From: a virus
Length of the DNA stretch: 64,000 nucleotides
Reading direction: 5' to 3' (one strand)
IMG/VR virus record: IMGVR_UViG_3300024308_000021
Coordinates: 5,467-69,466 of that record
Both the position numbers and the translations under genes were made by a program. Shown here in pieces: positions 1 through 64,000 of the stretch. A model generated the notes under the pieces. That model was not told the DNA's origin, ran no database searches, and saw nothing but the letters and a program-made list of their open reading frames with translations. The number at the start of each line of letters is the position of its first letter. Within the stretch, counting starts at the first letter, position 1.

Positions 1-1
1 G

Positions 2-142
2 GTGCTCTCTCGAGGTAATCGGAGTGTGTATGTACACACTACAGTCAAAGATGCCGACGATTACTTCCAGGAGCTTCGTCCTGTAATCTTCCGTTCCATT
101 CCGGTAAAGGGATTGGAACTCACTGCGATATTTGGAGAATAA
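2..142 (+). CDS. 3' end of a hypothetical protein (partial, runs off the window)
   Basis: Frame open from 2 to TAA 140-142 (VLSRGNRSVYVH...AIFGE*); its end carries the GGAG RBS of the next gene. Confidence 0.55.
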   Translation: MLSRGNRSVYVHTTVKDADDYFQELRPVIFRSIPVKGLELTAIFGE

Positions 143-146
143 AGTC

Positions 147-764
147 ATGAACTGCTTTCGCACTGATAACGGAACACACATCTGGAAATGTGGGATCTGG
201 TTGATAGGTAGTAATGGTAAGGATATCTTGCTGTATTCTACTCTTCCGCATGATGCTATTCCGGTAGATCAAAACCACCCCGTAGGGATACGTAATGCGG
301 TGGACTATCTTCAGTCCAACTACCCCAATGGGTTTGCACACAACCTGCTTACTGAGCTTTACTACGTGAAGCTCAGGGAGTTTCTGAAAATAGCAGAACA
401 GCCTTTGCGTTACTGCTACAGTAGCTACTGGCAGACCTGGTCTAGACTGGTAGCTGAGTGCGATGGGAAGTACGTGGAGGTGAATCTGTCGCCTCTTAAC
501 GGCTGGAGTTCTAAGGCGGGACTGGATCACGTACTTGGTGTTCGGGTACGCTGTCACTGTACTCCTAAGACCCCTAAAGACATCGTGACTGACCAACTAC
601 CACCTTACCTGCTCGAAGAGATGCGCGAGCACCTGGGGGCTGAACTCACTCAGTTTATGCTCACAGCTGATTTCGTAAACCTTGTTGACTGGCAGTCTTA
701 CCGTAAAGCAAACAACGGTGGGGCTAGTTTTTACCGTATTGCAAAAGGAGTTCCTTGTGTCTAA
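147..764 (+). CDS. hypothetical protein, accessory (~205 aa)
   Basis: ORF-track 132..764; ATG 147 has GGAG 9 nt upstream; overlaps the next gene. Confidence 0.75.
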   Translation: MNCFRTDNGTHIWKCGIWLIGSNGKDILLYSTLPHDAIPVDQNHPVGIRNAVDYLQSNYPNGFAHNLLTELYYVKLREFLKIAEQPLRYCYSSYWQTWSRLVAECDGKYVEVNLSPLNGWSSKAGLDHVLGVRVRCHCTPKTPKDIVTDQLPPYLLEEMREHLGAELTQFMLTADFVNLVDWQSYRKANNGGASFYRIAKGVPCV

Positions 765-1098
765 TACAAACACTATCGACTTTACAAGCATAAAGTCTTA
801 TATTCGTTACAACGTTATAGATTCCATGGTAGTCACCTACTGTTGTCCCATTCGACTCCGAGAGTATCCTCAGTTACTGATGATGGCCCGCAAGTTGGGT
901 GTGGTCGTTACCTCACACAGACCAGAAGGTAAAATGTTCACCGCTCTGTGTAAGTTAAAACTATCTGGAGAGGTGTTGGTTTGTTATCCCCGTAAACCCC
1001 TGAATCTGTATCAATTCAAACAGAACGTCCGGATGCTGTTTAATCTCATGCAATCACTTCGCCCCGATATTGGGGCGTTGTCCGACATGGAGTTGTGA
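757..1098 (+). CDS. small hypothetical protein, RKLG paralog 1
   Basis: GTG 757 after AAGGAG; contains ARKLGVVVT...YPRKPL. Confidence 0.7.
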   Translation: MSNTNTIDFTSIKSYIRYNVIDSMVVTYCCPIRLREYPQLLMMARKLGVVVTSHRPEGKMFTALCKLKLSGEVLVCYPRKPLNLYQFKQNVRMLFNLMQSLRPDIGALSDMEL

Positions 1099-1406
1099 TG
1101 AAATTACCTTTGAATAAAATTCGTAAGTTGGGACTGCGTGTAACCACTCAAACCCCAACGACTGGAGAGATGATAACTCTTGCATTGGATAGTGATAAAA
1201 ATTCATTCTACCTTATCGCTAACCGTGCTCTGAGCATCGACAGTTTCAGTAAACGGGTAAGTGTAGTTCTAGGATTGGTTGGTGGTATGATCGACCCGTT
1301 GTGGTTTGGTTACACTCCTTACCATCCGGAGTTAATCCTGAGACGTCAAAGATTCATGAAGGGAGGGTTGGGAATTGAACAATCGTGTAAATCTGTATCT
1401 GGTTGA
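1095..1406 (+). CDS. small hypothetical protein, RKLG paralog 2
   Basis: GGAG upstream, coupled to the previous stop; contains IRKLGLRVT. Confidence 0.7.
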   Translation: MMKLPLNKIRKLGLRVTTQTPTTGEMITLALDSDKNSFYLIANRALSIDSFSKRVSVVLGLVGGMIDPLWFGYTPYHPELILRRQRFMKGGLGIEQSCKSVSG

Positions 1407-1638
1407 GGATATTCAGGCTATACAGCTGGCTATGTACTACCGAGCTGCTCGTAAACTGGGTTTGGTAGTTAGTACTGTCGACACTCTACCAGGTCGTAGT
1501 TTGGTGCATCGCACTCCTACAGGGGTGGAAGTAAACGTCTATGCTAAACGACCGATGTGTTACCGACGGTATCTGCGACGGTTTAATAAGCTGGTTGCTC
1601 TATTTCCCAATCCAGTAGATCTGTCGAAAATGTTCTAA
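1375..1638 (+). CDS. small hypothetical protein, RKLG paralog 3
   Basis: TTG start after GGGAGG-rich sequence; contains ARKLGLVVS...YAKRPM; ends at a terminator. Confidence 0.65.
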   Translation: MNNRVNLYLVEDIQAIQLAMYYRAARKLGLVVSTVDTLPGRSLVHRTPTGVEVNVYAKRPMCYRRYLRRFNKLVALFPNPVDLSKMF

Positions 1639-1641
1639 GGA

Positions 1642-1690
1642 CATAAAAGGAGGAGGGCGCGAGCCCTCCTCCTCTGTTCTTTTTTTTTTT
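1642..1690. terminator. bidirectional intrinsic terminator
   Basis: GGAGGAGGGC-gcga-GCCCTCCTCC with a long T run on + and TTTTATG on -; lies between convergent genes. Confidence 0.85.
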
Positions 1691-1693
1691 GGA

Positions 1694-2557
1694 TTACTGA
1701 CGGATGAACACCTGAGCAGCTTCTTCCATTTGACCCATGTATCCGTTGTTGTGGCGAGCCACTTCCGGATCGATCTCTTGGATAAAGCTCGGAGCCATGT
1801 TCGGGTTGACACCGGTCCGTACCATCTGATCCAGCAGTTTCTGGCAGTACAGACGTACGCCGTAACCATACTGAGTCAGAGCAGTAAACGGAATGCTCAG
1901 CTCGTTGAGCTCACCACCAGCAGTCAGGTCGCGAGAACCTTCGATAGCACCGGTAGTGGTCGGACGCATGTTGGTGCAGACCCAACCTTCGATTACACGA
2001 GTACCTGACGGGTCAGTCTCGATGAAGGCACAGCTTGCGCCAGTGTACTCCGGCAGCAAGTCGATGTTCCGAGCCAGACCACGAGATACAACCATCGGGG
2101 TCTTGGTGCTGGGGTCGCCTACCAGATACAGGATCCAACCTTCCAGCAGATGCTTGAAGGGTTTCCCGTATTTCTCAGGCCAGGTAAAGGTCGGCTCAGA
2201 ACGCTCACGAGTAACGTTCGAGGGATCTTGTTGCATTTCACCGGCACCGCCGACTGCAACTTCCTGGTGCTCTACAGTCAGCGTAGCACGCAGACCTTCG
2301 ATGCGAGTGGCGTGACGCTCGAACATCGCCTTCAGTGCAGAGATCCAAGCGTCCGGATCCGGAAGATCCAGGAAACCGCGAGGAGCCTGCAACATGATGC
2401 AGATGAGATTACGGCGGACGTAGTTAGCGTCCGCGTTGTGTACGGTCAGGTCGGGCATGAAGCCTTGTTGGCCAGACTCGATGATGTTAACCATCGGAGA
2501 AGTAGCCTGGGAGGCAAACCCGCGCTGAGCCGCTAGGATGGACTCTTTAGTACTCAT
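1694..2557 (-). CDS. tail tube protein (phiKZ gp30-like)
   Basis: 287 aa directly downstream of the sheath; beta-rich, WPEKYG motif; matches recalled phiKZ gp29-gp30 synteny. Confidence 0.8.
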   Translation of the reverse strand: MSTKESILAAQRGFASQATSPMVNIIESGQQGFMPDLTVHNADANYVRRNLICIMLQAPRGFLDLPDPDAWISALKAMFERHATRIEGLRATLTVEHQEVAVGGAGEMQQDPSNVTRERSEPTFTWPEKYGKPFKHLLEGWILYLVGDPSTKTPMVVSRGLARNIDLLPEYTGASCAFIETDPSGTRVIEGWVCTNMRPTTTGAIEGSRDLTAGGELNELSIPFTALTQYGYGVRLYCQKLLDQMVRTGVNPNMAPSFIQEIDPEVARHNNGYMGQMEEAAQVFIRQ

Positions 2558-4632
2558 TGATCAAGCTCCGATCTGCGGTGGGCCACAACAGTGAACGAGG
2601 TCACTGTCTTCATGTTGTTACCGTACACGTGGATCTTACAGGTTTCGCTGTAACCACGTTGTTCGTCGTACTTGGTTTCGTAGGTATCGGGAACGATCAC
2701 TACACGCTCGTCGAAACGATCTTTAACCAGTTCACGAACACGACGGTTGATCCGGTCAGCGCGCTGAGCCGGGGTCAGATCAGAACGACCGGTGAAGTCA
2801 CGCCACACACGGAAGTTGACCTTCTGAACTTCCACGCAGATGATCATGTTGATCAGAGCATTCAGGATACTGGTATCGTCACGATACACAGTCTGCATGC
2901 CAGCGTAGAAATCAGAACGAGTGTCGTAGGACTGAGCCCAGATCATCCCGTTATCCCAGTCTTTGATACGGTTCGGATCAGACTTCCAAGTGGTCTGGAG
3001 ACCCTTGAGCAGTTTGACTTTGTTGTTCGGAGTAATGTCAGCAGCAAAGCGGCCTTTCATCACACCGTCACCGGAACCACAGTACTGAGACAGAGCGTAC
3101 GCGATTTCGAAGGTGCCCGGAACCAGCTTCTTCCAAGCGGAGTTGATCAGGTAACCCGACTGACCTACGATAGCAGCACGTACCACGGAAGTACCGTAGA
3201 GTTCAGCTTCAGGGAACTGCTCTGCGGCAGTGCGCAGCGCGATCGCCATACTGGACTCGGTAGCCTGGTCGTTCTGCTTGAGCGACACGTCCTGAGTGGA
3301 CAGACAGACCCAAACGTCTTTACGAGCGCCGAGTACTTTGAGCATCGACTTCTTGGTATCGATGTTAAAGCCGGTATCGACGTAGACAGACTGCGGGAAC
3401 CGCGCGATGTCCAGGTACTGGTTGGCCAGACCGCCGAAGTTATCGAACTGCTCTTTAACAGAGACGTTGAACGCTTCGTCAGACATTTCGCCATCAGCAC
3501 CGCCTTGCAGATACTGCACGGAGGTCTCGCTGAACACCACACCGCCGTCCAGGGTACCCTGTACTACCAGTGAGTGGAGTGGGTTGTTGTAAACATCCCG
3601 ACCAGTCAGTACGTTAACCAGGTACTTGGATTCCGGAACATCCGGCCAGGTAGGTTGCAGCGCGTGCTCTTTGGAGTAGATCTTGGCCAGTACGGCGTCG
3701 ACGTTAGCCTGGTACACGTGGAACTCACGCAGAGGACCGTAGATCGGCGCGAAGCCAGAGGTCGGGTCTACTGAACGGTAGCTCGGGATCACTACGTCAT
3801 CCGCGTGGTATTCGCGGTTGGTACGATCGTCGTAGGAGTTCGGACGCAGGGTGAAGTCCACGAAAGGAGCGGAGTTCAGATCCTGAGTGATCACCGGGGT
3901 GCTGCGAGCATTCGGACGCTTGAGCATCTGGAGACGATACATAAACGCACCCAGGCGAGTCATCAGAGACTCATCGGCCGGGGAGGAACTACGCAGGGTA
4001 GGAGCCATCAGGCGCACACCTACGTTGTCGCCGTCTTTACCGAAGTGGGCGTGATCCAGATCGAAGAACGGATAGAAGGTAGACTTCTCACCAGCACTGC
4101 CGGTCAGAGTCCCTTCTTTGGTAACGCCCAGACCGATACCATCGGGGTTGTCTTCAGTACCAGGACCGATGGGTTGCACGGACCACTTGACGATCACACC
4201 GGGACGGGTTTCACCAGTATCGACCGGTTGACCGTCTTGACCCAGTTTCAGAGAACCGTCGGGATTGCGTTCGTAGATCTTGACCACAGACTCCACGACC
4301 TCAGCGCCGAAACGCAGATTCGGACGCTTAGCACCAGTCGGGATAATACGCTGATAAACAGCGGACTGACCGGACTTGAGGAGAACCTCGTTGATGAAAG
4401 CTGTGGAGTGGTTGGCGTATGGACTGCGATAGTTCAGTGCATCGTCGCCGAAGATGCGCTTAGCATCCGCCGCGTTCAAGTGCAATGCATTCTCGTCGCC
4501 ACTGGGAGCGTAAAGGAATACGTGAGGGAGGAAGATAGGGAGCTGTTCCGGCTCCGGATCTACACGTCTCCCGGAAACGTCCTGGATGCCTTCGAGGATG
4601 GCAGCCGGAGACGCGTTTGCGTAATTGGACAT
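2554..4632 (-). CDS. contractile tail sheath protein (phiKZ gp29-like, ~692 aa)
   Basis: ATG 4632 after AAGGAG; sheath-like N-terminus (LPIFLPHVFLYAPSG...RIFG) and C-terminal domain (VYRDDTSILN...KIHVYGNNMKTV). Confidence 0.88.
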   Translation of the reverse strand: MSNYANASPAAILEGIQDVSGRRVDPEPEQLPIFLPHVFLYAPSGDENALHLNAADAKRIFGDDALNYRSPYANHSTAFINEVLLKSGQSAVYQRIIPTGAKRPNLRFGAEVVESVVKIYERNPDGSLKLGQDGQPVDTGETRPGVIVKWSVQPIGPGTEDNPDGIGLGVTKEGTLTGSAGEKSTFYPFFDLDHAHFGKDGDNVGVRLMAPTLRSSSPADESLMTRLGAFMYRLQMLKRPNARSTPVITQDLNSAPFVDFTLRPNSYDDRTNREYHADDVVIPSYRSVDPTSGFAPIYGPLREFHVYQANVDAVLAKIYSKEHALQPTWPDVPESKYLVNVLTGRDVYNNPLHSLVVQGTLDGGVVFSETSVQYLQGGADGEMSDEAFNVSVKEQFDNFGGLANQYLDIARFPQSVYVDTGFNIDTKKSMLKVLGARKDVWVCLSTQDVSLKQNDQATESSMAIALRTAAEQFPEAELYGTSVVRAAIVGQSGYLINSAWKKLVPGTFEIAYALSQYCGSGDGVMKGRFAADITPNNKVKLLKGLQTTWKSDPNRIKDWDNGMIWAQSYDTRSDFYAGMQTVYRDDTSILNALINMIICVEVQKVNFRVWRDFTGRSDLTPAQRADRINRRVRELVKDRFDERVVIVPDTYETKYDEQRGYSETCKIHVYGNNMKTVTSFTVVAHRRSELDQ

Positions 4633-4709
4633 CGTTGACTCCTTGATCAAGGGTTCAGTAGTTCGTACTGAAAACACTTAAAGTGGCACGAAACCGCCTT
4701 AAGGGTATT

Positions 4710-4765
4710 TATAAGAACACATAGCACACCTTTACCAAAATGGTATGGTTGTGCGTATGTATCCG
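4710..4765. promoter_or_regulatory. divergent late-promoter region (TATG motifs)
   Basis: TATG on + (ggTATGg, cgTATGt) and on - (gcTATGtg) between divergent structural operons; TATG is the phiKZ late motif. Confidence 0.45.
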
Positions 4766-4834
4766 GGACGCACGTCATAGAGATTAACGTTTATTAATAC
4801 TACTCTCTTCATTTATTTCCCAGGAAGGTAAACC

Positions 4835-5821
4835 ATGTTGCTGAAAACACCATACGACGCACCGGTCATGAAAGCCTATGACCTCAAAAAAATCCAATCC
4901 CAAGTAGCTGAAGCCATCGTAGCTGGTGAGTATGCTAGTCGTGAAAAACTCGACGAGTCTGCTGCTATCTACAGAACTCCTAATCCGATGTGGGATTTTG
5001 AGCTGGCTAATGACGTCGTGGCTATCGTGAAAAATACTGACTGGAAAACCACAGTCGATCCTTTCCCTATTCCTTTTAAGATGCGCACTGCTGCTGGTAA
5101 AGAGCTGTACGTCCTGGATGCTCGGATGTACACAGCTCCGGCCAACCACTACCGTCAGTACGGCATTATGCACAACCCGTCTGAGATTGGTGTGTATTCC
5201 GACATTATCTCTTGGATGCGTTGCTGGGATGCCCGTGAGGGTGGTGACATTCGTCGTGTGCATGACTACGTGACTGGTACTTTCGCTAACTGGATTGCCA
5301 GTGCTGTTTCCAGGATCACTGGTGTGAACGGTGGTGAGGATTACGATATCATTCGTTTCCTGGCAGCTTACTGGTTCCAGGCTCAGTTCTCTGAAGTACC
5401 TTACGAGGTTACTGTAGAAGAGCGTCTGCGGATGCGTCGCGTAATGACCAACTGCTGGCCTCGCCCGGATTCCGTGGTAGATCTGCAAACCAAGGACTTC
5501 GGTTACATCGGAAACCTGGAAGACTTCCTGGAAGCGGTTAAGAAACAGCTTCCTAACAATCGTCGGGTACACATGCTCAACCGGGCTTACTTCACACAGC
5601 AGATCGCCAACAGCTGGCGCGGCTTCCATGCTGGTGTGATGAGCAACGTGGCTATGGAGTATCCTCCTTTCTTTATCGCCATGTACTACTACTCGCTGAC
5701 CAACGGTTGGGCTAAAGATGTTGGTTTGGGTAAAGTAGCACAGAACCTGCGCGATACTCAAAAGCGTGCAGACTTCCTGGCCTCCTATCGGAGAACTATC
5801 AATGTCTGGAAACAGCCGTAA
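4835..5821 (+). CDS. virion structural protein (phiKZ gp28-like)
   Basis: 328 aa, GGAAGG RBS, divergent from the sheath as in the phiKZ-like core block. Confidence 0.6.
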   Translation: MLLKTPYDAPVMKAYDLKKIQSQVAEAIVAGEYASREKLDESAAIYRTPNPMWDFELANDVVAIVKNTDWKTTVDPFPIPFKMRTAAGKELYVLDARMYTAPANHYRQYGIMHNPSEIGVYSDIISWMRCWDAREGGDIRRVHDYVTGTFANWIASAVSRITGVNGGEDYDIIRFLAAYWFQAQFSEVPYEVTVEERLRMRRVMTNCWPRPDSVVDLQTKDFGYIGNLEDFLEAVKKQLPNNRRVHMLNRAYFTQQIANSWRGFHAGVMSNVAMEYPPFFIAMYYYSLTNGWAKDVGLGKVAQNLRDTQKRADFLASYRRTINVWKQP

Positions 5822-8348
5822 ATTTCTATCTGATTTGGTAGCGCATGCTCGAGCGAACGTGTGGTGTACTCCACGCCAAGACGAGCAGGCTATACTCAAA
5901 CTCACTAGACTGACCCCGGATTTCGGGGTCTTACGACGGTTTGCTCTAGACTGGAATTCATTGGACCTGCCTGAGTCAGGTCCTTATTTCCATGTCTATC
6001 AAATCGGTTCTAACCTTCCTACTGATCTGGGGTTAGGTAACGTAGGACGTGAATGGAAGCGAATGGATCAGATTTGTAAAGATGAGTTGCTGTATGCTGA
6101 TCTCTACGAGTCTGACGGATACCACTTGCCTTTAACAGGTGCTTGGTTCTGTCGTACCGACAACCAGAATTTGCTGTTGGCTGTACGCATCCATCCTAAA
6201 CTTCCAGATCTAAACCAGAACTCAGTTTATCTGCGCTTGTATTCCAGTGCTTGGTTCCGAGTGGAGTCTAATCCCACTGCACCTCACGAGATCCGAGTGC
6301 GTGGTGGGGTAATGACTAGTGTTCCTGAGATTACCACCATTATCACCGAATACAACTCCCTGGTGGGTTTAGGTCGTGTGGGTGTGTTCCTGTACTGGAA
6401 CGGTGTGTGGGTTCGTAACCTAAGAGCTGCTTCGGTAGCTATCGGTGATGTACTGGAGTATGTTTACGATTCTAGTGTTTATCGTTCCGTAGGTGTGGAG
6501 CTGAAGAACCTGGATCTGTTCACCAGTATTATCGACACCACCAACAAATACCTACTGCATGTTCCGAAGTCTGAAAACAATCAGATAGCGTATCGTGACG
6601 ACGTGGAGGTGGTGGTACATCGCCTAGCTGCTGATGGAGATACTGAAGCTGGACTGTATTACCATCGTAACAATGAAAACGGCATGCGGATGGTTACTCA
6701 TAACGACTATTCGTTCCCGGTGCATCATGTTACTGCTGTAGCTAACCGACTCACCCCAGCAGCTCCTATCGACGCTGTAGGGGTGCGTGTGTACTTCCGT
6801 CACAGTGGGTACGACCGTCCGTTAGTGTTTGAATCCAACCGCATACACGAGCTCTACAAGCTCAGCGACACGCAGATCCGTCAGGCGATGACTGGGATGC
6901 ATGCTACTTTACCAGAGTGGCAAGCAGCTCATCTCGAGAACTCCTGGTACACGTATCTGATGCGTAATACCTTCGGTAACTTTACATCCGATGATGTTAT
7001 CCGTGCGTACGGGTATAACGCGATGTCTGTTCTAAGTGGGATGTCTCCCATGCCTCCTCGTAAAGACGAATCTAACTTCCCCGTTCCAGTGGGGTGTGAG
7101 GCTCGGGTTTGTGGTGTGTACGAGTATAAGGATGGGGTACTGTCTGGTGTGGTGTCTGGGTATATGGGTGTTTCCTATACTCCCAACTACACCGGGACTA
7201 ACTTGGTGGAGTATGTGCAGGCCGAACCTACTAACATAGGGATCGAACAACCAGGTACGATGTGGGTACTGGAAGATGACCTAGACTATCGCGTGTATCG
7301 CACGCCGTCTGGGTATCTGCCGGGTAAACGCAAGTGGGTGGATGTTACTGAGTTAGATGTAGTCCAAGAAGACTGGCCTGTGGTGGAGGTTAAGGATACT
7401 ACTGGTATCTACGACTACTGCTTGAAAACCGATGAGCGCTTCGTTACTTATGCTTTTGATTTCAATCCAGTGGATCGACTGTTTAAGTTCGATGTCTTCC
7501 ATTACACTGAAGATGGTGGTGTGGCTACTATGGAGATTCCTCCGGGTAGTTTGGAGCTGTGGTTGAACAACCGTCGTTGCATTCGGGATCTGGATTATCA
7601 CGTAGAGTGGCCTACTGTCGTGATTACCAACAAAGAGTTCCTGATAGAAGGCGTAAACCGTGTTCGGGTACGCGCTGTAGGGTTCTGTACTGCCGACGGG
7701 GAGTTGGAACCATTAGGCGACTTCGGTTACGTAGAGAATGGACTAGTGAGTGTTAATAACCGGTTTAACATTCGGGATGATAAATCCCAAGTCCACATAG
7801 TCTACGGTAAGGTATACGATCGAAGTGTACTGAAGTTCTCTGAAAAAGACTCTGGGGTGTATCTCGACAACGTACGAGAGGGTGCTCCTTATCTGTGCAC
7901 TAACAACTGGGTGCCGGTGCGTGGGGTAGGGGCGGAGCGCTCTGTGAAACTCTACCACGCTGCGCTGGAGCTAGATACCAGGGTCGAAGCTTATATGTCT
8001 CGATACCTACCACAGCCCTCGCGACCGAACTCTCCAGGTATCCCTGAGTTTTACCAGCTTTACAGTCCGTGGTTCAGTAAGCTGACCTGGGATCTGAAAC
8101 TGGGATTACTGCGGCCTGAAGAAGTCACGACCGACAAACAGCTCCTAGATGCCGTAAAACGCTACGAGGAGTTGCTGGGGTACGATCCCCTCAAGACTGG
8201 TGTAGACACTCACTACGTGGCAGTACACCCGCACTCATCCCACAACGTGGTAGAGGTTACTGGTGAGCAGTACGACGTACTGCGTCGAGCTAATCGCCTG
8301 GTGTTCAACAACCAGCTTCTGCTGTCTCAGTTCTATCACTTGGTTTAA
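5802..8348 (+). CDS. large virion/baseplate protein (phiKZ gp27-like, ~848 aa)
   Basis: ATG 5802 after GGAG; NVWCTPRQD N-terminus; synteny. Confidence 0.65.
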   Translation: MSGNSRKFLSDLVAHARANVWCTPRQDEQAILKLTRLTPDFGVLRRFALDWNSLDLPESGPYFHVYQIGSNLPTDLGLGNVGREWKRMDQICKDELLYADLYESDGYHLPLTGAWFCRTDNQNLLLAVRIHPKLPDLNQNSVYLRLYSSAWFRVESNPTAPHEIRVRGGVMTSVPEITTIITEYNSLVGLGRVGVFLYWNGVWVRNLRAASVAIGDVLEYVYDSSVYRSVGVELKNLDLFTSIIDTTNKYLLHVPKSENNQIAYRDDVEVVVHRLAADGDTEAGLYYHRNNENGMRMVTHNDYSFPVHHVTAVANRLTPAAPIDAVGVRVYFRHSGYDRPLVFESNRIHELYKLSDTQIRQAMTGMHATLPEWQAAHLENSWYTYLMRNTFGNFTSDDVIRAYGYNAMSVLSGMSPMPPRKDESNFPVPVGCEARVCGVYEYKDGVLSGVVSGYMGVSYTPNYTGTNLVEYVQAEPTNIGIEQPGTMWVLEDDLDYRVYRTPSGYLPGKRKWVDVTELDVVQEDWPVVEVKDTTGIYDYCLKTDERFVTYAFDFNPVDRLFKFDVFHYTEDGGVATMEIPPGSLELWLNNRRCIRDLDYHVEWPTVVITNKEFLIEGVNRVRVRAVGFCTADGELEPLGDFGYVENGLVSVNNRFNIRDDKSQVHIVYGKVYDRSVLKFSEKDSGVYLDNVREGAPYLCTNNWVPVRGVGAERSVKLYHAALELDTRVEAYMSRYLPQPSRPNSPGIPEFYQLYSPWFSKLTWDLKLGLLRPEEVTTDKQLLDAVKRYEELLGYDPLKTGVDTHYVAVHPHSSHNVVEVTGEQYDVLRRANRLVFNNQLLLSQFYHLV

Positions 8349-8358
8349 GGAATAGGAA

Positions 8359-10014
8359 ATGTCTGAAAAACAACCTGTATACAATCCCCATCGTGGATGG
8401 CGGGAATGGTTCCTTCCGGAAACCTGGACGGGACCTGGTGGTAGTGGCGTTTACGTGCCTAACGTAAATGACCGCTTGTTCTCTTACGAGAAAGGTTTTG
8501 AGCGTGTTACATGGGTTGAGGATACCTATCCTCACCGCTACACCTCAGAGCCGTGGAACCCTCCACGTAAAGCGGAGGACATTGAAGGCCTGGATCTGCT
8601 GCGTGGTAGTGGTCCTGGGTATCGTAGTGAGTCTTATCGTTTGCTGGTAGACGATTCTCAGATGCCTGCTCGGGCTGCTGTGAAGGGCAGTGCGTTTGTA
8701 AACGCACGAGACGCCTCTTACGCTAAACTGTTCCGTGGTAACGACTTCGAGAACGGTGAGGTAATCTCTAAGTTCTTCGATGACTCGATGACACTACTGG
8801 GTGAGAACATTCCGCTGGAACTGGTAGCGATGCCTGATCACCAGAACTACGGAGTGAAAACTGTCAAGCCCTTCCACATCACTCACTCGCTCACCGAACG
8901 GGAAGAAGTTACTCTGGTATTCTACGGAGCTAACAACCGTAAGTTGAGTGAAGCCAACCTGTTGGTAACTAAGACAGGTTTCGTGCGTGGTATCGAGGCT
9001 GGTCAGCGTTACATCACTGACCTGGAACTGATTACTCCGTGGCGGGACGTGAACGATCCGAACCTCTTGGTGTTCCCTGTGAATATCACGATGTCCAGTA
9101 TCAGTTTCTTCGCTAAGGCTGTCTACTCCGATGGTACTAAGTCTAAGAACCTTCCGATCGACGGAACTAAGGTGCGATTGGATGGTTTGGATTCTTATCT
9201 GCCGACCAACACTGGTGATCCGGTGAATCTGGTACTCTCGTATCAACTCGGGCCCAACGAGAACGCTTACGGGATGATTGGTATTTCCAACAACTTCCCG
9301 AAGGTGTATCGTGCTGTGACTGGTCCTGTACAAGGAGCTTACTCCGTACGTCTGTTCGGTTTCCCTTGCTGGAACCGAGACATCAGTTCTTACGAGCTGC
9401 ATTGGTTCTTGTACAACCTCGATCGAGATCAGTGGTACTCTTGCGATGACAATGTCGAGCTGGCTCAGAACTCTCCTGCTTTCGATGGTCGGAAGTTCGG
9501 TGAAATCCAGGATATGACATTCGTCGTAGACCTCAGTAAGATCGATCGTCGGTTTGCTTCGTATCGTCACGAGCAGAAGCTCAGACTGACGCTCAAACGA
9601 GCTTACGACGCCAACGAGGAGCTCTGGGAGCTGTATCAGGAAGTTGGTCAGAACCCAGGGTACGGTAAAGGACTGGCTGCGCTGTTTACTCACGTCAGTG
9701 GTGCTAACTACACCGTGCGGTTAGACAGTGGGTTTACTCTGCTGGATGACTGGTTGCAACACGTCTACTACGACGTGAAGCCTATCATCAATCCGCTGGT
9801 AGAAACCAAGCCACCTCGTCCTACTCACTTCGTACTGAACACCGGTTCTGTTACGCAGGAGTACACTCTGGAAGCATGGAACACCGAACTGGTGTCTGTG
9901 CAGGAAGTACGTCCTGGCGAGAACGTGTATCTGCACTGGATTCGTCGTGATGGTAACACTGACCTGCAATTGGGTGTGTCGGCTATCCCGGTAAACCACG
10001 CCACAACCGTTTAA
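8359..10014 (+). CDS. virion/baseplate protein (phiKZ gp26-like)
   Basis: 551 aa, AAGGA RBS, immediately upstream of the terminase. Confidence 0.65.
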   Translation: MSEKQPVYNPHRGWREWFLPETWTGPGGSGVYVPNVNDRLFSYEKGFERVTWVEDTYPHRYTSEPWNPPRKAEDIEGLDLLRGSGPGYRSESYRLLVDDSQMPARAAVKGSAFVNARDASYAKLFRGNDFENGEVISKFFDDSMTLLGENIPLELVAMPDHQNYGVKTVKPFHITHSLTEREEVTLVFYGANNRKLSEANLLVTKTGFVRGIEAGQRYITDLELITPWRDVNDPNLLVFPVNITMSSISFFAKAVYSDGTKSKNLPIDGTKVRLDGLDSYLPTNTGDPVNLVLSYQLGPNENAYGMIGISNNFPKVYRAVTGPVQGAYSVRLFGFPCWNRDISSYELHWFLYNLDRDQWYSCDDNVELAQNSPAFDGRKFGEIQDMTFVVDLSKIDRRFASYRHEQKLRLTLKRAYDANEELWELYQEVGQNPGYGKGLAALFTHVSGANYTVRLDSGFTLLDDWLQHVYYDVKPIINPLVETKPPRPTHFVLNTGSVTQEYTLEAWNTELVSVQEVRPGENVYLHWIRRDGNTDLQLGVSAIPVNHATTV

Positions 10015-10023
10015 CGTAATACG

Positions 10024-10046
10024 GAGGAGGGGGACTACCCCTCCTC
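10024..10046 (+). terminator. hairpin upstream of the terminase RBS (attenuator/terminator)
   Basis: GAGGAGGGG-gacta-CCCCTCCTC followed directly by AAGGA and the start codon. Confidence 0.55.
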
Positions 10047-10058
10047 TAAGGAACGTTT

Positions 10059-12248
10059 ATGATTCGATTTCACAGTGACTGGGCTAAGTACCCTGACGCG
10101 ATACCACATTTATCCACCAAGAATAAGTCGTTCCTTAACATGGCGAAGCTTTATCGCGACATGGGTAAAAAGAATGCTTACTTCTTGTTGGCTTTACATC
10201 AGCCAGAACTACAACACCTAGATCCTCACGCCGATGATCTAACAGAAGATGAAAAATTCAAGATAGGTATTGAGTGTAAATACAACATCTGGTATTTCTT
10301 GCGGGAAGTTGTACGCATACCAGGTGGTGACCACGGCGTGCCTTTCAACGCCAACCGGGGGAACATAGCTCTGGTGTGGCTGCACATCTGTAACGTTGAC
10401 GTGGCGCTGATACAACCACGTCAGACTGGTAAGTCGGTTTCGACCGACGGCATTATGCTCTGGTTGTTGTATTTCGGTAACTACAACAAAACGATAGGAC
10501 TGATCACTAAAGACCACTCCCTGCGGGTAGGTAACGTTGAACGTCTGAAGAAGTTCAGGCAGTTACTACCGACGTATCTGTACTCAGTAGCTCGTGAAGA
10601 CACTGACAACCAGATCGAGCTTACCAACATCAAGATGAAGAACAAATACGAGACAGCTGTTGCTCAGAACTCTGAGATGATGGCTAACAACGTATTTCGT
10701 GGTAAGACGCTCCCGACTATCCAGTGTGACGAAGGCCCGTTTATTCCTTGGATCAGTATCACGCTGCCTGCGGCGCTGGCGGCTACTACTGAAGCTTCTC
10801 AGCAAGCAGCTCGTGAAGGGAAACCTCACGGTAACATCTTCACTACAACCGCAGGTAAGAAGGACGACCGGGACGGTAAGTACATGTACTCGCTGATCCA
10901 CAACGGTCTCCCATGGACTGAAGACTTGCTGGATCTGGAAGATCGTGAGCAGCTCCATCAATTCATCAAAGCAAACGTACACGCCGATGAGAACGGGGTG
11001 CGTCGGATGTTGGTAAACTGTACGTTCAACCATCGTCAGCTAGGCTTTACTGACGAGTGGCTCTACGAGCGGATCGGTAAGGCTGGTGGTACTGAAGATC
11101 AGATCAACCGTGACTGGTTTAACGTTTGGACTAGTGGTACTCAGAACTCTCCGCTTAGTATCAAACTCAACGGCATCATTAAAGACTCTGAGCGCGATCC
11201 TCTGCGCACTGAGTTCACCAAGGAGGGTTACGCTATCCGTTGGTACGTGGAGCCGTCAGAACTCGCTACAGGCCATTATTTCATGGGTCTCGATACTTCC
11301 GAAGCATTGGGAGGTCAGAACGATGACATTGCGATGGTTCTAGTAGACATTCGTGATATGTCTGTAGTGGCTCAGATGTCTGTGAACGAGACTAACCTGT
11401 TTAACTTTGCTAACTGGTTGGCGTTGTTCCTGATCGATCATCGTAACGTAACGCTGATACCTGAGCGTAAGTCTTCTGCTACTAGCATCATCGGTTTCGT
11501 ATGTCTGATCCTGCAACGCTACGGCGTAGATCCTTTCGAGCGGATCTTCAACCACATCGTACAAGATCAGCATCAGCATCCTGAGAAGTTCAAAGAGATC
11601 CAACTGTCCTTGAGTCGTCGTACTGAACTGTTCTACGATGATTTCATCAAGTACTTTGGTTTCGTAACTGGTTCCAACAACCGGGACGAGCTCTACGGGA
11701 ATACGCTTCAGAACGCCGCTAAGCAAGCCGGGCATTTGGTAAGGGATAAGATCCTAGGTGGTCAGATCCGTGGTCTGGTGGTGCGTAAGGGCCGTATAGA
11801 CCACGCTGCTAGCGGACACGATGACTGTGTAATCGCTTGGCTGCTGACTCACTGGTTGGCTACTCAAGGTCGCTACCTCGAATACTACGGTGTAGATACT
11901 CGTCAGTTGATGAAGTTCGTGACTGAAGAGAACCGTACGCTAAACGAAGTAGAAGTACGTGTGAAAGAAAACCAGGCTAAGATGAAGCAAGAGATCGAAG
12001 AGTTGGTACAACGCTTGGGTAAAGGTGGTAGTCCGATCGAGCAGATGCGTATCGAGCATCGGTTGAGATTCCTCTACCCACAGGTATCTTGGACTGAAGG
12101 TAGTTACTCTTCTGTGGATGAGTTGCTGCGCAGTATCAAAGACCAGCGTAAAGTCAACACTCGGATGAACTCACTGAATCGAGGGACTGGGTATCGTCCT
12201 GCAAATCGTGCTTGGGATTCCAATACTCAAGTGTTTGGTATGCGTTGA
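10059..12248 (+). CDS. terL: terminase large subunit
   Basis: Walker A PRQTGKS, Walker B IQCDEG, nuclease MGLDTSE and HDDCVIAW. Confidence 0.95.
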   Translation: MIRFHSDWAKYPDAIPHLSTKNKSFLNMAKLYRDMGKKNAYFLLALHQPELQHLDPHADDLTEDEKFKIGIECKYNIWYFLREVVRIPGGDHGVPFNANRGNIALVWLHICNVDVALIQPRQTGKSVSTDGIMLWLLYFGNYNKTIGLITKDHSLRVGNVERLKKFRQLLPTYLYSVAREDTDNQIELTNIKMKNKYETAVAQNSEMMANNVFRGKTLPTIQCDEGPFIPWISITLPAALAATTEASQQAAREGKPHGNIFTTTAGKKDDRDGKYMYSLIHNGLPWTEDLLDLEDREQLHQFIKANVHADENGVRRMLVNCTFNHRQLGFTDEWLYERIGKAGGTEDQINRDWFNVWTSGTQNSPLSIKLNGIIKDSERDPLRTEFTKEGYAIRWYVEPSELATGHYFMGLDTSEALGGQNDDIAMVLVDIRDMSVVAQMSVNETNLFNFANWLALFLIDHRNVTLIPERKSSATSIIGFVCLILQRYGVDPFERIFNHIVQDQHQHPEKFKEIQLSLSRRTELFYDDFIKYFGFVTGSNNRDELYGNTLQNAAKQAGHLVRDKILGGQIRGLVVRKGRIDHAASGHDDCVIAWLLTHWLATQGRYLEYYGVDTRQLMKFVTEENRTLNEVEVRVKENQAKMKQEIEELVQRLGKGGSPIEQMRIEHRLRFLYPQVSWTEGSYSSVDELLRSIKDQRKVNTRMNSLNRGTGYRPANRAWDSNTQVFGMR

Positions 12249-12249
12249 G

Positions 12250-12286
12250 CATAAAAGAGGAGGGGCTTGAGCCCCTCCTGCTATGT
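12250..12286. terminator. bidirectional terminator
   Basis: AGGAGGGGC-ttga-GCCCCTCCT, CATA before and TATG after; convergent genes. Confidence 0.8.
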
Positions 12287-12296
12287 CGTTAGTCAA

Positions 12297-13664
12297 TCAT
12301 CGCTTGTAATACTCTCTGGTGAGCGTACGAAGCACTACATACAAAAAGATGGCCGTACGTACCGCTGCAAGTACATCGCGGTTAGAACTCGATACAGCCT
12401 CTTTTACGATGAGGTCACCTTCGTTACGGATTTTGAGCACCACTTCGTTTACAGAACGAGAAGCTGTGTACATAAACCGAAGTTTAGAGATGATCACATC
12501 GAGTTGAGTAGCTCGATAACCTTTGGACTGGATGTAATCGAAGGCATGGATCAGTACATCGTCCACTAGCTCTACGATAAACGGGTACTTCTGGTTACCG
12601 TAGTTGGCTTGTAGGAACTCCAGTCCTTCGACGATGTGTTTGGTATCCACACCAGTCATGGCTTCTGACACGACTTCTACTAACTCTGATTTGATAAACG
12701 AGTTACGATCTTGCAGAACCGATTGTAGGTACCTACGATAGATTGTAAACGCGTTTGCCTTGTCCCGCAGTACTACCTCACCCTCAATCTCTACTGTGTT
12801 GCCACGCGCGCTTATACGAGCGTTACGGTCACGTACGTTGTAGAACTCAGCAGTGAGTGCTTTTACTACTTCACGTATACGAGACTGGATGTCGTTCACC
12901 ATGTACACGATAGCTTTGTCTGAGTCGTAACGTGTGTAGGTTTGGAAGTGTAAGCCTTTAGGGGAAGTGATCAGTTCAGCACGTGCTTGGATCAAGGCTT
13001 CCCAGCTACCGAAGACTTTGATGTCGAACTTCTTAGACAGCGAAGCATAGGTAGCCAGAGCTACTTCACGATCAGCCGGAAATGGGAAGTAGTGCGCCAT
13101 CAGACTCGATACGAATTTGTAGTGCATGATCTTGATCAGATCGATCTTGGCTTGCTGCTGCTCTTTAGGAGAGATCTGTTTGGAGTTGTGGATCTGGTAG
13201 AGTAGCCAGATGATCGACTGGTTCATTGCATCCGAAGACACTACGAAGTTAGGGTCGATACCTTCAGCTGATTTTACAGCTCTTCCTAACTGGATGTCGT
13301 CACAATCCAATACGTCGTCAAACCAAGCTAGACGGTCGTCTTCTGTAAAGCGTACAGGATACACTCCTATAAGCGGATTACCGAAGAACTGGATGTGATC
13401 CGCATCCTTAGTCACAAAACCTAAAGCAAAGCGTCTAATCGCTTTACAGAGCTTTAGATCGTACTTCAGGTGACCTAGGTGTTGTTCGAATACTGGACGT
13501 AGGCTACACAGTCTAGAGTCGTACTCTTCTAAACTGAGTTCCCATTCCCGTTCGAAGCGGTGTTCGAATGATTCATTACTCCAGACCAAGTCTGCGAGTA
13601 AAGTGTTGTCGAGGAGTTCCTCGAGACTAGGCGTTAAGTAATCTATCATCTTAAGGGATCCCAT
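12297..13664 (-). CDS. conserved virion structural protein (phiKZ gp32-like)
   Basis: 455-aa helical ORF convergent on terL; synteny. Confidence 0.6.
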   Translation of the reverse strand: MGSLKMIDYLTPSLEELLDNTLLADLVWSNESFEHRFEREWELSLEEYDSRLCSLRPVFEQHLGHLKYDLKLCKAIRRFALGFVTKDADHIQFFGNPLIGVYPVRFTEDDRLAWFDDVLDCDDIQLGRAVKSAEGIDPNFVVSSDAMNQSIIWLLYQIHNSKQISPKEQQQAKIDLIKIMHYKFVSSLMAHYFPFPADREVALATYASLSKKFDIKVFGSWEALIQARAELITSPKGLHFQTYTRYDSDKAIVYMVNDIQSRIREVVKALTAEFYNVRDRNARISARGNTVEIEGEVVLRDKANAFTIYRRYLQSVLQDRNSFIKSELVEVVSEAMTGVDTKHIVEGLEFLQANYGNQKYPFIVELVDDVLIHAFDYIQSKGYRATQLDVIISKLRFMYTASRSVNEVVLKIRNEGDLIVKEAVSSSNRDVLAAVRTAIFLYVVLRTLTREYYKR

Positions 13665-13672
13665 TGGTTTTC

Positions 13673-13692
13673 AAACCCATATTATCTCAGTG
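13673..13692 (+). promoter_or_regulatory. putative early (virion RNAP) promoter
   Basis: AAACCCA-TATTAT-N5-TG, same spacing as the other copies of this motif. Confidence 0.55.
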
Positions 13693-13718
13693 TAATCCAA
13701 CTAATAAGGGCTTTTAAA

Positions 13719-14507
13719 ATGTTCTACGCTAACACTCCGATCACTAAGTGGTCTCGCATTCAAGACATCAAATTCCCGATGGTAGTACAACACCATCTTC
13801 CTGGTAACTGTTTTACTGCAAACTACCACGAGGGTCACTACAACCTGATCACTCGTCAGTTCGCTTACGAAGACAGCGGTATGGCACGTGCTGTGCTGAA
13901 CTGGCTGGGTACTGTGGGTATCTCCAACGCCACTACAGTAACGTTCGATATCCAGCATCGTCTGCTGACTACTTCTCAGTCCAGAGAGATGGTTATGGAT
14001 GAGATGTTGTTTGCAGTTCCTACATTCGAACTCAACGGATGGTTGGTGCGTATCTACGACCACAACGGTGTGGTGACTTCTCCTGAAACAGTAGAAGAGT
14101 ATCTGATTCCGAAAGTAGAGGTACACGACGACCTCGAGCTGGAACATCAGTATCGCTGTATTGCAGAACTGCGTGGCGTGCTGGGCTTCTACGTACACGC
14201 TCAAGACGGTGAGGTATACAACCTGCCGGTACGTCGCTGGTTGGCTGTGAAAGGCGACTACGATCGTCGTAGCGGTACTCTGATGGTACGTGGTATCGAA
14301 GATCCTAATTACATTGGTCGCTTCAATACCAAAATGAACCGGGTACTGGAGAAAGCATTACAGGACAGTCCTGCAAACCTTGAGTTTCAGGTTTCCTATT
14401 CCAGCCTGGCTCGTCAGATAGATGGTCGTGTGAATATGTTCGGACTGCGCTACGACGGTCATAATCCTGACACTTCTAAAGATCATCAGCTGTGTGGGGT
14501 GTTCTGA
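13719..14507 (+). CDS. hypothetical protein, accessory
   Basis: 262 aa, AATAAGGG RBS. Confidence 0.85.
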   Translation: MFYANTPITKWSRIQDIKFPMVVQHHLPGNCFTANYHEGHYNLITRQFAYEDSGMARAVLNWLGTVGISNATTVTFDIQHRLLTTSQSREMVMDEMLFAVPTFELNGWLVRIYDHNGVVTSPETVEEYLIPKVEVHDDLELEHQYRCIAELRGVLGFYVHAQDGEVYNLPVRRWLAVKGDYDRRSGTLMVRGIEDPNYIGRFNTKMNRVLEKALQDSPANLEFQVSYSSLARQIDGRVNMFGLRYDGHNPDTSKDHQLCGVF

Positions 14508-14752
14508 TGCACTTACGAGCTACACTGAACTTACAACTCAACACGGTACTTCAAGATCCGGAGCTCTCTACTGTAGAGCAACTGAAAGAGGAGTATCCGT
14601 TACTGATCCAGAACCTGAAGGACTACTGTTTCGATTCAGGGTGTCCTGAACCAGACTCTAGACTGGAGTTGCTGGAGTCTAAAGGTATTATGTGTTGGAA
14701 GGAAGAGGATGGCATGGTATTCAAATTCCCTTTTGGGAATCTGGTACTGTGA
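14507..14752 (+). CDS. small hypothetical protein (81 aa)
   Basis: TGATG coupling to the previous gene. Confidence 0.7.
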   Translation: MHLRATLNLQLNTVLQDPELSTVEQLKEEYPLLIQNLKDYCFDSGCPEPDSRLELLESKGIMCWKEEDGMVFKFPFGNLVL

Positions 14753-14787
14753 AACTACAACCCGTGTTTGCTTCGTGTTGAAGCAAG

Positions 14788-14813
14788 GCCCACTTAGGTG
14801 GGCTTCTTTTTTT
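14788..14813 (+). terminator. intrinsic terminator
   Basis: GCCCAC-ttag-GTGGGC plus TTCTTTTTTT. Confidence 0.8.
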
Positions 14814-14906
14814 GTAACTATCTGTATAGACTCGGTTTTATATCGAGGCGTATTGTAACAATCCAGGAGGCTTCTGTGTTTCCTATCGATTCTACTTAAG
14901 AGGTAA

Positions 14907-15263
14907 ATGAAAATGTCTAGACTAGCTCGAGCTTTCCGTTCTCTGGAATGCAACCAAGGCGTTACTGTGGTATTGGATCTCAATCCTGACTACGCTACTA
15001 ACGAAGTATTCTTCAACTCTATCAACCAAGGCAGCGGGAGTGCCCAGGGACGCATTCGACATCATCTGGCTAAGTTCGGTATTAGCTACTTTGCTCTCAC
15101 TGGTATCAACTCTCTGGAGCAGTGTCACGAAGTCTTGGCCGACTATGGAATGAACAACTGTGGGTCAGGTCGTATCCTACTGATGTGGGATCGCAGACCC
15201 GTGGGGATCGAACAGATCGTAGGGAGCTTTAACAACAAGATTGCTGATGTGGTCTTCTGCTAA
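14907..15263 (+). CDS. hypothetical protein
   Basis: 118 aa, GAGGT RBS, followed by a terminator. Confidence 0.75.
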   Translation: MKMSRLARAFRSLECNQGVTVVLDLNPDYATNEVFFNSINQGSGSAQGRIRHHLAKFGISYFALTGINSLEQCHEVLADYGMNNCGSGRILLMWDRRPVGIEQIVGSFNNKIADVVFC

Positions 15264-15265
15264 GC

Positions 15266-15299
15266 GAGGGGGCTTCGACCCCCTCTAGTTCTTTTTTTT
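15266..15299 (+). terminator. intrinsic terminator
   Basis: GAGGGGG-cttcga-CCCCCTC plus T run. Confidence 0.8.
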
Positions 15300-15726
15300 G
15301 CCCTCGTGCGCCGAGCCGCCCGATCGCGCCTGGCTGCGCCGCGCCCAGAGTTTAGTTGCTAATTCGTATTTTTTCTTTTAGAGTATACAAGATACTCTAA
15401 AAGCCTCTGATGAGGTTTACTATTTGATTTTTTATTTTATCACGTTAGTGATTCTTCTTTTCAATTTAAAACATTAGAGTAGTGTGATACGTAGTAATCT
15501 AAACTACTCTAATTTAAACATTCAACTAGTTAGCTAATTGGTTTTTTTAAGTATGTAAAAAATTACATAGTCTTATTATATGTGAAGTGCTATTAAAAGA
15601 CGACTGAGTGAAGAGACTGAGGGTATCGAAGATACACGAGGGAACGGAACGAAGGAGATCAGAATGGAACGACGACTCTGACCCACTCTAGCGAGGAGCT
15701 AGAGGGGGGAGGTGGCGGAGAGGCAA

Positions 15727-15816
15727 GGGGTAGGAAGAGATAGAGAAAGGAAAAGGGGGAGGAGGGGCGCAGCCCCTCCGTCTGGGGGAAAAGGAAAGAG
15801 AAAGAGAAGGAAGGGG
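15727..15816 (+). repeat. polypurine mirror repeat, 33-nt arms (31/33), around a central hairpin
   Basis: 15727-15759 read backwards equals 15784-15816 except for two T/A positions; spacer holds GGAGGGGC-gca-GCCCCTCC. Confidence 0.92.
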
Positions 15817-15980
15817 GATTTCAGCAAAAGCTGAATAAATCCCCAGTAAAATACTTTTTTATTCGCTTACTTAGAAACGACTAGCTAGTGGTGGCTTTAG
15901 CTAAACCACGAGAGCTAGGAGTCGGATTGCAGTTAGTTTCAGCAGGTTCCTGGAAGACAGCGGAACCCACTGGATTTCAG

Positions 15981-15998
15981 ATACATATTACTACAATG
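15981..15998 (+). promoter_or_regulatory. putative early promoter
   Basis: TATTAC-N5-TG followed by hairpin CTAGGAGCT-tgg-AGCTCCTAG and an AATAAAGGGG RBS. Confidence 0.6.
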
Positions 15999-16057
15999 CA
16001 TCTAGGAGCTTGGAGCTCCTAGCTTTATTTCCCAAAATAGAATAAAGGGGTTTTAGA

Positions 16058-17836
16058 ATGCAAGAAAAGATTCAAGAGCAACTCGATGCATTACAAGGAA
16101 GCTGGATCCTACAGTGCGTAAGAGACCACGGAAGTCCAGAGGCGTTGGATGACGATACGGTACCTGGGTACGATGTAGTCGTGGGGGAGTACAGACTGTC
16201 ACTACGCAAACAGGAACTGCCCAGGAGGTATCTGAGTAGCTACAATCCAGTGAACATTACAACTAATCTCGAAGTAGACGATAAAGCTCCTAAGCTCCTG
16301 AAGCTTTACGCAGAGCATCTGAATCGCAAAACAGACGAGACTTGGTTAGCTGTACTCGAAGAACTCGTACAAGTAGAAAACAAACTCAATAAGAAGGAAA
16401 AGAAAATGTTGAAACTGCATTGGGATCTGAGAATTGAAAAACTGAACGACAGTAATCCTCACAAAGGAGTAGTACTGGGGGATTACGTTCTGTCGATAAC
16501 CAACGCACCTAGCTTTTATCCAGGATATAAGCTTCACTGTCCTCCAGTGCCGCCGAAGCTGGATGATGGTGAGATTTTTGAGTTGGTAAGAGCTGGTAAA
16601 ATCACAGAGCTGGAAGCTGCGGTTTTGGAGTACAGTAAACACTGCGGTAATCCAACTTCGGCTACAGTAGGTGAGCTGGAAGCTGCTCTCGAGAAAGCTG
16701 GGGCTGAGTGGTTTGCTATGGAGCAAGAGATCAAGCACATAGTAGGTCAGATGCAACTCCACTGGCACGCCGGGGTAACTGATAATAAATACAAAGACCC
16801 AGTCAAAAGAGAAGTAATACGCCAACCAATAAACGATACTCAGTGGTTCGTTTTGAGTTGTATGGATCCAATTGCTTTTCATCCGAAGGGTTTTTGTTTC
16901 GAACCGCCTGTTTGCTTGGGAGAAGTCCTTAATGAGCACCTGGGTGTGGTTGCGGGACACTATCTAGATATCGTAAATGTCGACCCGGCAAACCCTCGTA
17001 GTATGAAACGTTATCATGCCCTCGTAAAACAAATTTGGGCGTTGGAGAAAGCAATGGATCAGTCTAAACCAGCAGACACCCAGCTAGGGTTCACTCAGGT
17101 CGATGATGTTACTGTAAAAATCGAATCGCTGCGTAGCAAACTTAAGTACGATTGGTTATTCCAGATAGTTGATGCTGGAACTCCGGATCATGCAATCTGG
17201 CCCGAAGCTAATATGTGGTGTCGCGACTCTTTAAGCAATGGTAGTGACTTAGCCATCCTTTATCGTCCTAAAGGAGAAGAGTTACTTGGCTTTTTGAAAA
17301 TAGGCGGGCATCCATTCCAACAGTTCCACAACGCTACGATAACAAACCGACTTACTGAAGAGTTTTTGAATATGATTGGTAGACATACCACCAATGTACC
17401 GGTGTTTGAGAAAACCCCCGGTTATGTGGATCTGCTCGAAGCAGTCTTGGAACAGGAAACCAAAATGGGACAGGGGTGGTCGACTGAGGGAGCAAGCCAC
17501 CAACACTCACTCAAACTCAACCCAACACCTACCGCGTACAGCTACCTGGTGGTGTTCCAGGATCTGATGGCTCCGCAGAGTACTGTACTCGGTGCTGACT
17601 GGGTTGGTAGTTTTGAGATCAAGCCTCTTTACAACGTCGCTGTGTATCGTGCTCCTTCTGAAAGCTTTGCGCTGATGTTTACACTGGATGGTAACGTCCG
17701 GGTTGATGCTCTAGAAGCAGGTGCTAAAGGTACCGGTCTGGCAGCGCAGCTCAGTAAGCTGGCTGTAGCGCACCTGGGACACACTACATTAGAATGGAGA
17801 GAGACCACTAAGCTCCTGCGTGCTTGTTTCGAATAA
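16058..17836 (+). CDS. hypothetical protein, apparently made of ~115-aa degenerate modules
   Basis: 592 aa; in-frame internal Met at residues 117 (MLKLHW) and 232 (MQLHW). Confidence 0.85.
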   Translation: MQEKIQEQLDALQGSWILQCVRDHGSPEALDDDTVPGYDVVVGEYRLSLRKQELPRRYLSSYNPVNITTNLEVDDKAPKLLKLYAEHLNRKTDETWLAVLEELVQVENKLNKKEKKMLKLHWDLRIEKLNDSNPHKGVVLGDYVLSITNAPSFYPGYKLHCPPVPPKLDDGEIFELVRAGKITELEAAVLEYSKHCGNPTSATVGELEAALEKAGAEWFAMEQEIKHIVGQMQLHWHAGVTDNKYKDPVKREVIRQPINDTQWFVLSCMDPIAFHPKGFCFEPPVCLGEVLNEHLGVVAGHYLDIVNVDPANPRSMKRYHALVKQIWALEKAMDQSKPADTQLGFTQVDDVTVKIESLRSKLKYDWLFQIVDAGTPDHAIWPEANMWCRDSLSNGSDLAILYRPKGEELLGFLKIGGHPFQQFHNATITNRLTEEFLNMIGRHTTNVPVFEKTPGYVDLLEAVLEQETKMGQGWSTEGASHQHSLKLNPTPTAYSYLVVFQDLMAPQSTVLGADWVGSFEIKPLYNVAVYRAPSESFALMFTLDGNVRVDALEAGAKGTGLAAQLSKLAVAHLGHTTLEWRETTKLLRACFE

Positions 17837-17843
17837 ACCACTC

Positions 17844-17892
17844 GGAGAGGAGCCTAGACTCCTCTCCTTTTATACCTTCAGAATAAGGGAAA
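17844..17892 (+). repeat. hairpin plus RBS intergenic cassette, copy 1
   Basis: GGAGAGGAG-cctaga-CTCCTCTCC TTTT ... AATAAGGGGA. Confidence 0.75.
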
Positions 17893-17899
17893 TGAAAAC

Positions 17900-18361
17900 A
17901 TGATTTTAGTAACCACTAACGAACACTCCAAGAACGTGTACTGTTCCGATGAGCTCGTAAACACTCTCAGCAGCTCTGTAGTAGCCATCGGCACTTCAGG
18001 ACGGTGTTTGGTAGATCCTGCTATCGGAATCTCTCTGGAAGGTGTTAGAGAGGCATTGGAGGACATTGGACTGCGGCCTGATGAACTCGAGTACGACTCC
18101 GAGCGCTTCCAACGTAAGTACGTCGTGGCTACTCTTACTGAAAACATGTGGTATTTCGAAACAACCACAGAAGCTCCTGTACGGACTCCTAACGAGTTCG
18201 AGTTCATTAGAGTCGAACTCCACGACTGTAACGACGTAATCACTCGTATGGTGTTTGCATCGCACGTACGTGGCGATTCGAGTTTGCTCGATGATCCGAT
18301 GATCGCAGACTACCTCGCACTGCAACAGTACAGTCAGTATCGCTGTCTGGTATTAAAATAA
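17900..18361 (+). CDS. hypothetical protein
   Basis: 153 aa, AATAAGGGG RBS. Confidence 0.8.
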   Translation: MILVTTNEHSKNVYCSDELVNTLSSSVVAIGTSGRCLVDPAIGISLEGVREALEDIGLRPDELEYDSERFQRKYVVATLTENMWYFETTTEAPVRTPNEFEFIRVELHDCNDVITRMVFASHVRGDSSLLDDPMIADYLALQQYSQYRCLVLK

Positions 18362-18378
18362 AAACATTACATCATGGT
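18362..18378 (+). promoter_or_regulatory. possible early promoter
   Basis: AAACATTAC in an intergenic gap; N5-TG spacing imperfect. Confidence 0.4.
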
Positions 18379-18414
18379 AATGACAGTCGTCCAACTAGAT
18401 AAGGAATGTAGAAA

Positions 18415-18978
18415 ATGATGATCGCAATTGTAACCCCCGAACATGTCTTCGACCGCCTGAGCGATAAATCCCGCGTCCATTACGTCGATGATGTCGCCGT
18501 CGTACTCAATCCTTCTATCCGTCCTGGTTTTGTTATCGATGAGGAGATAGATCGCTCACGTATCGTGAGTATTTTATCTCAGGTCGAAATCCGGGGAGTT
18601 ACTGTCGACACCTGGGTGATTCCAGAAGCATTTAAGACAGTAAAAAAGGTCGAGAAGATTCCTCTCGAACATTACCATCTTAAAGTGTTCCTTGGCAAAC
18701 CCAATAAAGACAAAGAACACATGATGCGCCAAGCCCATTGGTTCATCAATAAAAACGCGTGCCTCATTGCCGAGATTAGTCGCGATCCAATTGATGTTTA
18801 TGAAAACCACCGCATCCTTCGCGAGTTGAGAAACTTCGACTTGTCAGAACTTCCACCGCATATGAAGTTCGCTGTTGGCAGTATTCTTTCTGGTAATGAT
18901 GATATCATCTACGATCCGACACTGATCTCTTTCACTTCGCAGGAGATCACAGATCGCGGCTACGCTTCTACCAACTAA
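18415..18978 (+). CDS. hypothetical protein
   Basis: 187 aa, TAAGGA RBS. Confidence 0.8.
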   Translation: MMIAIVTPEHVFDRLSDKSRVHYVDDVAVVLNPSIRPGFVIDEEIDRSRIVSILSQVEIRGVTVDTWVIPEAFKTVKKVEKIPLEHYHLKVFLGKPNKDKEHMMRQAHWFINKNACLIAEISRDPIDVYENHRILRELRNFDLSELPPHMKFAVGSILSGNDDIIYDPTLISFTSQEITDRGYASTN

Positions 18979-18985
18979 AACATTC

Positions 18986-19032
18986 GGAGAGGAGCTTGAG
19001 CTCCTCTCCTTTGCACCTACTAATAAGGGATT
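18986..19032 (+). repeat. hairpin plus RBS intergenic cassette, copy 2
   Basis: GGAGAGGAGC-ttga-GCTCCTCTCC TTT ... AATAAGGGGA, near-identical to 17844. Confidence 0.75.
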
Positions 19033-19038
19033 TACAAA

Positions 19039-19626
19039 ATGAAAATCTACGAAACCATTCGTCCCCTGGGTATCTGCCATCCCACCATGCGTCTGTTGTC
19101 TGCTATCTCAGAATCCACTCTCTGGGTTTGCGAGGAAGAAAATCTATCCGAACTGGAGATCTGGCGTGATCCTAAAATCGATGTCCCACGCCTCACGGGT
19201 ACTGAACTTCTATCCAAAGACCAACAACAAGCTTTGAAAGACGTGGAACCCACCTACCACGCAATACAAGATCTTCCTGAAAAGAAAGGATATGTCGTAA
19301 CGCTTGCATGTGTGGAGCATCGGTATGCTGCCGAAATGCAGCTGTACGCGCACTCTAATGATCGCCGCTACGTTCTCGGAGAACATACCCTGATCGTAGG
19401 ATGTCGCGTAAGTGATGATCCGATGATAGTGCTGGACTTCCAAGCAATACCACAAGCCACACTACCTCTGTTCGTATCGGTGCTGATAGATCACTGTGTG
19501 CGTTCCAACCCTTACTTGGTCCCAGAAGAAACCTACAATCAGCAGGTTCGTACCTACAACAACCCGCTCCTGAACGCTCTGATCGAAGCCTGGTTGGCTT
19601 CTGGCGAACTCGTACTCTCAGAATAA
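19039..19626 (+). CDS. hypothetical protein
   Basis: 195 aa, AATAAGGGGA RBS. Confidence 0.8.
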   Translation: MKIYETIRPLGICHPTMRLLSAISESTLWVCEEENLSELEIWRDPKIDVPRLTGTELLSKDQQQALKDVEPTYHAIQDLPEKKGYVVTLACVEHRYAAEMQLYAHSNDRRYVLGEHTLIVGCRVSDDPMIVLDFQAIPQATLPLFVSVLIDHCVRSNPYLVPEETYNQQVRTYNNPLLNALIEAWLASGELVLSE

Positions 19627-19637
19627 GGAAATACAGA

Positions 19638-20516
19638 ATGCGCTTTGAAATCCACGTATCGGAAAACATCCACCATCTTCGTTTGACAGAAGACACACTC
19701 GTATTCAATATAGCGCCACTTTACTTGAGCGTAACTTCTATCGAAGATGAGGATCGTATTGATGTGGATCTTCATCACACCAATTCGGCGGTTTGGATGG
19801 AGGTCCTGAACAAATACATAAAAGAAGATGAACCCAAGCCGGAAGTGCATGATAAACCTCTGTTGATTTTGTCTGGACCCGATACACTGGACAACTATCT
19901 AACCGACTGGTTGAAAATAGCCAACAGCGTAGTTATCAACCAACCTATCAATCTAAGAGACATTCCACACCACCCACATCCGCGTGGGAACTCCACCAGA
20001 AGGAAAGAAGTTTATTTTATCGATAATGATAAAGTAGAACTCGGTCTCGGAGAACGGAACTTACGTTACCTGAACAAACAGCACAGCAATGCTACAGTAA
20101 TCCGTAAGTTGCTGGAGCACATGCCTTACTTGTACGTCTACACACCACCTAAACCAGTCTATGTGGAATATGAGTTTGTTTTGGTAAAAGCTGGGGAAGA
20201 GTTGTATGATCGTCGCGGTCTGATGGCTGTAGAACACAACGTTCTGATCGGTATCGATGTCTGGGTCTATTCTAAACAAGTAGAACAGTTAACAAATAAG
20301 GGAGTGATTGCGAACCGTTTTCCAAACATCTCTATTACGAAGATAACCCGTAAGACCGACGTACCCTGTGTGGGATATGCTGATGTGGACATCTGTGGTG
20401 TGGCTGCGTCGGATCTTTACGAATTTTATTGTATTAACCAAATGGAACTGAAGTACGAGGAGATCCCGAAAGAGCAACAGGGTGATCCTTTGTACTTTTC
20501 ACCTGATTTTAAATAG
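19638..20516 (+). CDS. hypothetical protein
   Basis: 292 aa, AATAAGGA RBS. Confidence 0.8.
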   Translation: MRFEIHVSENIHHLRLTEDTLVFNIAPLYLSVTSIEDEDRIDVDLHHTNSAVWMEVLNKYIKEDEPKPEVHDKPLLILSGPDTLDNYLTDWLKIANSVVINQPINLRDIPHHPHPRGNSTRRKEVYFIDNDKVELGLGERNLRYLNKQHSNATVIRKLLEHMPYLYVYTPPKPVYVEYEFVLVKAGEELYDRRGLMAVEHNVLIGIDVWVYSKQVEQLTNKGVIANRFPNISITKITRKTDVPCVGYADVDICGVAASDLYEFYCINQMELKYEEIPKEQQGDPLYFSPDFK

Positions 20517-20523
20517 ACGACAC

Positions 20524-20552
20524 GGAGGAGGGGTAGTCCCTCCTCCTTTTAT
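20524..20552 (+). terminator. intrinsic terminator
   Basis: GGAGGAGGG-gtagt-CCCTCCTCC TTTTAT. Confidence 0.75.
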
Positions 20553-20570
20553 ACGCCGAGGTAACTCTGT

Positions 20571-21091
20571 ATGAATTATTCTCACTTTACACCTGAAGAA
20601 CTTGATCTTAGCATACCGCTGGAGGAGCCATGTTGGTCAGAACAGGATTTGGAGCTCAGTCGCTTGCACACAGGGAGTTACTTGCCCTCTCGTTTAGTCC
20701 GGAACGTTTCCCGACACCAATCTCGATCACAGACTCCCCTCTTAGAAGAATTACACTAACCAACCACAACGTTCGCTTCTATTCAGACCTGAAACTAATG
20801 AAGGCATCCAACGCATACGTGTTGACTGGTCTAAGAAGCGGATACACGGAAGAGATCCTCGCAATCGGGTACAGTAACCCAGAACCCCCTAGAGGGTCAG
20901 CGCCTGTACCCACTGAGAACGACTACTTTAATTTCGTAGACACCACCACTGAGTTTATACTGGCGATCGAGTTTCCTTTTCGGTCTTCAGTAGCTGGACT
21001 TCTGCTGATGGACTGCATCCTAGGAGCCGATGAAAACTACGTGGATGTAGTACGCTACGAAGAACTTAGCTTTTGGGCAAACGGCGAATAG
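20571..21091 (+). CDS. hypothetical protein, possibly one gene split by a -1 shift near 20670 (ORFs 20571..20759 and 20630..21091)
   Basis: ORF1 has a GAGGT RBS; ORF2 overlaps it in the -1 frame and ends at the terminator. Confidence 0.5.
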
Positions 21092-21130
21092 GAGGAGGGC
21101 TCGAGCCCTCCTCTGTTTCTTTTTTCTTTT
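21092..21130. terminator. bidirectional terminator
   Basis: GAGGAGGGC-tcga-GCCCTCCTC plus T-rich run; convergent genes. Confidence 0.8.
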
Positions 21131-21965
21131 AGTTCAAACCACCCACACGACTGCGTAGGTCACGAGCATGACGTTTACGGTCGTTCATGAACATCAGCTT
21201 ACCACCCTTCTCTTTGAGGAGTTCTCGGTAGGTTTGGTTAGCGTCAGCATACTCGGAGATTACCTCACGGATCACCCCGAGTTCTTGACCAGCCATTAAC
21301 TGACCCTGGTCAATTCCCACACGCAGTTTAGTGTAGATAAAAGCTTTGCAAGCCAGTACCGACAGTTCAGCAATAAACCCGTAGTAAGCCGGCTGGATGT
21401 TTTCCATCTCACCTGAGTTAGCTACCAAACAGATCAACCACGAATGAGGTGTCTTAGCCACTACGTCACGCACTAGGATAGTGTTAGGAGCTATCAGTGT
21501 AACGTTGTCCGTAGAAACCAGAGGAATAGGAGAGTGTGAAGCCATTACACCTATTACCTGGTTAGACACAGCACTACGACCGGGCTCAGACCCTAAGAAC
21601 CCAGAGTACTGTGACATCCCGTAGTTGTAACCAAAGCCACCATTCTGACCGTAGGAGACGTTCAGAGGCTGAATGATCTCACGACCACCCGTCAACTCCA
21701 TTGGGATCGTATACACCTCAGCGTAGGATTCTACTAGCTTAGGCTCCAGGCCGCTGAGAGGCACTCGGATCTCAGCACCACCGATCAGATTCAGATCTCG
21801 ACGTACACGACGTTGGATGATCTGCTCACGCAACATCGTTTCAATACTGACGTGTTGTTGTAACCAAGGCGAGTTACGCACGTCATGATCAACGAAAGCT
21901 AGTTCGAGGATCTCCCGTGGGATCTCGTACATGATCTCGTCTATAGCCTTACCTGTGGGTCCCAT
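21129..21965 (-). CDS. conserved virion structural protein of phiKZ-like phages
   Basis: 278 aa, GGGAGG RBS; KAIDEIMYEIPREIL N-terminus typical of a Chimalliviridae core virion protein (recalled). Confidence 0.55.
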   Translation of the reverse strand: MGPTGKAIDEIMYEIPREILELAFVDHDVRNSPWLQQHVSIETMLREQIIQRRVRRDLNLIGGAEIRVPLSGLEPKLVESYAEVYTIPMELTGGREIIQPLNVSYGQNGGFGYNYGMSQYSGFLGSEPGRSAVSNQVIGVMASHSPIPLVSTDNVTLIAPNTILVRDVVAKTPHSWLICLVANSGEMENIQPAYYGFIAELSVLACKAFIYTKLRVGIDQGQLMAGQELGVIREVISEYADANQTYRELLKEKGGKLMFMNDRKRHARDLRSRVGGLN

Positions 21966-21983
21966 CGCAACCCCTCCCCATCG

Positions 21984-22033
21984 TATGTGTAAATAAAAAC
22001 CATCCAGGAGATGGTATAGAACTCAGTCATACC
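21984..22033. promoter_or_regulatory. divergent TATG late-type promoters
   Basis: TATG at 21984 (+) and TATG on - at 22031-22028 in the divergent gap. Confidence 0.4.
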
Positions 22034-22053
22034 ATCTCTTAAGGATATCGAAA

Positions 22054-22302
22054 ATGGAAAAGACCCCTGTCGACCAACACACTGTAGTTGGCTATGCAAC
22101 TACCATCGCCCAGAACGTCAACGAAATGGCGAAAGCGCTGGTTCCTGAAGTTTCTGGACTGCTCTGGCAAGCCGGCAATCTCCCGCTGGAAAAGCAAGTA
22201 GCTCTGAACGAAGCTCTCCTGGGTATCCAGTCCCTGACTCTGGAGCTTCAACAAAGAGTTAAAGATCTGCTGGAATCCGACCTGATCCAAAACAAACAGT
22301 AA
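22054..22302 (+). CDS. small helical/coiled-coil protein
   Basis: 82 aa, TAAGGA RBS; first gene of the phuZ operon. Confidence 0.75.
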   Translation: MEKTPVDQHTVVGYATTIAQNVNEMAKALVPEVSGLLWQAGNLPLEKQVALNEALLGIQSLTLELQQRVKDLLESDLIQNKQ

Positions 22303-22320
22303 GATAAAGGAACCATTGTC

Positions 22321-22764
22321 GTGGAAACTACAGCACTCGATATTTTGCGGACATTGATTCTCAACAACCAATCTACAGCTAACGAAGACCAGGCATTGCT
22401 GACCTCACTGTACACCAAGTACGGTCAGCTCGATTCTTCTGATCAGATCTGCCTACATCAGCAGATTGTTAATCTGATGGAAACTCGCCGCACCTACGCT
22501 ATGCAGCTTAACGACCTCCAGGAATCTTCCAAGAATCTTTTGGAACCGACCCAGGAAAAGGTAGATGCCGGCATGCCTTCAGGTTTGTTTGTTTCTCTGC
22601 GCCAGATCGCTCTCCCGGAGACCCAGAAAGCCGTTTACAACGACCTCGTAGACCAACTCGAGCTGCTCCTGAAAACCAACGGTAAGATCTACACCTGGGA
22701 AGACGTTGCGGCACAGCGTCTCCAAGATCCTCAACCGGTTAAAGTTGATCTTAACACTCTGTAA
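22321..22764 (+). CDS. helical hypothetical protein upstream of phuZ
   Basis: GTG start after AAAGGA; 147 aa. Confidence 0.75.
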   Translation: METTALDILRTLILNNQSTANEDQALLTSLYTKYGQLDSSDQICLHQQIVNLMETRRTYAMQLNDLQESSKNLLEPTQEKVDAGMPSGLFVSLRQIALPETQKAVYNDLVDQLELLLKTNGKIYTWEDVAAQRLQDPQPVKVDLNTL

Positions 22765-22773
22765 GGACTTCAG

Positions 22774-23733
22774 ATGAAGAACACTGTTCGTATCTACGCC
22801 TGTGGCGGTGGTGGTATCGCCCAAGCTCAGAATCTTCCTGCGTTGGAAAACGCGGTAGGACTGGCCACTCCGAGTATCGTATATTGTGATACCTCAGAAG
22901 CCAACCTCCTGGCTCACGACACTACTCAGACCTTCCTGATCAAAGGAGCTAAAGGTAGTGGTGGTTTGCGTTCTCAGAACGCTGAACCCATCGTGGAGTC
23001 CGTAGGTGACCTGTTAAGGGAACATCCGCCATGCGACTTCAACATCGTTCTGTTCACTGGCGGCGGCGGTTCTGGTAGTGTGTTCGGACCGATCGTGCAA
23101 GGTGAGTTACTGCAACGTGGTGTAGCCACGGTTGGGTTGATGATCGGTTCTACCGAGTCAGCTCGTGTCACCGAGAACGTTCTGAACACTTTCCGGTCTC
23201 TGGAATCTGTACGTGGTGAGCTCCCTCTGGTGATCATGTACTTCCAGAACCAGGACAACGCCTCCCAGGCTGTAGTAGACCAGCAAGTAATGGCAGCGCT
23301 CCCTCTGCTGTTGATGCTGGCTTCCGGTGAAAACTACAGTATGGATCCGAACGATCTACTGCACTTCTTGCGGTACGACCGTGTGACGGATGTTCCCGCC
23401 CAACTCACGCTGTTGGACATCTTTACTGATGCGGAAGCGGTTGCTCGCGCAATCACTCATCCGATTACCAACGCCAGCGTGTACTCCGATCGCGATGCTA
23501 CTGTATTGCAACTCGGTTCCCAGTACGACGCATTCGGCTTCCGTCCGAAGATCGATGCGATGGATGCTCCTGAATCAGTGCACTTCGTTACGCACACTCA
23601 AGAGCTTCGTGAAATCCTGGGTGGACTCCAGTCCGCTCGTGAAAAGTTCCAGGAGACTGCCAAGTCGATCCGCCCTGCTATGGATCTGCTGTCCGGCGTC
23701 TCCCAGAAAGGCCCTGGTAAACTAGTCCTGTAA
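22774..23733 (+). CDS. phuZ: phage tubulin PhuZ
   Basis: IYACGGGG, GSGGLRSQN, tubulin signature GGGGSGSVFGP, T7-loop DPND; 319 aa. Confidence 0.95.
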   Translation: MKNTVRIYACGGGGIAQAQNLPALENAVGLATPSIVYCDTSEANLLAHDTTQTFLIKGAKGSGGLRSQNAEPIVESVGDLLREHPPCDFNIVLFTGGGGSGSVFGPIVQGELLQRGVATVGLMIGSTESARVTENVLNTFRSLESVRGELPLVIMYFQNQDNASQAVVDQQVMAALPLLLMLASGENYSMDPNDLLHFLRYDRVTDVPAQLTLLDIFTDAEAVARAITHPITNASVYSDRDATVLQLGSQYDAFGFRPKIDAMDAPESVHFVTHTQELREILGGLQSAREKFQETAKSIRPAMDLLSGVSQKGPGKLVL

Positions 23734-23750
23734 AAGGAGAAGGAGTGTCG

Positions 23751-23966
23751 ATGTTTGTATGTGCGTCTTGTAGCTGCCCAGAGGAGCTCGAACTCATCTC
23801 GGTTGCAGTGACTCCACGAACCGATACTCCGCTGCTCTGTTCCGTCTGCATTTCCGTGGGGGAAGATGTAGGGGGATTACGATCAGTGTCTAGTGGGCGA
23901 CTCGGGGTTACCCCGAAGCAGTCGCCAGTACCAAAGCCAGACAATAGGAGGTCTGATTGCTGCTAA
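23751..23966 (+). CDS. possible small Zn-ribbon-like protein (71 aa)
   Basis: AAGGAG 5 nt before ATG; CASCSC...CSVC; overlaps structured RNA. Confidence 0.35.
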   Translation: MFVCASCSCPEELELISVAVTPRTDTPLLCSVCISVGEDVGGLRSVSSGRLGVTPKQSPVPKPDNRRSDCC

Positions 23967-24145
23967 CCGGATTCGGTGTGGTATTAGGATACCCACTGGC
24001 TCTTGCTGAACCGCAAGAAGTTTACGTCCAGGTGCAACCAGACTACGTAGCAACCTCAGTCGGGATAGTGAACGACTCTCACTCTCCTTACTTCTCCGGA
24101 CGACCCACCGTCATGGGTAGAGCACAGGCTCGCAGGTGCCTGTAA
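23957..24145 (+). CDS. possible small peptide with hydrophobic N-terminus (62 aa)
   Basis: AGGAGG 5 nt before TTG, but the RBS is in a hairpin and the ORF is heavily base-paired. Confidence 0.25.
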   Translation: MLLTGFGVVLGYPLALAEPQEVYVQVQPDYVATSVGIVNDSHSPYFSGRPTVMGRAQARRCL

Positions 24146-24400
24146 GCTCACCCACCGGAGGAGGGGTTGCATACATAGCCTGATACGCACACTTGGCATA
24201 CAGCCCTATGGTATGGAGTCACAGACTCTTCTCTAACAACTAGGTTAAGTTCTCAGCCGAGAACGCAAAGCGCAGCAGTGATGCTCACGGGTAATAAAGC
24301 TAATCTGTCTAAAAAGGTACAAGGATTGCTCTGGTGTCCGTTGCGACGGTTCGACCTGATCTCGAGTCCGACGAGCAGTCAGCAAATAATGCCTAAATCA

Positions 24401-24438
24401 GGGAGGGCGTTCAGCCCTCCCTTATGCCGCTTTTTATT
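24401..24438 (+). terminator. terminator of the phuZ operon
   Basis: GGGAGGGC-gttca-GCCCTCCC TTATGCCGC TTTTT. Confidence 0.8.
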
Positions 24439-24483
24439 TACGTCACCAAACCATCTATGAACGTCATAGAGCCATTTTAAAAC

Positions 24484-24503
24484 AAACCTATATTACCCTA
24501 CTG
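24484..24503 (+). promoter_or_regulatory. putative early promoter
   Basis: AAACCTA-TATTAC-N5-TG. Confidence 0.65.
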
Positions 24504-24549
24504 GACTACCTTAGGAATGCGTTTAAAAAGGTTTTAGGAGCCTCTGCGA

Positions 24550-24903
24550 ATGAAAAGAGTATTGGTTATCGCATGTGGATTTTTTAAGCTAAAGCATACT
24601 CCCAGTTTAGGGATGTCGTTCGACGACAACCGTGTGTTAAAAGTACAAGTACTCACCCAAGCTGAATTCGCCACAAACGTAGTAGCTTGTGTGGCTAAAA
24701 TACTAAACGACGAAGGATACGACGTTAGAGGCTCTTATGGGTTTCTGTCTCGTGAAGCTCTACAACAGTCCTTACGGATTTGTTCGGAACACAGAGACCG
24801 TGTGCTGAGGCTTGTACAAGAGCTCAACTGGTATCGTTCCAAGGATATACAGCTACACAGTAACGACGGGATCAACATTTATATAACCTACGAGGAAGTG
24901 TAA
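24550..24903 (+). CDS. hypothetical protein
   Basis: 117 aa, AGGAG RBS. Confidence 0.75.
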   Translation: MKRVLVIACGFFKLKHTPSLGMSFDDNRVLKVQVLTQAEFATNVVACVAKILNDEGYDVRGSYGFLSREALQQSLRICSEHRDRVLRLVQELNWYRSKDIQLHSNDGINIYITYEEV

Positions 24904-26048
24904 TGTCCAACAAAGCTTTTGCCATCAACACAGCCAACGCTATAACGTACCTAATCGGGGAGATGCGACAGGTATGTGAATCATCCTCGTGTTTGGTAGA
25001 CCGAGGGTTTCTGGCACGCAGTCTTACTCAAGCTGTGTGTGATTACATTCAAGAATGCGAAGCGTGGCGCAGTACCTACAACCCAGGACGAGCTCGCAAC
25101 TGCACTAGCATCCGTGGGTTGACACACATCCGCAAACAGTTCGACAGCCACATCCGCGCGCTACAGACACGCGGCCCCCTTCCTTTCTCTCGTGTGCAGT
25201 ACGAGCGAGCAGTGCTTGCTTTTAATAAAGTAAGAGAATGGATTGTGGAAGCTGTGGCCGAATATATCACCGTAGAGGAATGGCAGGTCTGCTACACCCG
25301 AGCCCACACCACCACTGTTACAGTGGAGTTGTTGGGAGACTATCGGATCCTGGATTGGGAGTACCGTCGTAAGTGTGGTGAGTTGGTGCATGACGGCGAA
25401 CTTACCACAGCCCACATCGATCATCTGGTTCGAGCTAAAGGTTTAAAAGTAGCGCGTAGCGTAGACTCTGTAGTGTTACCTACCGACGACACCGACTTAG
25501 TAAACGGAGCTGGTGACGTGGTAGACTCCACGGCATTCACAGCTGTCCAGCCGTTAGGCGGTATAGTTCAAGAAGGTCGCGATGACGACTACGATGAATA
25601 CGCACGGAACAACAACTCAGATCTATTACTGACCCGAGTTGAATCTAACCCGTACAACGCCACCAAGTCAGTTCTGTTCGATGACCTACAGTCCGCTAGA
25701 GTAGTGGGTTACCATGCTCGTACTCCATTAGGCAGTGCTCGACGTATCATGACGACAGCTTTTGGTAACTACCCGGAACTGGTACGTCGTATTCAGAGCA
25801 GTTCGGCTGTAAGAGAGCGCCTGCGTACTATGGGTTGGAATGGAGATACTGCTAAGTTCACTGAAGAGATGGCAGCCGCAGTGCTTTACGGAATGTCTCC
25901 AGAAGTTTACAGAAACCTTCGTCCGGTTAATAAACCAATAGGTTTGCAGAATGTACAAGACGATATATCCACTAACAAGACCGCTACAGAAGCTCCACGG
26001 CAAGATACTGGCTTTCGCTTTACCGCAACACCGAGGAAGAGTTACTAA
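24903..26048 (+). CDS. hypothetical protein (conserved-block N-terminus, less ordered C-terminus)
   Basis: 381 aa, TAATG coupling, GAGG RBS. Confidence 0.85.
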   Translation: MSNKAFAINTANAITYLIGEMRQVCESSSCLVDRGFLARSLTQAVCDYIQECEAWRSTYNPGRARNCTSIRGLTHIRKQFDSHIRALQTRGPLPFSRVQYERAVLAFNKVREWIVEAVAEYITVEEWQVCYTRAHTTTVTVELLGDYRILDWEYRRKCGELVHDGELTTAHIDHLVRAKGLKVARSVDSVVLPTDDTDLVNGAGDVVDSTAFTAVQPLGGIVQEGRDDDYDEYARNNNSDLLLTRVESNPYNATKSVLFDDLQSARVVGYHARTPLGSARRIMTTAFGNYPELVRRIQSSSAVRERLRTMGWNGDTAKFTEEMAAAVLYGMSPEVYRNLRPVNKPIGLQNVQDDISTNKTATEAPRQDTGFRFTATPRKSY

Positions 26049-26358
26049 CGATTTCTTGTTGATGTTGGCTGAGTGTGTCTGTAATCGAGTGTTGTATGGG
26101 GCGTCGGAGTTGGATTACGAGATACCAACTCCTGGAGAGGTATTGGATGAGTTCTCAGGAACAAACGGTTCTGGTGAGTTACTCTTACAGGAACTGAAGT
26201 CAGACATCCACTACCAGATGTGCATGCTCAATCCCAACTACAAGGAAAACATAAATGACTTGGAACTCGTTTGGTGCGATGACCCAACGCTCACATTCGA
26301 AGCCTGGGTCACTTACTCAGAGTCCGTACCTGGAGCACCTTCGAAAAGCTGGCGGTGA
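25951..26358 (+). CDS. hypothetical protein (start uncertain, 25951 or 26062)
   Basis: Fills the gap between flanking genes in the operon. Confidence 0.6.
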   Translation: MYKTIYPLTRPLQKLHGKILAFALPQHRGRVTNDFLLMLAECVCNRVLYGASELDYEIPTPGEVLDEFSGTNGSGELLLQELKSDIHYQMCMLNPNYKENINDLELVWCDDPTLTFEAWVTYSESVPGAPSKSWR

Positions 26359-26362
26359 GTTG

Positions 26363-26845
26363 ATGAACAGAATAGTTATCATTCCAGATACGCAACTACA
26401 ACGTACTCTGGTGAAAGGGTTACGGGAAATACAAGTAGACGAACTAGGAATCTCTGTAAAGCAAGCTATGGAGTTTGTGTACGACGCGCAGCTCCGCAGT
26501 TTACAAAACACAGGGGATCCTGGCTCAGCTTTTCAAGAAGCAGTAGCTGATGTGGTGTGGGGGTTTTTCGCTGGGTATGAGGAGAGTTACGACGCAGATA
26601 GCGGAATGATCCACCTGGCGATAAACCACGCCCGTGGTAACGGCGGGTTGAGTATTATCGAACTCGACCATCGAGCTAATCAACTGATCTACCTGCTGCA
26701 AGAACAGACCGACCTCTACTGCAAACACTATCGTGATTACATTGCTCGCTGGATACACGAGTATCCTGAGTACGTGATCACAGCTGAGTTCATTCGCTTC
26801 TTACACGGAGGCTACGCGGTATATGTCGGAGAACCCAAGTGGTGA
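26363..26845 (+). CDS. hypothetical protein (160 aa)
   Basis: ATG 26363 after GGTGAG, right after the previous stop. Confidence 0.75.
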   Translation: MNRIVIIPDTQLQRTLVKGLREIQVDELGISVKQAMEFVYDAQLRSLQNTGDPGSAFQEAVADVVWGFFAGYEESYDADSGMIHLAINHARGNGGLSIIELDHRANQLIYLLQEQTDLYCKHYRDYIARWIHEYPEYVITAEFIRFLHGGYAVYVGEPKW

Positions 26846-27188
26846 GGGAATACTCGTACTGAACCTGGAAACCCTAGTAATAGCTACAGAGCGTAAACTA
26901 CTAGGGTTAGGTTTAACGGGATTGGGATTAGATTGCATTACTGGAGTAAGTCTCAACAACCTACTCCAGTTTACAGACGATCCTCAGTCTACCTACGAAC
27001 TCCCAGCCGTATTGGAGTTCGGTATTACCAACCCAGATCACTACGAGTATTTATACTCGATACTAGACGAATACACCACCACCCTGAGAGGCCAGATCCA
27101 ACGTACCGGAATAGGGTTAAACCACGTTACTGGCTTACATGGATGGATGGGGAACTCGATCTTACTAACTGTAACACAAAATTTCTAG
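26823..27188 (+). CDS. hypothetical protein
   Basis: 121 aa, GGAGG upstream. Confidence 0.7.
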   Translation: MSENPSGEGILVLNLETLVIATERKLLGLGLTGLGLDCITGVSLNNLLQFTDDPQSTYELPAVLEFGITNPDHYEYLYSILDEYTTTLRGQIQRTGIGLNHVTGLHGWMGNSILLTVTQNF

Positions 27189-27217
27189 GACGCTCGTAGG
27201 GGCGTCGGGAGTAATCG

Positions 27218-27694
27218 ATGCTTAGTCAGCAAGTAATCACTATCGCACTTCAGTCCAGCATGGACTCTGTGACAGGACTAGCCCTGACGCCGTATGAGCG
27301 TACCAAAACTGCTGTAATGATGTTGTTGGAGCTAAGCGGTATGCCAGTACCGCAGTGCTATCCGAAGCCTCAGAACGCGATACATCAGTATTCTCTGGAG
27401 CTAGTGTTTTCCAACGTAAGACGCAGTATCCAGACCAACCTCGGGTATTGGTTGCAGGATCGCAGTGCACACGTAATCCCGATCAGTTACGTGAACGACA
27501 TACTGACCGTACATGTGTATGACTCGTTGGAGCTCAACCCCATCCGACAGCAACTTAGACGAGAGTCTTCTCAGGATCTCGAGTTAGTAATAGCTTACCT
27601 CGAGAAAGCAGCCACCACTTCAGTGTTCGATAGCATCGCAGTAATGCGCCCTAACGGATTACTGGACTATCGGACTTTGCTTTATGGTGCATAA
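27218..27694 (+). CDS. hypothetical protein
   Basis: 158 aa, GGGAG RBS. Confidence 0.75.
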   Translation: MLSQQVITIALQSSMDSVTGLALTPYERTKTAVMMLLELSGMPVPQCYPKPQNAIHQYSLELVFSNVRRSIQTNLGYWLQDRSAHVIPISYVNDILTVHVYDSLELNPIRQQLRRESSQDLELVIAYLEKAATTSVFDSIAVMRPNGLLDYRTLLYGA

Positions 27695-28103
27695 ACTCGA
27701 AGCCGTAGATACCCAGTCGATTTACGTAATAAGACCACGCTGGTACACTCCGCTTAAATCCCCGGTAACGGGGATGATTATTTACCGTTCAGAACAAACC
27801 ATCGTGGAGCTCGACGAATCCGGACGTTCTTACGAGGTTCCTCAGGAACTACATCTGAGTTTCTTGGAAGCGATGGAGTATCTATTCAACCTCTGGATAC
27901 AGTCCCCGACAGAAGACACTCCCTTGGACGTTACAGAAAGTATTGATGTCCTGATGAGTTACACGATCTTCAAAAACAATCTGGTAGAGTCTCTGGAGCG
28001 GTACGGGATTAAATTCTTTGATGTGGAGTCCATAGCTTGCGGTGCTACTTACATCGCCCTTAAACTGAATTCAAGGAGTTACCGATGTCAGTCCCAGTGT
28101 TAA
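27684..28103 (+). CDS. hypothetical protein
   Basis: 139 aa, overlaps both neighbours. Confidence 0.7.
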   Translation: MVHKLEAVDTQSIYVIRPRWYTPLKSPVTGMIIYRSEQTIVELDESGRSYEVPQELHLSFLEAMEYLFNLWIQSPTEDTPLDVTESIDVLMSYTIFKNNLVESLERYGIKFFDVESIACGATYIALKLNSRSYRCQSQC

Positions 28104-28507
28104 CAGATCTTCCTATTGGAAGCATTGTATCGTTCGAGGTAACAGCCCCCGTAGTCCTGGCTACCACTTACCAGGATTGTAAGGTGTGTGGTTACACAGA
28201 CGTAGAAGGAGCTCGACTGGCAGGCGACAGTCCCTACGAGACCGCTGCTGCTGTACAGCCCACCCTACCAGAAGGAACTTCCCCAGATCCAAGAGACTAC
28301 CTCTTCGTGACCGTGGAACTCCCTAATGGTAAAAGAGCCAACCTCGGCCTACCCTGGATCCGTAAGGAAACCATTGTAGTGAAAACCAATACGCAGCACA
28401 TCATCCGAACCCTACACACAGGTCCGAATGACACAGCTCGTATTCAGGAACTGTTTGCTCGAGCAGGTATCCAGGTCGAATCCATCGTGTTGCAGTCACA
28501 CACCTAA
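28085..28507 (+). CDS. conserved hypothetical protein upstream of the DNA polymerase (phiKZ gp49-like)
   Basis: 140 aa, AAGGAG RBS; beta-rich; synteny. Confidence 0.65.
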   Translation: MSVPVLTDLPIGSIVSFEVTAPVVLATTYQDCKVCGYTDVEGARLAGDSPYETAAAVQPTLPEGTSPDPRDYLFVTVELPNGKRANLGLPWIRKETIVVKTNTQHIIRTLHTGPNDTARIQELFARAGIQVESIVLQSHT

Positions 28508-28541
28508 TGTTATAGATCATTCCATCTAGGACGACTTTTTC

Positions 28542-28575
28542 AGAGGGCTTCGGCCCTCTTTTTTTTTTATTTTTA
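28542..28575 (+). terminator. intrinsic terminator
   Basis: AGAGGGC-ttcg-GCCCTCT plus long T run. Confidence 0.85.
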
Positions 28576-28617
28576 GGTAAGGGGTAGCTTTATGAAAACC
28601 AGACGGAGTTTCTGAAG

Positions 28618-30744
28618 ATGGCTGAGATAAACCAGTTTCTGTGGGACAAATCCCAATACACACGTGATTTCGATTTCATCAAACATCACATCAACAACCA
28701 AGCTTGGTATCTGAGTAAGATGACCGGCGACCAGCTCGACGAATGTTTGGAGTTCTGCCACCAAGCTTACCGTCCTGGTGGAGTATTCGAATTCAAAGAT
28801 CCTCGTGTGCTAGGTATCTACCAACGTGAGGAAGGTACGCGTAAACTCGAAGAGACTACTGTAACAGCTATGTTAGCTGAGGTAGTAGCTACACGCAGGA
28901 TTATGTCTCCGAGCATGGCTTTCTACATCCACCCTAAAGAGAAGCGTAGTATTCTCGGTAAGTTCATCAAGAAGAACGTGGGGCGTCGTGGTGTAGCTAA
29001 GAAAGAGATGATGCGTGCTAAGATGGCTCTGGACAAAGTCCTCGAGCAGATCAAGAACGACGAACAGTCTTCGTACAAAATCTCAAACAACTCGCTCTCA
29101 GGTGCGCACGTATCCGAGTTCACGATACTGTACCTCAAGTCAGCTCACTCTAGCCTGACTTCACTGTGTCGTACTAGCGCAGCTTATGCTAACGCTAACA
29201 ACGAGAAGTTTCTAACAGGTAACCGACACTACTACGACCGTAATGTAATCCTAGAGAACATCATTAGCATATCCACCCACACCGACTACGTGGCACTGGA
29301 AGCTGTGATGTCCAAATACGGAATCCATTACCCGACCGCTCAAGAAGCTATCGACGTAGTACAACACAGTACTGCTTTCTATTTCCCGAAGCACATTCGT
29401 CTCCACGACGTGGAAGACCTCCTGCATGCAATGACTCCTCTGGAGCGTGCTGCATTCGTTTACACAGGCGATGGTTACCATCTGTGTAAGTACAACGAGC
29501 CTCTCTTCCGCAAGTTTGTGGAAGACATGATTCGTTTGCCAGAAATCCAACACCCAGACCCCGAGTCTGTGTATAAAGAGATGTCGGGTGACACCGTAGC
29601 ATTCGTTTCCAGTAAGATGGCTCACCTCACCCAAGGTAAGAACATCTTCGATAAGGAGCTCGATCCTTCAGTAAAAGCTCTGGTAGCTCAGTCCGTCGTA
29701 GAGATGCACCAGACGCTTGCTGACTACTCGGACTTGATCCGCACCCTGTGGGTTACCTCCAACGTACCAGCTTCCGTAGCGCGCTTTACAGAGTCCACCA
29801 GACGCTGTGGTGTGGTATCCGATACAGACTCTACGATCTTTACAGTACAGTGGTGGTGTAAGTGGTTTACAGGTTACGACCGTGTGGATCAAACCACTAA
29901 CGCAGTACGTAATGCGATGGTGTACCTGGTCTCCCAGCAGATCATCCACATCCTGGCGATTATGTCAGGTAACCTTGGTGTAGATGAATCTCAACTCCAC
30001 CAAGTAGCCATGAAGAACGAATACGCTTTCCCTGTGTTCGTACTGACTTCCAGAGGTAAGCACTACTTTGGTTGGATGGCTGAGCAAGAAGGTAACGTGT
30101 TCAAAGAACCTAAGCTGGAACTCAAAGGCGTAGGTCTGAAGAACTCACTAGCTCCTGCTGAAATCAACAAAGAGTCAGTGGACTTCATCAAAGACTGCAT
30201 GAACACTGTAATGGCTGGTGAACCGATTGAGATGATACCTCGTCTAACCAAGATAGCTGACCGTGAACGTACACTCATGCGTTCTATCACGGAAGGTGGT
30301 TACGAGTTTTACACCTCAGCTCAGATCAAGGACGCTTACGGCGGACCGCTTGAGAAATCGCCTCACCGCTACCACGTTATGTGGGAAGAAGTCTTCGCAC
30401 CCAAATACGGCCCAGCACCTCAACCTCCTTATGCAGCTATCAAAGTCAACATCGAAGCTGACAAACCCTCCAAACTCAAGGAGTGGTTGGCCAGTATCGA
30501 GGATGATGGTGTACGCAGTAGACTGACCGAGTACTGCCGTAGGGAAGGTAAGACCAGCTTCGGAATGTTACTTCTGCCGAAGGAACGTATCGAAGTATGT
30601 GGTGTACCTAAAGAAATCGTTCAGTGTGTAAACGTACGTAGTATGGTTCACGAGATAATGTCTCCTTTCTATATCGAACTAGAGTCATTTGGCTTTTACA
30701 TGAACAACTCGGGTCTCACCAGACTAGTGTCTGACGAATACTAA
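28618..30744 (+). CDS. family B DNA polymerase, motif B/C subunit (phiKZ gp50-like)
   Basis: Motif B YKISNNSLSG, motif C VVSDTDSTIF; I see no motif A or exonuclease motifs in this ORF. Confidence 0.88.
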   Translation: MAEINQFLWDKSQYTRDFDFIKHHINNQAWYLSKMTGDQLDECLEFCHQAYRPGGVFEFKDPRVLGIYQREEGTRKLEETTVTAMLAEVVATRRIMSPSMAFYIHPKEKRSILGKFIKKNVGRRGVAKKEMMRAKMALDKVLEQIKNDEQSSYKISNNSLSGAHVSEFTILYLKSAHSSLTSLCRTSAAYANANNEKFLTGNRHYYDRNVILENIISISTHTDYVALEAVMSKYGIHYPTAQEAIDVVQHSTAFYFPKHIRLHDVEDLLHAMTPLERAAFVYTGDGYHLCKYNEPLFRKFVEDMIRLPEIQHPDPESVYKEMSGDTVAFVSSKMAHLTQGKNIFDKELDPSVKALVAQSVVEMHQTLADYSDLIRTLWVTSNVPASVARFTESTRRCGVVSDTDSTIFTVQWWCKWFTGYDRVDQTTNAVRNAMVYLVSQQIIHILAIMSGNLGVDESQLHQVAMKNEYAFPVFVLTSRGKHYFGWMAEQEGNVFKEPKLELKGVGLKNSLAPAEINKESVDFIKDCMNTVMAGEPIEMIPRLTKIADRERTLMRSITEGGYEFYTSAQIKDAYGGPLEKSPHRYHVMWEEVFAPKYGPAPQPPYAAIKVNIEADKPSKLKEWLASIEDDGVRSRLTEYCRREGKTSFGMLLLPKERIEVCGVPKEIVQCVNVRSMVHEIMSPFYIELESFGFYMNNSGLTRLVSDEY

Positions 30745-30748
30745 GGAG

Positions 30749-30778
30749 CAGAGGAGGAGGCTCACGCCTCCTCCTCTG
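30749..30778. terminator. bidirectional terminator hairpin
   Basis: 13-bp stem CAGAGGAGGAGGC-tcac-GCCTCCTCCTCTG between convergent genes. Confidence 0.75.
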
Positions 30779-30780
30779 GA

Positions 30781-31860
30781 TTAGTAAGCAAGAACCTGTA
30801 GAAACTCAGCCTCAACGCTATAGCGCGTTTCAGCGTCTAATAGACGCACTAAAGCACTACCGCTGTATCCTAATCGGATTTCGCGTAGCGTACGATTGTT
30901 CTGTGTTCCGTTGTTGCCGTTGTCATTACGCACCAACCACCAGACCCAGCCTATCTGACCAGCCCCTAGAGCCCAGCGTACAGACTCGGTGAGGTAGTAG
31001 TTCGGTAGACGTAGTAACTCTTCGGCCGTGTCTGCAAACGGAACCCGGCACATACGCAAGAGGTCAGCGTAAGACTTCCCGCCCATACGCAAGCGATAAG
31101 CGATTTCATCACATCCATTCTCCATGTAACGGTGATTTAAAGGAAGGTGTATTGGTAGATTCGGAACCGGAGGTTTCTCGGAGTAAGGCTCGTGCTCGGC
31201 TTTTGCAATACAGCGATTCAACCAAGCTACATCCAACCAAGACTCTACAGCATTAGGTAAAGGATACATAGCCAGGAAGTGCATTAGCCCCAAACGCTCC
31301 TCAGGAGGTTTAGCACGCTCCTCTAGACTCCAGCAGTAGTACTGTAGTGCTAGTAGAGGAATGTCCACCAGATACACTGACAACCCTTCCTGTGCGGTGT
31401 ATCCACTGAAGCGCTCTAACCGTAGATCACTACAAGAGTGCCTTAGGAAACGAATAGGAGCTAGGTCACACCACTTACGATTGAGCACCAGCTCAGTGTA
31501 GTTACACTGATACTTCCCATCACTTAGAGCGATAGGTAGTTCCAAGCTGTTAGAGAACAGTACATCCCGATGAGCTCGTCCTTTAGTAGCCAGGTTACTG
31601 ATCCGTAGAGCACTAGCTAACTCATTACTCAAGCCGTAGATTTGGTCATAGTAAAATTGTACGTCATCGTACAAAGCTATAGGAAGACTGTGCAGCAACC
31701 TTACCAACACATTACGACCGTTAACTTTGGCTGGATATCTGCGACAGTATTGTTTTAATTTTGCAACGTTACCTCTAAGCGCCAGGAACCCGTTGTTTAA
31801 CTCAGGTAGTTCGTACCTGGTCTGTCTGGGTGTTCCTGGGTTCTGGAACAATGAGAACAT
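30781..31860 (-). CDS. virion structural protein (phiKZ gp52-like)
   Basis: 359 aa, AAGGT RBS, between Pol and chimallin on the opposite strand; synteny. Confidence 0.6.
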   Translation of the reverse strand: MFSLFQNPGTPRQTRYELPELNNGFLALRGNVAKLKQYCRRYPAKVNGRNVLVRLLHSLPIALYDDVQFYYDQIYGLSNELASALRISNLATKGRAHRDVLFSNSLELPIALSDGKYQCNYTELVLNRKWCDLAPIRFLRHSCSDLRLERFSGYTAQEGLSVYLVDIPLLALQYYCWSLEERAKPPEERLGLMHFLAMYPLPNAVESWLDVAWLNRCIAKAEHEPYSEKPPVPNLPIHLPLNHRYMENGCDEIAYRLRMGGKSYADLLRMCRVPFADTAEELLRLPNYYLTESVRWALGAGQIGWVWWLVRNDNGNNGTQNNRTLREIRLGYSGSALVRLLDAETRYSVEAEFLQVLAY

Positions 31861-31937
31861 CGTTGGCCACCTTTGAGTTTGGAATCATAGAGTGAACGTG
31901 TAATAAAAAACAATAGGTATCTATTGTATAGAGGAAA

Positions 31938-32060
31938 CTCACCCGCTGGTGTTCACGCACCAGCTATCGTTTTGGGGGGTTCCAAAAAAACACACACCTA
32001 AATTACCCAGGTGAGCAAACGAAAGTATGCTCTTGTTTTACGTAAAACAAAGGAATAAGT
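31938..32060 (+). promoter_or_regulatory. structured 5' leader of chimallin
   Basis: CTCACC/GGTGAG closes two hairpins; a further hairpin abuts the RBS. Confidence 0.5.
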
Positions 32061-32061
32061 C

Positions 32062-34023
32062 ATGGGAGTCGTCTTAGATGATCTGGAGTCCTCTCCAGAC
32101 TCCGAAGAAAACACCAACACTACTACTCAGGCTCCGGTCGCTCCGGCAACTGAGCCAGTGGTGCAGAAAGCTCAACCCCAACCGGAACCCGCATACCGCG
32201 CTACCGAAAATCATAATACCCAACAACAAGGAAAAATGGACATGTCCCAAGAACAAAACCAATTCGACCAGCAAGCTGCTACCGACATCTTTGCTCAGCT
32301 GGCCAACACTGCATCCCCGCTGGGTTCCCGTTCTGCCGAATACGGCCACCGTTTCAAGATGGCCTGGACTGACGCTGTAAAAGAATCCACTGGTAAATCC
32401 GAAATCGACGGCTACGTCACCAGCATCATCTCTGGCGTCTCCGTAGGTTCTCCGGCCGACATCGCTGCTCTGAGCCACATCGGCAAAGACAAGCGTATCG
32501 TGACCTACTGCCTGCTGCTGGGCGGCGCTGCTGTAGAGCTGGCTCCGAAAACTGAGCAACGTGATGGCGAGACTATCTCCGTTACCCAGACCATCGGTAC
32601 CGTGTTCGACGGCGATACCAACATGGCTATCGCCACTGTACTGGGTCAGCAATTCGGTGTCCCGGCTCAAGCCGTGATGATCGTTGGTAAGTCCCTGGTG
32701 CCTAAGAACTTCGAGTGCACCCCGCTGACCATGCGTGACGTCATCCAGAACGCCTACATGGCGGTATCCGTTGTCTCCAAGATGACTGAGTTCCGTCCGT
32801 TCACTGTTTCCCAGCTGTCCACCGCGATCAACCAGAACATCCGTGTTGGTGCCAAGGCCGACTTCTCCGCACAACCGACTAAAGACATCTACGGTCGTCC
32901 GCTGCGTACCGAAGTTACCCTGGAAACCTACGCTGCTGTGAAAGGTAAGTCCAAGTCCTGGGAACAGCAGATCAACCTGACCCGTGTACAAGGTTTCATC
33001 AACGTTCTGTACCTGCCGCAGCTGCAAGTACAAGGCATGATGCCTTCCACTCAGGTGCTGATGCCGGAACTGGTAATCACCAACGTCTCTGCTGACTTCG
33101 GTGACCCGACTCTGGAGCGTATCCTGTTCGCGCTGGTAGGTGCTCTGTCCATCGAGCGTGATGGTCTGTGGGCTAAAGCGTTCATCCCCCGCAACAACGT
33201 CAAAGGCCGTATCGACACCCGTGACATCGGTGCCGTAGGTTGCGACATCAAGCTGGGTGCTGACGTTCCGCTGGCCAAGATCGATACCAAGTCTGCAAGC
33301 TTCACTCAGGACAAGCTCAAAGAGCTGCTGTCCATGGTGTTCCGCCGCGAGGCCGGTATCGCTATCTCCATGGATCTGGATCCGACCGCTTACAACTCCT
33401 GGCTGACCGACATCTTCGCACGTGCCGCTTCTGGCGACTCGCATGCGCAGACCACCATCCTGCGTGCTACCGACCGCATGTGCAACGGTAAGTTCCAGGC
33501 TCGTTGGGATGCTCTGCAAGTCCAGGGTGAGAAGCGTGTGCTGATCAACCGTGGTCTGGTTCAGAAAGGTACCTACGTCCATGACGACGGTACCCTGCAC
33601 TCTCTGGATGAGATGAACGATTACCTGGCCGTGTGCAACCTGTACGGTTCCGGTGATCCGCAGGTTCTGCGTGAGTATGTCGAAACCATCGAGTCTCCGG
33701 ACATGCCGATGCCGATCCGTCTGTCTCGTCGTGAGCGTCTGTTCCGCAGCATGAACGACACTGTGAACATCGAGTCCTACGCTCTGCGTGCCATGTTCAC
33801 TCCGTACTACATGCAGTGCTTCGTTGCCGCTCTGGCTGAGTGCAAGGTTGTCATCAACCCGGATACCTCCGGCTTCACTCTGACCGGTGGTCTGCGTGGC
33901 GATGCTTCCCTGCAAGGCATGGGTATGACTGGGTTCTCCAACACCCTGTTCCAATCCCAGACCTTCGGTGGTGGTAACTGGGGCAACAGCATGGGTGGTT
34001 CCTGGAACAACAACTGGGGTTAA
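32062..34023 (+). CDS. chmA: chimallin, phage nucleus shell protein
   Basis: 653 aa, very strong codon bias, disordered termini, immediately upstream of the nvRNAP beta-prime gene as in phiKZ gp54-gp55. Confidence 0.88.
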   Translation: MGVVLDDLESSPDSEENTNTTTQAPVAPATEPVVQKAQPQPEPAYRATENHNTQQQGKMDMSQEQNQFDQQAATDIFAQLANTASPLGSRSAEYGHRFKMAWTDAVKESTGKSEIDGYVTSIISGVSVGSPADIAALSHIGKDKRIVTYCLLLGGAAVELAPKTEQRDGETISVTQTIGTVFDGDTNMAIATVLGQQFGVPAQAVMIVGKSLVPKNFECTPLTMRDVIQNAYMAVSVVSKMTEFRPFTVSQLSTAINQNIRVGAKADFSAQPTKDIYGRPLRTEVTLETYAAVKGKSKSWEQQINLTRVQGFINVLYLPQLQVQGMMPSTQVLMPELVITNVSADFGDPTLERILFALVGALSIERDGLWAKAFIPRNNVKGRIDTRDIGAVGCDIKLGADVPLAKIDTKSASFTQDKLKELLSMVFRREAGIAISMDLDPTAYNSWLTDIFARAASGDSHAQTTILRATDRMCNGKFQARWDALQVQGEKRVLINRGLVQKGTYVHDDGTLHSLDEMNDYLAVCNLYGSGDPQVLREYVETIESPDMPMPIRLSRRERLFRSMNDTVNIESYALRAMFTPYYMQCFVAALAECKVVINPDTSGFTLTGGLRGDASLQGMGMTGFSNTLFQSQTFGGGNWGNSMGGSWNNNWG

Positions 34024-34043
34024 TTCGCTGATCCAGTAATACA

Positions 34044-34075
34044 GAAAAGGGGAGCTTCGGCTCCTCTTTTTTCTT
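34044..34075 (+). terminator. intrinsic terminator
   Basis: AAAAGGGGAGC-ttcg-GCTCCTCTTTT plus T run. Confidence 0.85.
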
Positions 34076-34094
34076 TGTTGACTAGGAGAGTTGA

Positions 34095-35555
34095 ATGTCA
34101 GTTGCTAAACAACTACCAGGCGTGTCAGCCTACTTGTTAGACTATCGTGAACTGATAGCCAGACAGTCCACACCCCCCACGTTCGTAAACGACATCGACG
34201 TAAACGAACTGACTGACCGTAAGAAGCTCGATGAGATGCTGATCACTCGGTTCGACTCAGACCTCCTGAGTTCTGAGCCTAGCTGCGAGTGTGGAGCTAG
34301 TGGTGCTGAAGCCAAAGGCAGTATCTGTCCTGAGTGTTTCACTCCAGTAGTAGTGCCTGCTGAGCGTAAGATCGAGTCTAGTCTGTGGATTCGCACACCA
34401 GACGGAGTACACTCGCTACTGCATCCGCAGATAGTCGATCACCTCAGTCGTTATTTCAAAGTAGGTGGAGTAGATCTGATCAGTTGGATCTGCGATCCTT
34501 ACTACAAACCACCATACAACTCCTCAGCTATCGAGCGCCTAAAAGCGTTTGGTGTAAAGCGAGGGTTGAACTGGTTCCATGACAACCATGAAGCTCTGTT
34601 CGAGTTCCTGTTCGATGGACGCTTCGTAAATAAGTCCAAGAGAGATCGCACGATCTTCCGTGGATTCTGGGAAAAACACAAACACCTACTGTTCCAACCA
34701 GCCCTCCCTATTCCGAGTAAGCTTGCTTTTATTATCGAGTCGTCCGATACTGGACGTTACTCAGATCCTAACATAGCGAGCGCTATCGATGCTGTGCGTA
34801 CGATTACTTCACTGCGTACCAGTATCACGGAGCCGGGATTGCCTTCGAAGGAATCCAAAGCGTATCGTGCGTGCCGTCAGTTGGATCAGTTCTACGACCG
34901 ACAGTTCCGCGTAAACTTTGGCCCTAAGAAAGGACAGTATCGTAAGCACGTATTCGGATCTCGTCCAGCTCACAGCTTCCGAGCTGTAATCGTATCGGTA
35001 TCTGGAGTACACGACTACAGGCACGTAGAACTACCTTACGGCTTAACAGTCTGTATTCTGGAAGAACACATTATCTCGTGTTTGATTAACCGACTGAACT
35101 ACACTCCAGTACAAGCTTACAAGCTGTTCACGGAATCGGTGCTCACGTTTAACCAGACGATCTACGACCTCATCCAAACACTGCTGGAAGAAGGCACTGT
35201 TCGTGATGAGATGCAGAAGATCACACAAGCCCTGAGCATTATCCTCCAGCGTAACCCTAGTCTGAAACGACTGAGTGCGCAGAAGTTTATCATTGGTAAG
35301 ATCAAGAAAGACCCTGCCGATAATACCATCGGTATGTCCGTGTTAACCCTCGCGGGACCAAACGCTGATTTTGACGGCGACCAGTTGAACGGACTCTTAC
35401 TGATAGACTTCGTCTCTTACGAGATGCTGGAACCTCTGGAACCGCACCTCGGTATAGTAGACATGCACACTCCGTTCAAGTTCTCCTCGGATATGGCTCT
35501 CGAAGCTCCTATCCTGGCGACCCTGAACGAGTGGTTGCGACACGCTCCTAAGTAA
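34095..35555 (+). CDS. non-virion RNA polymerase beta-prime N-terminal subunit (phiKZ gp55-like)
   Basis: Zn motif CECG...CPEC, QRNPSL, catalytic NADFDGD. Confidence 0.93.
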   Translation: MSVAKQLPGVSAYLLDYRELIARQSTPPTFVNDIDVNELTDRKKLDEMLITRFDSDLLSSEPSCECGASGAEAKGSICPECFTPVVVPAERKIESSLWIRTPDGVHSLLHPQIVDHLSRYFKVGGVDLISWICDPYYKPPYNSSAIERLKAFGVKRGLNWFHDNHEALFEFLFDGRFVNKSKRDRTIFRGFWEKHKHLLFQPALPIPSKLAFIIESSDTGRYSDPNIASAIDAVRTITSLRTSITEPGLPSKESKAYRACRQLDQFYDRQFRVNFGPKKGQYRKHVFGSRPAHSFRAVIVSVSGVHDYRHVELPYGLTVCILEEHIISCLINRLNYTPVQAYKLFTESVLTFNQTIYDLIQTLLEEGTVRDEMQKITQALSIILQRNPSLKRLSAQKFIIGKIKKDPADNTIGMSVLTLAGPNADFDGDQLNGLLLIDFVSYEMLEPLEPHLGIVDMHTPFKFSSDMALEAPILATLNEWLRHAPK

Positions 35556-35560
35556 TCAGG

Positions 35561-35579
35561 CGGAGGGCTAGTCCCTCCG
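35561..35579 (+). terminator. intergenic hairpin
   Basis: CGGAGGG-ctagt-CCCTCCG, weak T tract. Confidence 0.5.
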
Positions 35580-35630
35580 TATTTATTCACGCAAGAGAGG
35601 AATATTGTAGTGGAACATGGAGTATAGATT

Positions 35631-36239
35631 ATGCAAGTAATGATGGGAAGTAACGATACGTTTAATGGCATGCTGTTCGGGGCACCCCATCCAGAAACCA
35701 TCAATTTTCTGAAAAGTCAACCTGCGTTTAATACATCCAGTTTGTTGCCAGCGGCTAGTGGATTCGCTCAAGCAGTACGTACCTTCAGCGAAAACTTTAA
35801 CCTCGACAGACTGACCCGAGTCATGGAAGCTGCGTCGCGCACCGTAGCACACATGTGGGACTCGAACACCATTCGTAGACTGGATACACTGTCGGACTTC
35901 CAACAAGCTCCGACTATGATGATCCCGTTCCTGATGGCGTGTCCAGATGTTCGCAAGTTGTATAACTCTCAGCAGATAGATGGTTGGAGTCACTGGTATC
36001 AGGATACTAATCCTGGAGCTAGTGGCGTGGACCTCCCCGAGTATCGTGCGGTGATGCAAGGTATGGGGGTGGATGTCGGTGACGAGATCCATTACACTAC
36101 GTACTGTGAGGACGATGACTTCGCGTATGATCTGTCTATCGGACAGAAACAAGAGATCCTACTCAGCTGGGATTCCATACGTCATCATCTCTACAACGGT
36201 ACTAGTGACCCGACTAGCAAATCAAACAACTCGTTGTAA
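35631..36239 (+). CDS. conserved hypothetical protein (Chimalliviridae core block)
   Basis: 202 aa, GGAG RBS; position after gp55-like gene. Confidence 0.75.
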   Translation: MQVMMGSNDTFNGMLFGAPHPETINFLKSQPAFNTSSLLPAASGFAQAVRTFSENFNLDRLTRVMEAASRTVAHMWDSNTIRRLDTLSDFQQAPTMMIPFLMACPDVRKLYNSQQIDGWSHWYQDTNPGASGVDLPEYRAVMQGMGVDVGDEIHYTTYCEDDDFAYDLSIGQKQEILLSWDSIRHHLYNGTSDPTSKSNNSL

Positions 36240-36243
36240 TACG

Positions 36244-36270
36244 AAAAGCCCTCCAGTAGGGCTTTTTTCT
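36244..36270 (+). terminator. intrinsic terminator
   Basis: AAAAGCCCT-ccagt-AGGGCTTTT TTCTTT. Confidence 0.75.
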
Positions 36271-36289
36271 TTGCTGAGGTAAATCGAAA

Positions 36290-36703
36290 ATGAGCGAGAA
36301 AGTAAGCCCTTCTCTGTCTAGTAAAGGATGGATCCGTACTCCTAGTGAGATACTCGACAATGAATTCGCCAACTTCATGTTGAACGAATACTCCAAAACA
36401 CATTTCTACGTAGGACACATCGCAAGCTTTACCTACCTGGTACAGCGTTACGGAAACGATAGATTCGAACTAGCTGTTCGAACTCAGGACACTCTGCGAC
36501 GACTGTTCGAATGTTTCTTCGATACAGTCAGTGTGGAAGTTTCCCCAGAGCAGATCTCTGAGGAAGACGACACCAAGTTCTACCTGCGTATTGCCCTCAC
36601 GGTAATCCATGAAGGACTGTCTTATGTACTCAGTAAAGAAACCTCTGCTGTGGACTCACGTACACGCAGTATCATCGACATTCAGAAAGGAATTAAGTCA
36701 TGA
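36290..36703 (+). CDS. conserved small protein, possibly baseplate gp25/gpW-like
   Basis: 137 aa, GAGGT RBS; helix-then-three-strand pattern; fold assignment is inference. Confidence 0.45.
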   Translation: MSEKVSPSLSSKGWIRTPSEILDNEFANFMLNEYSKTHFYVGHIASFTYLVQRYGNDRFELAVRTQDTLRRLFECFFDTVSVEVSPEQISEEDDTKFYLRIALTVIHEGLSYVLSKETSAVDSRTRSIIDIQKGIKS

Positions 36704-37236
36704 AGATCGCTAATTTCCCAGAACACGCACAAGCGCTGTCTATCCTGAACCAAGTACCGCTTCCCACAGTAACCGACCACGAGCTGCGCGAGCGCTACCT
36801 CGGTCTGCTTTGTGGTGAAGAACTCACCAACGAACTCGCAGTACTGTGGACTGACGAGATCTGTGGTGGTAAAGACTCTGCTGTAAACGTGGTAAACTCC
36901 GAAGGGGCTGTCATCGACCAGGTTCCTCCTTTGCTGATGCCTTACCCCACTGAACTCAAGTTCGGTCGTAGTCGCAGCATCTCAGCTATTGTAGCTGAAA
37001 CCCAGATCACCAATCGCATCAACCCAATCATGGGTGAGCGGTTTATGGAAGAAACCCTGGGCAAGCAGGTTGAGACTTTGTTCGAGTCTGAAGCTGTTCG
37101 TAATGCAGTGGAAGCCCATCGTCAGAAGTGGGTGGAATTCCTGGCCCGTTGGGGTAAGAAGTTGCAGGTAGCAAAAGGATCAGTACAAGATGCCACTCCA
37201 GCTGAAGAAGAACCCACCGGCTTCGAAGAATTCTAA
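36700..37236 (+). CDS. conserved hypothetical protein
   Basis: 178 aa, ATGA coupling, AAAGGA RBS. Confidence 0.75.
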   Translation: MKIANFPEHAQALSILNQVPLPTVTDHELRERYLGLLCGEELTNELAVLWTDEICGGKDSAVNVVNSEGAVIDQVPPLLMPYPTELKFGRSRSISAIVAETQITNRINPIMGERFMEETLGKQVETLFESEAVRNAVEAHRQKWVEFLARWGKKLQVAKGSVQDATPAEEEPTGFEEF

Positions 37237-38371
37237 CGAACTTCGTTCCCTGTGGATTTCCGATATACACCTAGGGAACAACCTCACACCTACCGAGCAT
37301 ACTCTAGCTAGCCTAGACCAGATGGTTTTCGCTAACCACGAAAACCGTTTCCTGGACTTCATCGCATTCCCTGGAGATTTCTTCGACCAGAGCTTAGCAG
37401 CTGGAGATCCGAGATACTTTCTGATTGTGAAGTGGGTTACGAAGTTCATGAAGTGGGCTCGTAAGCACGATGTAGTGGTGTTCGTACTAGCTGGTACTAA
37501 GTCTCATGACGCAGAGCAATCGGAGATCTTCGTAAAGATCAACGAAGCCGGTATCCACGCCGAGCTTTACTATGCCGACGATGTTTGCATCCGACACATC
37601 GCCAGATGGGGACTAGATTTCCTATTTGTACCAGATAACAAAGGCACAGGAGATCACGTCTGGAAACGTGTGAACGAAGAGTTGCAAGCTAATGGGTTGC
37701 AACAAGTGCATTACGCTGTAATGCACGGCTTCTTTGATTTCGAATTACCAGAAGCTGCTCGAAACAAACATCCAGAACACCACATCCGAGAGCGCTACGA
37801 GTCTGTAGTACGTTACGCCATCGTGATAGGACATCACCACACCCCGCAGCATCGCGGGTTAGTGTGGGTTCCTGGTAGTTTGGAGCGTAACAAGCATGGT
37901 GAAGAAGAAGCTAAAGGAGCTTTACTGCTTACGGAATCTGGTGGTAAGGTCACAGGCACTTTCGTAGAGAACACCAGAGCTAAGATCTATCGTGATCTAA
38001 AGTGTCACGGTTATTCCACTCAACGTGTACTGGAACTACTAGAGTCGCTAGGAGACCTTCCTGTAGACTCCAGTTTGCGTTTGCATGGTTATCGTGACGA
38101 TGAGTACGTGGCTGGGTTTAAAGAGCTTCAGAAGCGATTCTATCGCTATTCCTTGAAGCTCCAGACTGAACTGAGAGAAGATGCTTTCGAGAAACGTCTC
38201 GAAGAAGTAGCTTTGAACTTCGTCCCGCTGGTTTTAACTTCCAGCAATATCGTAGAACACCTCGGTAATCGTTTGCATTCCCAGAAACACTCACCAGAAC
38301 TGGTCTCACGAGCTCTGAAACGATTGGAGCAGAAAGTAAATGGATCATCAAGCGCTAATGGCGTCTCGTGA
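37190..38371 (+). CDS. sbcD: SbcD/Mre11-family metallophosphoesterase nuclease
   Basis: Motifs SDIHLG, GDFFD, GTKSHD, MHG, GHHH. Confidence 0.88.
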   Translation: MPLQLKKNPPASKNSNELRSLWISDIHLGNNLTPTEHTLASLDQMVFANHENRFLDFIAFPGDFFDQSLAAGDPRYFLIVKWVTKFMKWARKHDVVVFVLAGTKSHDAEQSEIFVKINEAGIHAELYYADDVCIRHIARWGLDFLFVPDNKGTGDHVWKRVNEELQANGLQQVHYAVMHGFFDFELPEAARNKHPEHHIRERYESVVRYAIVIGHHHTPQHRGLVWVPGSLERNKHGEEEAKGALLLTESGGKVTGTFVENTRAKIYRDLKCHGYSTQRVLELLESLGDLPVDSSLRLHGYRDDEYVAGFKELQKRFYRYSLKLQTELREDAFEKRLEEVALNFVPLVLTSSNIVEHLGNRLHSQKHSPELVSRALKRLEQKVNGSSSANGVS

Positions 38372-39137
38372 GTTAGGAGCCCTACCGCTATCGGTAGGGA
38401 CTTCCCTAGCATTCGAGTCGTTTGAACTCAATGGGTTCGGAAAACTCCGCAAGATCTACGTAAATCTTCACACCCTGATGCGTAACCTACATGGAGCATG
38501 TAACTCCGCATGGAGAGACACTGTACCGTACGAAGTATATGCACGTACGCTTTTAGAAGAGCTTACGCACATCCAGAATTACATCCAGGGAATAGATGGT
38601 TCAGTAGAGCTCGTGGTATACATCCCGACCTATGCTGTGTTGGCTCGTGAGTTCCCCAGAGCTAACATCAAGGAAATCAAAACACCATTACAGAAACTGT
38701 ACGCCGATCTTTCAGGTCGCGTTCTAGGTGCGTTTATCAAAAACAAACCTTTCCCTGTAGTGGAAACCAAACATCACATCCCTAAGTGCGAGCTAAGCTG
38801 TGGGGTGATTACACACCACGCTGTAGACTTACTCTCCGCCCGTAGCGATACGATACTAATCGAGTCGCATACAGGCAAGCACAAACGGATTATCGAGTGG
38901 AACTCCAAACTCAACGGAGTAGGTAACTCCCCTCGACTTCCGTTCAACCGACTGACCCTACAGGTCTTCGGCGATGGGATTGATTTTGGTAGTAATAGTT
39001 ATGCGATGAAGAAAGCACTACTAGAGCTGGCTGAAGAACGTAAATGGACTTCAGCTACTACAGACGAACGAGTGGGTTGGAGCATCCGTCAGATGCGTGA
39101 TCCAGTGGCTCGTACACTGTTTCTAGAGATGCTGTAG
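38340..39137 (+). CDS. conserved protein, possible PIN/FEN-like 5'-3' nuclease (phiKZ gp66-like)
   Basis: IYVNLHTL, ITHHAVDLL and QVFGD resemble degenerate FEN/T4 RNase H motifs. Confidence 0.45.
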   Translation: MDHQALMASRELGALPLSVGTSLAFESFELNGFGKLRKIYVNLHTLMRNLHGACNSAWRDTVPYEVYARTLLEELTHIQNYIQGIDGSVELVVYIPTYAVLAREFPRANIKEIKTPLQKLYADLSGRVLGAFIKNKPFPVVETKHHIPKCELSCGVITHHAVDLLSARSDTILIESHTGKHKRIIEWNSKLNGVGNSPRLPFNRLTLQVFGDGIDFGSNSYAMKKALLELAEERKWTSATTDERVGWSIRQMRDPVARTLFLEML

Positions 39138-39191
39138 TAAAATAGAGACACTAGTAATTATCTGAAACCCATCTTGCAAGAAGGTTTAACC

Positions 39192-40100
39192 ATGGAAAAC
39201 GAACAACCCGCACAGGCACCTCAGACAGGTCGTCGACCCCGCAATGCTCTTGATGAGCAGAAGCTGAAACTGATGAGCGATGCGCCGCTGCATACTGCAA
39301 CCAAACCGGCTACACTGCAACCTGCAATGATTGCCAACCAGCTTCGCTTGCGTTGCTGGACTAATGTCCCGTCCGATAAAAACGACGGACTGATCGAAGC
39401 TCGTATGGACTCCGCTACTTTCCGTAGCTTCTTCGAGCGAATGCTGCTGCTGGTAGAAGGTAAAATCACCGAGACCGTACGTCTGGCGTGTGACGCCCAA
39501 GACGAGCAAGGCAACCAGGCTCCATCCGTGGTGGTGGTAGGTGGTCGTAACGACAAAGGCGAGATCTTCATCGGACTGATTCCTGCCGACGAGTCTCGTC
39601 CTCGTCCTCAGTTCATCCTCCACACCTCCAGCTGGCATCGTTGGTTGGATCAGAACAACCAACCTATCTCCGCAGCACTGGCTTCTGAGATCTTTGCTCG
39701 TGGTTGGATCCGTCAAGTACTGGAACTCAGTACCTGCGTACTGGCTGTGAATTTCACAGAACGCCAAATCGGTCCGGATGGCAAAACCATTCCTCAAGGC
39801 CAGGGTGGTCAGCGTCCTGCTTACCAAGGTGGTGGCCAGCAAGGCGGTTACAAGAAGCAGTGGCAGAGCGGTAACGGCGGCGGCCAAAACTTCCAGAAGA
39901 AACCGTATCAAGGCGGTGGTAACGGTAACTACCAGAAGAAACCCTGGCAGGGTGGTGGCAACCAAAACGGAGGCGGTGGTTATAAGAAGCCGTGGCAGCA
40001 GAACCAAGGCGGTGGTCAAAACAACTACCAGGCAGCAGCCCCTCAAGCCACTGCTGCTCCGAGCCCTAACGGTGGATTCGATACCAACATCCCGTTCTAA
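39192..40100 (+). CDS. chmC: ChmC-like nucleic-acid-binding protein with G/Q-rich tail
   Basis: Directly upstream of the gp68- and PicA-like genes; ~200-aa folded domain plus GQ-rich disordered tail ending FDTNIPF. Confidence 0.7.
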   Translation: MENEQPAQAPQTGRRPRNALDEQKLKLMSDAPLHTATKPATLQPAMIANQLRLRCWTNVPSDKNDGLIEARMDSATFRSFFERMLLLVEGKITETVRLACDAQDEQGNQAPSVVVVGGRNDKGEIFIGLIPADESRPRPQFILHTSSWHRWLDQNNQPISAALASEIFARGWIRQVLELSTCVLAVNFTERQIGPDGKTIPQGQGGQRPAYQGGGQQGGYKKQWQSGNGGGQNFQKKPYQGGGNGNYQKKPWQGGGNQNGGGGYKKPWQQNQGGGQNNYQAAAPQATAAPSPNGGFDTNIPF

Positions 40101-40106
40101 GAGTAA

Positions 40107-40134
40107 TAGAGGAGTGGCGTTAGCCACTCCTCTA
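40107..40134 (+). terminator. intergenic hairpin/terminator
   Basis: 12-bp stem TAGAGGAGTGGC-gtta-GCCACTCCTCTA. Confidence 0.65.
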
Positions 40135-40151
40135 GGTTGAAAATAATAATA

Positions 40152-40170
40152 AGCCTACATTACTTAGGTG
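40152..40170 (+). promoter_or_regulatory. putative early promoter
   Basis: AGCCTA-CATTAC-N5-TG. Confidence 0.55.
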
Positions 40171-40200
40171 AGTGTCCCCTAGATAAAGGAATACCGACAT

Positions 40201-41817
40201 ATGCGTTTTATAAAAGACGAGTCTCGTAAACTGGGCGTCGTCACTGTGGAACATCGCGGACAAACGATTGTGTTTGATACCTCGCGATATATCCAGCCAG
40301 ACGAGTACTCGGATCCAACGAATTTGTTTCAGGCATTGAATGCATGGTGGGCTAGTTTAAACGACCAGATGCAGGATGCGATCTTCCAAGTATACGTTGA
40401 GTCTCGTGAGATCCTCGATACCGTATACGAGACAGGTCGTCGTCAAGCCGGTCTGCGCCGTCAGTTCCGTAGACTCTACGAACTGAATGAACTCCCTACA
40501 GTCAAGGCTTTCCTGGTACGCAATGGCCTGATCAGTTTCCCAGGGAATATCAAAGACCAGTACTCTCCTACTGACAACGTAGACCTTACGTATCTGCGCG
40601 CACACTACGCAGGATTGGCTACACTAGCCATCCTCCTGCGGATGGTAGTGCCGATGTGGGGTGTGTTTCTGACCAGTCTGGGTCGTAACGAGATCAACAC
40701 CAAAGACCGACTAGCAGTTCGGTTGTTAGGTGAAGTGAACTTCACTCAACCTGAGTCTGGTTTCTCTGAAGACTACGATCGTCTGCGTAACTACGTACTG
40801 ACTCTCGTATCAGACAAAGGAGGCGTGCCGCTCTCAGCTCTGGTAGACTCCATCGGTAGTGAGGAATTCCCTGAGTGGATCTTCTCTACAGTACTGCTTC
40901 GCCGAGTAGCACTGGGAGAGGTCTCTCGCACCGAGCGTGAAGTAAACATCGTCTCTACCGTGTACGCTCTGGTGAAGTCGTACATCGATTCTGCTGATCG
41001 TAAGTTCGACGGACGGATCTCCGATAAACACGGGGACTCCGACGATGAAGACAACGCTAGTTTGATGGAAGCGTTCAAAGCCAAGCAAGACATCTCTCCT
41101 GGGCAGATTACCGCTTACGAGGTGTATATGGAAAACCTTCCACGCCTGGCTAATCACGTCGATCCGTTACTGGAACCAGCTCGCGTAGAGCTTTGTTTCC
41201 AGAACATCCGTCAAGCTTTACTGAGTGACGATATTCGGATTACCAAACACGTATCAACTCTGATCAAGATGATTGCGTCTAAAGTAATCCCACATCGAGC
41301 TGTAGCTCACATCGCAGGTTTCGTTCCAGCGGATATGCCGGATGAAGCTTCAGATGGTTCCAACCGAGAGGAACTCCTGGCTGCTCGTCAGCGGGCTTTC
41401 GTAACCGGGAATGGTAACTATCCGCTGTGGAACTTGGTAGCAGTGACACAAGCACTGCTGTGGCAACAAGGCTTCACAGCACTGGCAGCACTGGTTACAG
41501 TCAAACCACTTCCTCGTGAACAATCCTTCGGTCAGTCTGTAGTAATGCGACAGATCCCGAAAGACCAACTCGCGGAGTTAGAAGCGCTGTACCCACACTA
41601 CCGCCTACCAGGCAATAAAACCAACCTGGTAGAATTCGAAGCAGCTAAGTTCTTAGAACAGTTAGCTGTATCGGATTGGAAGTGCGTGGCTCCACTGGAA
41701 CTTCGTAAAACCCTGGAGAACTACCAAGAAGGACAAGATAACTTCGTACCTCCGGGAAATCTGCGTATTGAGTTCGCGGCTTTTGTTAAATGGTTCAATC
41801 AAACCTACCTAGACTAA
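40201..41817 (+). CDS. non-virion RNAP sigma-like subunit (phiKZ gp68-like)
   Basis: 538 aa, helical, AAGGA RBS; position in the nvRNAP block. Confidence 0.75.
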   Translation: MRFIKDESRKLGVVTVEHRGQTIVFDTSRYIQPDEYSDPTNLFQALNAWWASLNDQMQDAIFQVYVESREILDTVYETGRRQAGLRRQFRRLYELNELPTVKAFLVRNGLISFPGNIKDQYSPTDNVDLTYLRAHYAGLATLAILLRMVVPMWGVFLTSLGRNEINTKDRLAVRLLGEVNFTQPESGFSEDYDRLRNYVLTLVSDKGGVPLSALVDSIGSEEFPEWIFSTVLLRRVALGEVSRTEREVNIVSTVYALVKSYIDSADRKFDGRISDKHGDSDDEDNASLMEAFKAKQDISPGQITAYEVYMENLPRLANHVDPLLEPARVELCFQNIRQALLSDDIRITKHVSTLIKMIASKVIPHRAVAHIAGFVPADMPDEASDGSNREELLAARQRAFVTGNGNYPLWNLVAVTQALLWQQGFTALAALVTVKPLPREQSFGQSVVMRQIPKDQLAELEALYPHYRLPGNKTNLVEFEAAKFLEQLAVSDWKCVAPLELRKTLENYQEGQDNFVPPGNLRIEFAAFVKWFNQTYLD

Positions 41818-41827
41818 TAAAGGAGTA

Positions 41828-43330
41828 ATGGACATGTCTTATATGAATTTCGGTGTCGGCGCTGGTAATGACGTAGTGCGCGTAGTCAAGCTGGCAATCG
41901 TGGAAACTGGTAGTTATCAAACCCAGTTCATTCGTCCCCTGGCCATGTCCCAGATCGATGCTTCTGTGAACCAGGCTTTGGATTCCGCTACTCGCGAGGG
42001 TACTAACGTAACCCCGCAGGCTTTTGCTAACGTAGCAGGTCAGCTGCTGGCTCCGAGTTCTCAAGTAGATGCTCCTGCGGTAATCCCTGGTGGTTGGGGT
42101 GAGAAACGCGGTCGCTTCTACATGGAAGTTGCCATCAAGCGTCCGAACTCAGCTATCACAGTGCACCAAGTACTGACTGGCTTTACTGACCACCTGGGCT
42201 TTGGTCTGAACGGTTATGATGAGAACATGCGTTTCTACATCAACAACGTGATTACCATTCGTGAGACTGTGAACGCCATCGGTGGACACAACCACTCACA
42301 ACTCCAGGTAGCTGGCTGTGATCAGTTGTTGCTGCCATCCTACCAACCCCAGCAGTCTGGTATGAACGAGTTCACCATGCGTCCTATGGACATCATGGGG
42401 GCTGGTACTGCCGGTAGTCTGATGTTGGATACTCCGGTTCCTGTGAATGATGGTCGTGCTACTTTCGCAGATGGTGTTAAACTGTCTCGTCGTAGCAACC
42501 TGGTTGCATCGAATTACCTGTCTCGTGCAGTACAGGCTTATATCGATGCTCAGTCCTGCACTACCGATGCAGACAACCTGGTTAGTATCGGGGATGCTGC
42601 TACCAGCAACCTGAACGAAGCTTCAGTAGATTCCAATGACCTGTTCTGTCTGTTCTCCCGTGTAACCGGGTTCAACGATCAGACCAACCTGGGTAGTATC
42701 ACCTACCGTGAGTTGTTGGAAATCGATCCGAATGCTCGGAACGTAACCAAGGCTACTCTGCTGGATCAGGCTGCTCGTGCTAAAGCACCGACTCCCGATC
42801 AGTCCAATACCTTCAACGGCAGTAACTGGGAAGATGTAATCCAGCAGTCGCTGTTGCAAGGCATCGTGGCTATCGTATCGGAGTGTAACCTGCGTAGCTT
42901 TAATATGATCGCTTCCAACCAGACCATGGAACCCACTCACGACTCCTGGCAGATCAACCTCCAGTACGTAGGTGGTTTTGTACCGAACCGTCCAGTACAC
43001 TACGAAGCGCAGGTAGCTTTGCAGCGCATCGTGTTCCAGGTTCTGAAGCCGACCTCCCGCAACAACCTGATCGGTATTGCGTTCACCATCTCAGTAGATC
43101 TGATGGGTGATACCAGTATCCAGTTGTCTGTAAACGGCGGTCCTGTGGTTCCGTATATCATTCCGACCGTAGCGGATGGTCTGAGCAGCATGCTGCTGAC
43201 CACCAACTACCAGAACATCACCAGTATGGGGCATGACCTCGTAATGATGGCTTCTAAAATCGCACCGACTGAAACCAGCATGGGACAGCCTGGTGACTCT
43301 CTTTCCGGTAACAACGCTTGGGGATTCTAA
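41828..43330 (+). CDS. picA: PicA/Imp1-like nuclear import protein (phiKZ gp69-like)
   Basis: 500 aa immediately after the gp68-like gene; size and synteny match. Confidence 0.65.
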   Translation: MDMSYMNFGVGAGNDVVRVVKLAIVETGSYQTQFIRPLAMSQIDASVNQALDSATREGTNVTPQAFANVAGQLLAPSSQVDAPAVIPGGWGEKRGRFYMEVAIKRPNSAITVHQVLTGFTDHLGFGLNGYDENMRFYINNVITIRETVNAIGGHNHSQLQVAGCDQLLLPSYQPQQSGMNEFTMRPMDIMGAGTAGSLMLDTPVPVNDGRATFADGVKLSRRSNLVASNYLSRAVQAYIDAQSCTTDADNLVSIGDAATSNLNEASVDSNDLFCLFSRVTGFNDQTNLGSITYRELLEIDPNARNVTKATLLDQAARAKAPTPDQSNTFNGSNWEDVIQQSLLQGIVAIVSECNLRSFNMIASNQTMEPTHDSWQINLQYVGGFVPNRPVHYEAQVALQRIVFQVLKPTSRNNLIGIAFTISVDLMGDTSIQLSVNGGPVVPYIIPTVADGLSSMLLTTNYQNITSMGHDLVMMASKIAPTETSMGQPGDSLSGNNAWGF

Positions 43331-43333
43331 GAA

Positions 43334-44593
43334 ATGGCCTTACTTGATTATTATAAACTGATTGTCGAGGAGTGTGCGGGTATGGTGCTGTCGGAAGATG
43401 GCACTATCCACTCTTCCGTAGACGGGGTACTGGCACCGGTACTGGTTAACAAAAAGAAACTGATCATGCCGACTCGGGAGTTTCTCTCCCGCCCGGACTG
43501 GGAACAGTTCACCGCATTCCATCCTCTGTCTGAGAAATCCAGCATGGGTGAGTCTGAGGTACTGCGTACCATCCGGATGTATATGTACACTACCCTCAAC
43601 GGCGACGGTAGCATGATTCTCGAATCTGCAATCCGTCTGGCGGCTTCTCCTGCTCTGCACAAGAAACTCCCAGCCAAAGTGAAACGAATGCTCGCAATCG
43701 TTCCTGACGCTGACGATCGTTCTGTGAAAGACATGGGTAAGATCCTGGATCGTCTGGGTTCCCACAACCGAGCTAAGCTCGTAAGTATCTTCCTCAAACG
43801 CAAAGGTAAGCTGGATGGTCGTGAGTACTCTCGTGTGTGCTCTGTAGACTTCCCCATCCTTACTGACGCGAACGACGATACTCGTGAGATCCTGGGTGTA
43901 CAGGTACGCGTCAAGGATTACGAGCCGTTCAAAGCTCTTATCCGCTGGATGTACGGTGTGGAGAAAGGTTACTCTCGTGGTACCAACACTCCGATCGCTC
44001 CTTACCTGACCTGCCTGCTCCAGTCCTGGTTTGCGATTGCAGAACACATCAATGAAATCGTGACTCTGCTCAAAGACTCACTGCCGGAACTGGCTGTGTT
44101 GGGTTACAACACCTCCTGGGCTGATTTCCTGGACGAGTTTCCGAAACTCCAACTCGAGATCCCTGCCTTGGAAGGTAATACCGGAGTAGTGGATGAAGAA
44201 GTAGCCGCACAGTCCGGCGTAGCTCCTACCACCACTGTAACCGGTCAGCGTAACCTGGCTAGCAAGATGATCACTGAAGCTCCACAGCAACCCAATGCTG
44301 TAGTGATGCCTCAGCCGACCATTCAGCAGCCTACGCCCAACACACCTACCCCCACTGTAACAGCAGCACCAGGTGGTACTGTGTCTTGGGACGACATTCG
44401 TCCTAAAGCCATTCCGCAGACGCAGTATGGTGGGTGGGGTCAGCCACAACAGATCCCTGTAGGCGGTCGGATGTCTGGACCTAACACTCACCTGCAACCC
44501 CAGCAGGCCCAGGGCGGTTGGTTTGGTGAGACCACCGCACCACAGCAAGGTGGATGGGGTCAGCCCACTTCACCTCAAGGTTGGAATTTCTAA
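43334..44593 (+). CDS. conserved nucleus-block protein (phiKZ gp70-like) with P/Q/G/W-rich tail
   Basis: 419 aa; C-terminal ~120 aa low complexity with GGWGQ motifs. Confidence 0.7.
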   Translation: MALLDYYKLIVEECAGMVLSEDGTIHSSVDGVLAPVLVNKKKLIMPTREFLSRPDWEQFTAFHPLSEKSSMGESEVLRTIRMYMYTTLNGDGSMILESAIRLAASPALHKKLPAKVKRMLAIVPDADDRSVKDMGKILDRLGSHNRAKLVSIFLKRKGKLDGREYSRVCSVDFPILTDANDDTREILGVQVRVKDYEPFKALIRWMYGVEKGYSRGTNTPIAPYLTCLLQSWFAIAEHINEIVTLLKDSLPELAVLGYNTSWADFLDEFPKLQLEIPALEGNTGVVDEEVAAQSGVAPTTTVTGQRNLASKMITEAPQQPNAVVMPQPTIQQPTPNTPTPTVTAAPGGTVSWDDIRPKAIPQTQYGGWGQPQQIPVGGRMSGPNTHLQPQQAQGGWFGETTAPQQGGWGQPTSPQGWNF

Positions 44594-44598
44594 TAAGA

Positions 44599-44657
44599 GC
44601 ATAACGGCTAGCTAGGGGGAGTACCCCTAGCTAGCCTTAATATAATGTATTTTTTTA
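44599..44657. terminator. bidirectional terminator
   Basis: 13-bp stem GGCTAGCTAGGGG-gagta-CCCCTAGCTAGCC; CATA upstream; convergent genes. Confidence 0.8.
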
Positions 44658-44665
44658 TCTGAAGG

Positions 44666-45001
44666 TCAGATATTGTAGTTAGTCTGAAAGCGTTGTTGTA
44701 AATACTCCATACTCGTATCTCCAGGAATGTAGAGATTAGTATGTTGGTAGTCGAACTCATGGTCGTGTTTGAGACTATTGAGTCGCATGGTTAAGTAATG
44801 TTTGTGTTGAGGCACGTTGTAGTGTGCTAAAAACCCAAACAGGTTAAACCTGAATTTATGCAGTTCACTAGGAGGCACTGAGACTAGTTGTGTATCCTGG
44901 CGTTTACGGAACCACTCTAAGTGATCTACTAAAACCTGCATGAATTTAGGATCGTAATAAATTTGGGAACCCGAGGGTACCAGTAGAGCTTCTAGCGACA
45001 T
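44666..45001 (-). CDS. small conserved protein, possibly LysM/T4 gp53-like baseplate component
   Basis: 111 aa, AAGGGA RBS; pattern ...LTMRLN...LYIP; fold assignment is inference. Confidence 0.45.
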   Translation of the reverse strand: MSLEALLVPSGSQIYYDPKFMQVLVDHLEWFRKRQDTQLVSVPPSELHKFRFNLFGFLAHYNVPQHKHYLTMRLNSLKHDHEFDYQHTNLYIPGDTSMEYLQQRFQTNYNI

Positions 45002-45021
45002 GGTAGATCCCTTAATTTTTG

Positions 45022-45040
45022 CAACCTATATCATTACTAT
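45022..45040 (+). promoter_or_regulatory. possible early promoter of the nvRNAP beta operon
   Basis: CAACCTATATCATTAC in the divergent gap. Confidence 0.4.
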
Positions 45041-45069
45041 GCCTAAGAATAACTAGGAGTGTAACCTAG

Positions 45070-47181
45070 ATGGAATTAAGTAAAATATTTGCACCCAAAT
45101 TCCCGATACCCACGAGAGTAAACCAACTCAATCCGGTTTACTTGGGCGTAGGGACAGGTCTGAACTCATTCGTCGCAAACGATTCCTCGTCTCGTATGCA
45201 GATGTTTGGTTCTCACCTGACACAGTTACTACTAATGAAAGGAGCAGGAGTACGTAACATACTCTCAGGTTCTGAGAAAGAGTACGGGAAATACGTTTTC
45301 AATAAGAAGCTGAACTATCCGTGTCGTATCGTGAAGATACTGCCGAAGTATCCGGTGGGTATGGGTTCTGGTAGTGTGTCGAATTCCACCACTACTACAG
45401 TCCTGATCGAACACGAGTCCACTCGTGAACTCGACTACATCCAACTCCACGACTACCACTCGCTGCACCAGTCTTACGGTTATCGCTTCCGTAAGATGCC
45501 TGCGTGTCGGAACCTCGTAGAGAACCAGATGTTCCCGCAGGATGAAACAATCCTCTACCAAACTCCAGGCGTCACCGACTCGGGTATCTATACCTACGGT
45601 CGTGAGACCAACGTGGCTTTTATGTCGCTTCCAGGTATTATCCAGGACGGTGTGATAGCTTCGGACGAGTGGTGTGAGCAAGCTACGTTCACCGCTGTGA
45701 AAACTGCGGTAGCTAGCGGTGGTTCCAAGTTTGTGTTCTTGAATCTCTACGGGGATGATACGAATTACAAATGCTTCCCAGATCACGGAGAGCGGGTGGC
45801 GGATCATGGGGTGTTGGTAGCGATGCGTCGTATAGACGATGACACTGCACTGATTGATCTCTCACCTAAAGCACTGCGTAAGATCGACTACGCTTTTGAC
45901 AAACTCACCTACGCTGAACCAAGCGCTGTAGTGACGGATGTTACTGTGTGGCACGATCCTGCTAGCAGATCGCCTAAGTCCCCTTCCGGTACAGCTACTC
46001 AGATGCAGAAGTATCACGCTAAGACAATGGAGTATTACGCCAACGTCGATCGTGAGTATTATCGGTACTTCAAAGAACGTGGGGATGCGCTGCGCATTAC
46101 ACCACGACTGCATGGTCTGGTACGAGAAGCCAAAGCACGACTGCTGAACACGAAGTCTGGGTCTAGCAAGAACAAGCTGACCTACACTTATCGTAAAGCT
46201 CCTCTGGATGACTACCGAGTAGAGATTCAGTATGCGTACGAGGTTACTCCGACCATCGGGTTTAAAGTAACAGGGTGTCACGGGGATAAAGGGGTTATCT
46301 GCGGTAAGTGGCCTAAAGCCAACATGCCGCGAGATGAATACGGTAACGTAGCGGATATGGTGATGGATGGGGACTCCACTAGTAAGCGGATGAACCTAGG
46401 TCGTGTGTACGAGCAGTACATCAACATCTCAGGTCGTGAGACTCGTGATCGTTTGCATGAACTGCTGCCACTGGGGAAGGAAGTTGCTTTCGAACACCTG
46501 ATCGGTTTCTACGAAGCAGTAGCTCCTGAGTTCCATGCCAAGTGCAAGGAATACTTCGAGCTGCAAGCTAGTAAGGGTCGTCTGGAGGAAGCAGTAGAAC
46601 ATCACTTACGCTGCGTGATGACTCCTAACCCCAACAACCCAGCTGAAGGTATCAACGTCTGGATCCCCACGAACTGTAGCGTGATTGGAGCTGAACAAAT
46701 CCGCAGACTGATGGCCTCAGTGTATCGTCCGCGTAAGTCTCATGTCACCTATACTGATCCTTACGGTAAAACCATTGTTACTCGCACTAAGATGATGATC
46801 GGTAGTATGTACATCATGCTGCTCGAGAAAACAGGCGATGACTGGTCTTCCGTAAGTTCTCCCAGACTGCAACACATCGGCCTGGCAGCTAAGCTCAGTA
46901 AGTCAGACAAACTCAGTACTCCAGCTAAACGTACAGCCACCCGGATCTTCGGTGAAGACGAAATCCGTCTGATCTGTGCTAACGCTGGTGGGGATGTCGC
47001 TGCTGAGTTACTGGATCGTACCAACAACCCTGCGAAGCACCGGATGATCTGCCGTAACATCCAGCGCTCTCACACACCGAGTCGTATACACGACGCTACA
47101 CGCGGTGTAGTGGGTCGCAACAACAACGCAGTGAACTTCACTTTCCACATTCAGGAATCCGGCGGGATAGGTATCGAGTAA
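45070..47181 (+). CDS. non-virion RNAP beta C-terminal subunit (phiKZ gp71-73-like), uninterrupted
   Basis: SSSRMQMFGSH, IQDG, GCHGDKGV, STSKRMNLG, RIFGEDE. Confidence 0.92.
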   Translation: MELSKIFAPKFPIPTRVNQLNPVYLGVGTGLNSFVANDSSSRMQMFGSHLTQLLLMKGAGVRNILSGSEKEYGKYVFNKKLNYPCRIVKILPKYPVGMGSGSVSNSTTTTVLIEHESTRELDYIQLHDYHSLHQSYGYRFRKMPACRNLVENQMFPQDETILYQTPGVTDSGIYTYGRETNVAFMSLPGIIQDGVIASDEWCEQATFTAVKTAVASGGSKFVFLNLYGDDTNYKCFPDHGERVADHGVLVAMRRIDDDTALIDLSPKALRKIDYAFDKLTYAEPSAVVTDVTVWHDPASRSPKSPSGTATQMQKYHAKTMEYYANVDREYYRYFKERGDALRITPRLHGLVREAKARLLNTKSGSSKNKLTYTYRKAPLDDYRVEIQYAYEVTPTIGFKVTGCHGDKGVICGKWPKANMPRDEYGNVADMVMDGDSTSKRMNLGRVYEQYINISGRETRDRLHELLPLGKEVAFEHLIGFYEAVAPEFHAKCKEYFELQASKGRLEEAVEHHLRCVMTPNPNNPAEGINVWIPTNCSVIGAEQIRRLMASVYRPRKSHVTYTDPYGKTIVTRTKMMIGSMYIMLLEKTGDDWSSVSSPRLQHIGLAAKLSKSDKLSTPAKRTATRIFGEDEIRLICANAGGDVAAELLDRTNNPAKHRMICRNIQRSHTPSRIHDATRGVVGRNNNAVNFTFHIQESGGIGIE

Positions 47182-49133
47182 TGTCCAATTTAGTATACAA
47201 TGCTAAGGAGTTGATGTTTCGTTCGTTAAATGAGATACTTACTCTTCCGGACTGTGACATCACTGTGGTGTTTGACGATGGTGAGGTGCGTGCTAGCACG
47301 CGCTCCACTATTCTCAGTTGGTTTAACTGGCGGTTCTGGGCTGAGTTCGCACCAGACTGTCCTCTGGACATGGAGCAGCACCTAGGTAATGCTCCAGCCT
47401 CCAAAGGTAAGGAGTTAGATCTACTCAGTACAGCTTACAAGAAGACGTTTCGTTATGCGTACGCTCGGGATCGTTCCGTGGACATCACCAAGTGGTGGTT
47501 GTTCGGCTACGCACTGCAAAACGAGATACACAACTTCGTATCTAAGGATCTGGGGGAGTGGGTGGTTAGTTTGTCAGCAGAAGACTACGTCGAATGCTTA
47601 GACCACCCAGAGATCTCTAAGATCAACGCTGAGATGCAGCCTAACAAGCACAGCATCAAACAAGGGTACTCGAAGATTATCTCGATACTCAAAGATCCTA
47701 CTGAGCTTAAAGGAAACCGCATAGCAGATCAGACTCGTGACGGTCTGACCTCCGATGGCCAAACGCTTCAGATTCTGTCTAAGCGGGGTTTCTTGACCGA
47801 CGTAGGTTCTAAGCTGTTCGAACATCCGGTAATGGAAAACTACGCGGAAGGTATTACTACTCTGTCCGGTAGTTACCGTGAGAGTTTCTCAGCAGCTAAA
47901 GCGTTGTTCTCGACCAAAGCTCCTCTGGCAGCTACTCAGTACTTCAACCGGCAAATGCAGTTACAAACCGGTGTACTGATGAACCTGCATCATGGATGTG
48001 ACTGTGGTACCAAACACACAGTTCCATTCCACGTAGGGCCAGGGGATCTCAAAGTACTCAATGGCAAACATTACCTGCTAGATGATGGTGCATTAGGTAC
48101 TATCACTCCGAACGCACGACACCTGATTGGGACTGTGGTACAACTGCGGTCTCCGTTTGGGTGTTTGCACGAAGACCCTTCAGGGATCTGTGCAACGTGT
48201 ATGGGAGAGATGGCGTTCGCTATTCCGGGGCGCAAGTACCGTACTGTAATCGGCCACGTCTCCGTAGTAGAGATCTGCGAAAAGATCTCTCAGATTGTGC
48301 TGTCCACCAAACACTTGGATGCGTCAGCTACTGTCGATGACTTCTACATCGAACCAATCGATCGTAAGTACCTCGAACTCGGAGACACAGGTAACTCTCT
48401 AAGACTCAAGTCGTGGGTTCAGTCCCACCGACCGAAGTTGTTGTTCAGCGTGGAAACTGCTAAGCACATAGCGCTAGTAGAGAAAACAGAGAACGTTCGT
48501 ACTCTGGATATCGAAACCGTAGGTAGTTTCCAAGATCTAACGCTAGTGTATGAGCGTAATGGCGAATCCTGCATGCAGGGACTGAATACGTCTATGGGTT
48601 CCAGGTGGGGTAGTTTCACCCACGAGTTCCTGGATTACCTGAAGCGTCACCAGTACACACGTCAGGACGAACATTACTACGTGGTAGATCTCACGGAGTG
48701 GGATTTCAGCCAAACGTTGCTCGAACTGCCACTCAAGCATACCAACATGCTGGAGTACAAGAACGAGATCGAATGGTTTATCAAAGGTGAGAAAACAAAC
48801 GCTAAGCGTCTGTATCGTCCCGTTACTTACGAGGACATCGGAGCTGCTCTGCGTGAGTTCCACAACTTGATCTCCTCCAAGCTGAGTATCAACATCTGTC
48901 ACCTGGAAAACGTACTGTTCTCTACGATGATCCGTTCGTCGGCTGAGGATAACTGGTGGCTACCTAAAGGCAACACTGAACGAGAGTTCGCTGGTTTCAA
49001 AGACCTCATCGCTCGTCGCAGTCTAGCTCCAGCCCTGGCGTTCCAAGAGCAGCGTAAGCTCCTCAAAGACCACAGGACGTATATGGTGCCTTCTCGTCCT
49101 CCGTCACCTATGGATCCGATTCTTCGGAGGTAG
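47181..49133 (+). CDS. non-virion RNAP beta-prime C-terminal subunit (phiKZ gp74-like)
   Basis: YFNRQMQL...DCGT, RSPFGC...ICATCMG Zn site, SQIVLSTKH. Confidence 0.9.
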   Translation: MSNLVYNAKELMFRSLNEILTLPDCDITVVFDDGEVRASTRSTILSWFNWRFWAEFAPDCPLDMEQHLGNAPASKGKELDLLSTAYKKTFRYAYARDRSVDITKWWLFGYALQNEIHNFVSKDLGEWVVSLSAEDYVECLDHPEISKINAEMQPNKHSIKQGYSKIISILKDPTELKGNRIADQTRDGLTSDGQTLQILSKRGFLTDVGSKLFEHPVMENYAEGITTLSGSYRESFSAAKALFSTKAPLAATQYFNRQMQLQTGVLMNLHHGCDCGTKHTVPFHVGPGDLKVLNGKHYLLDDGALGTITPNARHLIGTVVQLRSPFGCLHEDPSGICATCMGEMAFAIPGRKYRTVIGHVSVVEICEKISQIVLSTKHLDASATVDDFYIEPIDRKYLELGDTGNSLRLKSWVQSHRPKLLFSVETAKHIALVEKTENVRTLDIETVGSFQDLTLVYERNGESCMQGLNTSMGSRWGSFTHEFLDYLKRHQYTRQDEHYYVVDLTEWDFSQTLLELPLKHTNMLEYKNEIEWFIKGEKTNAKRLYRPVTYEDIGAALREFHNLISSKLSINICHLENVLFSTMIRSSAEDNWWLPKGNTEREFAGFKDLIARRSLAPALAFQEQRKLLKDHRTYMVPSRPPSPMDPILRR

Positions 49134-49134
49134 T

Positions 49135-51816
49135 GTGTCGAAGTTGCAGATAGAGGTGCAGTCTCACCACTTTGTATTGAGCGGGTATGATTTCCCGCTC
49201 TTTCAAAAGCTGGTGAAGTTCTGTGAACCTCTGATACAGACGGAAGTCGACGTAGATCCGCGTAAAGGCACTGAGACCTCAGTAACGAAAGTATACGCTG
49301 CGTCTTCGCCCGATCGAAAGATCATGCGGTTCCACATCAACATTCTCAATAAGTTCATGGAGTTCGTGAAACAGATCGGGCTCACGCCCGATCAGTACGA
49401 AACGGTTGTGAAACCAATGTACACACCAGCTCGCATGAAGTGTAAGTTAAAGGAGCATATCAAACCTCGGGATTACCAAGTTCCCATTGTGGATTTTGTT
49501 GTAGAACCCGAACAGAAAACCAGAGTAATAGGCATACAAACGGGAAAGGGTAAGAGCACATCAAACGACACTTTCGTTCGAATTCCTGGTGGTTGGAAGA
49601 GAATGGGTGATCTTAAGGTGGGCGATTACGTTATTGGGCGTGATGGCAAACCAACCCGCGTGAAAGGAGTTTATCCGCAGGGTAAGCTCCAACTTTACGA
49701 AGTGGTTTTCTGGGATGGTCGGAAAGTTGAGGTGTGTAAAGAACACCTCTGGGAAAGTTATTTCTCCAACGCCTCCCCTAAAAAACGATGGTCTGTAAGA
49801 AACACAGATACCATTAAAACCATAATCGAAAAGAATCCAAAACCAGGAGTTTATATTCCACTCCCAGATCCTGAAGATTGTCCGGAAAAGGACTTTTTAA
49901 TGGATCCATGGTTATTGGGCGCGTTGCTGGGGGATGGGTGTATATCACACTCCTCGACAGCTATAAGTACTCCAGACGAACATATCGTCGATAAGTGTAA
50001 TGCGATACTCAACCCCATCGGTTATGAACTCCGCTATGATAGCAAGTACGACCACAGTATCGTTAGATCAACAACTGACGTCGATCCTTTTTACAAGTAT
50101 CTCCAGCGTGTCGGTATTTTTGGCAAGCGTGCTTGGGAAAAGGAGATACCGTGGGAGTATCTGGAGGGTTCGTTAGAACAACGCTGGAAGCTACTACAGG
50201 GACTGTTGGACACCGACGGGACTGTAGGTAAGGAAGGACATATAACTTTCGATACTACTAGCATGGTACTAGCCGATCAAGTTCAAACTCTCGTACGTAG
50301 TCTTGGGGGAATAGCTCGGATTAAATATCGAGCTAAGAACATGTATACTTACAAAGGAGAATATCTCGCAGGTCGTCCGAGTTATCGGGTAGGCATACGT
50401 TTGAAAACTCCAAGTAAGGCTTTTACTCTTCCGAAAAAGAAAGATCGCACTAACGATCAAAATCAGTACTCGGAAGGATTAAAGCTGCGTGTTCGCAGTA
50501 TCACCCCCACACGTGTTGACGAAGCCACCTGTATCGCTGTAGAAGCAGAAGATCACCTGTTTGTGGTACAGGACTACATCGTCACACACAACACGCTCAC
50601 AGCGCTGATGGCCGTGGCTCAGCTTGGCCTGCGTACCGCTGTGGTATTACCGGCGATGTATGCTGAGCAGTGGTATGGCGACATCCAGGATGCTTTCAAC
50701 TGTACTGTGAAAGACATCATGTTTGTTCGTGGTCTTAAGAATCTAAGATCAGTAATCCAAATGGCACGTAATGGTGAGTATACCCAAGACTTCATCATCA
50801 TGTCGTCCACGACGATGCAGTTGCTGATTAAAGAGTACGAGACCAACCCCGAACTGTGTTGTGAGATGTATTGTCACCCAGCTGAGCTGTTTGAGCTACT
50901 GCAAGTCGGTGCTCGTGTGATTGATGAATGCCACCGGAACATCCATCTGAACATCAAGATGGATTTGTACACTCACCTTCAGAAGTCTATCAACCTGTCA
51001 GCCACACTCAACACAAGAGATCCTTTCATTTCCAGAATGTACGGAATGATCTATCCCAAGAAAGACCGTTACGATGGTCTGGAGTACGACCGCTACGTGG
51101 ACGTGTTTGCATTGGAGTATACGATGCGGCGTGCACACAAAGCCAAGTACAAGGGATTCAAGGGTTACTACAGTCACACTCGCTTAGAGCAGTGGCTGCT
51201 GAAGAACCCTAAGGAGCTCGACAACTATTGCGAGATGATTTATCAGATCGTGAAAGATTGTTACGTAGTAGATCGGTTGGAAGGTCAGAGGTGTTTGATC
51301 TTTGCGGCATTCGTGGAGTTCTGTACTTACCTGACGAAGTATCTACAACGTAAGATACCAGAGTTGAAAGTTGGTCGTTACGTGTCGGAAGATGATTACG
51401 TGACGTTACTGGCTAACGACATCTCTGTGTCTACGATTCTGTCGGCGGGTACAGGCGTGGATATCCCAGGCTTACGTGAGGTTATAATGACCACCAGCAT
51501 TGATTCGATGCAGGCTAACGAGCAAGCCAAAGGACGTCTGCGTAGACTGAAGGACTTCCCTGACGTCAACCCAAGGTTCTGGTACATCTACTGTACACAG
51601 ATACCTAAGCAGGTCGATTACTCCCGACGCAAGGAACAGCAGTTCCGTGGTACGTGTCGTTACTTCAAGCAGATACAAACGGACTACACAGTTGCAACTG
51701 ACTTCGAAGACTATCTGGCAGAACCATTCCTCTTGGAAGGAGATTGTTTCCGCCAAGATGATGCTGGATTCTTCGATCAGCATGTGCAGTGGATCCCGTA
51801 CGATGAAGCAGCCTAA
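49135..51816 (+). CDS. superfamily 2 helicase (phiKZ gp75-like) containing an intein
   Basis: Walker A QTGKGK|T rejoined after intein removal, VIDECH, LSAT, GTGVDIP, QAKGRLRR; ~547 aa mature. Confidence 0.92.
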   Translation: MSKLQIEVQSHHFVLSGYDFPLFQKLVKFCEPLIQTEVDVDPRKGTETSVTKVYAASSPDRKIMRFHINILNKFMEFVKQIGLTPDQYETVVKPMYTPARMKCKLKEHIKPRDYQVPIVDFVVEPEQKTRVIGIQTGKGKSTSNDTFVRIPGGWKRMGDLKVGDYVIGRDGKPTRVKGVYPQGKLQLYEVVFWDGRKVEVCKEHLWESYFSNASPKKRWSVRNTDTIKTIIEKNPKPGVYIPLPDPEDCPEKDFLMDPWLLGALLGDGCISHSSTAISTPDEHIVDKCNAILNPIGYELRYDSKYDHSIVRSTTDVDPFYKYLQRVGIFGKRAWEKEIPWEYLEGSLEQRWKLLQGLLDTDGTVGKEGHITFDTTSMVLADQVQTLVRSLGGIARIKYRAKNMYTYKGEYLAGRPSYRVGIRLKTPSKAFTLPKKKDRTNDQNQYSEGLKLRVRSITPTRVDEATCIAVEAEDHLFVVQDYIVTHNTLTALMAVAQLGLRTAVVLPAMYAEQWYGDIQDAFNCTVKDIMFVRGLKNLRSVIQMARNGEYTQDFIIMSSTTMQLLIKEYETNPELCCEMYCHPAELFELLQVGARVIDECHRNIHLNIKMDLYTHLQKSINLSATLNTRDPFISRMYGMIYPKKDRYDGLEYDRYVDVFALEYTMRRAHKAKYKGFKGYYSHTRLEQWLLKNPKELDNYCEMIYQIVKDCYVVDRLEGQRCLIFAAFVEFCTYLTKYLQRKIPELKVGRYVSEDDYVTLLANDISVSTILSAGTGVDIPGLREVIMTTSIDSMQANEQAKGRLRRLKDFPDVNPRFWYIYCTQIPKQVDYSRRKEQQFRGTCRYFKQIQTDYTVATDFEDYLAEPFLLEGDCFRQDDAGFFDQHVQWIPYDEAA
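49555..50592 (+). mobile_element. intein with LAGLIDADG homing endonuclease (346 aa)
   Basis: Starts Ser (STSNDTFVRIPGGWKRMGDL), ends VTHN with +1 Thr; blocks LLGALLGDG and LQGLLDTDG; inserted in the P-loop. Confidence 0.95.
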
Positions 51817-51820
51817 AAGA

Positions 51821-51845
51821 GGAGGGCTTCGGCCCTCCATTTTTA
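51821..51845 (+). terminator. intrinsic terminator
   Basis: GGAGGGC-ttcg-GCCCTCC ATTTTT. Confidence 0.75.
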
Positions 51846-51871
51846 CCAACCCCAGAATAAAAGGTATTAAA

Positions 51872-52243
51872 ATGCGTAACAAACACCCTATCCAACCACT
51901 GGAACTCGTAGACGGTATTTTGCGTTTCAAAGCCAATAAACTGGTCAGAATTCTGTTCGAAACCCATCCAACCATGGATTTGAACCGCATAGCGTGCATG
52001 GACTTCAGCGACGAAGACCGTGAGCAGCTCTCCCAGCTTATGGGCGGTAGTTTTAGCTACTGTGGTGACCTACCGTATTTCAGTACAGCTACGCTACATA
52101 TCGCTAAAGCACAGTACGACCGTGGCGCAGATCCTCGCGACGCCCGCATAGAGCAACTCGAAGCGGAACTAGCCGCTATCAAAAAGCTACTAGCTCCTGC
52201 CGTTTCGGTTATCTACGACATCCACCCAGATGACCTGAAGTAA
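51872..52243 (+). CDS. widespread phage hypothetical protein (123 aa)
   Basis: ATG 51872 after AATAAAAGGT; PIQPLE...RFKAN..VR...DLN...EDREQ pattern. Confidence 0.8.
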   Translation: MRNKHPIQPLELVDGILRFKANKLVRILFETHPTMDLNRIACMDFSDEDREQLSQLMGGSFSYCGDLPYFSTATLHIAKAQYDRGADPRDARIEQLEAELAAIKKLLAPAVSVIYDIHPDDLK

Positions 52244-52248
52244 TCACT

Positions 52249-52276
52249 AGAGGAGCTTAGTCTCCTCTTTTTTTTT
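52249..52276 (+). terminator. intrinsic terminator
   Basis: AGAGGAG-cttagt-CTCCTCT plus T run. Confidence 0.8.
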
Positions 52277-52294
52277 GGGATTCCACGCAAACAC

Positions 52295-52314
52295 AAACCT
52301 ATATTCTTTCAGTG
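52295..52314 (+). promoter_or_regulatory. putative early promoter
   Basis: AAACCTA-TATTCT-N5-TG. Confidence 0.5.
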
Positions 52315-52359
52315 AATAGGAGCATTCCGCCCCTGTTCTTTTACTGAAGGAGTAGTGAA

Positions 52360-52587
52360 ATGACAGTAAGCGATCTAACCTTAGACATCATACGCGCTAA
52401 ACGCGAGTGTCGTGCCTACCTGTGGAGTCTCCACAAACACCGCCTGACCTGGCGTATGCGTGCAGTAGTGTGTCTGTTCCTAGCAGTACACTTCGCACGT
52501 GACCTCCGTATGACCTGGACTTACGTACACGTAGAGCGAATGATTCGCCTGCTGGGTCTGGATAAAGGAGGATCCAAATGTCGCTGA
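52360..52587 (+). CDS. small basic hypothetical protein
   Basis: 75 aa, AAGGAG RBS. Confidence 0.7.
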   Translation: MTVSDLTLDIIRAKRECRAYLWSLHKHRLTWRMRAVVCLFLAVHFARDLRMTWTYVHVERMIRLLGLDKGGSKCR

Positions 52588-53015
52588 CACCTGCAAAACT
52601 AAAGTCACATCGTGACGAAGCCCAACGTAACGCCGAACAAGGCTTTGCTAATGGGATACTAAAAGCATTATGTGGCGAAGGGTTTTCACCCATAGAAGCT
52701 ACTAACCGTTACTCACGACCAACCCCAGGAGGAACCTTAGTAAAAGCCCGCTCTGAGTTATACCCAGAGTCTGGGTATGAGTGTCTAGTAGTAGCCGAGG
52801 GAAACCGCTACATAGACAACCACAGCTTCGCAATTCGTGTGATGCACGATCTTCTGATCGGTCTGTACCGCAAGGATCTACCAAAGGAACAGAAACACCG
52901 ATACCTGAAACCAGGTGGCAGTGGAATGACTTACACAGTCTCTGATCCCTGGAGGAAGTGTAAGGTTACGATGATGTACGATCGCATTGTAATCGACTTC
53001 CGTAAACTACGTTAG
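52578..53015 (+). CDS. hypothetical protein
   Basis: 145 aa, GGAGG RBS. Confidence 0.75.
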   Translation: MSLTPAKLKSHRDEAQRNAEQGFANGILKALCGEGFSPIEATNRYSRPTPGGTLVKARSELYPESGYECLVVAEGNRYIDNHSFAIRVMHDLLIGLYRKDLPKEQKHRYLKPGGSGMTYTVSDPWRKCKVTMMYDRIVIDFRKLR

Positions 53016-53018
53016 AGA

Positions 53019-53066
53019 CATAAAAGAGGAGGGCGGTAGCCCTCCTCTTAAGTTTCTTTTTTTTTT
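53019..53066. terminator. bidirectional terminator
   Basis: AAGAGGAGGGC-ggta-GCCCTCCTCTT; CATA upstream, T run downstream. Confidence 0.85.
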
Positions 53067-53070
53067 CGAG

Positions 53071-53523
53071 TTAACGCCATTCGTTGTAGATGTAGACTTC
53101 GTTTGGGATGCGATCAAACCAGTACCTAAAGATATGTCTTACCTTACGATACTCCAGTGTGCCAGTCTGTTGCCCACATCCTAACGCTGGTGAGTAGATT
53201 TTTGCATTACCCAAACGATCCACAGACTCTACAAGTTTACGAAGGTTTTGCTCCAACAACTCAGTAGTAGAGACGTCATACCAATGGTGTTTAGTAGGTA
53301 TCAGTAATAGCTTTAAGTCTGGGTTGATATCAAACAACATCAGACTGTTTAAACCAAACCGTCCCTCCTTACACATCACACGGTATCTACGGTAAACTTC
53401 AGGATAGCGACTACGAATGTAAGCAGCTATTCCTTTACCCATGATACCATCGATATTCACAGGTACTAGCAATATCCCCTCGTCGTGTTTAAACACGTCA
53501 CCAGGGCCTTCGTAAACGACCAT
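53071..53523 (-). CDS. macrodomain ADP-ribosylglycohydrolase (DarG/TARG1-like)
   Basis: PVNIDGIMGKGIA, IPTK, PALGCG. Confidence 0.88.
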   Translation of the reverse strand: MVVYEGPGDVFKHDEGILLVPVNIDGIMGKGIAAYIRSRYPEVYRRYRVMCKEGRFGLNSLMLFDINPDLKLLLIPTKHHWYDVSTTELLEQNLRKLVESVDRLGNAKIYSPALGCGQQTGTLEYRKVRHIFRYWFDRIPNEVYIYNEWR

Positions 53524-53550
53524 ACGGCGTTCCTCGTGTTCAGTACTACC

Positions 53551-54075
53551 TTACCCACGAGCTCCACCCTGAGCTCGCAAAGCTTCCGCTTTAGCCTTCT
53601 CTTCAGCAAACTTACGATCACGAGTCTCTCGTACTTTGACTTCAGCAGCGATTTCAAACCACTGCTCCACCGCCTCTGGAGGTAACTCCAAAAACTGATC
53701 AATAGTCCATCCCGTCAGTTCATGTATTCCGAACTTCTTGAATCGATAGGCTCGATCGATAATCCACGCACCAGGATTTCTGGGTACAAACGCTGCTTTA
53801 ACAGAGTCGATACCCATTCCAGTACCCAAGTTGTTCCTGCGCACAGGATGCGGATCATCCACTGTAGGAGTGCCGTCCACGTCGTACGTGTAGTGCACAC
53901 CCATCAGTCTCCAGTAAGTCTCACGTATAAGCTTGCGAGCTTGAAGTAGTTCCAACCCACCTTCGATCTCCACGAGATCATCTAGAATATCGGAGGCAGT
54001 TACGTCAAAACGTATCCCAGTTAAGACACGCTTACGTTTCGGGTTGTCATTCTCAGCTTGTGAGTAAGAATTGTA
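53551..54075 (-). CDS. start-less ORF, probable -1 frameshift extension of the upstream gp77-like gene
   Basis: Frame open through the slippery site; no ATG/GTG/TTG until GTG 53973, which lacks an RBS. Confidence 0.65.
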   Translation of the reverse strand, partial: YNSYSQAENDNPKRKRVLTGIRFDVTASDILDDLVEIEGGLELLQARKLIRETYWRLMGVHYTYDVDGTPTVDDPHPVRRNNLGTGMGIDSVKAAFVPRNPGAWIIDRAYRFKKFGIHELTGWTIDQFLELPPEAVEQWFEIAAEVKVRETRDRKFAEEKAKAEALRAQGGARG

Positions 54076-55607
54076 AAAAAAAGTTTGATCGGTGAGATCG
54101 GAATCAGATACGGATCTCTGGCTACGTGATCGACCTGGGTCTCACCACACTTAGCGCAGACGTAGTTCCAGATAGCGATCATAGTAACAGCGCGAGCTGC
54201 AAAGAAACGATCGATGTGTTCCAGGAACTTGGAGTTGAACTCCGAGTTACCAGTCATACTGCCGACGTGTAATGCGATCTCGAGTTCGTCGTCGATATAA
54301 CCATCTTCTTCACCAGCATCGTTGTAAAAAGCGATGCGATGTACGAAGTGAGAATACTGACGCAGTGAACTCAGACCAGCTTGCTCAGTGATATAAGCAT
54401 CACGTTCCTTAGCAGACATCTTGCCAGTAAACGCAGCTTCCACTGAAAGCTCGAGTTCACGAACCCACTGGAACCCTTCGTCAACCCATTGACGAATACT
54501 CGGCTCTACCAGCTCCAGACTCATGTTACCAAACCGGAATACCGACAGACCATCAGTCCCTTCCTGAGTCAGGAACTCAGCACGATATGCTGCGATCTGT
54601 TCCAGGGTGTGGCGTTTGGTACGCTGTGCCATGTGGATCTTCTGTTTCTCAGTCAGACGATCTGTACGCACGCGCTGTAGATCAGAAAGATCGATGTAAG
54701 CGCGTTCCACAGCTTTACATTTACCAGTAGCGCCCGTACAAGCCCGAGACATCGGGAAGCCTTGTAAATACAAAGCCAGACCTACACCCCAGAGCAAGTC
54801 CTCGTGCTCGTCAAAAGGAATGAGCTCGTAGAGTTCCTGAGGATCTTGGTAAACTACCGTAGCATCGTAGATGCAGGAGATAGCCAGGTCGATCAGAGGC
54901 TTACGTGAGTAAACGTCGGTCAGTGAGTTGGTACGCCCGCCACTACGACGACCAAACTCGTCTTTCTGCTGCTCGCATTTCAGACGAGTCTCGTTCAGAG
55001 CAGTGTCGCCAGGAGCTTTAATGCTAACCCAGAAACCAGCTTTGTAGAGAGGGATCTGTACCACACCACCCACTGAGGTAACGGCCGCGATCTTAGCGGC
55101 AGCGCGAGCGCCAGTCAGAGGTTGGTTACCGCCTCCGAAAGAAGGCTTACCTGCACGCAGACGTTGAGTCAGGTGTTCTACGTAGTTACCCCACGCCCCC
55201 TGCTCCAGAGCTTTCTGCTTGATGTTAGAGTTCTCGTGCAGAATACCGCCCGCACTACCAGTCAGAACCCACTCAGCAGCATCCTGATCATCCAGGAACT
55301 CGTCGTCCATAGACAGGTCATTGAACTGCATCAGCAGATCGTTAGTGGTTTCCAGGGCATCCGACGGGAGGAAGAGATCGATCTCAGCCGCAGAAGGCTC
55401 TCCACGACCAGAACGAATCATGGAATGAGGAGACATCACACCTACGTGTGTCTGCTTCCCTTCGTAAGGAAGCTTGGTGAACTTAGGAGCTTGTGGCTCC
55501 TCAGCATCCGGCTTCTCTGCTACTGGGGGAGCGTGTTCCACTTCCGGGACTTCCGGCAAATCAGCCGCGACTTCAGTCGCGGGCTGGTCGTTATTAATTT
55601 CAGACAT
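54021..55607 (-). CDS. conserved protein (phiKZ gp77-like), possible tail/baseplate assembly chaperone (T4 gp26-like)
   Basis: 528 aa; acidic/Pro N-terminus, CxxC near C-terminus, ends ..PIKLFF like gp26-type proteins. Confidence 0.6.
   Translation of the reverse strand: MSEINNDQPATEVAADLPEVPEVEHAPPVAEKPDAEEPQAPKFTKLPYEGKQTHVGVMSPHSMIRSGRGEPSAAEIDLFLPSDALETTNDLLMQFNDLSMDDEFLDDQDAAEWVLTGSAGGILHENSNIKQKALEQGAWGNYVEHLTQRLRAGKPSFGGGNQPLTGARAAAKIAAVTSVGGVVQIPLYKAGFWVSIKAPGDTALNETRLKCEQQKDEFGRRSGGRTNSLTDVYSRKPLIDLAISCIYDATVVYQDPQELYELIPFDEHEDLLWGVGLALYLQGFPMSRACTGATGKCKAVERAYIDLSDLQRVRTDRLTEKQKIHMAQRTKRHTLEQIAAYRAEFLTQEGTDGLSVFRFGNMSLELVEPSIRQWVDEGFQWVRELELSVEAAFTGKMSAKERDAYITEQAGLSSLRQYSHFVHRIAFYNDAGEEDGYIDDELEIALHVGSMTGNSEFNSKFLEHIDRFFAARAVTMIAIWNYVCAKCGETQVDHVARDPYLIPISPIKLFFTILTHKLRMTTRNVSVS
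54075..54081 (-). other. -1 programmed ribosomal frameshift slippery heptamer T TTT TTT
   Basis: CTT TTT TTT ACA (L-F-F-T), 17 codons before the stop; T8 run 54082-54075. Confidence 0.65.
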
Positions 55608-56007
55608 TTACTGCTCCTTGAGAGTTACGCAGTTCACCAATGATGGTAGCTACGCTTTTAACACCACTGTCAGCCCAGTCTTCCATCCAGCGCTGGTATT
55701 GTTCACCAGCCTGCAAGACTGAACCGATATTCGATACACCTACGTTACGACCGACCAGGTGTTGGACAGACTGATCGATCTGATCGAGTCGTGAGCGGAA
55801 GACTTTAACCTGCTCTACCAGAGCAGATGCGTTCTGGTTTACCAGACCTACATTGAATACACGACCTTCAGCGTTAGCTTGACGAATCAGAGTTCCAACC
55901 TCACATGCTTTATTCAGTTGCTGACGGCATTGATCGGAGAGTTGCGGGATCTCGTTAGTCGGAGTCGGGCTGACGTAAGGGCGACGAGTTCTGCTGTTAC
56001 TTGGCAT
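55600..56007 (-). CDS. helical hypothetical protein
   Basis: 135 aa; carries AAGGAG for the next gene and overlaps its start. Confidence 0.7.
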   Translation of the reverse strand: MPSNSRTRRPYVSPTPTNEIPQLSDQCRQQLNKACEVGTLIRQANAEGRVFNVGLVNQNASALVEQVKVFRSRLDQIDQSVQHLVGRNVGVSNIGSVLQAGEQYQRWMEDWADSGVKSVATIIGELRNSQGAVNV

Positions 56008-56079
56008 GATATGATCTCACTGTAATAGGGTTGGTTTCATATACTACTAACCCTTGCTATTTTTTTACTGGAGCCGGGT

Positions 56080-56907
56080 ATGTTCGATTATATCAACGAG
56101 TATCTGATGGGTCGTACTAGTTTGGAGTTAAGAACCAAACTAATGGACGGCCTACGCACTGCCACTACTATTCTAGGGGAGCAGTGTTTGATGGCGGTGC
56201 AAAAAGAGATACAACGTGACGAAGCCGAGTTCTCCGCTAACGGAATCGATTTCATCACAGAAGCCCTTCTGGGGCTGATCTATCAATCTTTCTTGAAGTT
56301 CGGTATTACCTTAGATCAGGATGCGATGGAGCATCGCTGGATTACTCCGTACTGCGATACATTGGAGTTGCTGGCTAACTACGAGCAGACTCAGTATGCT
56401 GAACAGATAACTTCTATTCTGGAGCTTTCTGATACTTCAGAGGATGTGTTGTTTAACGTCCTACAGCTGCTGGATCCCGATTTGGATCTGTCCTGGGAGG
56501 ATACGCTGGACTCAGTGTCAATCGCTCTCATAGAGCGTTTCAGGACTGCTCTGCGCGAAGCTGCTACTCAAGTACCAGACACCACTGGTTTAGGATCTGT
56601 GGACGAGGAAACCGCATACCTGGAACGCATCCGGGCTTTCCGCGAACAAGGTAAATACCTGGACACAGTAACCTACCAGTACTACGACTCCGGGGCTAAC
56701 CTCAGAGTAGCGCCCGAGCTCACTCTGGATCTCCTCAAACATCGTTACTCAGTGCTGGAGTACCCACAACTCGCTCGAGAGTTGATAGTGCTGTGTACCT
56801 ACGCAGCTCTCCCTAACGCTGAAGTAGTCCCTACAGCTAAACGCATAGCGCAGTCCTTCGACCCAGAAGTAGAACTTGCGTTGGCAGACCTACTCGGAGG
56901 TAGATGA
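56080..56907 (+). CDS. virion structural protein (phiKZ gp79-like)
   Basis: 275 aa, GGAG RBS, precedes the gp80-like gene. Confidence 0.6.
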   Translation: MFDYINEYLMGRTSLELRTKLMDGLRTATTILGEQCLMAVQKEIQRDEAEFSANGIDFITEALLGLIYQSFLKFGITLDQDAMEHRWITPYCDTLELLANYEQTQYAEQITSILELSDTSEDVLFNVLQLLDPDLDLSWEDTLDSVSIALIERFRTALREAATQVPDTTGLGSVDEETAYLERIRAFREQGKYLDTVTYQYYDSGANLRVAPELTLDLLKHRYSVLEYPQLARELIVLCTYAALPNAEVVPTAKRIAQSFDPEVELALADLLGGR

Positions 56908-58205
56908 TGACTCGTCTAGATTTCTTCAGGCTGGCGCTCAAACACCACGCCTGGAGATGGCGTTACTGGATGGTGTGTGGATTTAGCGTAGCTAAGATCT
57001 CCGATACCCCCAAAGGAGAAGGGGTTTGTGAAATCGTTCAGGTAGGTGACCAATACGGCTACGTAGATCCTGAAAACAAAACCATCGTTACGATCGAAGA
57101 CTCCCAAGTAGGTCAAACCCTTTTCCCTGTAAAGGAAGAGATTGTTCTGCGTAAGGGAGACCTAGCTAACCTCACCAAGGACATCCGCACTACCTACGGA
57201 AACGCTATCTTCAACGCAGCTGCATTAGCTTACTGTTTTGGAGCTACGATTCCTTATCTGAATCGATCAGCCGACGCAGATCAGATCATGGATCTGTACG
57301 TGCCTAAGATCGTAGATGATCCTGCTGAAGGAGAGGAGTTAGAAGAAGGTAAGGTTAGCGTGGCGCAAGGCTACAAGCACGCTGAGGCGATGTTCAACGT
57401 AATCACTCCCATGAGTATCCAGATTACGCAGTCGTCTTCTGAAGCCATCCTAGGTGTGGATCCTTCAGTAATCGAATTACGTGATCGTTTGCTGGAAGAG
57501 CACAAAGACGAGCTAACCGACCTGACCGTAGTAGCCAGTATCATCAAGCAGTTGATAGCTGCTGATAAAGCTACCTTCGAGAACGATCCAGCCAAAGGCT
57601 TCCTGTTCAAATCCAAAGCTTTCGATATCGTCCGACTACGTACGCAGATTATGTACGGCGTGGAGTTCAGTTTCGAACAAGACGGTACGTTTACGCTTGT
57701 TACGAGATCCCTGGTAGAAGGTTGGGACATCTCTAAGTTCACCGAGTATAACAACTCGATGCGTGATGGTAGTTTCAACCGTGGTGCGATGACTGCTCTA
57801 GGTGGTGAAGCGGTTAAGAAAGCTTATCGTAGATACCAGAACTCGAAGATTATCGCTGAGGACTGTAAGACTCCTCTTACACTGCGTCGTAGAGTGCTCC
57901 CAGAGCTCGCCAAACGACTTGTGGGGCGTTTCTACGTAGAAGGTGGTAAACTACACGAGACTACTGGCGAATCGATTAAAGCGCTTATAGGACGCGAGGT
58001 AGACTTCCGTGATCCTTCGTGCTGTCGTGCTGGTGGATTCAACCTGTGTCGTTACTGCTACGGCACTAGTCTAGACCTCACCCCAATGGCTGTATCTAAT
58101 GCGATGTCAGAACCTTACTCGCAGCAGATGTACATCTTCATGAAGAAAATGCATGGTACTTCATTGAAAACCGTAGACTACGATTTCCATTTCTGGCTAT
58201 CTTAG
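56904..58205 (+). CDS. virion RNA polymerase beta-prime subunit fragment (phiKZ gp80-like)
   Basis: GSFNRGAMTALGG, AEDCKT, FRDPSCC...LCRYCYG Zn site, FMKKMHG. Confidence 0.88.
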   Translation: MMTRLDFFRLALKHHAWRWRYWMVCGFSVAKISDTPKGEGVCEIVQVGDQYGYVDPENKTIVTIEDSQVGQTLFPVKEEIVLRKGDLANLTKDIRTTYGNAIFNAAALAYCFGATIPYLNRSADADQIMDLYVPKIVDDPAEGEELEEGKVSVAQGYKHAEAMFNVITPMSIQITQSSSEAILGVDPSVIELRDRLLEEHKDELTDLTVVASIIKQLIAADKATFENDPAKGFLFKSKAFDIVRLRTQIMYGVEFSFEQDGTFTLVTRSLVEGWDISKFTEYNNSMRDGSFNRGAMTALGGEAVKKAYRRYQNSKIIAEDCKTPLTLRRRVLPELAKRLVGRFYVEGGKLHETTGESIKALIGREVDFRDPSCCRAGGFNLCRYCYGTSLDLTPMAVSNAMSEPYSQQMYIFMKKMHGTSLKTVDYDFHFWLS

Positions 58206-58246
58206 TCTAGTCAATGTATGACTCATTCAATCCAGGAGTAGAGAAA

Positions 58247-58822
58247 ATGGCTAAGCCTCCGTTCAACAATCAACAACCCCGTCAGCCGTCCCAGACAGCT
58301 CCCCAGCAACCTGAAAAGAAACCCGAGGACAACACTTACCTCGATCAGCCTCCGATCTCTCCTGTGATCGAAGATCTGGCTGCTGGCAACGTAGCTCCTC
58401 GTCCGAAGTCTGACACCGTAGCGATCTTCGAAGACCGCGTGCAGTCTTACCTGAAGGCTTGTGGTCCCACCGTAACCAAGACCCCGTCCTCGATCGGTCA
58501 AGCTCAGGGTGGTTTTATCTACACCATCCAGTCTCTGTGGCGCATGCCGGTACAAGACTTCAAGGAGTGCATGGACTACCTGATGGAAACCTTCCGTCAG
58601 AACCCCAAGATCTTCTGCGAAGCTTTCCTGTTCTCCCACATGGATCAGGTCACCAACGTTTCCTACGAACATCGTCAGCAGCATTACGCTCTGATGAACC
58701 TCATGCTCAACGGGGCTAACCCGGATGTAGTGCTGAAGGAAGTAGTGGACGTCAACCTGGCCTGTCGTGGTCTGCCGGAGAACGCAGCTGAGTTCCTGTC
58801 TGCTTACTACGGCTTGCAGTAA
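58247..58822 (+). CDS. hypothetical protein (191 aa), P/Q-rich N-terminus
   Basis: ATG 58247 after AGGAG; TATG at 58217 may be a late promoter. Confidence 0.75.
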   Translation: MAKPPFNNQQPRQPSQTAPQQPEKKPEDNTYLDQPPISPVIEDLAAGNVAPRPKSDTVAIFEDRVQSYLKACGPTVTKTPSSIGQAQGGFIYTIQSLWRMPVQDFKECMDYLMETFRQNPKIFCEAFLFSHMDQVTNVSYEHRQQHYALMNLMLNGANPDVVLKEVVDVNLACRGLPENAAEFLSAYYGLQ

Positions 58823-58835
58823 TCCCTACAAAGGG

Positions 58836-58876
58836 CATAACTCAGGAGGAGGCCAGTCGGCCTCCTCCTATGCCGC
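58836..58876. terminator. bidirectional terminator
   Basis: AGGAGGAGGCC-agtc-GGCCTCCTCCT with CATA before and TATGCCGC after. Confidence 0.8.
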
Positions 58877-59125
58877 TTAGGCAGCTAATGCATCACGGTT
58901 CTTACGATATTCGCGATATTCTTTCAGTACGTCAGTGTGTGTAGGCATCTTGAAGATTTCACGACAGATTTCAGAAGCATTTACATGACCCGCTGTAGCG
59001 TTGATACCGAAACGACGACGTTGCAGGTCGCTTACGTTTTCGATACGAGCCAGCTCCATCCAGGTAGTTACGCGAGAGATATTCAGTGTATCTTCACCAT
59101 TAGGATAACTGGCAGCTACGTCAAG
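58877..59125 (-). CDS. exon 2 of the PolB exonuclease/motif A subunit
   Basis: LDVAASYPN (motif A D-x-x-S-x-Y-P type) starts right after the intron terminal G. Confidence 0.9.
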   Translation of the reverse strand, partial: LDVAASYPNGEDTLNISRVTTWMELARIENVSDLQRRRFGINATAGHVNASEICREIFKMPTHTDVLKEYREYRKNRDALAA

Positions 59126-59555
59126 CAAGTTGTTCGGTAGAGGCGCGAATTCTACCCGCCCAGCGCTGTTTCACAACAGTACCGGACTGCTCTAGGCTTT
59201 CCCTAGATGTTCAGACTATATCATCATCTCCCGTATTACGAGAGAGACCTCCACTTGGAGCCGCCTGGCCTAAGCCGCTTGCGTGCCCTACTCCCCTGCC
59301 GGGGATAGTCGTTGAACGTTCTTCTGTACGAGACAGAAGCTTCGATGCGAGATTCCCCAATCCACAGTCTGTGTTACCATACCCAAGTGATTAGCTTGGC
59401 CACTATTACATCACTGCAATAGCTTGGTCTACTGGGCTCTAAGCGGGTTCCCGTCAGTTCAAAGGTTGTTTCAGTGAGGATCACTCCTCAAGGGGACCTT
59501 GTTTGTTTATCTCATGCGACGTGGTGGTATGCTACATGAGAGTAAACAGCCGTTG
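59126..59555 (-). mobile_element. group I intron (subgroup IA-like), 430 nt, no homing endonuclease ORF
   Basis: 5' exon ends in U, intron ends in G; P GAACTGACGGGAAC, R GTTCAACGACTAT, S GATATAGTCTGA; IGS CAAGGTCC pairs both exons. Confidence 0.95.
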
Positions 59556-61016
59556 ATCCGCAACGTGAAGGAAGACCAGGGTGCTAAGCTCCGGGAATTC
59601 CTTAATACAGCGTAGTCCATTATCCGCTACCATGTGCGATGGTAGCGTAACAATCCAGTTATCAACGCCTACTACTAGGTCGTCGAGTTCTGGAACTTTC
59701 ATCTTATCGGAAGTAGTACCGATTGCGTGTTCTTCTTGCAGAGCAAAGAAGTGCAACGCATCACAAGTCCGACGAGGTTGTGAGTGGAACTTGTCCAGGT
59801 TCGATACACCAGAGAACAAGTTGATTTTGTTACACAAGTCCATGTTCATCTCGTCGAGTAACTCAACAGAGATACAGTCGAAGATGTTGTAGATGAGATA
59901 TTCGACTTTAAACCTAGACTGCATGAACTCGTGCCACTTCAGTCCTTCCAAGTGGTCAGCTTGTTTGAACTTAAGTTTACGAATCCCCAAGTGACGATGA
60001 AGGATGTTATCCAGCGAGTAACCACCTGGAACTTTACCACCAGCTATCCGGATTTTCTGATAGACACACATCGCATCTAGGAACTTAAATCCAGCAGCAC
60101 ACTTAAAGAAGTGCCAACGCTCGGCAGGGGACAGAGGGAAGTTACGTCCACTGGCAGTTACTTTAACAGTGGAGCCTTCCTTCCAGTAACAATACTGATA
60201 CTTCGTAGGACACCGAGGATCCGAGAACACAGTAGCAGGATCAATCCCACCCTTCTGGAGCGCACTCAGCATCTTAGGAATATCGTACGCCATGTTCCAG
60301 ATAGCTACGATGTCAGGCTGCCACTCGTGAGCGTAACGCATCAGTACCATGGGGACTTCGTGTTCGTGGTCTACGAACTCGATGTACAGTTTAATGTTCC
60401 GTTTGGTTTCGTATTCACCTAGCAGTTCAGTAAACTTGTCACGGATGTCTTGCTCAGTACAGTAGAACCCTTCCAGGAAGAATCGGTTCACTACCAGTAG
60501 TACTCGATCTTTAAAAGTCAAACTGCCCGAAAGGATTTGTTCAGTCCCGTGGAGAACATCGGATTCTAAGTCGAGTACAGCCACACGGTTCAGTGAGTAC
60601 AGGTCAGGGTATTTCTCCTGGTATTTGTGTTTGATGATCTCAGACACACCTACGTCCGCTCCGTAGAGATACGGACTACGAGACATTATCCGAAGGTCGC
60701 CTGTGTTAGGTACTTTCAGTATCCGAGCTATGGTTGGAGCCAACATGCGCTGAGTACACTCGTAGCGCTGTAGGTTCTTTAAAGACTCGAAATCTTTCTT
60801 GTGTTCGTGTTTACGTAACCCTGGTTTAGTGACGTACAAATCCCGCTTGAAATTCTCCAGAAAGCGCAGGTTAGTGGTAGCGGAACCGTCGTTTAGATGT
60901 ATGATCTCCTTCACTAAAACACAGTCGTCCATTGAGTCGTCTTGCGCTTCTATGTAAGTCGCAAGTTTACACTCAAATCCTTTGATGTTGTCTGTATCCA
61001 ACTTAACTGTTTGCAT
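59556..61016 (-). CDS. exon 1 of the family B DNA polymerase exonuclease/motif A subunit (phiKZ gp82-like); 569 aa when spliced
   Basis: ExoI VLDLESD, ExoII WNMAYD, ExoIII YNIFD; ends FLHVAD at the splice site. Confidence 0.9.
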
Positions 61017-61067
61017 CGTTACCTCCTAGTGCTCACAGATCTATTAACTTCTTAAAAAGGAACTACC

Positions 61068-62504
61068 ATGTCTTCGATCACAGCCCACCTCCGTGCATTG
61101 GGAACAGAGACTCCCGAGTATCAGCAGAAACAGTCTCTGAGTCTGGAAGCTCATCTCTCCGAACTCGAACAGATGCAACTCCAGTTTTCAGAAGAGCAGT
61201 ACAACTACACCGAAGAAGGTATGTTGGATTCGATCTGGAACGGCATCAAAGCCTTCTTTAAAGCCATTGTCGACTTCTTCAAGCGCCTCTTCGGCAGCGG
61301 TCCTACCAAAGAGCAGAATGCTACTCTGGACAAAACCGAGAAAGAAATCGATGATTTAGCCGAAGCTATGAAAGACGTCGATTTCACCAAACCCGACCAG
61401 GATGCTGAAAAGATCCTTAAGGAAGCGGGATTGGTGGTAGATACACCCATTCGGCTTTCTGATATACCCACCGGTAGCCTGGCTGACTTTGACGCGTTCA
61501 TGATCTCAGACAACGGCAAGCCTCTCACTCCGGATCAGTTTGACAAATCACTCGATCAATCCGAGCGTAATAAACTCACTCGCGTTTGGTTGGACGATCT
61601 GGTAAGAGGTGGGCAGCAAAAACCAGCTCGCACCAAAGAAGAGAAGGCTGGTGAGCGTGTAGCTAAGCGCGCTGCTCAGGTATTGCCTAACGATGCTACT
61701 CCGGAACAAGTAGCCAAAGTCGCGTCTAAGGCCGTCGCCGTTACCGACGCTAAGATGCGTCTGCTGTTGGACGAGGTAGGTCGCTGCAATATCCCAGGTG
61801 TGGAGTACGAAGGCTCTAAGCTGCACATCGCTCTGGCTAACTACCGCATCTACTCTGAGAAGTTCATCACAGCCTCAGTTCTTCTGAGTGAGGCGGAGTC
61901 TGTTGCCAAAGAGTTTGATAGTAAGAAATTCGATCACCTCACCGAAGATTCTATTGCTAAAGACGGCTTCTTCGGACCGTCCAGCGTACCTTTGCTTAAA
62001 TGGAATCCTGAAGACAAGAAATACGTCTTCAAAGAGAAAGGTCACGACACCTCCCCCCAGGGTTTTGTAGAAGACATCTTCGCACGCGCTGTACTGGGCG
62101 CTAATGACTACGCTGGTGTAGTGGCTAACGTTTCCAAAAACACCGATACCAAAACCGTAGGTGCTCTGATCAAATCTGTGCAAGAGCAAATCGCTCAAGC
62201 CCGTAAGTCATCTGCTGTCTACGTTAAGGTTCTGGGCGTGGTGGAAGCAATTTACGCTGCAGTTAATAAAATCGATCCTAAGACAGCAAGCAAGGAAGAG
62301 GCCGCAGCAGCCAAAGTCGCGGCTTCGATCGTCCGTGAGATTGGTCGCCTTACCGCTGGTTCTGCAACAAACCAGCGCAATGCTCTGGCTAACGCACTGC
62401 AAGCTGTGCGCATCCTGCGCCGCAAGGCCGGTAAGCTCAAGGAGTACAACGGTCTGATGAAGAAACTCAACGACGAAGTTGCAGCTATCAAAGCTAAGAA
62501 ATAA
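61068..62504 (+). CDS. putative internal head protein with protease-processed propeptide
   Basis: SLSLE and TEE followed by amphipathic GMLDSIWNGIKAFFKAIVDFFKRLF, typical of phiKZ-like head paralog families. Confidence 0.7.
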   Translation: MSSITAHLRALGTETPEYQQKQSLSLEAHLSELEQMQLQFSEEQYNYTEEGMLDSIWNGIKAFFKAIVDFFKRLFGSGPTKEQNATLDKTEKEIDDLAEAMKDVDFTKPDQDAEKILKEAGLVVDTPIRLSDIPTGSLADFDAFMISDNGKPLTPDQFDKSLDQSERNKLTRVWLDDLVRGGQQKPARTKEEKAGERVAKRAAQVLPNDATPEQVAKVASKAVAVTDAKMRLLLDEVGRCNIPGVEYEGSKLHIALANYRIYSEKFITASVLLSEAESVAKEFDSKKFDHLTEDSIAKDGFFGPSSVPLLKWNPEDKKYVFKEKGHDTSPQGFVEDIFARAVLGANDYAGVVANVSKNTDTKTVGALIKSVQEQIAQARKSSAVYVKVLGVVEAIYAAVNKIDPKTASKEEAAAAKVAASIVREIGRLTAGSATNQRNALANALQAVRILRRKAGKLKEYNGLMKKLNDEVAAIKAKK

Positions 62505-62510
62505 AAAGAG

Positions 62511-62547
62511 CATATCTGGCGAGGGGTACACCCCTCGCCATTTTATG
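62511..62547 (+). terminator. terminator / late-promoter junction
   Basis: TGGCGAGGGG-taca-CCCCTCGCCA TTTTATG. Confidence 0.75.
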
Positions 62548-62570
62548 ACCTCATCTCCTAGGAGTACCCC

Positions 62571-63860
62571 ATGCGTAAGTCTAACCTAACTCTCCAGATG
62601 GAGGCTATTGCCTACCAGTCTGGAGTTTCTAAAAACAAAGTATTCCCCCGCCTAGCGGAAGCGTACGATGCTATCATTCACGAAGTACGTAAATCCAAGC
62701 GTCTGCGTGCGGGCGATCTCGAGCGTTTCGGTATCGCTAAGATCATCTTCGAAGAGTGTGGTGTCCGTACCACACAGCAAGTAGACCAAGGCATCTACAA
62801 TGCCTGTGTGTATCCCCCGCTGGTGGATCGTAACAATCCAATTGCTGCCGACTTCTGGGTTGAGATGCGTGAGAACGAAGACGCAATGCATTTCATCAAA
62901 AGAGCCAAAGGGGCTATCTCCGGTACAGTAGACCTACTCAACGCTCGAGTAGGCGGTGTCTACTCGGAGATTGAGTGTGAGATGCATGTAGGGGATCAGT
63001 TTTTCTTTGACTCGAAATATAACGGCTCTCACATCGCAGCGATCATGTGTCACGAGATCGGCCACGTGATGACTTATTTCGAAGCGCTCTCAGAAACAGC
63101 TACGATCAACCGCGTTCTACAAGCGGTGTGTGCTGACGTACTGCGTGGTGCCGACTACGAACGCCGTCTGGTAATGCTCACTGAAGCCGAAAAGGTTCTT
63201 GGTGTTAAGATCGATCTGAAAGAAGAACACGCCAAGATGGAGAAGATGGAGGGATATCAGATCCTGATCATCGAAACCACAGCGCGCAAACCCAGATCTG
63301 CACTAGGGTCTCCACTCTACGACTTCAAAGCCTGGGAACAAGCTTCAGACCAGTTCGCTACTCGTCTGGGTTATGGTATCTATCTGTCCGAAGCTTTGGA
63401 CATTATGTTCCGTAGTTTCGATTACCCGACTTACTGGAGCGCTCCTCGTTTTTACATGATGGAGGTGTTCAAGTGGATCTTCGGTACGGCGATGCTGATC
63501 ATCCCAGGATACAACGTCCTGTTCGTGTTACTTCTGTTTTTGATGGGCAATCCGCTGTGGGATGTCTACGACTCCCCCACTGACCGCATCGCTCGTATCC
63601 GTCGTGAGACTTTGGGTGAGCTTAAGAACGCTAAGATCGATCCTAAGCGTCGTAAGGTACTACTCGAAGACATCGCTGCAATGGATCGGATGTTGGAAGG
63701 TATGAAAGACCGTCGTACTTTCTACGAGCGCGTGTGGATCTTACTGTCCTCTACAGCACGTACCGGTACACGTCAACAACGCATCCAGCAGGAACTCGAG
63801 TCCCTCGCTAACAACGACCTCTTTTTGGCATCTGCTAAGCTTAAGGAGCTTGCATCATGA
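62571..63860 (+). CDS. virion protein with HEXXH zinc-metallopeptidase motif (phiKZ gp84-like)
   Basis: MCHEIGH at 63051-63065, downstream EQASDQF, hydrophobic segment WIFGTAMLIIPGYNVLFVLLLFLMG. Confidence 0.65.
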   Translation: MRKSNLTLQMEAIAYQSGVSKNKVFPRLAEAYDAIIHEVRKSKRLRAGDLERFGIAKIIFEECGVRTTQQVDQGIYNACVYPPLVDRNNPIAADFWVEMRENEDAMHFIKRAKGAISGTVDLLNARVGGVYSEIECEMHVGDQFFFDSKYNGSHIAAIMCHEIGHVMTYFEALSETATINRVLQAVCADVLRGADYERRLVMLTEAEKVLGVKIDLKEEHAKMEKMEGYQILIIETTARKPRSALGSPLYDFKAWEQASDQFATRLGYGIYLSEALDIMFRSFDYPTYWSAPRFYMMEVFKWIFGTAMLIIPGYNVLFVLLLFLMGNPLWDVYDSPTDRIARIRRETLGELKNAKIDPKRRKVLLEDIAAMDRMLEGMKDRRTFYERVWILLSSTARTGTRQQRIQQELESLANNDLFLASAKLKELAS

Positions 63861-64000
63861 AACTCACAGCATCCCAGTTCAAACAAAATTTCCAGTACCT
63901 GCTGGTAGACCAGCGCCTGTCTCCGGATGATCGTAAGTCCGCCATCGGATTTGCTTTGGCTCGTGGGATCTCCTACGCTCTGGACGTACCGGCTACCAAG
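63857..64000 (+). CDS. 5' part of the next virion protein gene (partial)
   Basis: ATGA coupling, TAAGGAG RBS, open to the window end (MKLTASQFKQ...). Confidence 0.7.
   Translation, partial: MKLTASQFKQNFQYLLVDQRLSPDDRKSAIGFALARGISYALDVPATK

Follow-up and report, generated by a model that had tools for sequence, protein, structure and literature searches.

The window analysed here, a stretch of 64,000 nucleotides of an IMG/VR virus contig, contains an intergenic gap of 794 bp (15264–16057) that is the longest in the contig, and the question raised by this locus is what such a gap does in a phage genome. The original prediction was that a purine-skewed, G-tract-rich tract within it acts as an R-loop-primed replication origin or as a packaging signal. 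The source contig (G000) comprises 125,585 bases with a completeness estimate of 45%, its proteins share no more than about 40% identity with their counterparts in cultured phiKZ-like jumbo phages, and the source phage is an uncultured phiKZ-like giant (jumbo) phage. Virion genes lie to the left of the module described below, in a late/packaging block that includes the large terminase subunit gene (10059–12248, + strand; phrog_2, E 2e-46), located approximately 3 kb upstream of the module. The head-protein-family gene (12297–13664, − strand; phrog_2921) is separated from the gap by a short operon of ORF262, ORF86 and ORF118, and the large terminase gene also adjoins the phrog_2921 homologue in Xoo-sp14 and likewise in AH06. 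ORF118 (14907–15263, + strand), the last gene of this upstream operon and a synteny marker of the module, has no Pfam or PHROG family; a protein-atlas look-up returned only a weak PI-PLC-like lead with no tie to replication or packaging. The first gene after the gap, ORF592 (16058–17836, with its ATG at 16058), is also without a known family, and tblastn with ORF592 gave no match. The module is located at the border between packaging/structural genes and an early operon, in a clade of uncultured phiKZ-like jumbo phages.

Purine content of the + strand was 76% over 15600–15820 and 81% over 15691–15832, and over 15600–15830 it was approximately 7 standard deviations above the contig mean. In 200-nt windows the tract reached a peak of 0.77 (contig mean 0.505, sd 0.035) and was alone in the 125,585 bases in exceeding 0.68. 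The original description of the + strand as almost only A/G was accurate for approximately 15705–15820 minus the central hairpin and did not apply to 15600–15700, where about 30% of the bases are pyrimidines. All six G runs that had been listed were found in place, and the three hairpins fold as described, with z scores of −2.6 to −4.9 against shuffles. The G-quadruplex part of the original prediction is weak, as the tract contains no canonical motif (four runs of at least G3 with loops of up to 12 nt) because its G runs are 16–24 nt apart.

The protein-coding test found no open frame conserved among relatives and no ATG starts. L038 has lost a 40-aa GTG frame, which in group B (four of the relatives) is shifted, and 1-nt indels occur in both arms of the repeat described below. 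A 40-aa basic peptide, a 42-aa minus-strand peptide and a MERRL mini-ORF behind a perfect Shine-Dalgarno site (15652–15681) were each rejected as genes because the frame is not conserved. Rfam 15 covariance models run over 14500–17000 with E up to 1 gave no match in the tract, and the tRNA/tmRNA search with ARAGORN found none there. The sole Rfam match was isrB at 14754–14808, below threshold and outside the tract. DNA similarity searches of the gap against GenBank phages returned no match.

The gap opens with the intrinsic terminator of the upstream operon (15266–15299, + strand), a GC hairpin followed by T8 whose sequence is poorly conserved (62–76%), and a GC-rich clamp (15300–15350) that varies among relatives. 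These are followed by an AT-rich block of about 25% G+C (15351–15552) with conserved inverted repeats (15376–15402, 15401–15418, an ATCAC/GTGAT pair and 15473–15513), several of which are perfect. TTAGAGTA is common to two of the inverted-repeat pairs, and the box TACGTAGTAA..TACTCTAA of this block is also kept in the distant relative L002. A promoter-like box (15552–15599, + strand) adjoins the block and consists of the inverted repeat TATGTAAAAAATTACATA (15552–15569), TATG (15579–15582) and CTATTAAAAG. L002 shares GTAAAAAA.TAC.TAG, ATATG and CTAT.AAAAG of this box and GTATTGTATGC is found upstream of the element in G004 and L008; a conserved box with TATG stands upstream of the element in three clades, a likeness at motif level in which TATG is a 4-mer. 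A sigma-70 promoter scan gave 0 sites, which says little because phages of this kind use their own polymerases. TATG matches the phiKZ late-promoter element T-3ATG+1, at motif level only (PMC7598289). The original proposal that transcription runs into the tract gained partial support from these comparisons, as a candidate promoter appears to be present upstream and is made up of short motifs.

Downstream of this box lies the 5' purine-rich part (15600–15726, + strand; 127 nt), with GGA/GGAGG motifs, small hairpins at 15623–15635 and 15686–15704 and a G6 run at 15704–15709. It leads into a left (5') polypurine arm (15727–15759), a 24-nt spacer (15760–15783) and a right (3') polypurine arm (15784–15817), all on the + strand. 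The spacer forms an 8-bp GC hairpin, GGAGGGGC GCA GCCCCTCC, which would bring the arms together, and is invariant in eight relatives. A 3' hairpin (15814–15844) and then T6 (15855–15860) form a putative terminator-like transcript end (15813–15862, + strand); the T6 of the window starts 10 nt after the hairpin, L018 lacks a T run, and the L002 element ends in a canonical terminator (GGGGGAAAACCCC + T9). An indel-rich variable linker (15863–15980, + strand), with hairpins at 15878–15924 and elsewhere, is followed by an early-type promoter that drives ORF592 (15985–16030, + strand) and comprises ATATTAC (15985–15991), a 9-bp hairpin (16002–16022) and a T-rich tail; the ribosome site of ORF592 also lies here. 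GTAATAT/ATATTAC occurs in 7 copies in the contig, all 7 of them intergenic and each facing a downstream gene, and G006 likewise has the TATATTAC motif in front of genes; ATATTAC is a genuine signal of the phage. The purine tract is therefore more than a leader of ORF592, which has a promoter of its own.

Homologues of ORF592 and ORF118 in a collection of 5.8 billion proteins were used to find module-bearing relatives, of which eight came from other metagenomes (L018, L036–L041 and L044). The closest IMG/VR relative, L002 (the same genome as G006), is complete at 223,650 bp and has a head-family protein that is 56% identical. Within IMG/VR, scans with ORF592, ORF262 and ORF118 yielded nothing new and the exact 31-nt core pattern had 0 matches; the conserved-box pattern search returned the L002 contig only, and relatives of L002 ORF116 lay on very short contigs from which the element was absent. 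ORF118 homologues lie directly upstream of the module in L036–L044 (78–88% identity) and in L002 (35% identity, E 3e-20), and in the window clade and in L002/G006 the module is directly downstream of the terminator of this homologue. In L002 the ORF118 homologue is followed by a terminator, a GC stretch, an AT-rich stretch with the TACGTAGTAA..TACTCTAA box, GTAAAAAAATACGTAG, ATATG, CTATAAAAG, about 230 nt of purine-rich DNA and the canonical terminator. A third clade, represented by G004 (complete, 266,646 bp) and L008, carries the element in matching position and orientation with respect to the phrog_2921 gene, with an unrelated gene of 137 aa upstream of it. The G004 version is a polypurine mirror repeat (H-motif) without the AT-rich block and without the 5' part; the feature common to all three clades is the H-motif flanked by hairpins, and the AT-rich block is not shared. 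Gene content around the module varies by contig, with extra upstream genes of 124 and 104 aa and downstream genes of 592, 356, 334, 223 or 178 aa, while the module stays. G001, L004, L007, L009, PS119XW, Xoo-sp14, AH06 and RTH11 lack the element at the syntenic locus, and phiKZ has no comparable tract; the polypurine runs of phiKZ, PS119XW, Xoo-sp14 and AH06 resemble, by their sequence, what we take to be Glu/Lys-rich coding runs. A pyrimidine-rich window at 143 kb in G006 was considered as a second element and rejected as the acidic tail of a gene.

Identity to the window was compared segment by segment for the eight relatives. Values were 99–100% for the 127-nt 5' purine part, 94–100% for the promoter-like box, 92–100% for the mirror module, 92–97% for the AT-rich block (in 7 relatives, with adjacent genes at 70–82%), 87–96% for the 3' hairpin, 84–88% for the early promoter with its hairpin, 62–76% for the terminator with the GC clamp and 58–81%, with many gaps, for the variable linker. 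Among the genes, ORF118 was 77–82%, ORF262 70% and the head-family gene 87% identical, and identity at four-fold degenerate sites was 37–65%. In comparison to L018, positions 15553–15834 have 3 differences in about 282 nt and the right-flank coding DNA is 75–77% identical. With the 5' purine part at 99–100%, the genes at 70–87% and four-fold sites at 37–65%, constraint on the module is therefore much stronger than that on the genes, and the module is conserved far beyond neutral expectation. This outcome upholds the original view of the tract as noncoding and next to an AT-rich element. The tract is also single-copy and strongly selected, and the AT-rich block beside it contains inverted repeats. 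The 127-nt 5' part is invariant beyond what structure alone would need, which hints at sequence-specific recognition by a protein or an RNA.

Alternatively, the near-identity may stem from recent horizontal exchange among co-infecting relatives, the tract being a functionless recombination linker or a recently exchanged mobile cassette. Such exchange would suit a gene content that differs on both sides among relatives and a moron-like unit bounded by a promoter and a hairpin, but three deeply diverged clades have it at the same syntenic position, identity is graded across segments (99–100%, 92–97%, 58–81%) with no single-block drop, and homologous exchange cannot yield the mirror-compensatory changes reported below. 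We regard this explanation as highly improbable.

The core of the module is a 33-nt polypurine mirror repeat (15727–15759 / 15784–15816) around the hairpin spacer. The arms of the window match at 31 of 33 mirror positions, giving a score of 27 in comparison to 7.7 ± 1.2 for 300 shuffles. They are 97% purine, with a right arm of pure purine and a left arm that bears 2 T, in keeping with the purine asymmetry of an H-motif. The module is the one mirror repeat above threshold in G000 and the best in G006. In G006, as in G000, it is also the sole purine extreme. The arms of L002 are unrelated in sequence to those of the window and still match at 27 of 32 mirror positions around a 30-nt spacer, and the third clade (G004, L008) has a smaller polypurine mirror repeat with arms of 21–22 nt and a spacer of 33 nt. 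A spacer stem of 5–8 bp abuts the arms in every clade (TTAGG/CCTAA in L002; AGATTAAT/ATTAATCT, 8 bp, in G004), and spacers of 24 nt in the window and 30 or 33 nt in the others are long for classical H-DNA.

Changes between relatives were matched across the two arms. In group B, AGG of the window is replaced by GAG in both arms at mirror positions, and the A run is longer by one A in both arms, also at mirror positions; another AG/GA swap, again mirrored between the arms, separates L008 from L010. Mirror symmetry is kept by such matching changes in two clades. Homologous recombination is unable to keep mirror repeats alike, and no copying mechanism does, and the compensatory changes therefore reflect selection on the symmetry itself.

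The arm mismatches that do occur are nearly all T opposite A: group A has 2 of these, group B 3, L002 4 out of its 5, and G004 and L008 2 each. A C opposite T in L002 is the one remaining difference within the repeat. The T residues are always in the same arm within each clade, on the 5' side in the window clade and the L002 clade and on the 3' side in the G004 clade, where the triplex isomer would therefore differ. The purine (reverse-Hoogsteen) triplex motif permits G.G-C, A.A-T and T.A-T. Taking the T-bearing arm as the third strand, valid purine-motif triplets number 33/33 in group A, 34/34 in group B (33/33 in L040) and 31/32 in L002; the G004 clade gives 20/21 and 20/22, the shortfall consisting of T residues at the arm ends. 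As the mismatches obey the purine-motif rule, an H-r-type triplex is argued for over the acid-dependent pyrimidine form. The mirror core and its compensatory changes point to a putative triplex (H-DNA or H-loop) rather than a plain R-loop or G-quadruplex.

The R-loop proneness put forward in the original prediction was borne out by calculation, as the predicted hybrid of + strand RNA with DNA is the most stable of any stretch in G000 and in the complete relative. Hybrid-minus-duplex energies, calculated for 150-nt windows on either strand using nearest-neighbour parameters (Sugimoto 1995; SantaLucia 1998), were best at the module in G000 (−49 kcal/mol, z −7.4) and in G006 (−44 kcal/mol, z −6.4), and the element ranked third in G004. 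No sequences complementary to the arms were found elsewhere in G000 or G006, and the G004 genome contains one further copy of 19 nt of the right arm. Within the phage genomes G000 and G006, the sole partner found for the arms is therefore their own template strand, which favours action in cis.

The partner question bears directly on the possibility that the tract is the gene of a trans-acting small RNA, purine-rich and about 250–280 nt long, that extends from the promoter to the terminator. Such an RNA might, as a sponge, sequester factors that bind GGA/GGAGG or A-rich motifs, such as a CsrA/RsmA-like protein, Hfq or the 16S anti-Shine-Dalgarno end. It might instead be a natural RNA polypurine reverse-Hoogsteen hairpin that clamps a polypyrimidine target. 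The promoter-like box before the tract, the hairpin/terminator after it, some dozen GGA motifs and a number of perfect Shine-Dalgarno-like ones are all consistent with this, and a free regulatory RNA stays in contention because the 127 nt are invariant, suggesting specific recognition. RNA polypurine mirror-repeat hairpins are reported to be functional (PMC8466063), and phiKZ makes many short 5'UTR-type RNAs (PMC10914365). Redundant-motif sponges, in contrast, tolerate substitutions where here nearly every base is fixed, and mirror symmetry is useless in a free RNA without a pyrimidine partner, none being present in the phage genomes beyond its own template. The upstream 200-nt AT-rich block, 92–97% conserved, also exceeds what a promoter needs, the Rfam search matched neither CsrB/RsmY/RsmZ/CrcZ nor any other family, the U tract is missing in L018, and intermolecular triplexes are reportedly not formed by homopurine RNA (PMC5909440). 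We consider a free small RNA unlikely.

The sequence features can be interpreted as a cis-acting, transcription-coupled triplex/R-loop element of the type termed H-loop, a reading to which we give an even chance. In (GAA)n repeats an H-r triplex takes up the purine strand and leaves the complementary strand unpaired; homopurine RNA that binds the latter stabilises the H-r triplex ('H-loop') and polymerases stall (PMC5909440). H-r triplexes/H-DNA are also reported to stall both transcription and replication (PMC11667243; PMC5909440). In the phage, the promoter-like box at approximately 15552–15599 would direct RNA polymerase to the right, across about 145 nt of purine-rich DNA and then into the H-motif. 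The purine-rich RNA would re-anneal to the pyrimidine template to form an R-loop, and on the non-template strand the 5' purine arm, which carries the T residues and is set free, would fold back onto the duplex of the 3' arm, guided by the spacer hairpin, giving a purine-motif triplex of G.G-C, A.A-T and T.A-T triplets. The outcome would be RNA-stabilised H-DNA that arrests polymerases and holds the RNA 3' end on the template.

For the biological use of such an H-loop element, we rank the priming of replication or recombination first, an orientation-specific barrier insulating the early operon second and packaging initiation third. Priming is itself a tentative reading that we would put at possible rather than probable. 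The more specific proposal, that the module is the replication origin of its chimallivirus lineage and that a triplex-locked R-loop would let the trapped RNA prime the leading strand beside an AT-rich unwinding/binding block, is unlikely on present evidence. Points in its favour are that the module is single-copy, lies in the largest gap and has an adjacent AT-rich block with conserved inverted repeats, together with the promoter-like box, extreme R-loop proneness and PPT-like strings. Cumulative GC skew, which the original prediction had suggested as a check, did not support an origin, as no turn or extreme was found at the element (64.8 kb) in the complete G006; in G000 the GC skew maximum is about 2 kb from the element, in a contig that represents only 45% of the genome. 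GC skew is a weak marker in phages, and the missing turn therefore does little to exclude an origin. The absence of the element from many chimalliviruses, cultured ones included, and a G004 version that has only the H-motif argue against an origin role, and triplexes are better known as fork blocks than as fork starters. Our literature searches on chimalliviruses found no mapped origin for nucleus-forming phages, as had been stated originally, and no description of a polypurine element. If the proposal is true, nucleus-forming phages would have their first proposed origin and H-DNA its first natural role as an origin device.

Alternatively, the module may be a polymerase-independent, orientation-specific insulator whose triplex/R-loop stops any RNA polymerase from the late/packaging side before the early operon and which has no role in replication, a reading that we judge to be quite unlikely. 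In all three clades the H-motif is located between the terminator of the upstream operon and downstream, often early, genes; the three clades share the H-motif and flanking hairpins, not the AT-rich block; and a conserved early promoter, TATTACTACA, directly follows the H-motif in two clades. H-DNA is reported to stall RNA polymerases (PMC11667243; PMC5909440). For a barrier alone, the dedicated promoter leading into it, the invariant 127 nt and the AT-rich block would all be superfluous, good intrinsic terminators already flank the module, and the next gene in L002 begins 45 nt past the element without a visible promoter of its own.

The second function named in the original prediction, packaging initiation (pac) or genome-end processing by the terminase machinery, was weighed against the assembly data. 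The module is single-copy and structured, lies 3 kb downstream of terL at a late/early border, where many phage genomes end, and contigs L016, L018, L020, L033–35 and L043 stop inside the region. The breaks are scattered over 15272–15827 and not at one position, and loss of coverage in DNA of extreme composition therefore fits better than physical ends; long contigs from three assemblies also run through the region. We know of no small terminase for these phages, which also counts against this function, and a pac site is in our view very unlikely.

Comparison with known systems places the H-loop reading of the module closest to H-DNA H-motifs such as FXN (GAA)n and to the H-loop, which share mirror-symmetric polypurine arms (PMC5909440; PMC11667243) and for which an H-r triplex and a polymerase-stalling RNA-DNA hybrid are likewise expected. 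Because the purine strand is the non-template strand, the RNA would be homopurine, as in H-loop systems. The phage module differs in being a unique 33+33-nt sequence with a 24-nt hairpin spacer and no simple repeat, and in being single-copy, syntenic and mirror-compensated within a 500-nt conserved module that has a promoter-like box; known cases are mostly pathological or incidental, whereas the phage module looks selected. Transcription-primed origins are represented by ColE1 RNA II, the phage T4 oriF/oriG R-loop origins and mitochondrial LSP-CSBII, and they share with the module a promoter into a G-rich non-template stretch (in the module a candidate one), an adjacent AT-rich block and one copy per genome. 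The AT-rich block of the phage module is upstream of the candidate promoter and that of T4 downstream, and these origins are not known for a mirror-repeat/triplex design and have no sequence homology to the module.

Polypurine reverse-Hoogsteen hairpins (PPRHs) share two antiparallel polypurine mirror domains joined by a loop, tolerate T opposite A and bind the pyrimidine strand as a triplex. PPRHs are artificial oligonucleotides with 4–5-nt loops, whereas the phage module is natural and genomic (PMC8466063). BoxC, or PIT ('potential intrastrand triplex'), elements of E. coli and other bacteria resemble the module in that their tracts co-vary as a triple helix needs. PIT elements are dispersed and multi-copy, with purine and pyrimidine tracts on one strand, whereas the phage module is single-copy and has both arms as purine on one strand (H-DNA type, not intrastrand). 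Retroviral PPT RNA-DNA hybrids resist RNase H and prime DNA synthesis, and the module shares with them A-run/G-run strings such as GGAAAAGGGGG; the phage module involves no reverse transcription, and this likeness is compositional only.

The main new result of our analysis is comparative, namely a selected, syntenic, single-copy triplex-type module with co-varying symmetry. H-DNA is a decades-old structure of mirror repeats that has mostly been viewed as a source of instability, and to our knowledge evidence for its evolutionary maintenance is scarce. Here, three phage clades keep mirror symmetry with mismatches that obey purine-motif triplex chemistry, in a module more conserved than the virion genes, which provides a sequence-level argument for the triplex/H-loop as a working genome part. 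For nucleus-forming phages, this module offers a concrete candidate cis-element that would be useful even if its role is insulation or packaging.

Within the module, the conserved single-copy non-coding element in the gap 15264-16057, the invariant purine part carries a perfect Shine-Dalgarno site (AAGGAG) 6 nt upstream of the ATG start of a 5-codon mini-ORF reading MERRL before the stop (15652-15681). This sequence is unchanged across close relatives, as are its surroundings. The locus of the complete relative G006 has a different Shine-Dalgarno-ATG pair, which opens an unrelated 29-codon frame.

Seven contigs from several independent assemblies (L016, L018, L020, L033, L034, L035 and L043) have ends mapping to 15272-15827, at differing positions, and the majority of contigs with an ORF118 homologue are shorter than 2 kb. 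The ends within 15272-15827 probably arose because coverage or assembly failed where the DNA is AT-rich or polypurine; alternatively, they may be physical ends.

G004, a third-clade record with a smaller mirror repeat, carries one isolated copy of 19 nt from that repeat's right arm at 119,309-119,327 (+). The surrounding DNA is noncoding for more than 1 kb and includes a tRNA-like GGATTCGAACC string; the copy forms no mirror repeat at this site. In G001, which lacks the element at the syntenic place, the ORF118 homologue is followed by approximately 1 kb without a purine tract (L003 4800-5885, minus strand). Part of this sequence is AT-rich and contains a TACGTA-type box (GCGTACGTACGTAATAAACT), reminiscent of the TACGTAGTAA box conserved between the window and the G006 locus.

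Matches to Pfam and PHROG families were absent for ORF118 (14907-15263), the last gene upstream of the module, and PI-PLC X-like fragments were the sole, weak lead from a protein-atlas feature search (score 0.97, with the family assigned to 11% of members). For the first downstream gene, ORF592 (16058-17836), a 99% identical copy from another sample (L020 194-1987) has an N-terminus longer by 5 residues (MSAATLLEKIQ.. vs MQEKIQ.. in the window), with a different 26-nt sequence in place of the upstream linker.

An early-type promoter motif, TATATTAC, followed 3' by a conserved ..AAGTGCAAT.. stretch, lies at 15985-16030, and further copies occur at 24489-24496 and, elsewhere on the contig, at window coordinates -4670, -926, 90530, 106358 and 118767. 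All seven copies are intergenic, and the copy at 15985 additionally carries a 5' hairpin and its T-rich tail. In T4-type phages, early genes are shuffled by promoter-early-stem-loop cassettes, and the TATATTAC promoter unit resembles these. Close relatives (L037-L041, L018 and L019) differ from the window (15264-17836) in the genes flanking the module on both sides, with additional genes of 124 and 104 aa upstream and genes of 592, 356, 334, 223 or 178 aa downstream. The module location is a hot spot for the exchange of genes.

Follow-up and report, generated by a model that had tools for sequence, protein, structure and literature searches.

A polypurine mirror repeat with compensatory arm changes in nucleus-forming jumbo phages is a candidate triplex-forming element

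A polypurine mirror repeat lies in a non-coding stretch that is among the most strongly conserved in a group of nucleus-forming jumbo phages, and changes in one of its arms are matched by mirrored changes in the other, which supports the view that the symmetry is selected and not accidental. The triple helix is the only known class of structure that requires mirror symmetry, and a triplex-type constraint on the module is probable. As read from the alignments, the rules governing the facing pairs are those of the antiparallel purine-motif (reverse-Hoogsteen) code, G.G-C, A.A-T and T.A-T, and they support a triplex-forming element of the neutral-pH H-r type, not of the acid H-y type.

The question whether triple-helical nucleic acids serve any selected function has stood open ever since H-DNA was first described. 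Most natural H-motifs are simple repeats, known for the instability that they cause. The phage element differs from them in being non-repetitive and single-copy, with a symmetry kept by compensatory substitutions and indels. This is the kind of evidence that established RNA secondary structures, here applied to Hoogsteen-type pairing; a literature search found no natural triplex motif with support from compensatory evolution, and none in phages. A copy in the cultured phage pPa_SNUABM_DT01, which grows on Pseudomonas aeruginosa, makes the triplex question experimentally tractable, and mirror-aware covariation searches can reveal functional non-Watson-Crick structures that are invisible to standard tools.

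The mirror repeat and its setting

The stretch analysed, hereafter the window, comprises 64,000 nucleotides (positions 5,467 to 69,466 of IMG/VR record IMGVR_UViG_3300024308_000021) of a 125,585-bp contig from a nucleus-forming jumbo phage. The phage encodes split RNA-polymerase subunits in the window, together with chimallin (32062-34023) and the tubulin PhuZ (22774-23733), the presence of the last two bearing out an earlier statement that its DNA is enclosed in a protein nucleus. The mirror repeat sits in a 794-nt gap without genes (15264-16057), flanked by genes for proteins of 118 aa (14907-15263) and 592 aa (16058-17836), both on the plus strand. The 592-aa protein has no Pfam, PHROG or PDB match, and only three homologues were found among 5.8 billion proteins (99%, 69% and 61% identity). 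The features of the gap are collected in Table 1.

Table 1. Features in and beside the gap that holds the mirror repeat (window coordinates)
Feature	Position	Strand	Basis or remark
Intrinsic terminator of the 118-aa gene	15266-15285	+	Terminator scan
AT-rich region, 22-28% GC, with perfect inverted repeats	15350-15578		Composition
Perfect inverted repeat	15375-15386/15392-15403		In the AT-rich region
Palindrome with AAAAATTACA, resembling the phiKZ middle-promoter motif	15552-15569		Motif comparison with PMC4666361
Putative phiKZ-type start motif TATG, start at G 15582	15579-15582	+	Tentative
Purine-rich 5' part of the core	15582-15726	+	Hairpins 15623-15635 and 15682-15707 (fold); nearly invariant in eight sequences
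Arm 1, T-bearing (T at 15731 and 15741), proposed third (reverse-Hoogsteen) strand	15727-15759	+	
Spacer with Watson-Crick hairpin 15761-15768/15772-15779	15760-15783	+	Predicted fold
Arm 2, purine-only, proposed to supply the purine strand of the acceptor duplex	15784-15816	+	
Terminal hairpin (15814-15844), using the last G run of arm 2	15814-15860	+	Fold
T run after the terminal hairpin, possible first stop of the putative transcript	15855-15860	+	
Variable segment with alternative versions or deletions in relatives, ending in a conserved motif (about 15985-16000)	15861-16001	+	
Terminator-like hairpin (16002-16022) with T-rich tail, just 5' of the 592-aa gene	16002-16031	+	Terminator scan

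An earlier note, made from the sequence alone, had described a mirror match at 31 of 33 positions with two T-versus-A differences, around a central hairpin with a gca loop. A recount of the arms gave the same 31/33, both mismatches placing a T of the 5' arm opposite an A of the 3' arm, and the hairpin with its GCA loop forms in the RNA minimum-free-energy fold, in which both arms are unpaired. The hairpin spans 19 nt and pairs 16 of the 24 spacer bases, with about five unpaired bases outside it. The order of the module is an outer G run, a GA-rich arm, an inner G5, the Watson-Crick hairpin, a second G5, the mirrored arm and an outer G run. The predicted RNA fold is far more stable than the folds of shuffled sequences (z = -4.8).

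In a symmetric-alignment scan, the mirror score of 27 was the best in the 125,585-bp contig, followed by scores of 13 and 12, and the best inverted repeat in the same scan scored 13. The note had also proposed a comparison with composition-matched shuffles, none of which equals the observed symmetry. When three purine-rich stretches were each shuffled 3000 times by mononucleotide and 3000 times by dinucleotide, the best mirror scores averaged 8-9 (sd 1.2-1.5) and reached at most 21, and shuffled arms gave 15.6 +/- 2.8 in-register matches with a maximum of 28 in 200,000 trials, against the 31 observed. Sliding the register by 1-3 bases lowers the matches to 11-18. Since Tandem Repeats Finder detects only a weak AAAGAG x3.3 within one arm, with no real periodicity, the symmetry does not have a simple-repeat origin. 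The same sequence occurs in seven further independent assemblies and is therefore not an assembly artefact. The module is single-copy, occurring once in the 125.6-kb contig and once in the complete 265.5-kb DT01 genome, and in both it is the top mirror repeat and the only purine mirror repeat.

The purine-rich part of the gap, about 240 nt that are almost purine-only, shows GC and AT skews that both reach +0.64, and the mirror-repeat region is the sole 100-nt stretch of the contig with at least 85% purine. Upstream of the unit lie perfect inverted repeats with related arms (15375-15403 and 15473-15513), and the arms of the palindrome just before the start motif covary in L002, a more distant relative; these inverted repeats and the palindrome look, from their sequences, like protein-binding sites.

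Conservation in relatives

Protein look-ups with the two flanking genes yielded seven further copies of the element (L013 and L035-L040). Among these eight sequences, a core of about 300 nt (15553-15850) is 96-100% identical, compared with 62-84% for the segment 3' of it and about 77% for coding DNA of the same contigs, and most of the few core changes are located in the arms. The terminal hairpin is kept in 8/8 sequences, the T run that follows it is deleted in L013, and the terminator-like hairpin before the 592-aa gene is conserved with loop changes.

A gene of the 118-aa family lies directly upstream of the element in L002, L037 and L039, and one or two small genes separate the two in L036, L038 and L040. 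Comparison of window 15264-16057 with L013:486-1157, L014:3-635, L036:3589-4337 and L038:3490-3804 shows extra small genes, coding for 210-223 aa or for 104 and 124 aa, inserted on one side or the other depending on the relative. The element is thus a fixed point within a mosaic region.

Two further lineages carry modules that differ in sequence. In L002, whose syntenic structural protein is 56% identical to that of the window's phage, a purine-rich unit at the same place contains a different mirror repeat of 32 nt. The third lineage consists of L010 (with identical copies L069-L076), L008, L083 and the cultured Pseudomonas phage pPa_SNUABM_DT01. At the syntenic site its module reads G3, 12 GA-rich bases, G5, a Watson-Crick hairpin, G5, the mirrored 12 bases and G3; in DT01 it occupies an unannotated gap at 119,619-119,939. 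Within this lineage, the stretch that runs from the start motif through the second arm is the same at 97/97 bases, compared with 60% identity in the adjacent protein. In L007 the module is shorter again, its arms being about 13 nt long.

Not every member of the family has the module: nine cultured relatives (Xoo-sp14, AH06, RTH11, PA1C, Ea35-70, Proteus phage 10, FLC9, RP31 and RSF1) contain nothing comparable within a distance of 4-7 kb from the syntenic gene. The gap and its 592-aa neighbour gave no match by blastn or tblastn against 50,697 phage records, and neither the arm sequence nor the 592-aa protein found a match in IMG/VR. A loose pattern of the 5' motif retrieved from IMG/VR the contig of L002 and 11 unrelated matches, and a metagenome scan with the 118-aa family found one incomplete relative and one contig already known. 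A scan of 15000-16400 against Rfam 15 (E <= 10) gave two chance-level hits of 13.6-13.9 bits, against gathering thresholds of 55-59.

The metagenome contigs of several relatives break in or beside the element (L015:1, equivalent to window 15828; L013:1, equivalent to window 15493; and the end of L032). Such breaks would be expected from near-identical sequence in diverged co-occurring phages or from a structure-prone purine stretch.

Compensatory change between the arms

The earlier note had suggested a search of Chimalliviridae for syntenic mirror repeats with compensatory changes, and both-arm co-changes were indeed found in two lineages. Relative to the window, L038, L039 and L040 carry an AG-to-GA swap in arm 1 and the mirrored swap in arm 2, and the run of A beside the inner G run has grown from four to five in both arms. 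The same three sequences have gained a third T in arm 1 (A-to-T), which faces an unchanged A. In the DT01 lineage there are four arm variants, in which positions 10-13 read GAGG, GGAG, AGAG or GGGA, the same in both arms; T occurs at varying positions of the 3' arm and always faces A, and the central hairpin, flanked by the inner G runs, covaries by Watson-Crick rules. We roughly count at least seven mirrored events that are independent, of which three belong to one lineage and four to the other.

Across eight distinct variants, the 218 facing pairs comprise 114 G:G, 76 A:A, 21 A:T, six T:T, one C:T (in L002) and no A:G, the mismatch to expect most often from arms drifting separately in an A/G alphabet. 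Seven of the eight variants confine T to the inside of one arm, where it always faces A. Arm 2 is purine-only in all variants of the window's lineage (33/33 in the window). The seven variants other than the window's have 17-31 matches over 20-34 positions, and arm lengths vary together across lineages (33/33, 34/34, 32/32, 20/20 and about 13/13).

Neither recombination nor protein binding offers a ready source of this symmetry. Mirror arms are non-homologous in either orientation, so that neither recombination nor gene conversion can homogenise them. Symmetric protein dimers read inverted or direct repeats, and proteins cannot read mirror arms symmetrically because mirror repeats reverse strand polarity. 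Since neither can account for the mirror arms, selection on an antiparallel nucleic acid structure in which like faces like is indicated.

A probable purine-motif triplex

H-r DNA is built of CG*G and TA*A triads, tolerates TA*T, forms at neutral pH with Mg2+, and has been found in plasmids of Escherichia coli on raised supercoiling or induced transcription (PMC11667243). The triplex part of the original H-DNA reading gains from the compensatory facing pairs, which support it, but an acid-pH form does not fit, as an H-y triplex would be mismatched at the T positions; probing at acidic pH, which had been recommended alongside Mg2+, is for the same reason not the most telling condition. The two T-versus-A differences, counted in that reading as departures from the mirror, do place T opposite A and are not defects, since they fit the T.A-T triad of the H-r type.

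Measured against the usual description of an H-motif, the mirror halves match at 31/33 positions in the window, in a register that is lost on sliding, and the composition agrees: arm 2 is 33/33 purine, arm 1 holds two T facing A, and no A:G pair occurs among 218. The spacer is longer than the description allows, at 24 nt in the window and 33 nt in the DT01 lineage. Classical H-motifs and catalogues of non-B motifs have spacers of a few bases. We infer the triplex of this module from sequence rules, with a spacer (24-33 nt) above that of classical H-motifs.

The likeness to H-r DNA lies in mirror purine arms, in the pairs G.G-C, A.A-T and T.A-T and in the purine-only composition of one arm, and the neutral pH, divalent cations and supercoiling or transcription under which H-r DNA forms would be fitting for an element inside a cell. 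Classical H-motifs, however, are simple repeats with very short spacers and no sign of selection, whereas the phage element is non-repetitive and single-copy, bridges its arms with a hairpin of its own, lies in an ultra-conserved non-coding unit and has a compensated symmetry. The intrastrand triplex motifs BoxC, PIT and TM (classes I and II; Holder et al. 2015, PMC4666352) place pyrimidine, purine and reverse-Hoogsteen tracts on one strand, and candidate tracts would follow their class II order in the DT01 lineage and their class I order in L002. Those motifs, however, are short, G/C-rich, dispersed in multiple copies and tied to genome instability, whereas the phage element is single-copy with GA-rich arms of 20-34 nt. 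Candidate U/C-rich tracts adjoin the all-purine arm in L010, L008, L083, DT01, L007 and L002; the window has no matching same-strand pyrimidine tract, and only CCCC (15841-15844) faces the outer G run.

The design is also strikingly similar to that of synthetic polypurine reverse-Hoogsteen hairpins (PPRHs), which are made to clamp a polypyrimidine strand. PPRHs are man-made, with a short thymidine loop and chosen targets, whereas the phage element has a structured hairpin as linker and its own locus as the only known target.

A DNA-level model

A model in which an H-r triplex in the DNA is locked by an R-loop is the reading we favour among those considered, with a chance that we put slightly short of even. 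The T-bearing arm would act as the third strand, and the all-purine arm with its pyrimidine complement would form the acceptor duplex, the central hairpin taking up the 24-nt spacer in a tight turn. Because the module lies in a purine-rich unit behind a TATG start motif, the purine strand would be the non-template strand. Transcription from TATG would produce a purine-rich RNA that stays hybridised to the pyrimidine template in an unusually stable hybrid, and the freed third-strand arm of the non-template DNA would fold round the hairpin onto the neighbouring arm duplex. The product would be an H-r triplex, made of DNA throughout, that an R-loop locks in place (an 'H-loop'), and the outcome a persistent, site-specific RNA-DNA hybrid and a barrier to polymerase. 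We infer the roles of the strands, the R-loop and a part in replication; the module has a promoter-like TATG and a strongly purine- and G-skewed non-template strand.

The most attractive use of such a structure would be to start DNA replication by priming, since a dedicated primase is missing from chimalliviruses, for which R-loops have been put forward as sites where replication starts (PMC13648698). An origin switch was among the possible roles listed in the earlier note, beside a polymerase pause, a shell anchor and a packaging cue. The position of the element relative to skew extremes does not favour an origin there: in the complete DT01 genome the extremes of cumulative GC skew lie at 72.8 and 261 kb, at least 47 kb from the element at 119.7 kb. 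On these grounds, GC skew was rejected as support for an origin at the element despite a peak in the contig 2.3 kb away. That peak, in the cumulative GC skew of the source contig (G000), is at 23,542 (window position about 18,076), downstream of the element; AT skew turns near the same point, gene orientation is constant there, and the pattern is absent in DT01.

Known R-loop origins include T4 ori(uvsY) and ori(34) and ColE1 RNA II, and a triplex combined with an R-loop is known at GAA repeats. The phage element would resemble the GAA-repeat 'H-loop' and R-loop origins in having a promoter followed by a purine-rich non-template strand and, as proposed here, a stable hybrid of purine RNA and pyrimidine DNA with the displaced strand free to fold. 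It differs from R-loop origins in that GC skew gives no support in the phage (DT01), the hybrid, primer and origin roles being proposals of this analysis, and from GAA repeats in that those arise by pathological expansion and are not conserved.

Two differences between lineages count against the model. The arm with T is the 5' one in the window and in L002 but the 3' one in the DT01 lineage, so that no single direction of action fits every lineage. The putative transcript also has the module at its 3' end in the window and at its 5' end in the DT01 lineage.

Probable transcription of the unit and a possible RNA-level fold

The ultra-conserved non-coding unit of about 300 nt is probably transcribed, as judged from its sequence. 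TATG occurs at the equivalent place in L002, L010, L008, DT01, L083 and L007, and in phiKZ a TATG with G at +1 is required by the non-virion RNA polymerase (PMC4666361). A promoter at this site is tentatively suggested on that basis. With one occurrence in the contig against 2.3 expected, the combined phiKZ middle-promoter motif gives no evidence of a promoter. A further motif, TATTACTACA with a few adjoining bases (15985-16000), lies just 5' of the terminator-like hairpin; it is found in the window's lineage and in some members of the DT01 lineage (L010, minus strand, about 6465-6480), where its surroundings are unalignable, and may represent a second promoter or a processing signal.

Because the element is part of an ultra-conserved and probably transcribed unit, a fold at the RNA level is a live alternative, which we consider possible but distinctly less likely than the DNA-level model. 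The unit would then be the gene for a purine-rich non-coding RNA of about 280 nt, and the arms a natural polypurine reverse-Hoogsteen hairpin that either closes an intramolecular triplex with a nearby U/C-rich tract or clamps a polypyrimidine target in trans. The target might be its own template DNA or another nucleic acid, and protection of the RNA end, tethering or regulation of the target are possible roles. The putative start motif and the terminator-like sites bracket the unit in every lineage, and its other helices covary by Watson-Crick rules with many G-U pairs, as in a folded RNA whose stability exceeds that of shuffles. In the DT01 lineage, a U-rich tract just 5' of the all-purine arm can pair with that arm in 4/4 variants, C always facing G, and in L002 the U-rich tail of a terminator follows the nearly all-purine arm, layouts that match class II and class I intrastrand triplexes, respectively. 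A synthetic RNA version of a mirror polypurine hairpin binds both single- and double-stranded DNA targets in gel shifts (PMC8466063).

Against an RNA triplex, an account in Holder et al. 2015 (PMC4666352), based on earlier work, has it that purine-motif triplexes do not form with RNA strands. The RNA of the window contains no pyrimidine tract that matches the 33-nt arms, and an indel of one base is enough to explain why the U-rich tract in the DT01 lineage seems to covary. Duplex energies between the arms and the transcript are no better than those of shuffles, leaving a pyrimidine partner in the same transcript as only a weak possibility. The search for a target in trans was also negative: in the contig, only the element's own locus offers a matching polypyrimidine target, and the arm core has ten exact matches in 185,579 prokaryote genomes, all in unrelated Lys/Glu-rich coding or low-complexity DNA. 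In favour of the DNA level, it is for DNA only that purine-motif triplexes are established, and duplex DNA always supplies the pyrimidine partner, which the window's transcript does not offer to the 33-nt arms.

It is unlikely, and somewhat more so than an RNA-level fold in general, that the phage RNA forms a natural long purine-motif triple helix or clamp that seals the RNA end or grips the template DNA in the phage nucleus. If it did, this would be the structure that, according to the literature, RNA does not form. To our knowledge, a long purine-motif RNA triplex has never been described. RNA triple helices of the MALAT1 and PAN ENE type protect transcript ends, and an RNA fold of the phage module would resemble them in its place at the putative transcript end beside a U-rich tract; it would differ from them in that they are pyrimidine-motif U.A-U stacks.

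Other explanations

A G-quadruplex, or another purine-only fold that dispenses with the pyrimidine strand, would use four G runs with GA-rich loops. Four runs of at least three G do bracket the arms in every lineage, and the three intervening stretches in the window are 24 nt each. Loops of 12-35 nt (24/24/24 in the window and 12/35/12 in the DT01 lineage) are nevertheless far beyond the canonical limits of 1-7 nt with at most one long loop, and a quadruplex has no need for loops 1 and 3 to mirror each other, for compensatory changes or for T to face only A, which makes this reading improbable.

A relation of the arms to protein, as a short coding sequence or as the site of a dimeric protein, is more improbable still. 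Reading frames are open across the module on both strands, but this is expected of any sequence that is purine- or pyrimidine-only. In the otherwise invariant core, the frame is shifted by the one extra base in each arm and by further single-base indels in L036 and L037, and the coding reading was rejected on this evidence. A symmetric dimer, for its part, would read inverted or direct repeats and not mirror repeats. A sponge for CsrA/RsmA was considered in view of the many GGA motifs and was also rejected, as the swaps destroy GGA in both arms and keep the symmetry.

Least probable of all, and strongly disfavoured, is low-complexity purine DNA whose symmetry is an accident or the relic of a simple repeat and whose conservation reflects recent exchange between phages: long human mirror repeats are proposed to originate when simple tandem repeats expand (PMC12214015), and the mosaic flanks, with genes inserted on either side, speak for frequent recombination, but no shuffle equals the score, tandem-repeat structure is lacking, the mirrored co-changes in two lineages number at least seven with no A:G pair, and recombination cannot homogenise arms that are non-homologous either way.

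Further purine- and pyrimidine-rich elements

Three other elements were noted among the sequences compared. In L085:1925-1982, a terminator and a long C/T-rich tract follow a distant relative of the gene upstream of the element in the DT01 lineage, and the contig ends just beyond; the tract may be the pyrimidine strand of another triplex-type module. In L023 and L026 (IMG/VR 3300020548_000009 and 3300020557_000008), a non-coding stretch opens with the TAAAAG..GA..GAG.GAAG.GA motif of the window's unit, continues G/A-rich and ends in a C/T-rich tract, and may be unrelated or a very distant analogue. In the PhiPA3-like Pseudomonas phage PA1C (L056), an odd G-rich, promoter-proximal element lies on the minus strand near 2043, where TATATG is followed by two G7 runs within a GC palindrome and by TATATA.

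Follow-up and report, generated by a model that had tools for sequence, protein, structure and literature searches.

A small open reading frame, a conserved RNA fold and a conserved non-coding tail downstream of phuZ in a narrow clade of uncultured chimalliviruses

What occupies the stretch of about 680 nucleotides that follows the phage tubulin gene phuZ in an uncultured virus, and is it one large RNA, a set of small genes, or a combination of both? The stretch (23740–24421) lies in a window of 64,000 nucleotides, which is the whole of the DNA analysed here and derives from a 125.6-kb IMG/VR virus record that is about 45% complete. A preliminary description had read it as a gene-free gap packed with helices, i.e., as a single ornate non-coding RNA of about 680 nt that ends at its own terminator and is co-transcribed with phuZ. 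The results of the current study give a different picture. Two small protein genes lie in the gap. The end of the second one is overlapped by a folded RNA domain, which is followed by a conserved non-coding tail. This coding-plus-structured RNA unit after phuZ is new and restricted to one lineage, and it is not a 680-nt ornate non-coding RNA.

The gene phuZ (22774–23733, + strand) is the upstream gene of the same transcription unit. Its product matches the PHROG 4733 tubulin PhuZ (E = 1e-79) and Pfam TubZ_C_2, and is full length up to the conserved C-terminal GLVL. Since the window encodes a DNA polymerase and the nuclear-shell protein chimallin in addition to PhuZ, the phage is a nucleus-forming jumbo phage, i.e., a chimallivirus. 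Its PhuZ shares at most 37.5% identity with those of GenBank phages. In a word-based protein search the nearest relatives had 92% and 84% identity, with no others above about 40%; the 90% cluster has 28 members. We compared the window with ten further contigs, giving four lineages in all: the window type (the window and L088), L085/L086, L003, and the L002 type (L002, L087, L089–L092 and L094). In the relatives, phuZ is followed by a stretch of about 600 nt, in which gene callers placed at most one small open reading frame (ORF), and then by the same gene of 117 amino acids; the order phuZ, ORF-A, a stretch of about 600 nt without a called gene and the next gene is shared with the window.

The first part of the gap is coding. 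ORF-A (23751–23966, + strand) encodes a small Cys-rich protein (CxxC...CxxC) of 71 amino acids, or of 73 amino acids when read from a GTG at 23745. In most relatives the protein has 78 amino acids, and the copy in L002 matches phrog_11861 with E = 2.6e-8. The window copy, in which a 34-nt deletion has shifted the C-terminal frame, has no direct match to phrog_11861, but it is 44% identical to the L002 copy and has retained the four cysteines. A homologue with 46% identity lies directly after phuZ in the distant chimallivirus L004, whose PhuZ is 41% identical to that of the window, and a further copy was recognised by eye in the sequence of L012. Considering the PHROG match and the homologue beside phuZ in L004, we conclude that ORF-A is a real gene that travels with phuZ. 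As judged from its sequence, its product is a zinc-ribbon-like small protein of PHROG 11861, encoded next to phuZ even in distant nucleus-forming phages. Besides, ORF-A has been wholly lost in L085 and L086, in which the ribosome-binding site of the second small gene follows directly after the phuZ stop codon.

This second gene, ORF-B (23957–24145, + strand), is an unannotated ORF of 62 codons with a TTG start, recognised by its open frame, its ribosome-binding site and its ratio of nonsynonymous to synonymous changes (dN/dS). The Shine-Dalgarno sequence AGGAGG (23946–23951, + strand) lies 5 nt before the TTG. Because the sequence past the phuZ stop codon of L085 begins at this same AGGAGG, we take the unit to begin at position 23946 of the window. 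In nine of nine sequences, AGGAGG or AGGAAG stands 4 to 5 nt before a TTG or GTG start, despite a 5-nt indel, and in all nine the frame is open over 62 to 64 codons with its stop in an identical alignment column. It is the only one of the six frames without stops in every lineage. ORF-B begins within about 15 nt of the stop codon of the upstream ORF in every case, that is, of ORF-A or, where ORF-A is missing, of phuZ.

The two halves of ORF-B have evolved in different ways. Between lineages, codons 1–30 have dN/dS values of 0.16–0.33 (Nei-Gojobori), versus 0.6–2.1 in the other two forward frames, and five third-position changes, all synonymous, separate the window from the L002 type in the YVxVQPDY segment. 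Codons 31–61, on the other hand, have dN/dS values of 0.8–1.5, and protein-level constraint is thus lacking there. A conserved codon pattern, which the preliminary description had named in advance as evidence against a non-coding RNA, is present in the first half of ORF-B and not in the second. The N-terminus has a hydrophobic stretch of about 16 residues that ends in A-L-A, A-I-A or L-I-A (A-x-A) and is followed by an EPQExYVxVQPDY motif; by established signal-peptide rules we infer a resemblance to a signal peptide. From these comparisons, ORF-B is conserved as a protein only over about its first 30 residues, comprising the hydrophobic, signal-like segment and the short motif.

Codon usage in ORF-B is neutral (−6 to +5 bits, with +20 ± 11 for real genes and −30 ± 11 for wrong frames). 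No Pfam match at E ≤ 1 and no PHROG match was found, and a profile search of 1.84 billion proteins gave no homologue outside its own clade. The only match in that search was a 64-aa protein of the same clade (P0026), predicted by a gene caller once in a public assembly. The nearest Atlas clusters are membrane-protein fragments, in a look-up that is weak and uninformative. Taken together, the position, ribosome-binding site and codon-level conservation of ORF-B suggest that it is probably translated. The claim of a single non-coding RNA in a stretch free of genes is thus not upheld, since the first 215 nt or so encode a protein of a known phage family and the next 189 nt are a conserved ORF.

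Does the remainder of the preliminary description, i.e., the packing with helices, hold? The helices that it named are all in the sequence, at or near the positions given for them. We compared folding energies with those of dinucleotide shuffles, using coding segments of the same genome as controls (z = −0.46 ± 1.16, minimum −2.76). Taken whole, the 682 nt did fold better than the shuffles (+ strand, z = −5.06; − strand, z = −3.81), and this excess lies almost wholly in the 146 nt of the nested multibranch domain (24038–24183), for which z = −5.32. The ORF-A part (23751–23945, z = −1.65), the 5′ part of ORF-B (23946–24037, z = −0.60) and the tail (24184–24400, z = −0.17) are all within the shuffled range. 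Since only the 146-nt domain is exceptional, most of the helix packing is what any sequence of like composition would give, and outside this domain most of the proposed helices do not exceed chance in stability.

The multibranch domain itself, which had been proposed at exactly this place, is a conserved RNA fold (24043–24178, + strand), recognised by both folding energy and covariation. It covers the distal half of ORF-B together with its stop codon and runs on for about 35 nt past it. A long closing helix (24043–55 with 24165–78) bears two arms, giving a four-helix multibranch structure overall. The first arm is a hairpin (24057–93) with a conserved loop A-C/A-GACUC; the second arm is closed by 24094–99 with 24155–61 and contains the hairpins 24103–18 and 24120–49. 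The stop codon of ORF-B (24143–45) lies within the last of these hairpins, and the 3′ strands of three helices are downstream of it. The pairs GCAACC/GGTTGC, CTTCTCCGG/CCGGAGGAG and GAGC-ACAGGC/GCCTGT-GCTC are all maintained by compensatory changes in the relatives.

In a model-based alignment of ten sequences, 96% of the cells were paired, versus 31–41% with slid partners. Both sides had changed in 10 of the 36 pairs, compared with 0–3 pairs in slid controls, and none of 500 shuffles reached the observed values; the structure was derived from this same alignment, and the statistics are inflated by shared ancestry because the sequences represent only about four independent lineages. A structure predicted solely from the window was also tested against L002; here double changes preserved the pairing by 13:4, with 1–8 kept in slid controls. 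The hairpin 24064–71/24079–86 illustrates how such changes arise. Its codons are GTG and CAC in the window, CCA and TGG in the L002 type, and ACG and CGT in L003; each of these codon pairs consists of reverse complements, so that the encoded residues go from V/H to P/W to T/R with all base pairs retained. A further hairpin lies in the N-terminal coding part of ORF-B (GUG.GGUAU / AUACC.CAC, 23976–23996, + strand), in which one pair has changed from U-A to C-G in four sequences and is found as the intermediate U-G in L092. The G-U pairs and this U-G intermediate are consistent with the + strand only.

The compensatory changes sit exactly in the unconstrained half of ORF-B. This pattern of substitutions indicates that compensatory selection preserves the fold at the cost of the amino-acid sequence of ORF-B. 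In one contig of the L002 type (L090), a deletion of 137 nt between AAGCCCA repeats has removed the whole fold, and the fold may therefore be dispensable, or this contig may be misassembled.

Downstream of the fold, the unit continues as a conserved non-coding tail (24184–24400, + strand), which corresponds to the 3′ UTR of the phuZ operon. Short hairpins are predicted in it, and its linker, rich in A, is variable. The tail contains the most conserved 100-nt bins in 9 kb, with 88% and 80% identity to L003, compared with 62–81% in phuZ and 45–65% in most other genes. No conserved ORF was found in the tail, in which 1-nt indels within the A-rich linker interrupt the candidate frames. Covariation, which had been put forward as a check on the proposed RNA, is present in 24043–24178 and in the tail (24207–24386) is limited to one compensatory pair of 41. 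In that part, 36 of the 41 predicted pairs never vary, and covariation thus has no power for the predicted tail structure. The variation in the tail is concentrated in the loops of the consensus fold (p = 1e-8), a circular test with the structure taken from the same alignment, and this enrichment is not significant in 8 of 10 single-sequence folds. Based on these predictions, the tail is best described as strongly conserved non-coding sequence with predicted hairpins of ordinary stability. High conservation does not stop with the unit but extends into the promoter region of the gene that follows. Other intergenic regulatory stretches of the window, e.g., 21900–22100, are likewise highly conserved.

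The tail ends in a terminator-like arrangement (24400–24439, + strand), consisting of a GC hairpin of 9 bp (24400–24422), a spacer of 8 nt and a T-run (24431–24439). The hairpin is of the GGAGGG...CCCTCC type, like those of the called terminators at 20524 and 21091, and the arrangement of hairpin and T-run is conserved in all relatives. What had been proposed as the element's own terminator is this GC hairpin; the consensus terminator scan made no call here, because the T-run begins 8 nt after the stem. A promoter-like motif, AACCTATATTAC, lies further downstream (24485–24496, + strand), before the gene 24550–24903 of the next operon, and marks where the unit is over. This motif is enriched in the intergenic regions of the phage genome; the copy at 24485 is the only exact one in the window, and a related copy precedes chimallin, at 31995. 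No copy of it was found between phuZ and the terminator-like hairpin, and co-transcription with phuZ, as had been suggested, is therefore plausible.

We also searched for the element elsewhere. In Rfam 15, searched up to E = 10, the terminator hairpin gave the only match, to PhotoRC-I at 13.5 bits against a gathering score of 45. ARAGORN found no tRNA or tmRNA gene in the entire window. These searches agree with the earlier remark that hallmarks of tRNA, tmRNA, RNase P and introns are absent, and the gap matches no known RNA family of Rfam. The region had no blastn match among 50,697 phage records. Exact-motif scans gave no matches in IMG/VR viral contigs (three scans) or GTDB genomes (one scan), and 19 matches in JGI metagenomes, of which 17 are chance matches and two are contigs already in the comparison set. 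Two covariance models, R1 for the tail and R2 for the multibranch domain, had no match next to phuZ in 80 IMG/VR chimallivirus loci (nor, for R2, in one GenBank phage locus), and R1 had none anywhere in 50 whole jumbo-phage records; the best scores in these R1 and R2 searches were 13.9 and 9 bits. With 80 other phuZ loci and 50 records searched, the element is found, at the level of sequence, in one narrow clade of uncultured chimalliviruses only. It is not described in the literature that we searched. Besides, a search of the 125-kb record for antisense targets of the RNA gave none that was significant; its only match, a sense-strand repeat of 17 nt within a + strand gene (genome position 69511), is not conserved in the relatives, and we take it as chance.

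Based on the arrangement of these parts, we propose that the gap forms the last part of the phuZ transcription unit and is made up of two small cistrons and a cis-acting RNA fold, and we put the probability of this reading at about 0.55. According to this model, the fold most likely acts in cis on the phuZ operon mRNA, controlling the translation of ORF-B or the stability of the mRNA. Translation of ORF-B would be coupled to that of the upstream cistron, and a ribosome on ORF-B would have to melt the fold; conversely, the fold would limit ORF-B translation or protect the 3′ end of the operon, and in this sense the domain would be a translation or stability control element of the mRNA. The tail of about 220 nt probably bears sequence-specific sites, e.g., for protein binding, RNase binding or base-pairing, and may be released as a 3′-UTR-derived RNA ending at the hairpin and T-run. 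Pairing of the ORF-B start region with the tail perhaps adds to the limit on translation. Such a fold-back is predicted between GAUUGCU of the start region and AGCAGUC of the tail in the window and L085, as well as with a different register in the L002 type, and would compete with an internal helix. Its support against shuffles is p ~0.05 in two lineages and not significant in L003, with no cognate-specific signal. Since the fold-back is marginal and does not co-evolve, we keep it as speculation.

The same observations could also be explained by an RNA of about 480 nt (23946–24430), stand-alone or with a dual function, that works in trans, be it as scaffold, decoy or riboregulator. ORF-B would then be incidental, or would add a second function of the kind known from RNAIII or SgrS. 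The covarying and exceptionally stable fold would be expected of such an RNA, as would the lack of protein-level constraint over codons 31–61, a tail more conserved than any neighbour gene, the integrity of the unit where ORF-A is lost, and the strongly folding ORF-free gaps found beside phuZ in other chimallivirus loci. However, the first 30 codons have a clear coding signature in one frame, an internal promoter motif was not found, the tail is not unusually structured, the 125-kb record holds no significant antisense target, and no homologue was found in the 80 loci or 50 genomes of related phages, so that we consider this explanation possible and yet rather unlikely. In a more specific version, 23946–24430 would be a dual-function RNA that encodes a small exported or membrane peptide and also gives a stable processed RNA, acting via the four-helix domain and the near-invariant tail, for instance by binding a phage or host protein, as one case of a broader tendency, diverse in sequence, of chimalliviruses to carry a folded RNA beside phuZ; to this we give little credence. 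A DNA-level cause for the conservation of 24184–24550 (e.g., binding sites for regulators, an alternative promoter, or an element for replication or packaging), with only the 146-nt fold acting at the RNA level, would agree with a tail that is no more stable than shuffles, with the near-invariance of its predicted pairs (36 of 41), with conservation that extends beyond the T-run into the next gene's promoter region, and with the similar conservation of the intergenic regulatory stretch 21900–22100. Yet the tail is inside the transcribed unit, upstream of the terminator-like hairpin, it has no copy of the intergenic promoter motif, and its variation falls mainly in the loops of the consensus fold, in the circular test that was not significant for 8 of 10 single-sequence folds; we regard this cause as improbable.

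The small size of ORF-B and its hydrophobic N-terminal segment could, on the other hand, point to a type I toxin module similar to hok mRNA, in which ORF-B would be a membrane-active peptide with its translation blocked by the mRNA fold and by 5′–3′ fold-back. The highly structured mRNA, the predicted GAUUGCU/AGCAGUC pairing of start and tail in the window, L085 and, in the other register, the L002 type, and, weakly, the membrane-protein fragments among the nearest Atlas clusters are in line with this idea. It is nevertheless quite improbable, as there is no Pfam match to Hok/Gef or another toxin at E ≤ 1, neither an antisense RNA nor an antisense promoter-like site was found in 20500–26500, the hydrophobic stretch of only about 16 residues contains Gly and Pro and is closer to a signal peptide, and the fold-back is not significant in L003 and does not co-evolve. 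The least probable explanation is that of a degenerate ribozyme or intron remnant, i.e., a group I-like core or a disguised hammerhead. It takes its support from CAGACUAC...GUAGUCUG, which we take to resemble the R/S (P7) elements of group I introns. This helix, CAGACUAC/GUAGUCUG, stacks directly on GCAACC/GGUUGC, forming one long stem with it and no P3–P8 pseudoknot, and no Rfam intron or ribozyme model, RF00028 and the hammerhead included, matches at E ≤ 10. An intron would also interrupt a gene, but PhuZ is intact and full length, a terminator hairpin follows the element, and L085 retains the element without ORF-A. As for a hammerhead, the conserved CUGANGA...GAAA core is absent from the alignment of relatives, and the CUGAU stretches present lack G8 and are not conserved. 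We thus consider the remnant explanation close to refuted.

For the preferred reading, i.e., two small cistrons and a cis-acting fold at the end of the phuZ operon, the closest working analogues would be the dual-function RNAs RNAIII of Staphylococcus (hld) and SgrS of E. coli (sgrT), together with compact small-ORF mRNAs such as hok, although the unit is a member of neither family. Like RNAIII and SgrS, it is a segment of about 0.5 kb in which a short ORF occupies the 5′ part and highly conserved non-coding sequence the 3′ part, with conserved RNA structure and a terminator-like hairpin at its end. Unlike them, it has a fold that overlaps its ORF and stop codon and no base-pairing to a target that we could find, and is related to them neither by sequence nor in Rfam; it belongs to a nucleus-forming jumbo phage and, rather than being a gene of its own, probably forms the tail of the phuZ operon. 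With the hok family it shares a small ORF with a hydrophobic N-terminus, a tightly folded mRNA and a predicted pairing of the start with the 3′ region; it differs in having no Hok/Gef homology, no antisense RNA that was found and a statistically weak fold-back, and in that ORF-B resembles a signal-peptide protein. The large RNAs GOLLD, ROOL, HEARO, OLE and raiA are similar in being phage-borne with a covarying multibranch fold. The unit described here matches none of their Rfam models, and its proven fold has only about 146 nt, overlaps a translated-looking ORF and occurs in one narrow clade. It is thus not a new RNA on the scale of OLE or GOLLD, and its narrow distribution restricts its reach. 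Nothing ties the RNA to the phage nucleus, the spindle or the virion, of which the preliminary description had suggested it could be a structural component.

These results indicate that an apparent 680-nt gap conceals a micro-gene with a TTG or GTG start, missed by gene callers except in the one public contig that gave P0026, and an RNA fold that is strong enough to prescribe the residues encoded by half of this gene, a clear natural example of selection on RNA structure overriding selection on protein. They also give the phuZ operon of nucleus-forming phages two conserved small partners, one of which, ORF-A, is syntenic with phuZ across distant lineages, while ORF-B and the RNA unit offer concrete targets for the study of how expression of a tubulin operon is controlled. 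ORF-free gaps that fold strongly (z down to −7.6) also lie next to phuZ in several other chimallivirus loci, and a folded RNA beside phuZ may be a theme wider than the present family.

The Cys-rich small protein ORF-A (PHROG 11861; window 23751-23966) is encoded immediately 3' of the phage tubulin gene phuZ, and its gene also follows phuZ directly in distant chimalliviruses, represented by two loci (L004:4500-4736 and L012 at about 4450-4690), with a PhuZ that shares only 37-41% identity. It is possible that ORF-A serves the phage tubulin as a conserved partner or regulator. The window copy is decaying, its C-terminus being frameshifted, and ORF-A has been lost in the close lineage L085/L086. 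On the other side of phuZ, the divergent intergenic region 5' of the operon (window 21900-22100) is among the most conserved stretches, with 81-97% identity to relatives, and probably carries promoters and regulatory sites.

ORF-free gaps of 475-790 nt also adjoin phuZ in further IMG/VR chimallivirus loci, with folding z values of -7.6 (L064:4746-5312), -7.2 (L029:2682-3299), -4.5 (L079:4753-5227), and -3.9 (L026:4476-5262). None of these four gaps was matched in Rfam, nor by either of the two covariance models built here, i.e., of the conserved non-coding tail (window 24184-24400) and of the multibranch fold (window 24043-24178). A folded RNA adjoining phuZ may be a recurrent feature.

Natural variation was also observed among close relatives. 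In an NCBI metagenome contig (L090:2016-2640; L097 is the same DNA), a 137-nt deletion flanked by two AAGCCCA repeats has removed most of the 62-codon ORF-B (window 23957-24145) and the multibranch fold, with the tail retained; this deletion could be real or an assembly artefact. The locus L088:3001-4680 is a mosaic, in which an L002-type PhuZ (98% identity) is followed by ORF-A, ORF-B and a fold that match the window type and then by a tail that returns to the L002 type; this pattern points to recombination inside this short region.

The tail also contains a 17-nt exact repeat, GGTACAAGGATTGCTCT (window 24316-24332), whose second copy, 45 kb away, lies in sense orientation within a + strand gene of the 125-kb record (C1:69511-69527). 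Considering this orientation and the lack of conservation of the repeat in relatives, it is probably due to chance.

Genome-wide, intergenic regions are enriched for the motif AACCTATATTAC, and five of the six genome copies of its core, ACCTATAT, are intergenic. The motif is found ~55-65 nt 5' of the start codon of the 117-aa gene of the next operon (window 24485-24496) and, with two mismatches, within the same range of distances before that of chimallin, the nuclear-shell protein (window 31995-32006). AACCTATATTAC probably serves this phage as a promoter. Its terminators, in turn, have in common the hairpin GGAGGAGGG...CCCTCCTCC.

Follow-up and report, generated by a model that had tools for sequence, protein, structure and literature searches.

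The window (the whole stretch of DNA that was analysed, 64,000 nucleotides) is a metagenome-assembled fragment from an uncultured phiKZ-like giant phage. The features considered here are as follows.

55600..56007, minus strand: upstream gene, 135 aa, no family match, in the position of phiKZ gp78
54021..55607, minus strand: zero-frame ORF, 528 aa plus stop, the predicted short product; phiKZ gp77 family (phrog_4585, tblastn)
54075..54082, minus strand: T8 run with slippery heptamer, zero-frame codons CTT TTT TTT
54021..54074, minus strand: putative dual-coding overlap, 17 zero-frame codons (TILTHKLRMTTRNVSVS) plus stop, -1 reading YNSYSQAENDNPKRKRVL
53551..54075, minus strand: -1 extension, 174 codons plus stop, predicted C-terminal part of a 685-aa product
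53071..53523, minus strand: downstream macro-domain gene, 150 aa (Pfam Macro, E 7e-7; phrog_335)
53024..53049, minus strand: terminator-like hairpin after the macro-domain gene, 11 pairs, two-sided

The T8 run (54082-54075) stands in the context ...ATC AAA CTT TTT TTT ACA ATT... and contains a T_TTT_TTT heptamer at 54081-54075, the first T of which is the third codon position of the 528-aa ORF, in the phase of an X_XXY_YYZ slippery site. From 54075 to 53551 the -1 frame is free of stop codons and encodes 174 aa (YNSYSQAENDNPKRKRVLTG...IDRAYRF...IDQFLELP...ARG). Because the -1 frame is open for 174 codons from the heptamer, the predicted products are 528 aa and 511 + 174 = 685 aa, and the junction peptide that the window sequence yields on a -1 shift is LFFYNSYSQAENDNPK. 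The sequence-only reading had proposed products of 528 and about 685 aa from this heptamer, a -1 frame open to 53551 and the same junction peptide, and direct translation bore these out. The window holds 12 separate runs of T7 or longer (both strands counted), among which that at 54082-54075 alone sits at the junction of two long open frames. Gene callers shorten the -1 extension to an ORF of 117–150 aa.

Residues 16-522 of the 528-aa protein matched positions 21-542 (of 551) of phrog_4585 with an E-value of 1.8e-74, and tblastn with this protein found 201 jumbo-phage records, including PHIKZ077 at E 9e-31. The phiKZ gp77 family is the Chimalliviridae core gene cg18 (PMC10299810 supplement). 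In alignment A3, C290, C297, C484 and C487 were near-invariant, as were F510 and F511 at the slip site. The zero-frame tail after the slip site is conserved; it corresponds to the end of the phrog_4585 profile and of phiKZ gp77 (533 aa), which terminates at the place equivalent to the end of the 528-aa ORF, indicating that the short form is real. No Pfam or NCBIfam match was found for any of the 22 gp77-family members scanned. The structure model of the 528-aa protein had gp77-family members as its top matches in BFVD (TM about 0.7).

The stop of the 135-aa upstream gene overlaps the start of the 528-aa ORF by 8 bases, and the upstream gene order is shared with the relatives and with phiKZ. 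The same gene order with a macro-domain gene was observed in Goslar. The macro-domain gene is probably the last gene of the operon; the stretch from the slip site through to where the extension stops contained no terminator-like site. Other neighbours of the 528-aa ORF encode RNA polymerase subunits, a DNA polymerase and a helicase, and the phage has a multisubunit RNA polymerase of its own, encoded in the window.

Conservation of the T run and of the -1 overlap in gp77 homologues had been named as a check on the frameshift, and both were found in all relatives examined (11/11 metagenomic relatives and 21/21 published phages). Among the metagenomic relatives, those at 64–67% identity retain T_TTT_TTT or T_TTT_TTC in phase. 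In relatives more distant than the five that share the T8 of the window (L003, L004, L005, L008 and L009), the site reads ACT TTT TTT (L010, L011 and L032) or ACT TTT TTC (L033), and that of L035 and L036 is AGT TTT TTG, which is exactly a T_TTT_TTG heptamer. Three relatives (L004, L010 and L033) have a -1-frame stop only 3 codons short of the heptamer's end, and therefore the -1 frame can be entered there only at the T run; no start-like codon was found upstream in the -1 frame of any of the three.

The published phages were phiKZ, PhiPA3, 201phi2-1, Goslar, RAY, SPN3US, PCH45, RSL2, FLC6, FLC9, LucasX, Xoo-sp14, KpLz-2_45, SPLA10, Noxifer, EarlPhillipIV, 2050HW, sm033, Yong MS32, Wellington and Bacillus phage AgentSmith. 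In every one of these 21 phages, the next annotated gene is in the -1 frame relative to the gp77 homologue, and no stop interrupts the -1 frame from the FF site until that gene ends (151–176 aa). The slippery site is T_TTT_TTN in 18 phages and G_TTT_TTY in 3. T_TTT_TTC is carried by Xoo-sp14, SPN3US, Wellington and sm033, as well as by L033, and Noxifer carries G_TTT_TTC. The first Phe codon of the FF pair is TTT in 23/23 aligned rows, whereas the same genes elsewhere prefer TTC (TTT elsewhere in the gene: 0/14 in Xoo-sp14, 0/17 in FLC6 and 0/18 in RSL2). The annotated starts of the downstream gene are scattered from residue -27 to residue 88.

The same gene with the same T-run FF site as in the window was recognised in phiKZ (gp77 + gp76.4), Goslar (gp081 + gp082), RAY (gp267 + gp266) and 201phi2-1 (gp136 + gp135). 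The window protein is only 20–26% identical to these homologues, and the extension is recognisable by profile comparison only. The window extension and the published-phage -1 extensions proved homologous by hhalign (96.9%, E 1.9e-10, 117 columns). This link was taken from the profile-profile comparison because the window-clade extension, used as a profile against 1.84 billion proteins, matched only two close relatives; tblastn with the window extension alone gave one chance-level match. Megablast of the region against the phage collection gave no match, and scans of IMG/VR with both proteins returned no loci. The equivalent junction in phiKZ is STFF-YFGGLEVK. The sequence-only reading knew of no description of such a site in nucleus-forming jumbo phages, and our literature searches likewise found no description of a frameshift in the gp77 family; every record examined lacked a frameshift annotation at the locus.

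In the window, the first ATG, GTG or TTG of the -1 frame is the GTG at 53973 (residue 35), and the 18 bases upstream of it contain no Shine-Dalgarno-like motif, in accord with the earlier observation that an RBS-less GTG is the first available start. Ahead of the slip site the -1 frame is open for 22 codons, none of which is ATG, GTG, TTG, CTG, ATT, ATC or ATA. The earliest ATG, GTG or TTG in the -1 frame falls at residues 25-41 in the five aligned members of the window clade and at residue 21 in L033, and the called starts of the downstream ORF differ among relatives (residues 25, 30, 35, 41 and 58).

This start-less stretch evolves as coding sequence. Residues 1-40 of the -1 extension are kept as protein, with conservation beginning at residue 1 (alignment A1). 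For residues 20-38, pN/pS was 0.33 in the -1 frame versus 1.29 and 1.38 in the other two frames, in a comparison that covers only 19 codons and uses non-independent sequence pairs. In the overlap (54021..54074), 80% of nucleotide columns were invariant, compared with 59% upstream and 39% downstream, and pN/pS was below 0.5 in both frames; both readings of the overlap are maintained in relatives. The -1 ORF overlaps the zero-frame end, has no start of its own there and carries a coding signature before any start codon.

We consider that the phiKZ gp77-family gene probably undergoes programmed -1 ribosomal frameshifting (rough probability 0.8), a reading for which sequence comparison gives strong support. 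The majority of ribosomes would read CUU UUU UUU ACA and reach the stop 17 codons on, giving the 528-aa form. On a fraction of ribosomes, the two tRNA-Phe on UUU UUU would slip and re-pair one base back on U_UUU_UU; UAC (Tyr) would be decoded next, followed by the rest of the 174 codons, to give the 685-aa form. The last 17 residues, which make up most of a predicted C-terminal helix, would be exchanged in the long form for a mostly helical domain. What the sequences show directly is the arrangement of the frames, its retention in relatives and a -1 frame that bears the mark of coding where it has no start codon; that the slip takes place on the ribosome itself we infer.

Folding of nested helices showed no conserved stimulatory structure 3' of the site: the alifold helix begins only some 36 nt beyond it and lacks compensatory pairs, and the single-sequence fold after the slip site had z = -0.95. 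Upstream of the slip site, no Shine-Dalgarno-like element was present. Stimulatory elements are not obligatory in phage frameshift cases. Because no stimulatory RNA structure was found, the efficiency of frameshifting is probably low. The G_TTT_TTY sites of three published phages count against the slip model, as the P-site tRNA would there re-pair with a mismatch.

The same 685-aa protein would also be made if the phage RNA polymerase stuttered on the T8 run and added a U to some mRNAs, which we regard as improbable. Bacterial and phage polymerases slip on runs close to T8 in length, and the phage has its own multisubunit enzyme; in the T8 lineages, ribosomal and transcriptional slippage cannot be told apart by comparison because the product is identical. 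However, many relatives have only 5–7 T, and the phase of the heptamer is conserved while the run length is not. The last base of the heptamer is free (T, C, A or G) and the T run goes down to T5, and therefore X_XXY_YYZ slippage fits better than polymerase stuttering. An artefact or a broken gene, in which the true gene would be a 685-codon ORF with T9 altered by a miscall or a recent frameshift mutation, is very improbable. The window is metagenome-assembled and one added T would join the frames, but the T8 was identical in five assemblies made independently of each other and from different samples (L003, L004, L005, L008 and L009), contradicting the homopolymer error that had been named as a possible refutation. 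Moreover, in none of the 32 loci examined were both parts in one frame, and the conserved zero-frame tail corresponds to where phiKZ gp77 and the phrog_4585 profile normally end.

A rival account has two separate genes, as every database record and every gene caller annotates the locus. The downstream ORF would be started alone at GTG 53973, TTG 53955 or ATG 53904, perhaps through re-initiation once ribosomes have reached the zero-frame stop, and the T run would be retained only because Phe-Phe is needed. In accord with this, four of five close relatives share a TTG at residue 41 with GGTGGG before it, and phiKZ RNA-seq showed an RPKM over gp76.4 about 6 times that over gp77 (PMC12571901, supplementary file 7), indicating that at least the last ~80 residues may also be expressed alone in phiKZ. 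The GGTGGG is, however, absent in L010, and its spacing of 0–1 base to the TTG leaves too little room for it to act as a ribosome binding site. Loss of the site and a proper start for the downstream ORF in homologues had been named as the other possible refutation; the site was kept and no start position was conserved, and 34–40 conserved codons with a coding signature precede any start codon. A need for Phe-Phe leaves unexplained the invariant TTT in genes that otherwise use TTC, and it likewise leaves unexplained that in 21/21 phages the next gene occupies the -1 frame and is reached without any -1 stop on the way. We therefore judge separate genes to be an unlikely account of the locus. The ASO screen gives no phenotype for this gene, since host toxicity occurred with both of the ASOs that target PHIKZ077; the transposon papers mention neither gene of the phiKZ gp77/gp76.4 pair.

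With regard to function, the sequence-only reading had noted a likeness to T4 gp26 and gp51, which found weak fold-level support in BFVD and the ESM Atlas but none in Pfam or hhalign. In a Foldseek search of BFVD with the 528-aa model (mean pLDDT 63.7), residues ~170-520 matched entries with the names 'baseplate hub subunit' or 'baseplate hub assembly protein, T4-like', at TM by target 0.5–0.6 and E 7.5e-7 to 1e-2. In the ESM Atlas, a neighbour cluster (score 0.92) carried PF12322 on 16% of its members. By contrast, PF12322 (T4_baseplate) gave no match at E ≤ 0.05 in 22 gp77-family members, and the hhalign probability was 4.8% for T4 gp51 and 12.5% for T4 gp26. No solved structure in the PDB matched the 528-aa model (best Foldseek E 0.27, best VIA-align Z 4.5). 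The extension model (mean pLDDT 54.5) was too poor for a structure search, and the ESM Atlas contained nothing at ≥0.9 for the extension; P2 GpE, which appeared there at 0.83, was discarded because this score is at chance level. The text of the Goslar virion paper does not mention gp81 or gp82, and the 'gp77' of that paper is a different protein, a capsid decorator. Our best guess is that the protein may be a non-virion assembly factor related to the T4 gp26/gp51-type baseplate hub assembly proteins, with the shift perhaps setting the ratio of long to short form. The window short product (528 aa) is larger than T4 gp26 (208 aa) and gp51 (249 aa). From T4 gene 26, too, come two products, 26 and 26', the second of which arises from an internal in-frame start, not from a frameshift.

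The locus had also been likened to the tail assembly chaperones of lambda (G/GT) and P2 (E/E'); the analogy of mechanism held, and the identity as a chaperone did not. As in lambda G/GT-type genes, a -1 shift at an X_XXY_YYZ site near the 3' end of the gene would give short and C-terminally extended forms with a shared N-terminus, and the site is conserved over very divergent phages with no strong stimulatory structure evident. P2 E/E' slips on T_TTT_TTG, a T-rich heptamer like that of the window and identical to that of L035 and L036. However, the lambda G/GT short product is about 100–140 aa and belongs to another family at another gene position, whereas the 528-aa product is not encoded by a small gene pair with the tail tube gene on one side and the tape measure gene on the other; membership of the tail-chaperone family was rejected, as there was no Pfam or NCBIfam match and PHROGs gave phrog_4585 only, with no function assigned. 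T7 gene 10 (10A/10B) makes a -1 shift at G_GUU_UUC, and resembles the proposed gp77-family shift in being a late shift at a U-rich site with use of tRNA-Phe, which gives a C-terminal extension to a minority of an abundant phage protein; the G_TTT_TTC of Noxifer is of similar make. T7 10B is dispensable and lengthens the capsid protein by about 50 residues, in contrast to the gp77-family extension, which is a conserved domain of 150–176 residues.

Taken together, these observations allow a broader reading, which we put forward tentatively and hold to be rather doubtful. The shift would be ancient and obligatory in jumbo-myovirus assembly, and would occur throughout the Chimalliviridae as well as in at least one Bacillus jumbo phage. 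Via the helical domain, the long form would anchor a hub assembly factor of the gp26/gp51 kind at its target, and the slip would fix the ratio. In some phages, such as phiKZ, separate synthesis of the end of the domain would bring the products of the locus to three, in parallel to T4 26/26'.

The gp77 family is a core gene of the nucleus-forming jumbo phages (cg18, PMC10299810) with no assigned function, and is carried by the heavily studied model phages phiKZ, Goslar, PhiPA3, 201phi2-1, RAY and SPN3US. The proposed frameshift is directly testable in culturable relatives. If it is confirmed, all 21 records examined, and probably most of the 201 public records that bear homologues, mis-annotate the locus, showing a shortened small gene with an arbitrary start and omitting a protein of ~680 aa. 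In that case, screens by knock-down, transposon insertion or proteomics in which the two ORFs count as separate genes would be misinterpreted. The conserved extension would belong to a core gene, and the slip site would be a second, independent and deeply conserved recoding site in tailed-phage morphogenesis, beside that of the tail-chaperone G/GT.

Near the end of a gp77-family ORF on the minus strand of the window, which derives from a 125.6-kb IMG/VR viral contig (about 45% complete by estimate), two long open frames meet at a run of eight T residues. The sequence-only reading had proposed a -1 programmed frameshift at this site, and everything it stated on the sequence itself was correct when re-read from the window. 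The features are as follows.

55607-54021, minus: zero-frame ORF, 528 aa, reading ...ATC AAA CTT TTT TTT ACA ATT... near its end
54082-54075, minus: T8 run
54081-54075, minus: heptamer T_TTT_TTT, starting at a third codon position (X_XXY_YYZ phase)
54023-54021, minus: TAA closing the zero-frame tail of 17 codons past the heptamer, TILTHKLRMTTRNVSVS
54075-53551, minus: -1 frame (the extension), entered at 54075 and open to 53551, 174 codons

The predicted products are 528 aa (short form) and 511+174 = 685 aa (long form). On the 5' side of the heptamer the -1 frame stays open for 22 codons, none of them resembling a start codon, and its earliest ATG, GTG or TTG is the GTG at 53973 (residue 35 of the extension), where no Shine-Dalgarno-like sequence is present. 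Of 12 distinct runs of at least seven T on both strands of the window, only this T8 sits where two long open frames meet. The heptanucleotide TTTTTTT occurs 26 times in the window vs 5.9 times in shuffled sequence, an approximately 4-fold excess that probably reflects terminator tails or phage promoter regions. T9-T11 runs at 1680-1690, 28559-28568 and 52268-52276 lie outside long open frames. Another in-phase T_TTT_TTT (4886-4892, minus) falls in a 400-codon open frame (5983-4784, minus), 34 codons short of its stop. No other open frame of at least 80 codons crosses this heptamer, which makes recoding there improbable.

We retrieved metagenomic relatives by exact-protein look-ups; these contigs come from different samples and were built by different assemblers. 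The identical T8 was present in L003, L004, L005, L008 and L009 (extension 83-94% identical), which rules out a sequence or assembly error at the run. The site reads ACT TTT TTT in L010, L011 and L032 (extension 64-67% identical), ACT TTT TTC in L033 (extension 47% and gp77 part 67% identical) and AGT TTT TTG in L035 and L036 (28-29% identity in the gp77 part), so that the T run stays in phase in these six distant relatives while its length varies. Conservation of the zero-frame tail extends to all relatives. phrog_4585 matches residues 16-522 of the 528-aa ORF (E 1.8e-74), and the C-terminus of phiKZ gp77 (533 aa) falls at the corresponding position; judged from these comparisons, the short form is also a real product.

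Four observations on the aligned sequences support translation of the -1 frame from the heptamer onward. In L004, L010 and L033, a -1-frame TAA stands three codons ahead of the heptamer end, so the -1 frame could be entered only at the T run there. The starts chosen by gene callers differ among the relatives (residues 25, 30, 35, 41 and 58 of the extension), and despite this scatter the extension is conserved as protein from residue 1, with Y1, Y4, S5, Q6, A7, E8, P12, R14, K15, R16, L18, D24, V25, D29 and L31-L34 invariant before residue 35. Residues 20-38 lie past the zero-frame stop and ahead of the first start-like codon shared by the aligned sequences; there, pN/pS was 0.33 for the -1 frame against 1.29 and 1.38 for the remaining two, and the window differs from L004 by a series of synonymous changes. 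Finally, invariant nucleotide columns make up 80% of the 54-nt overlap, 59% of the upstream and 39% of the downstream sequence, and neither frame of the overlap reaches a pN/pS of 0.5, which would be expected for dual coding.

The same layout was found in published phages. The gp77-family gene was detected by tblastn in 201 phage records, all at less than 30% identity, and we examined 21 of them spread over the ranking. In each of these 21, the -1 frame runs uninterrupted for 151-176 codons, beginning at a conserved Phe-Phe site and finishing with the next annotated gene. That gene lies in the -1 frame in every case, its annotated start scatters between 27 codons 5' and 88 codons 3' of the site, and none of the 21 records carries a frameshift annotation. 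T_TTT_TTN is in phase in 18 phages and G_TTT_TTY in three (PhiPA3, FLC9 and Noxifer). The first Phe codon at the site is TTT in 23 of 23 rows, whereas most of these genes favour TTC at their other Phe positions; Xoo-sp14 (0/14), FLC6 (0/17) and RSL2 (0/18) use no TTT for Phe outside the site. Multiplied naively, the probabilities give 10^-15, an overstatement because the rows are related. The window extension is homologous to the published extensions by profile comparison (96.9%, E 1.9e-10, 117 columns), a relationship that plain tblastn with the window extension did not detect. In Erwinia phage RAY, gp266 (2532-3080) is annotated as beginning 136 nt into gp267; the -1 ORF was stretched back across the slip site, and no frameshift was recognised. 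201phi2-1 gp135 and Wellington gp52 overlap the upstream gene in the same manner.

Tandem tRNA-Phe slippage on U_UUU_UUN would be the simplest mechanism. Transcriptional slippage at the T run would give the same protein, and in T8 lineages, including the window, the two look alike in sequence; across the family, however, the last heptamer base is free (T, C, A or G) and the run can be as short as T5, which favours ribosomal slippage. Neither a conserved stimulatory RNA structure at the slip site nor a Shine-Dalgarno-like element upstream of it was found, so the efficiency of the shift is probably modest. A shorter transcript may also contribute in phiKZ. In published RNA-seq at 15 min after infection, PHIKZ076.4 (phiKZ 4039-4281, within the -1 ORF) reached 7995 RPKM vs 1288 for PHIKZ077, about 6-fold (PMC12571901, supplementary file 7). 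The difference may point to a promoter inside the -1 ORF or to a stable 3' RNA fragment there, and in phiKZ a shorter RNA may thus also express the last ~80 extension residues. Such an RNA would be an addition to the frameshift and not a replacement, because it leaves unexplained the 85 conserved codons upstream of the PHIKZ076.4 start. Taken together, a conserved programmed -1 frameshift by ribosomal slippage is the best explanation (probability about 0.8), and slippage of either kind, ribosomal or transcriptional, is highly probable.

Two further features lie downstream of the extension.

53071-53523, minus: macro-domain protein gene (Pfam Macro, E 7e-7; phrog_335 'phosphatase'), directly after the extension
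53049-53024: two-sided hairpin, 11 pairs, GC-rich and strong, 3' of the macro-domain gene; followed by T10 on the plus strand (hairpin and T10 within 53024-53066)

The hairpin, between the convergent genes 52578-53015 (plus) and 53071-53523 (minus), looks like a two-sided intrinsic terminator. Since no terminator-like site was found between the gp77-like part and the extension, and the hairpin comes only past the macro-domain gene, a 135-aa gene, the gp77-like gene with its extension and the macro-domain gene look like a single operon. The macro-domain gene also follows the extension in the window's relatives and in Goslar (gp083), whereas in phiKZ small ORFs on the opposite strand come next. 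The neighbours of the gp77-like gene encode RNA polymerase subunits, DNA polymerase, a helicase and the macro-domain protein, with no tail genes. The proposed parallel with lambda G/GT and P2 E/E' therefore holds for mechanism and not for family.

None of 22 family members matched Pfam or NCBIfam. Four nearly invariant cysteines (C290, C297, C484 and C487) probably form a zinc site, and F510 F511 are invariant or near-invariant. The AlphaFold model of the 528-aa protein (mean pLDDT 63.7, pTM 0.67, core ~80) matched no solved structure. It places the slip site at the beginning of the last helix (506-527), and the long form would exchange this helix for the extension, whose own model is poor (pLDDT 54.5), mostly helical and best at residues 103-171. 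The suggested likeness to T4 gp26 and gp51 drew weak support at the level of the fold: beyond gp77-family members, the BFVD hits were T4-like models of ~250 aa named 'baseplate hub assembly protein' or 'baseplate hub subunit' (TM by target 0.5-0.6, E 7.5e-7 to 1e-2), and PF12322 occurs on 16% of members of an ESM Atlas neighbour cluster, but hhalign against single T4 gp51 and gp26 sequences was not significant. We regard kinship with these T4 proteins as no more than a lead. Neither gp081, the Goslar homologue, nor gp082 is named in the text of the Goslar virion paper; this would be consistent with a non-structural assembly factor.

No paper joining phiKZ-like phages with programmed frameshifting turned up in full-text searches, nor did any mention of gp76.4 or PHIKZ077 as frameshifted, in agreement with the earlier impression that the event had not been described in nucleus-forming jumbo phages. 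The family is core gene cg18 (Goslar gp081, PhiKZ gp077, RAY gp267), given as a hypothetical protein with the downstream ORF not listed alongside (PMC10299810). The predicted recoding would affect a core gene in a phage family that has been studied intensively. To this family the window contributes a divergent uncultured clade with a T8 site and, in the start-less stretch, a clean test of selection.
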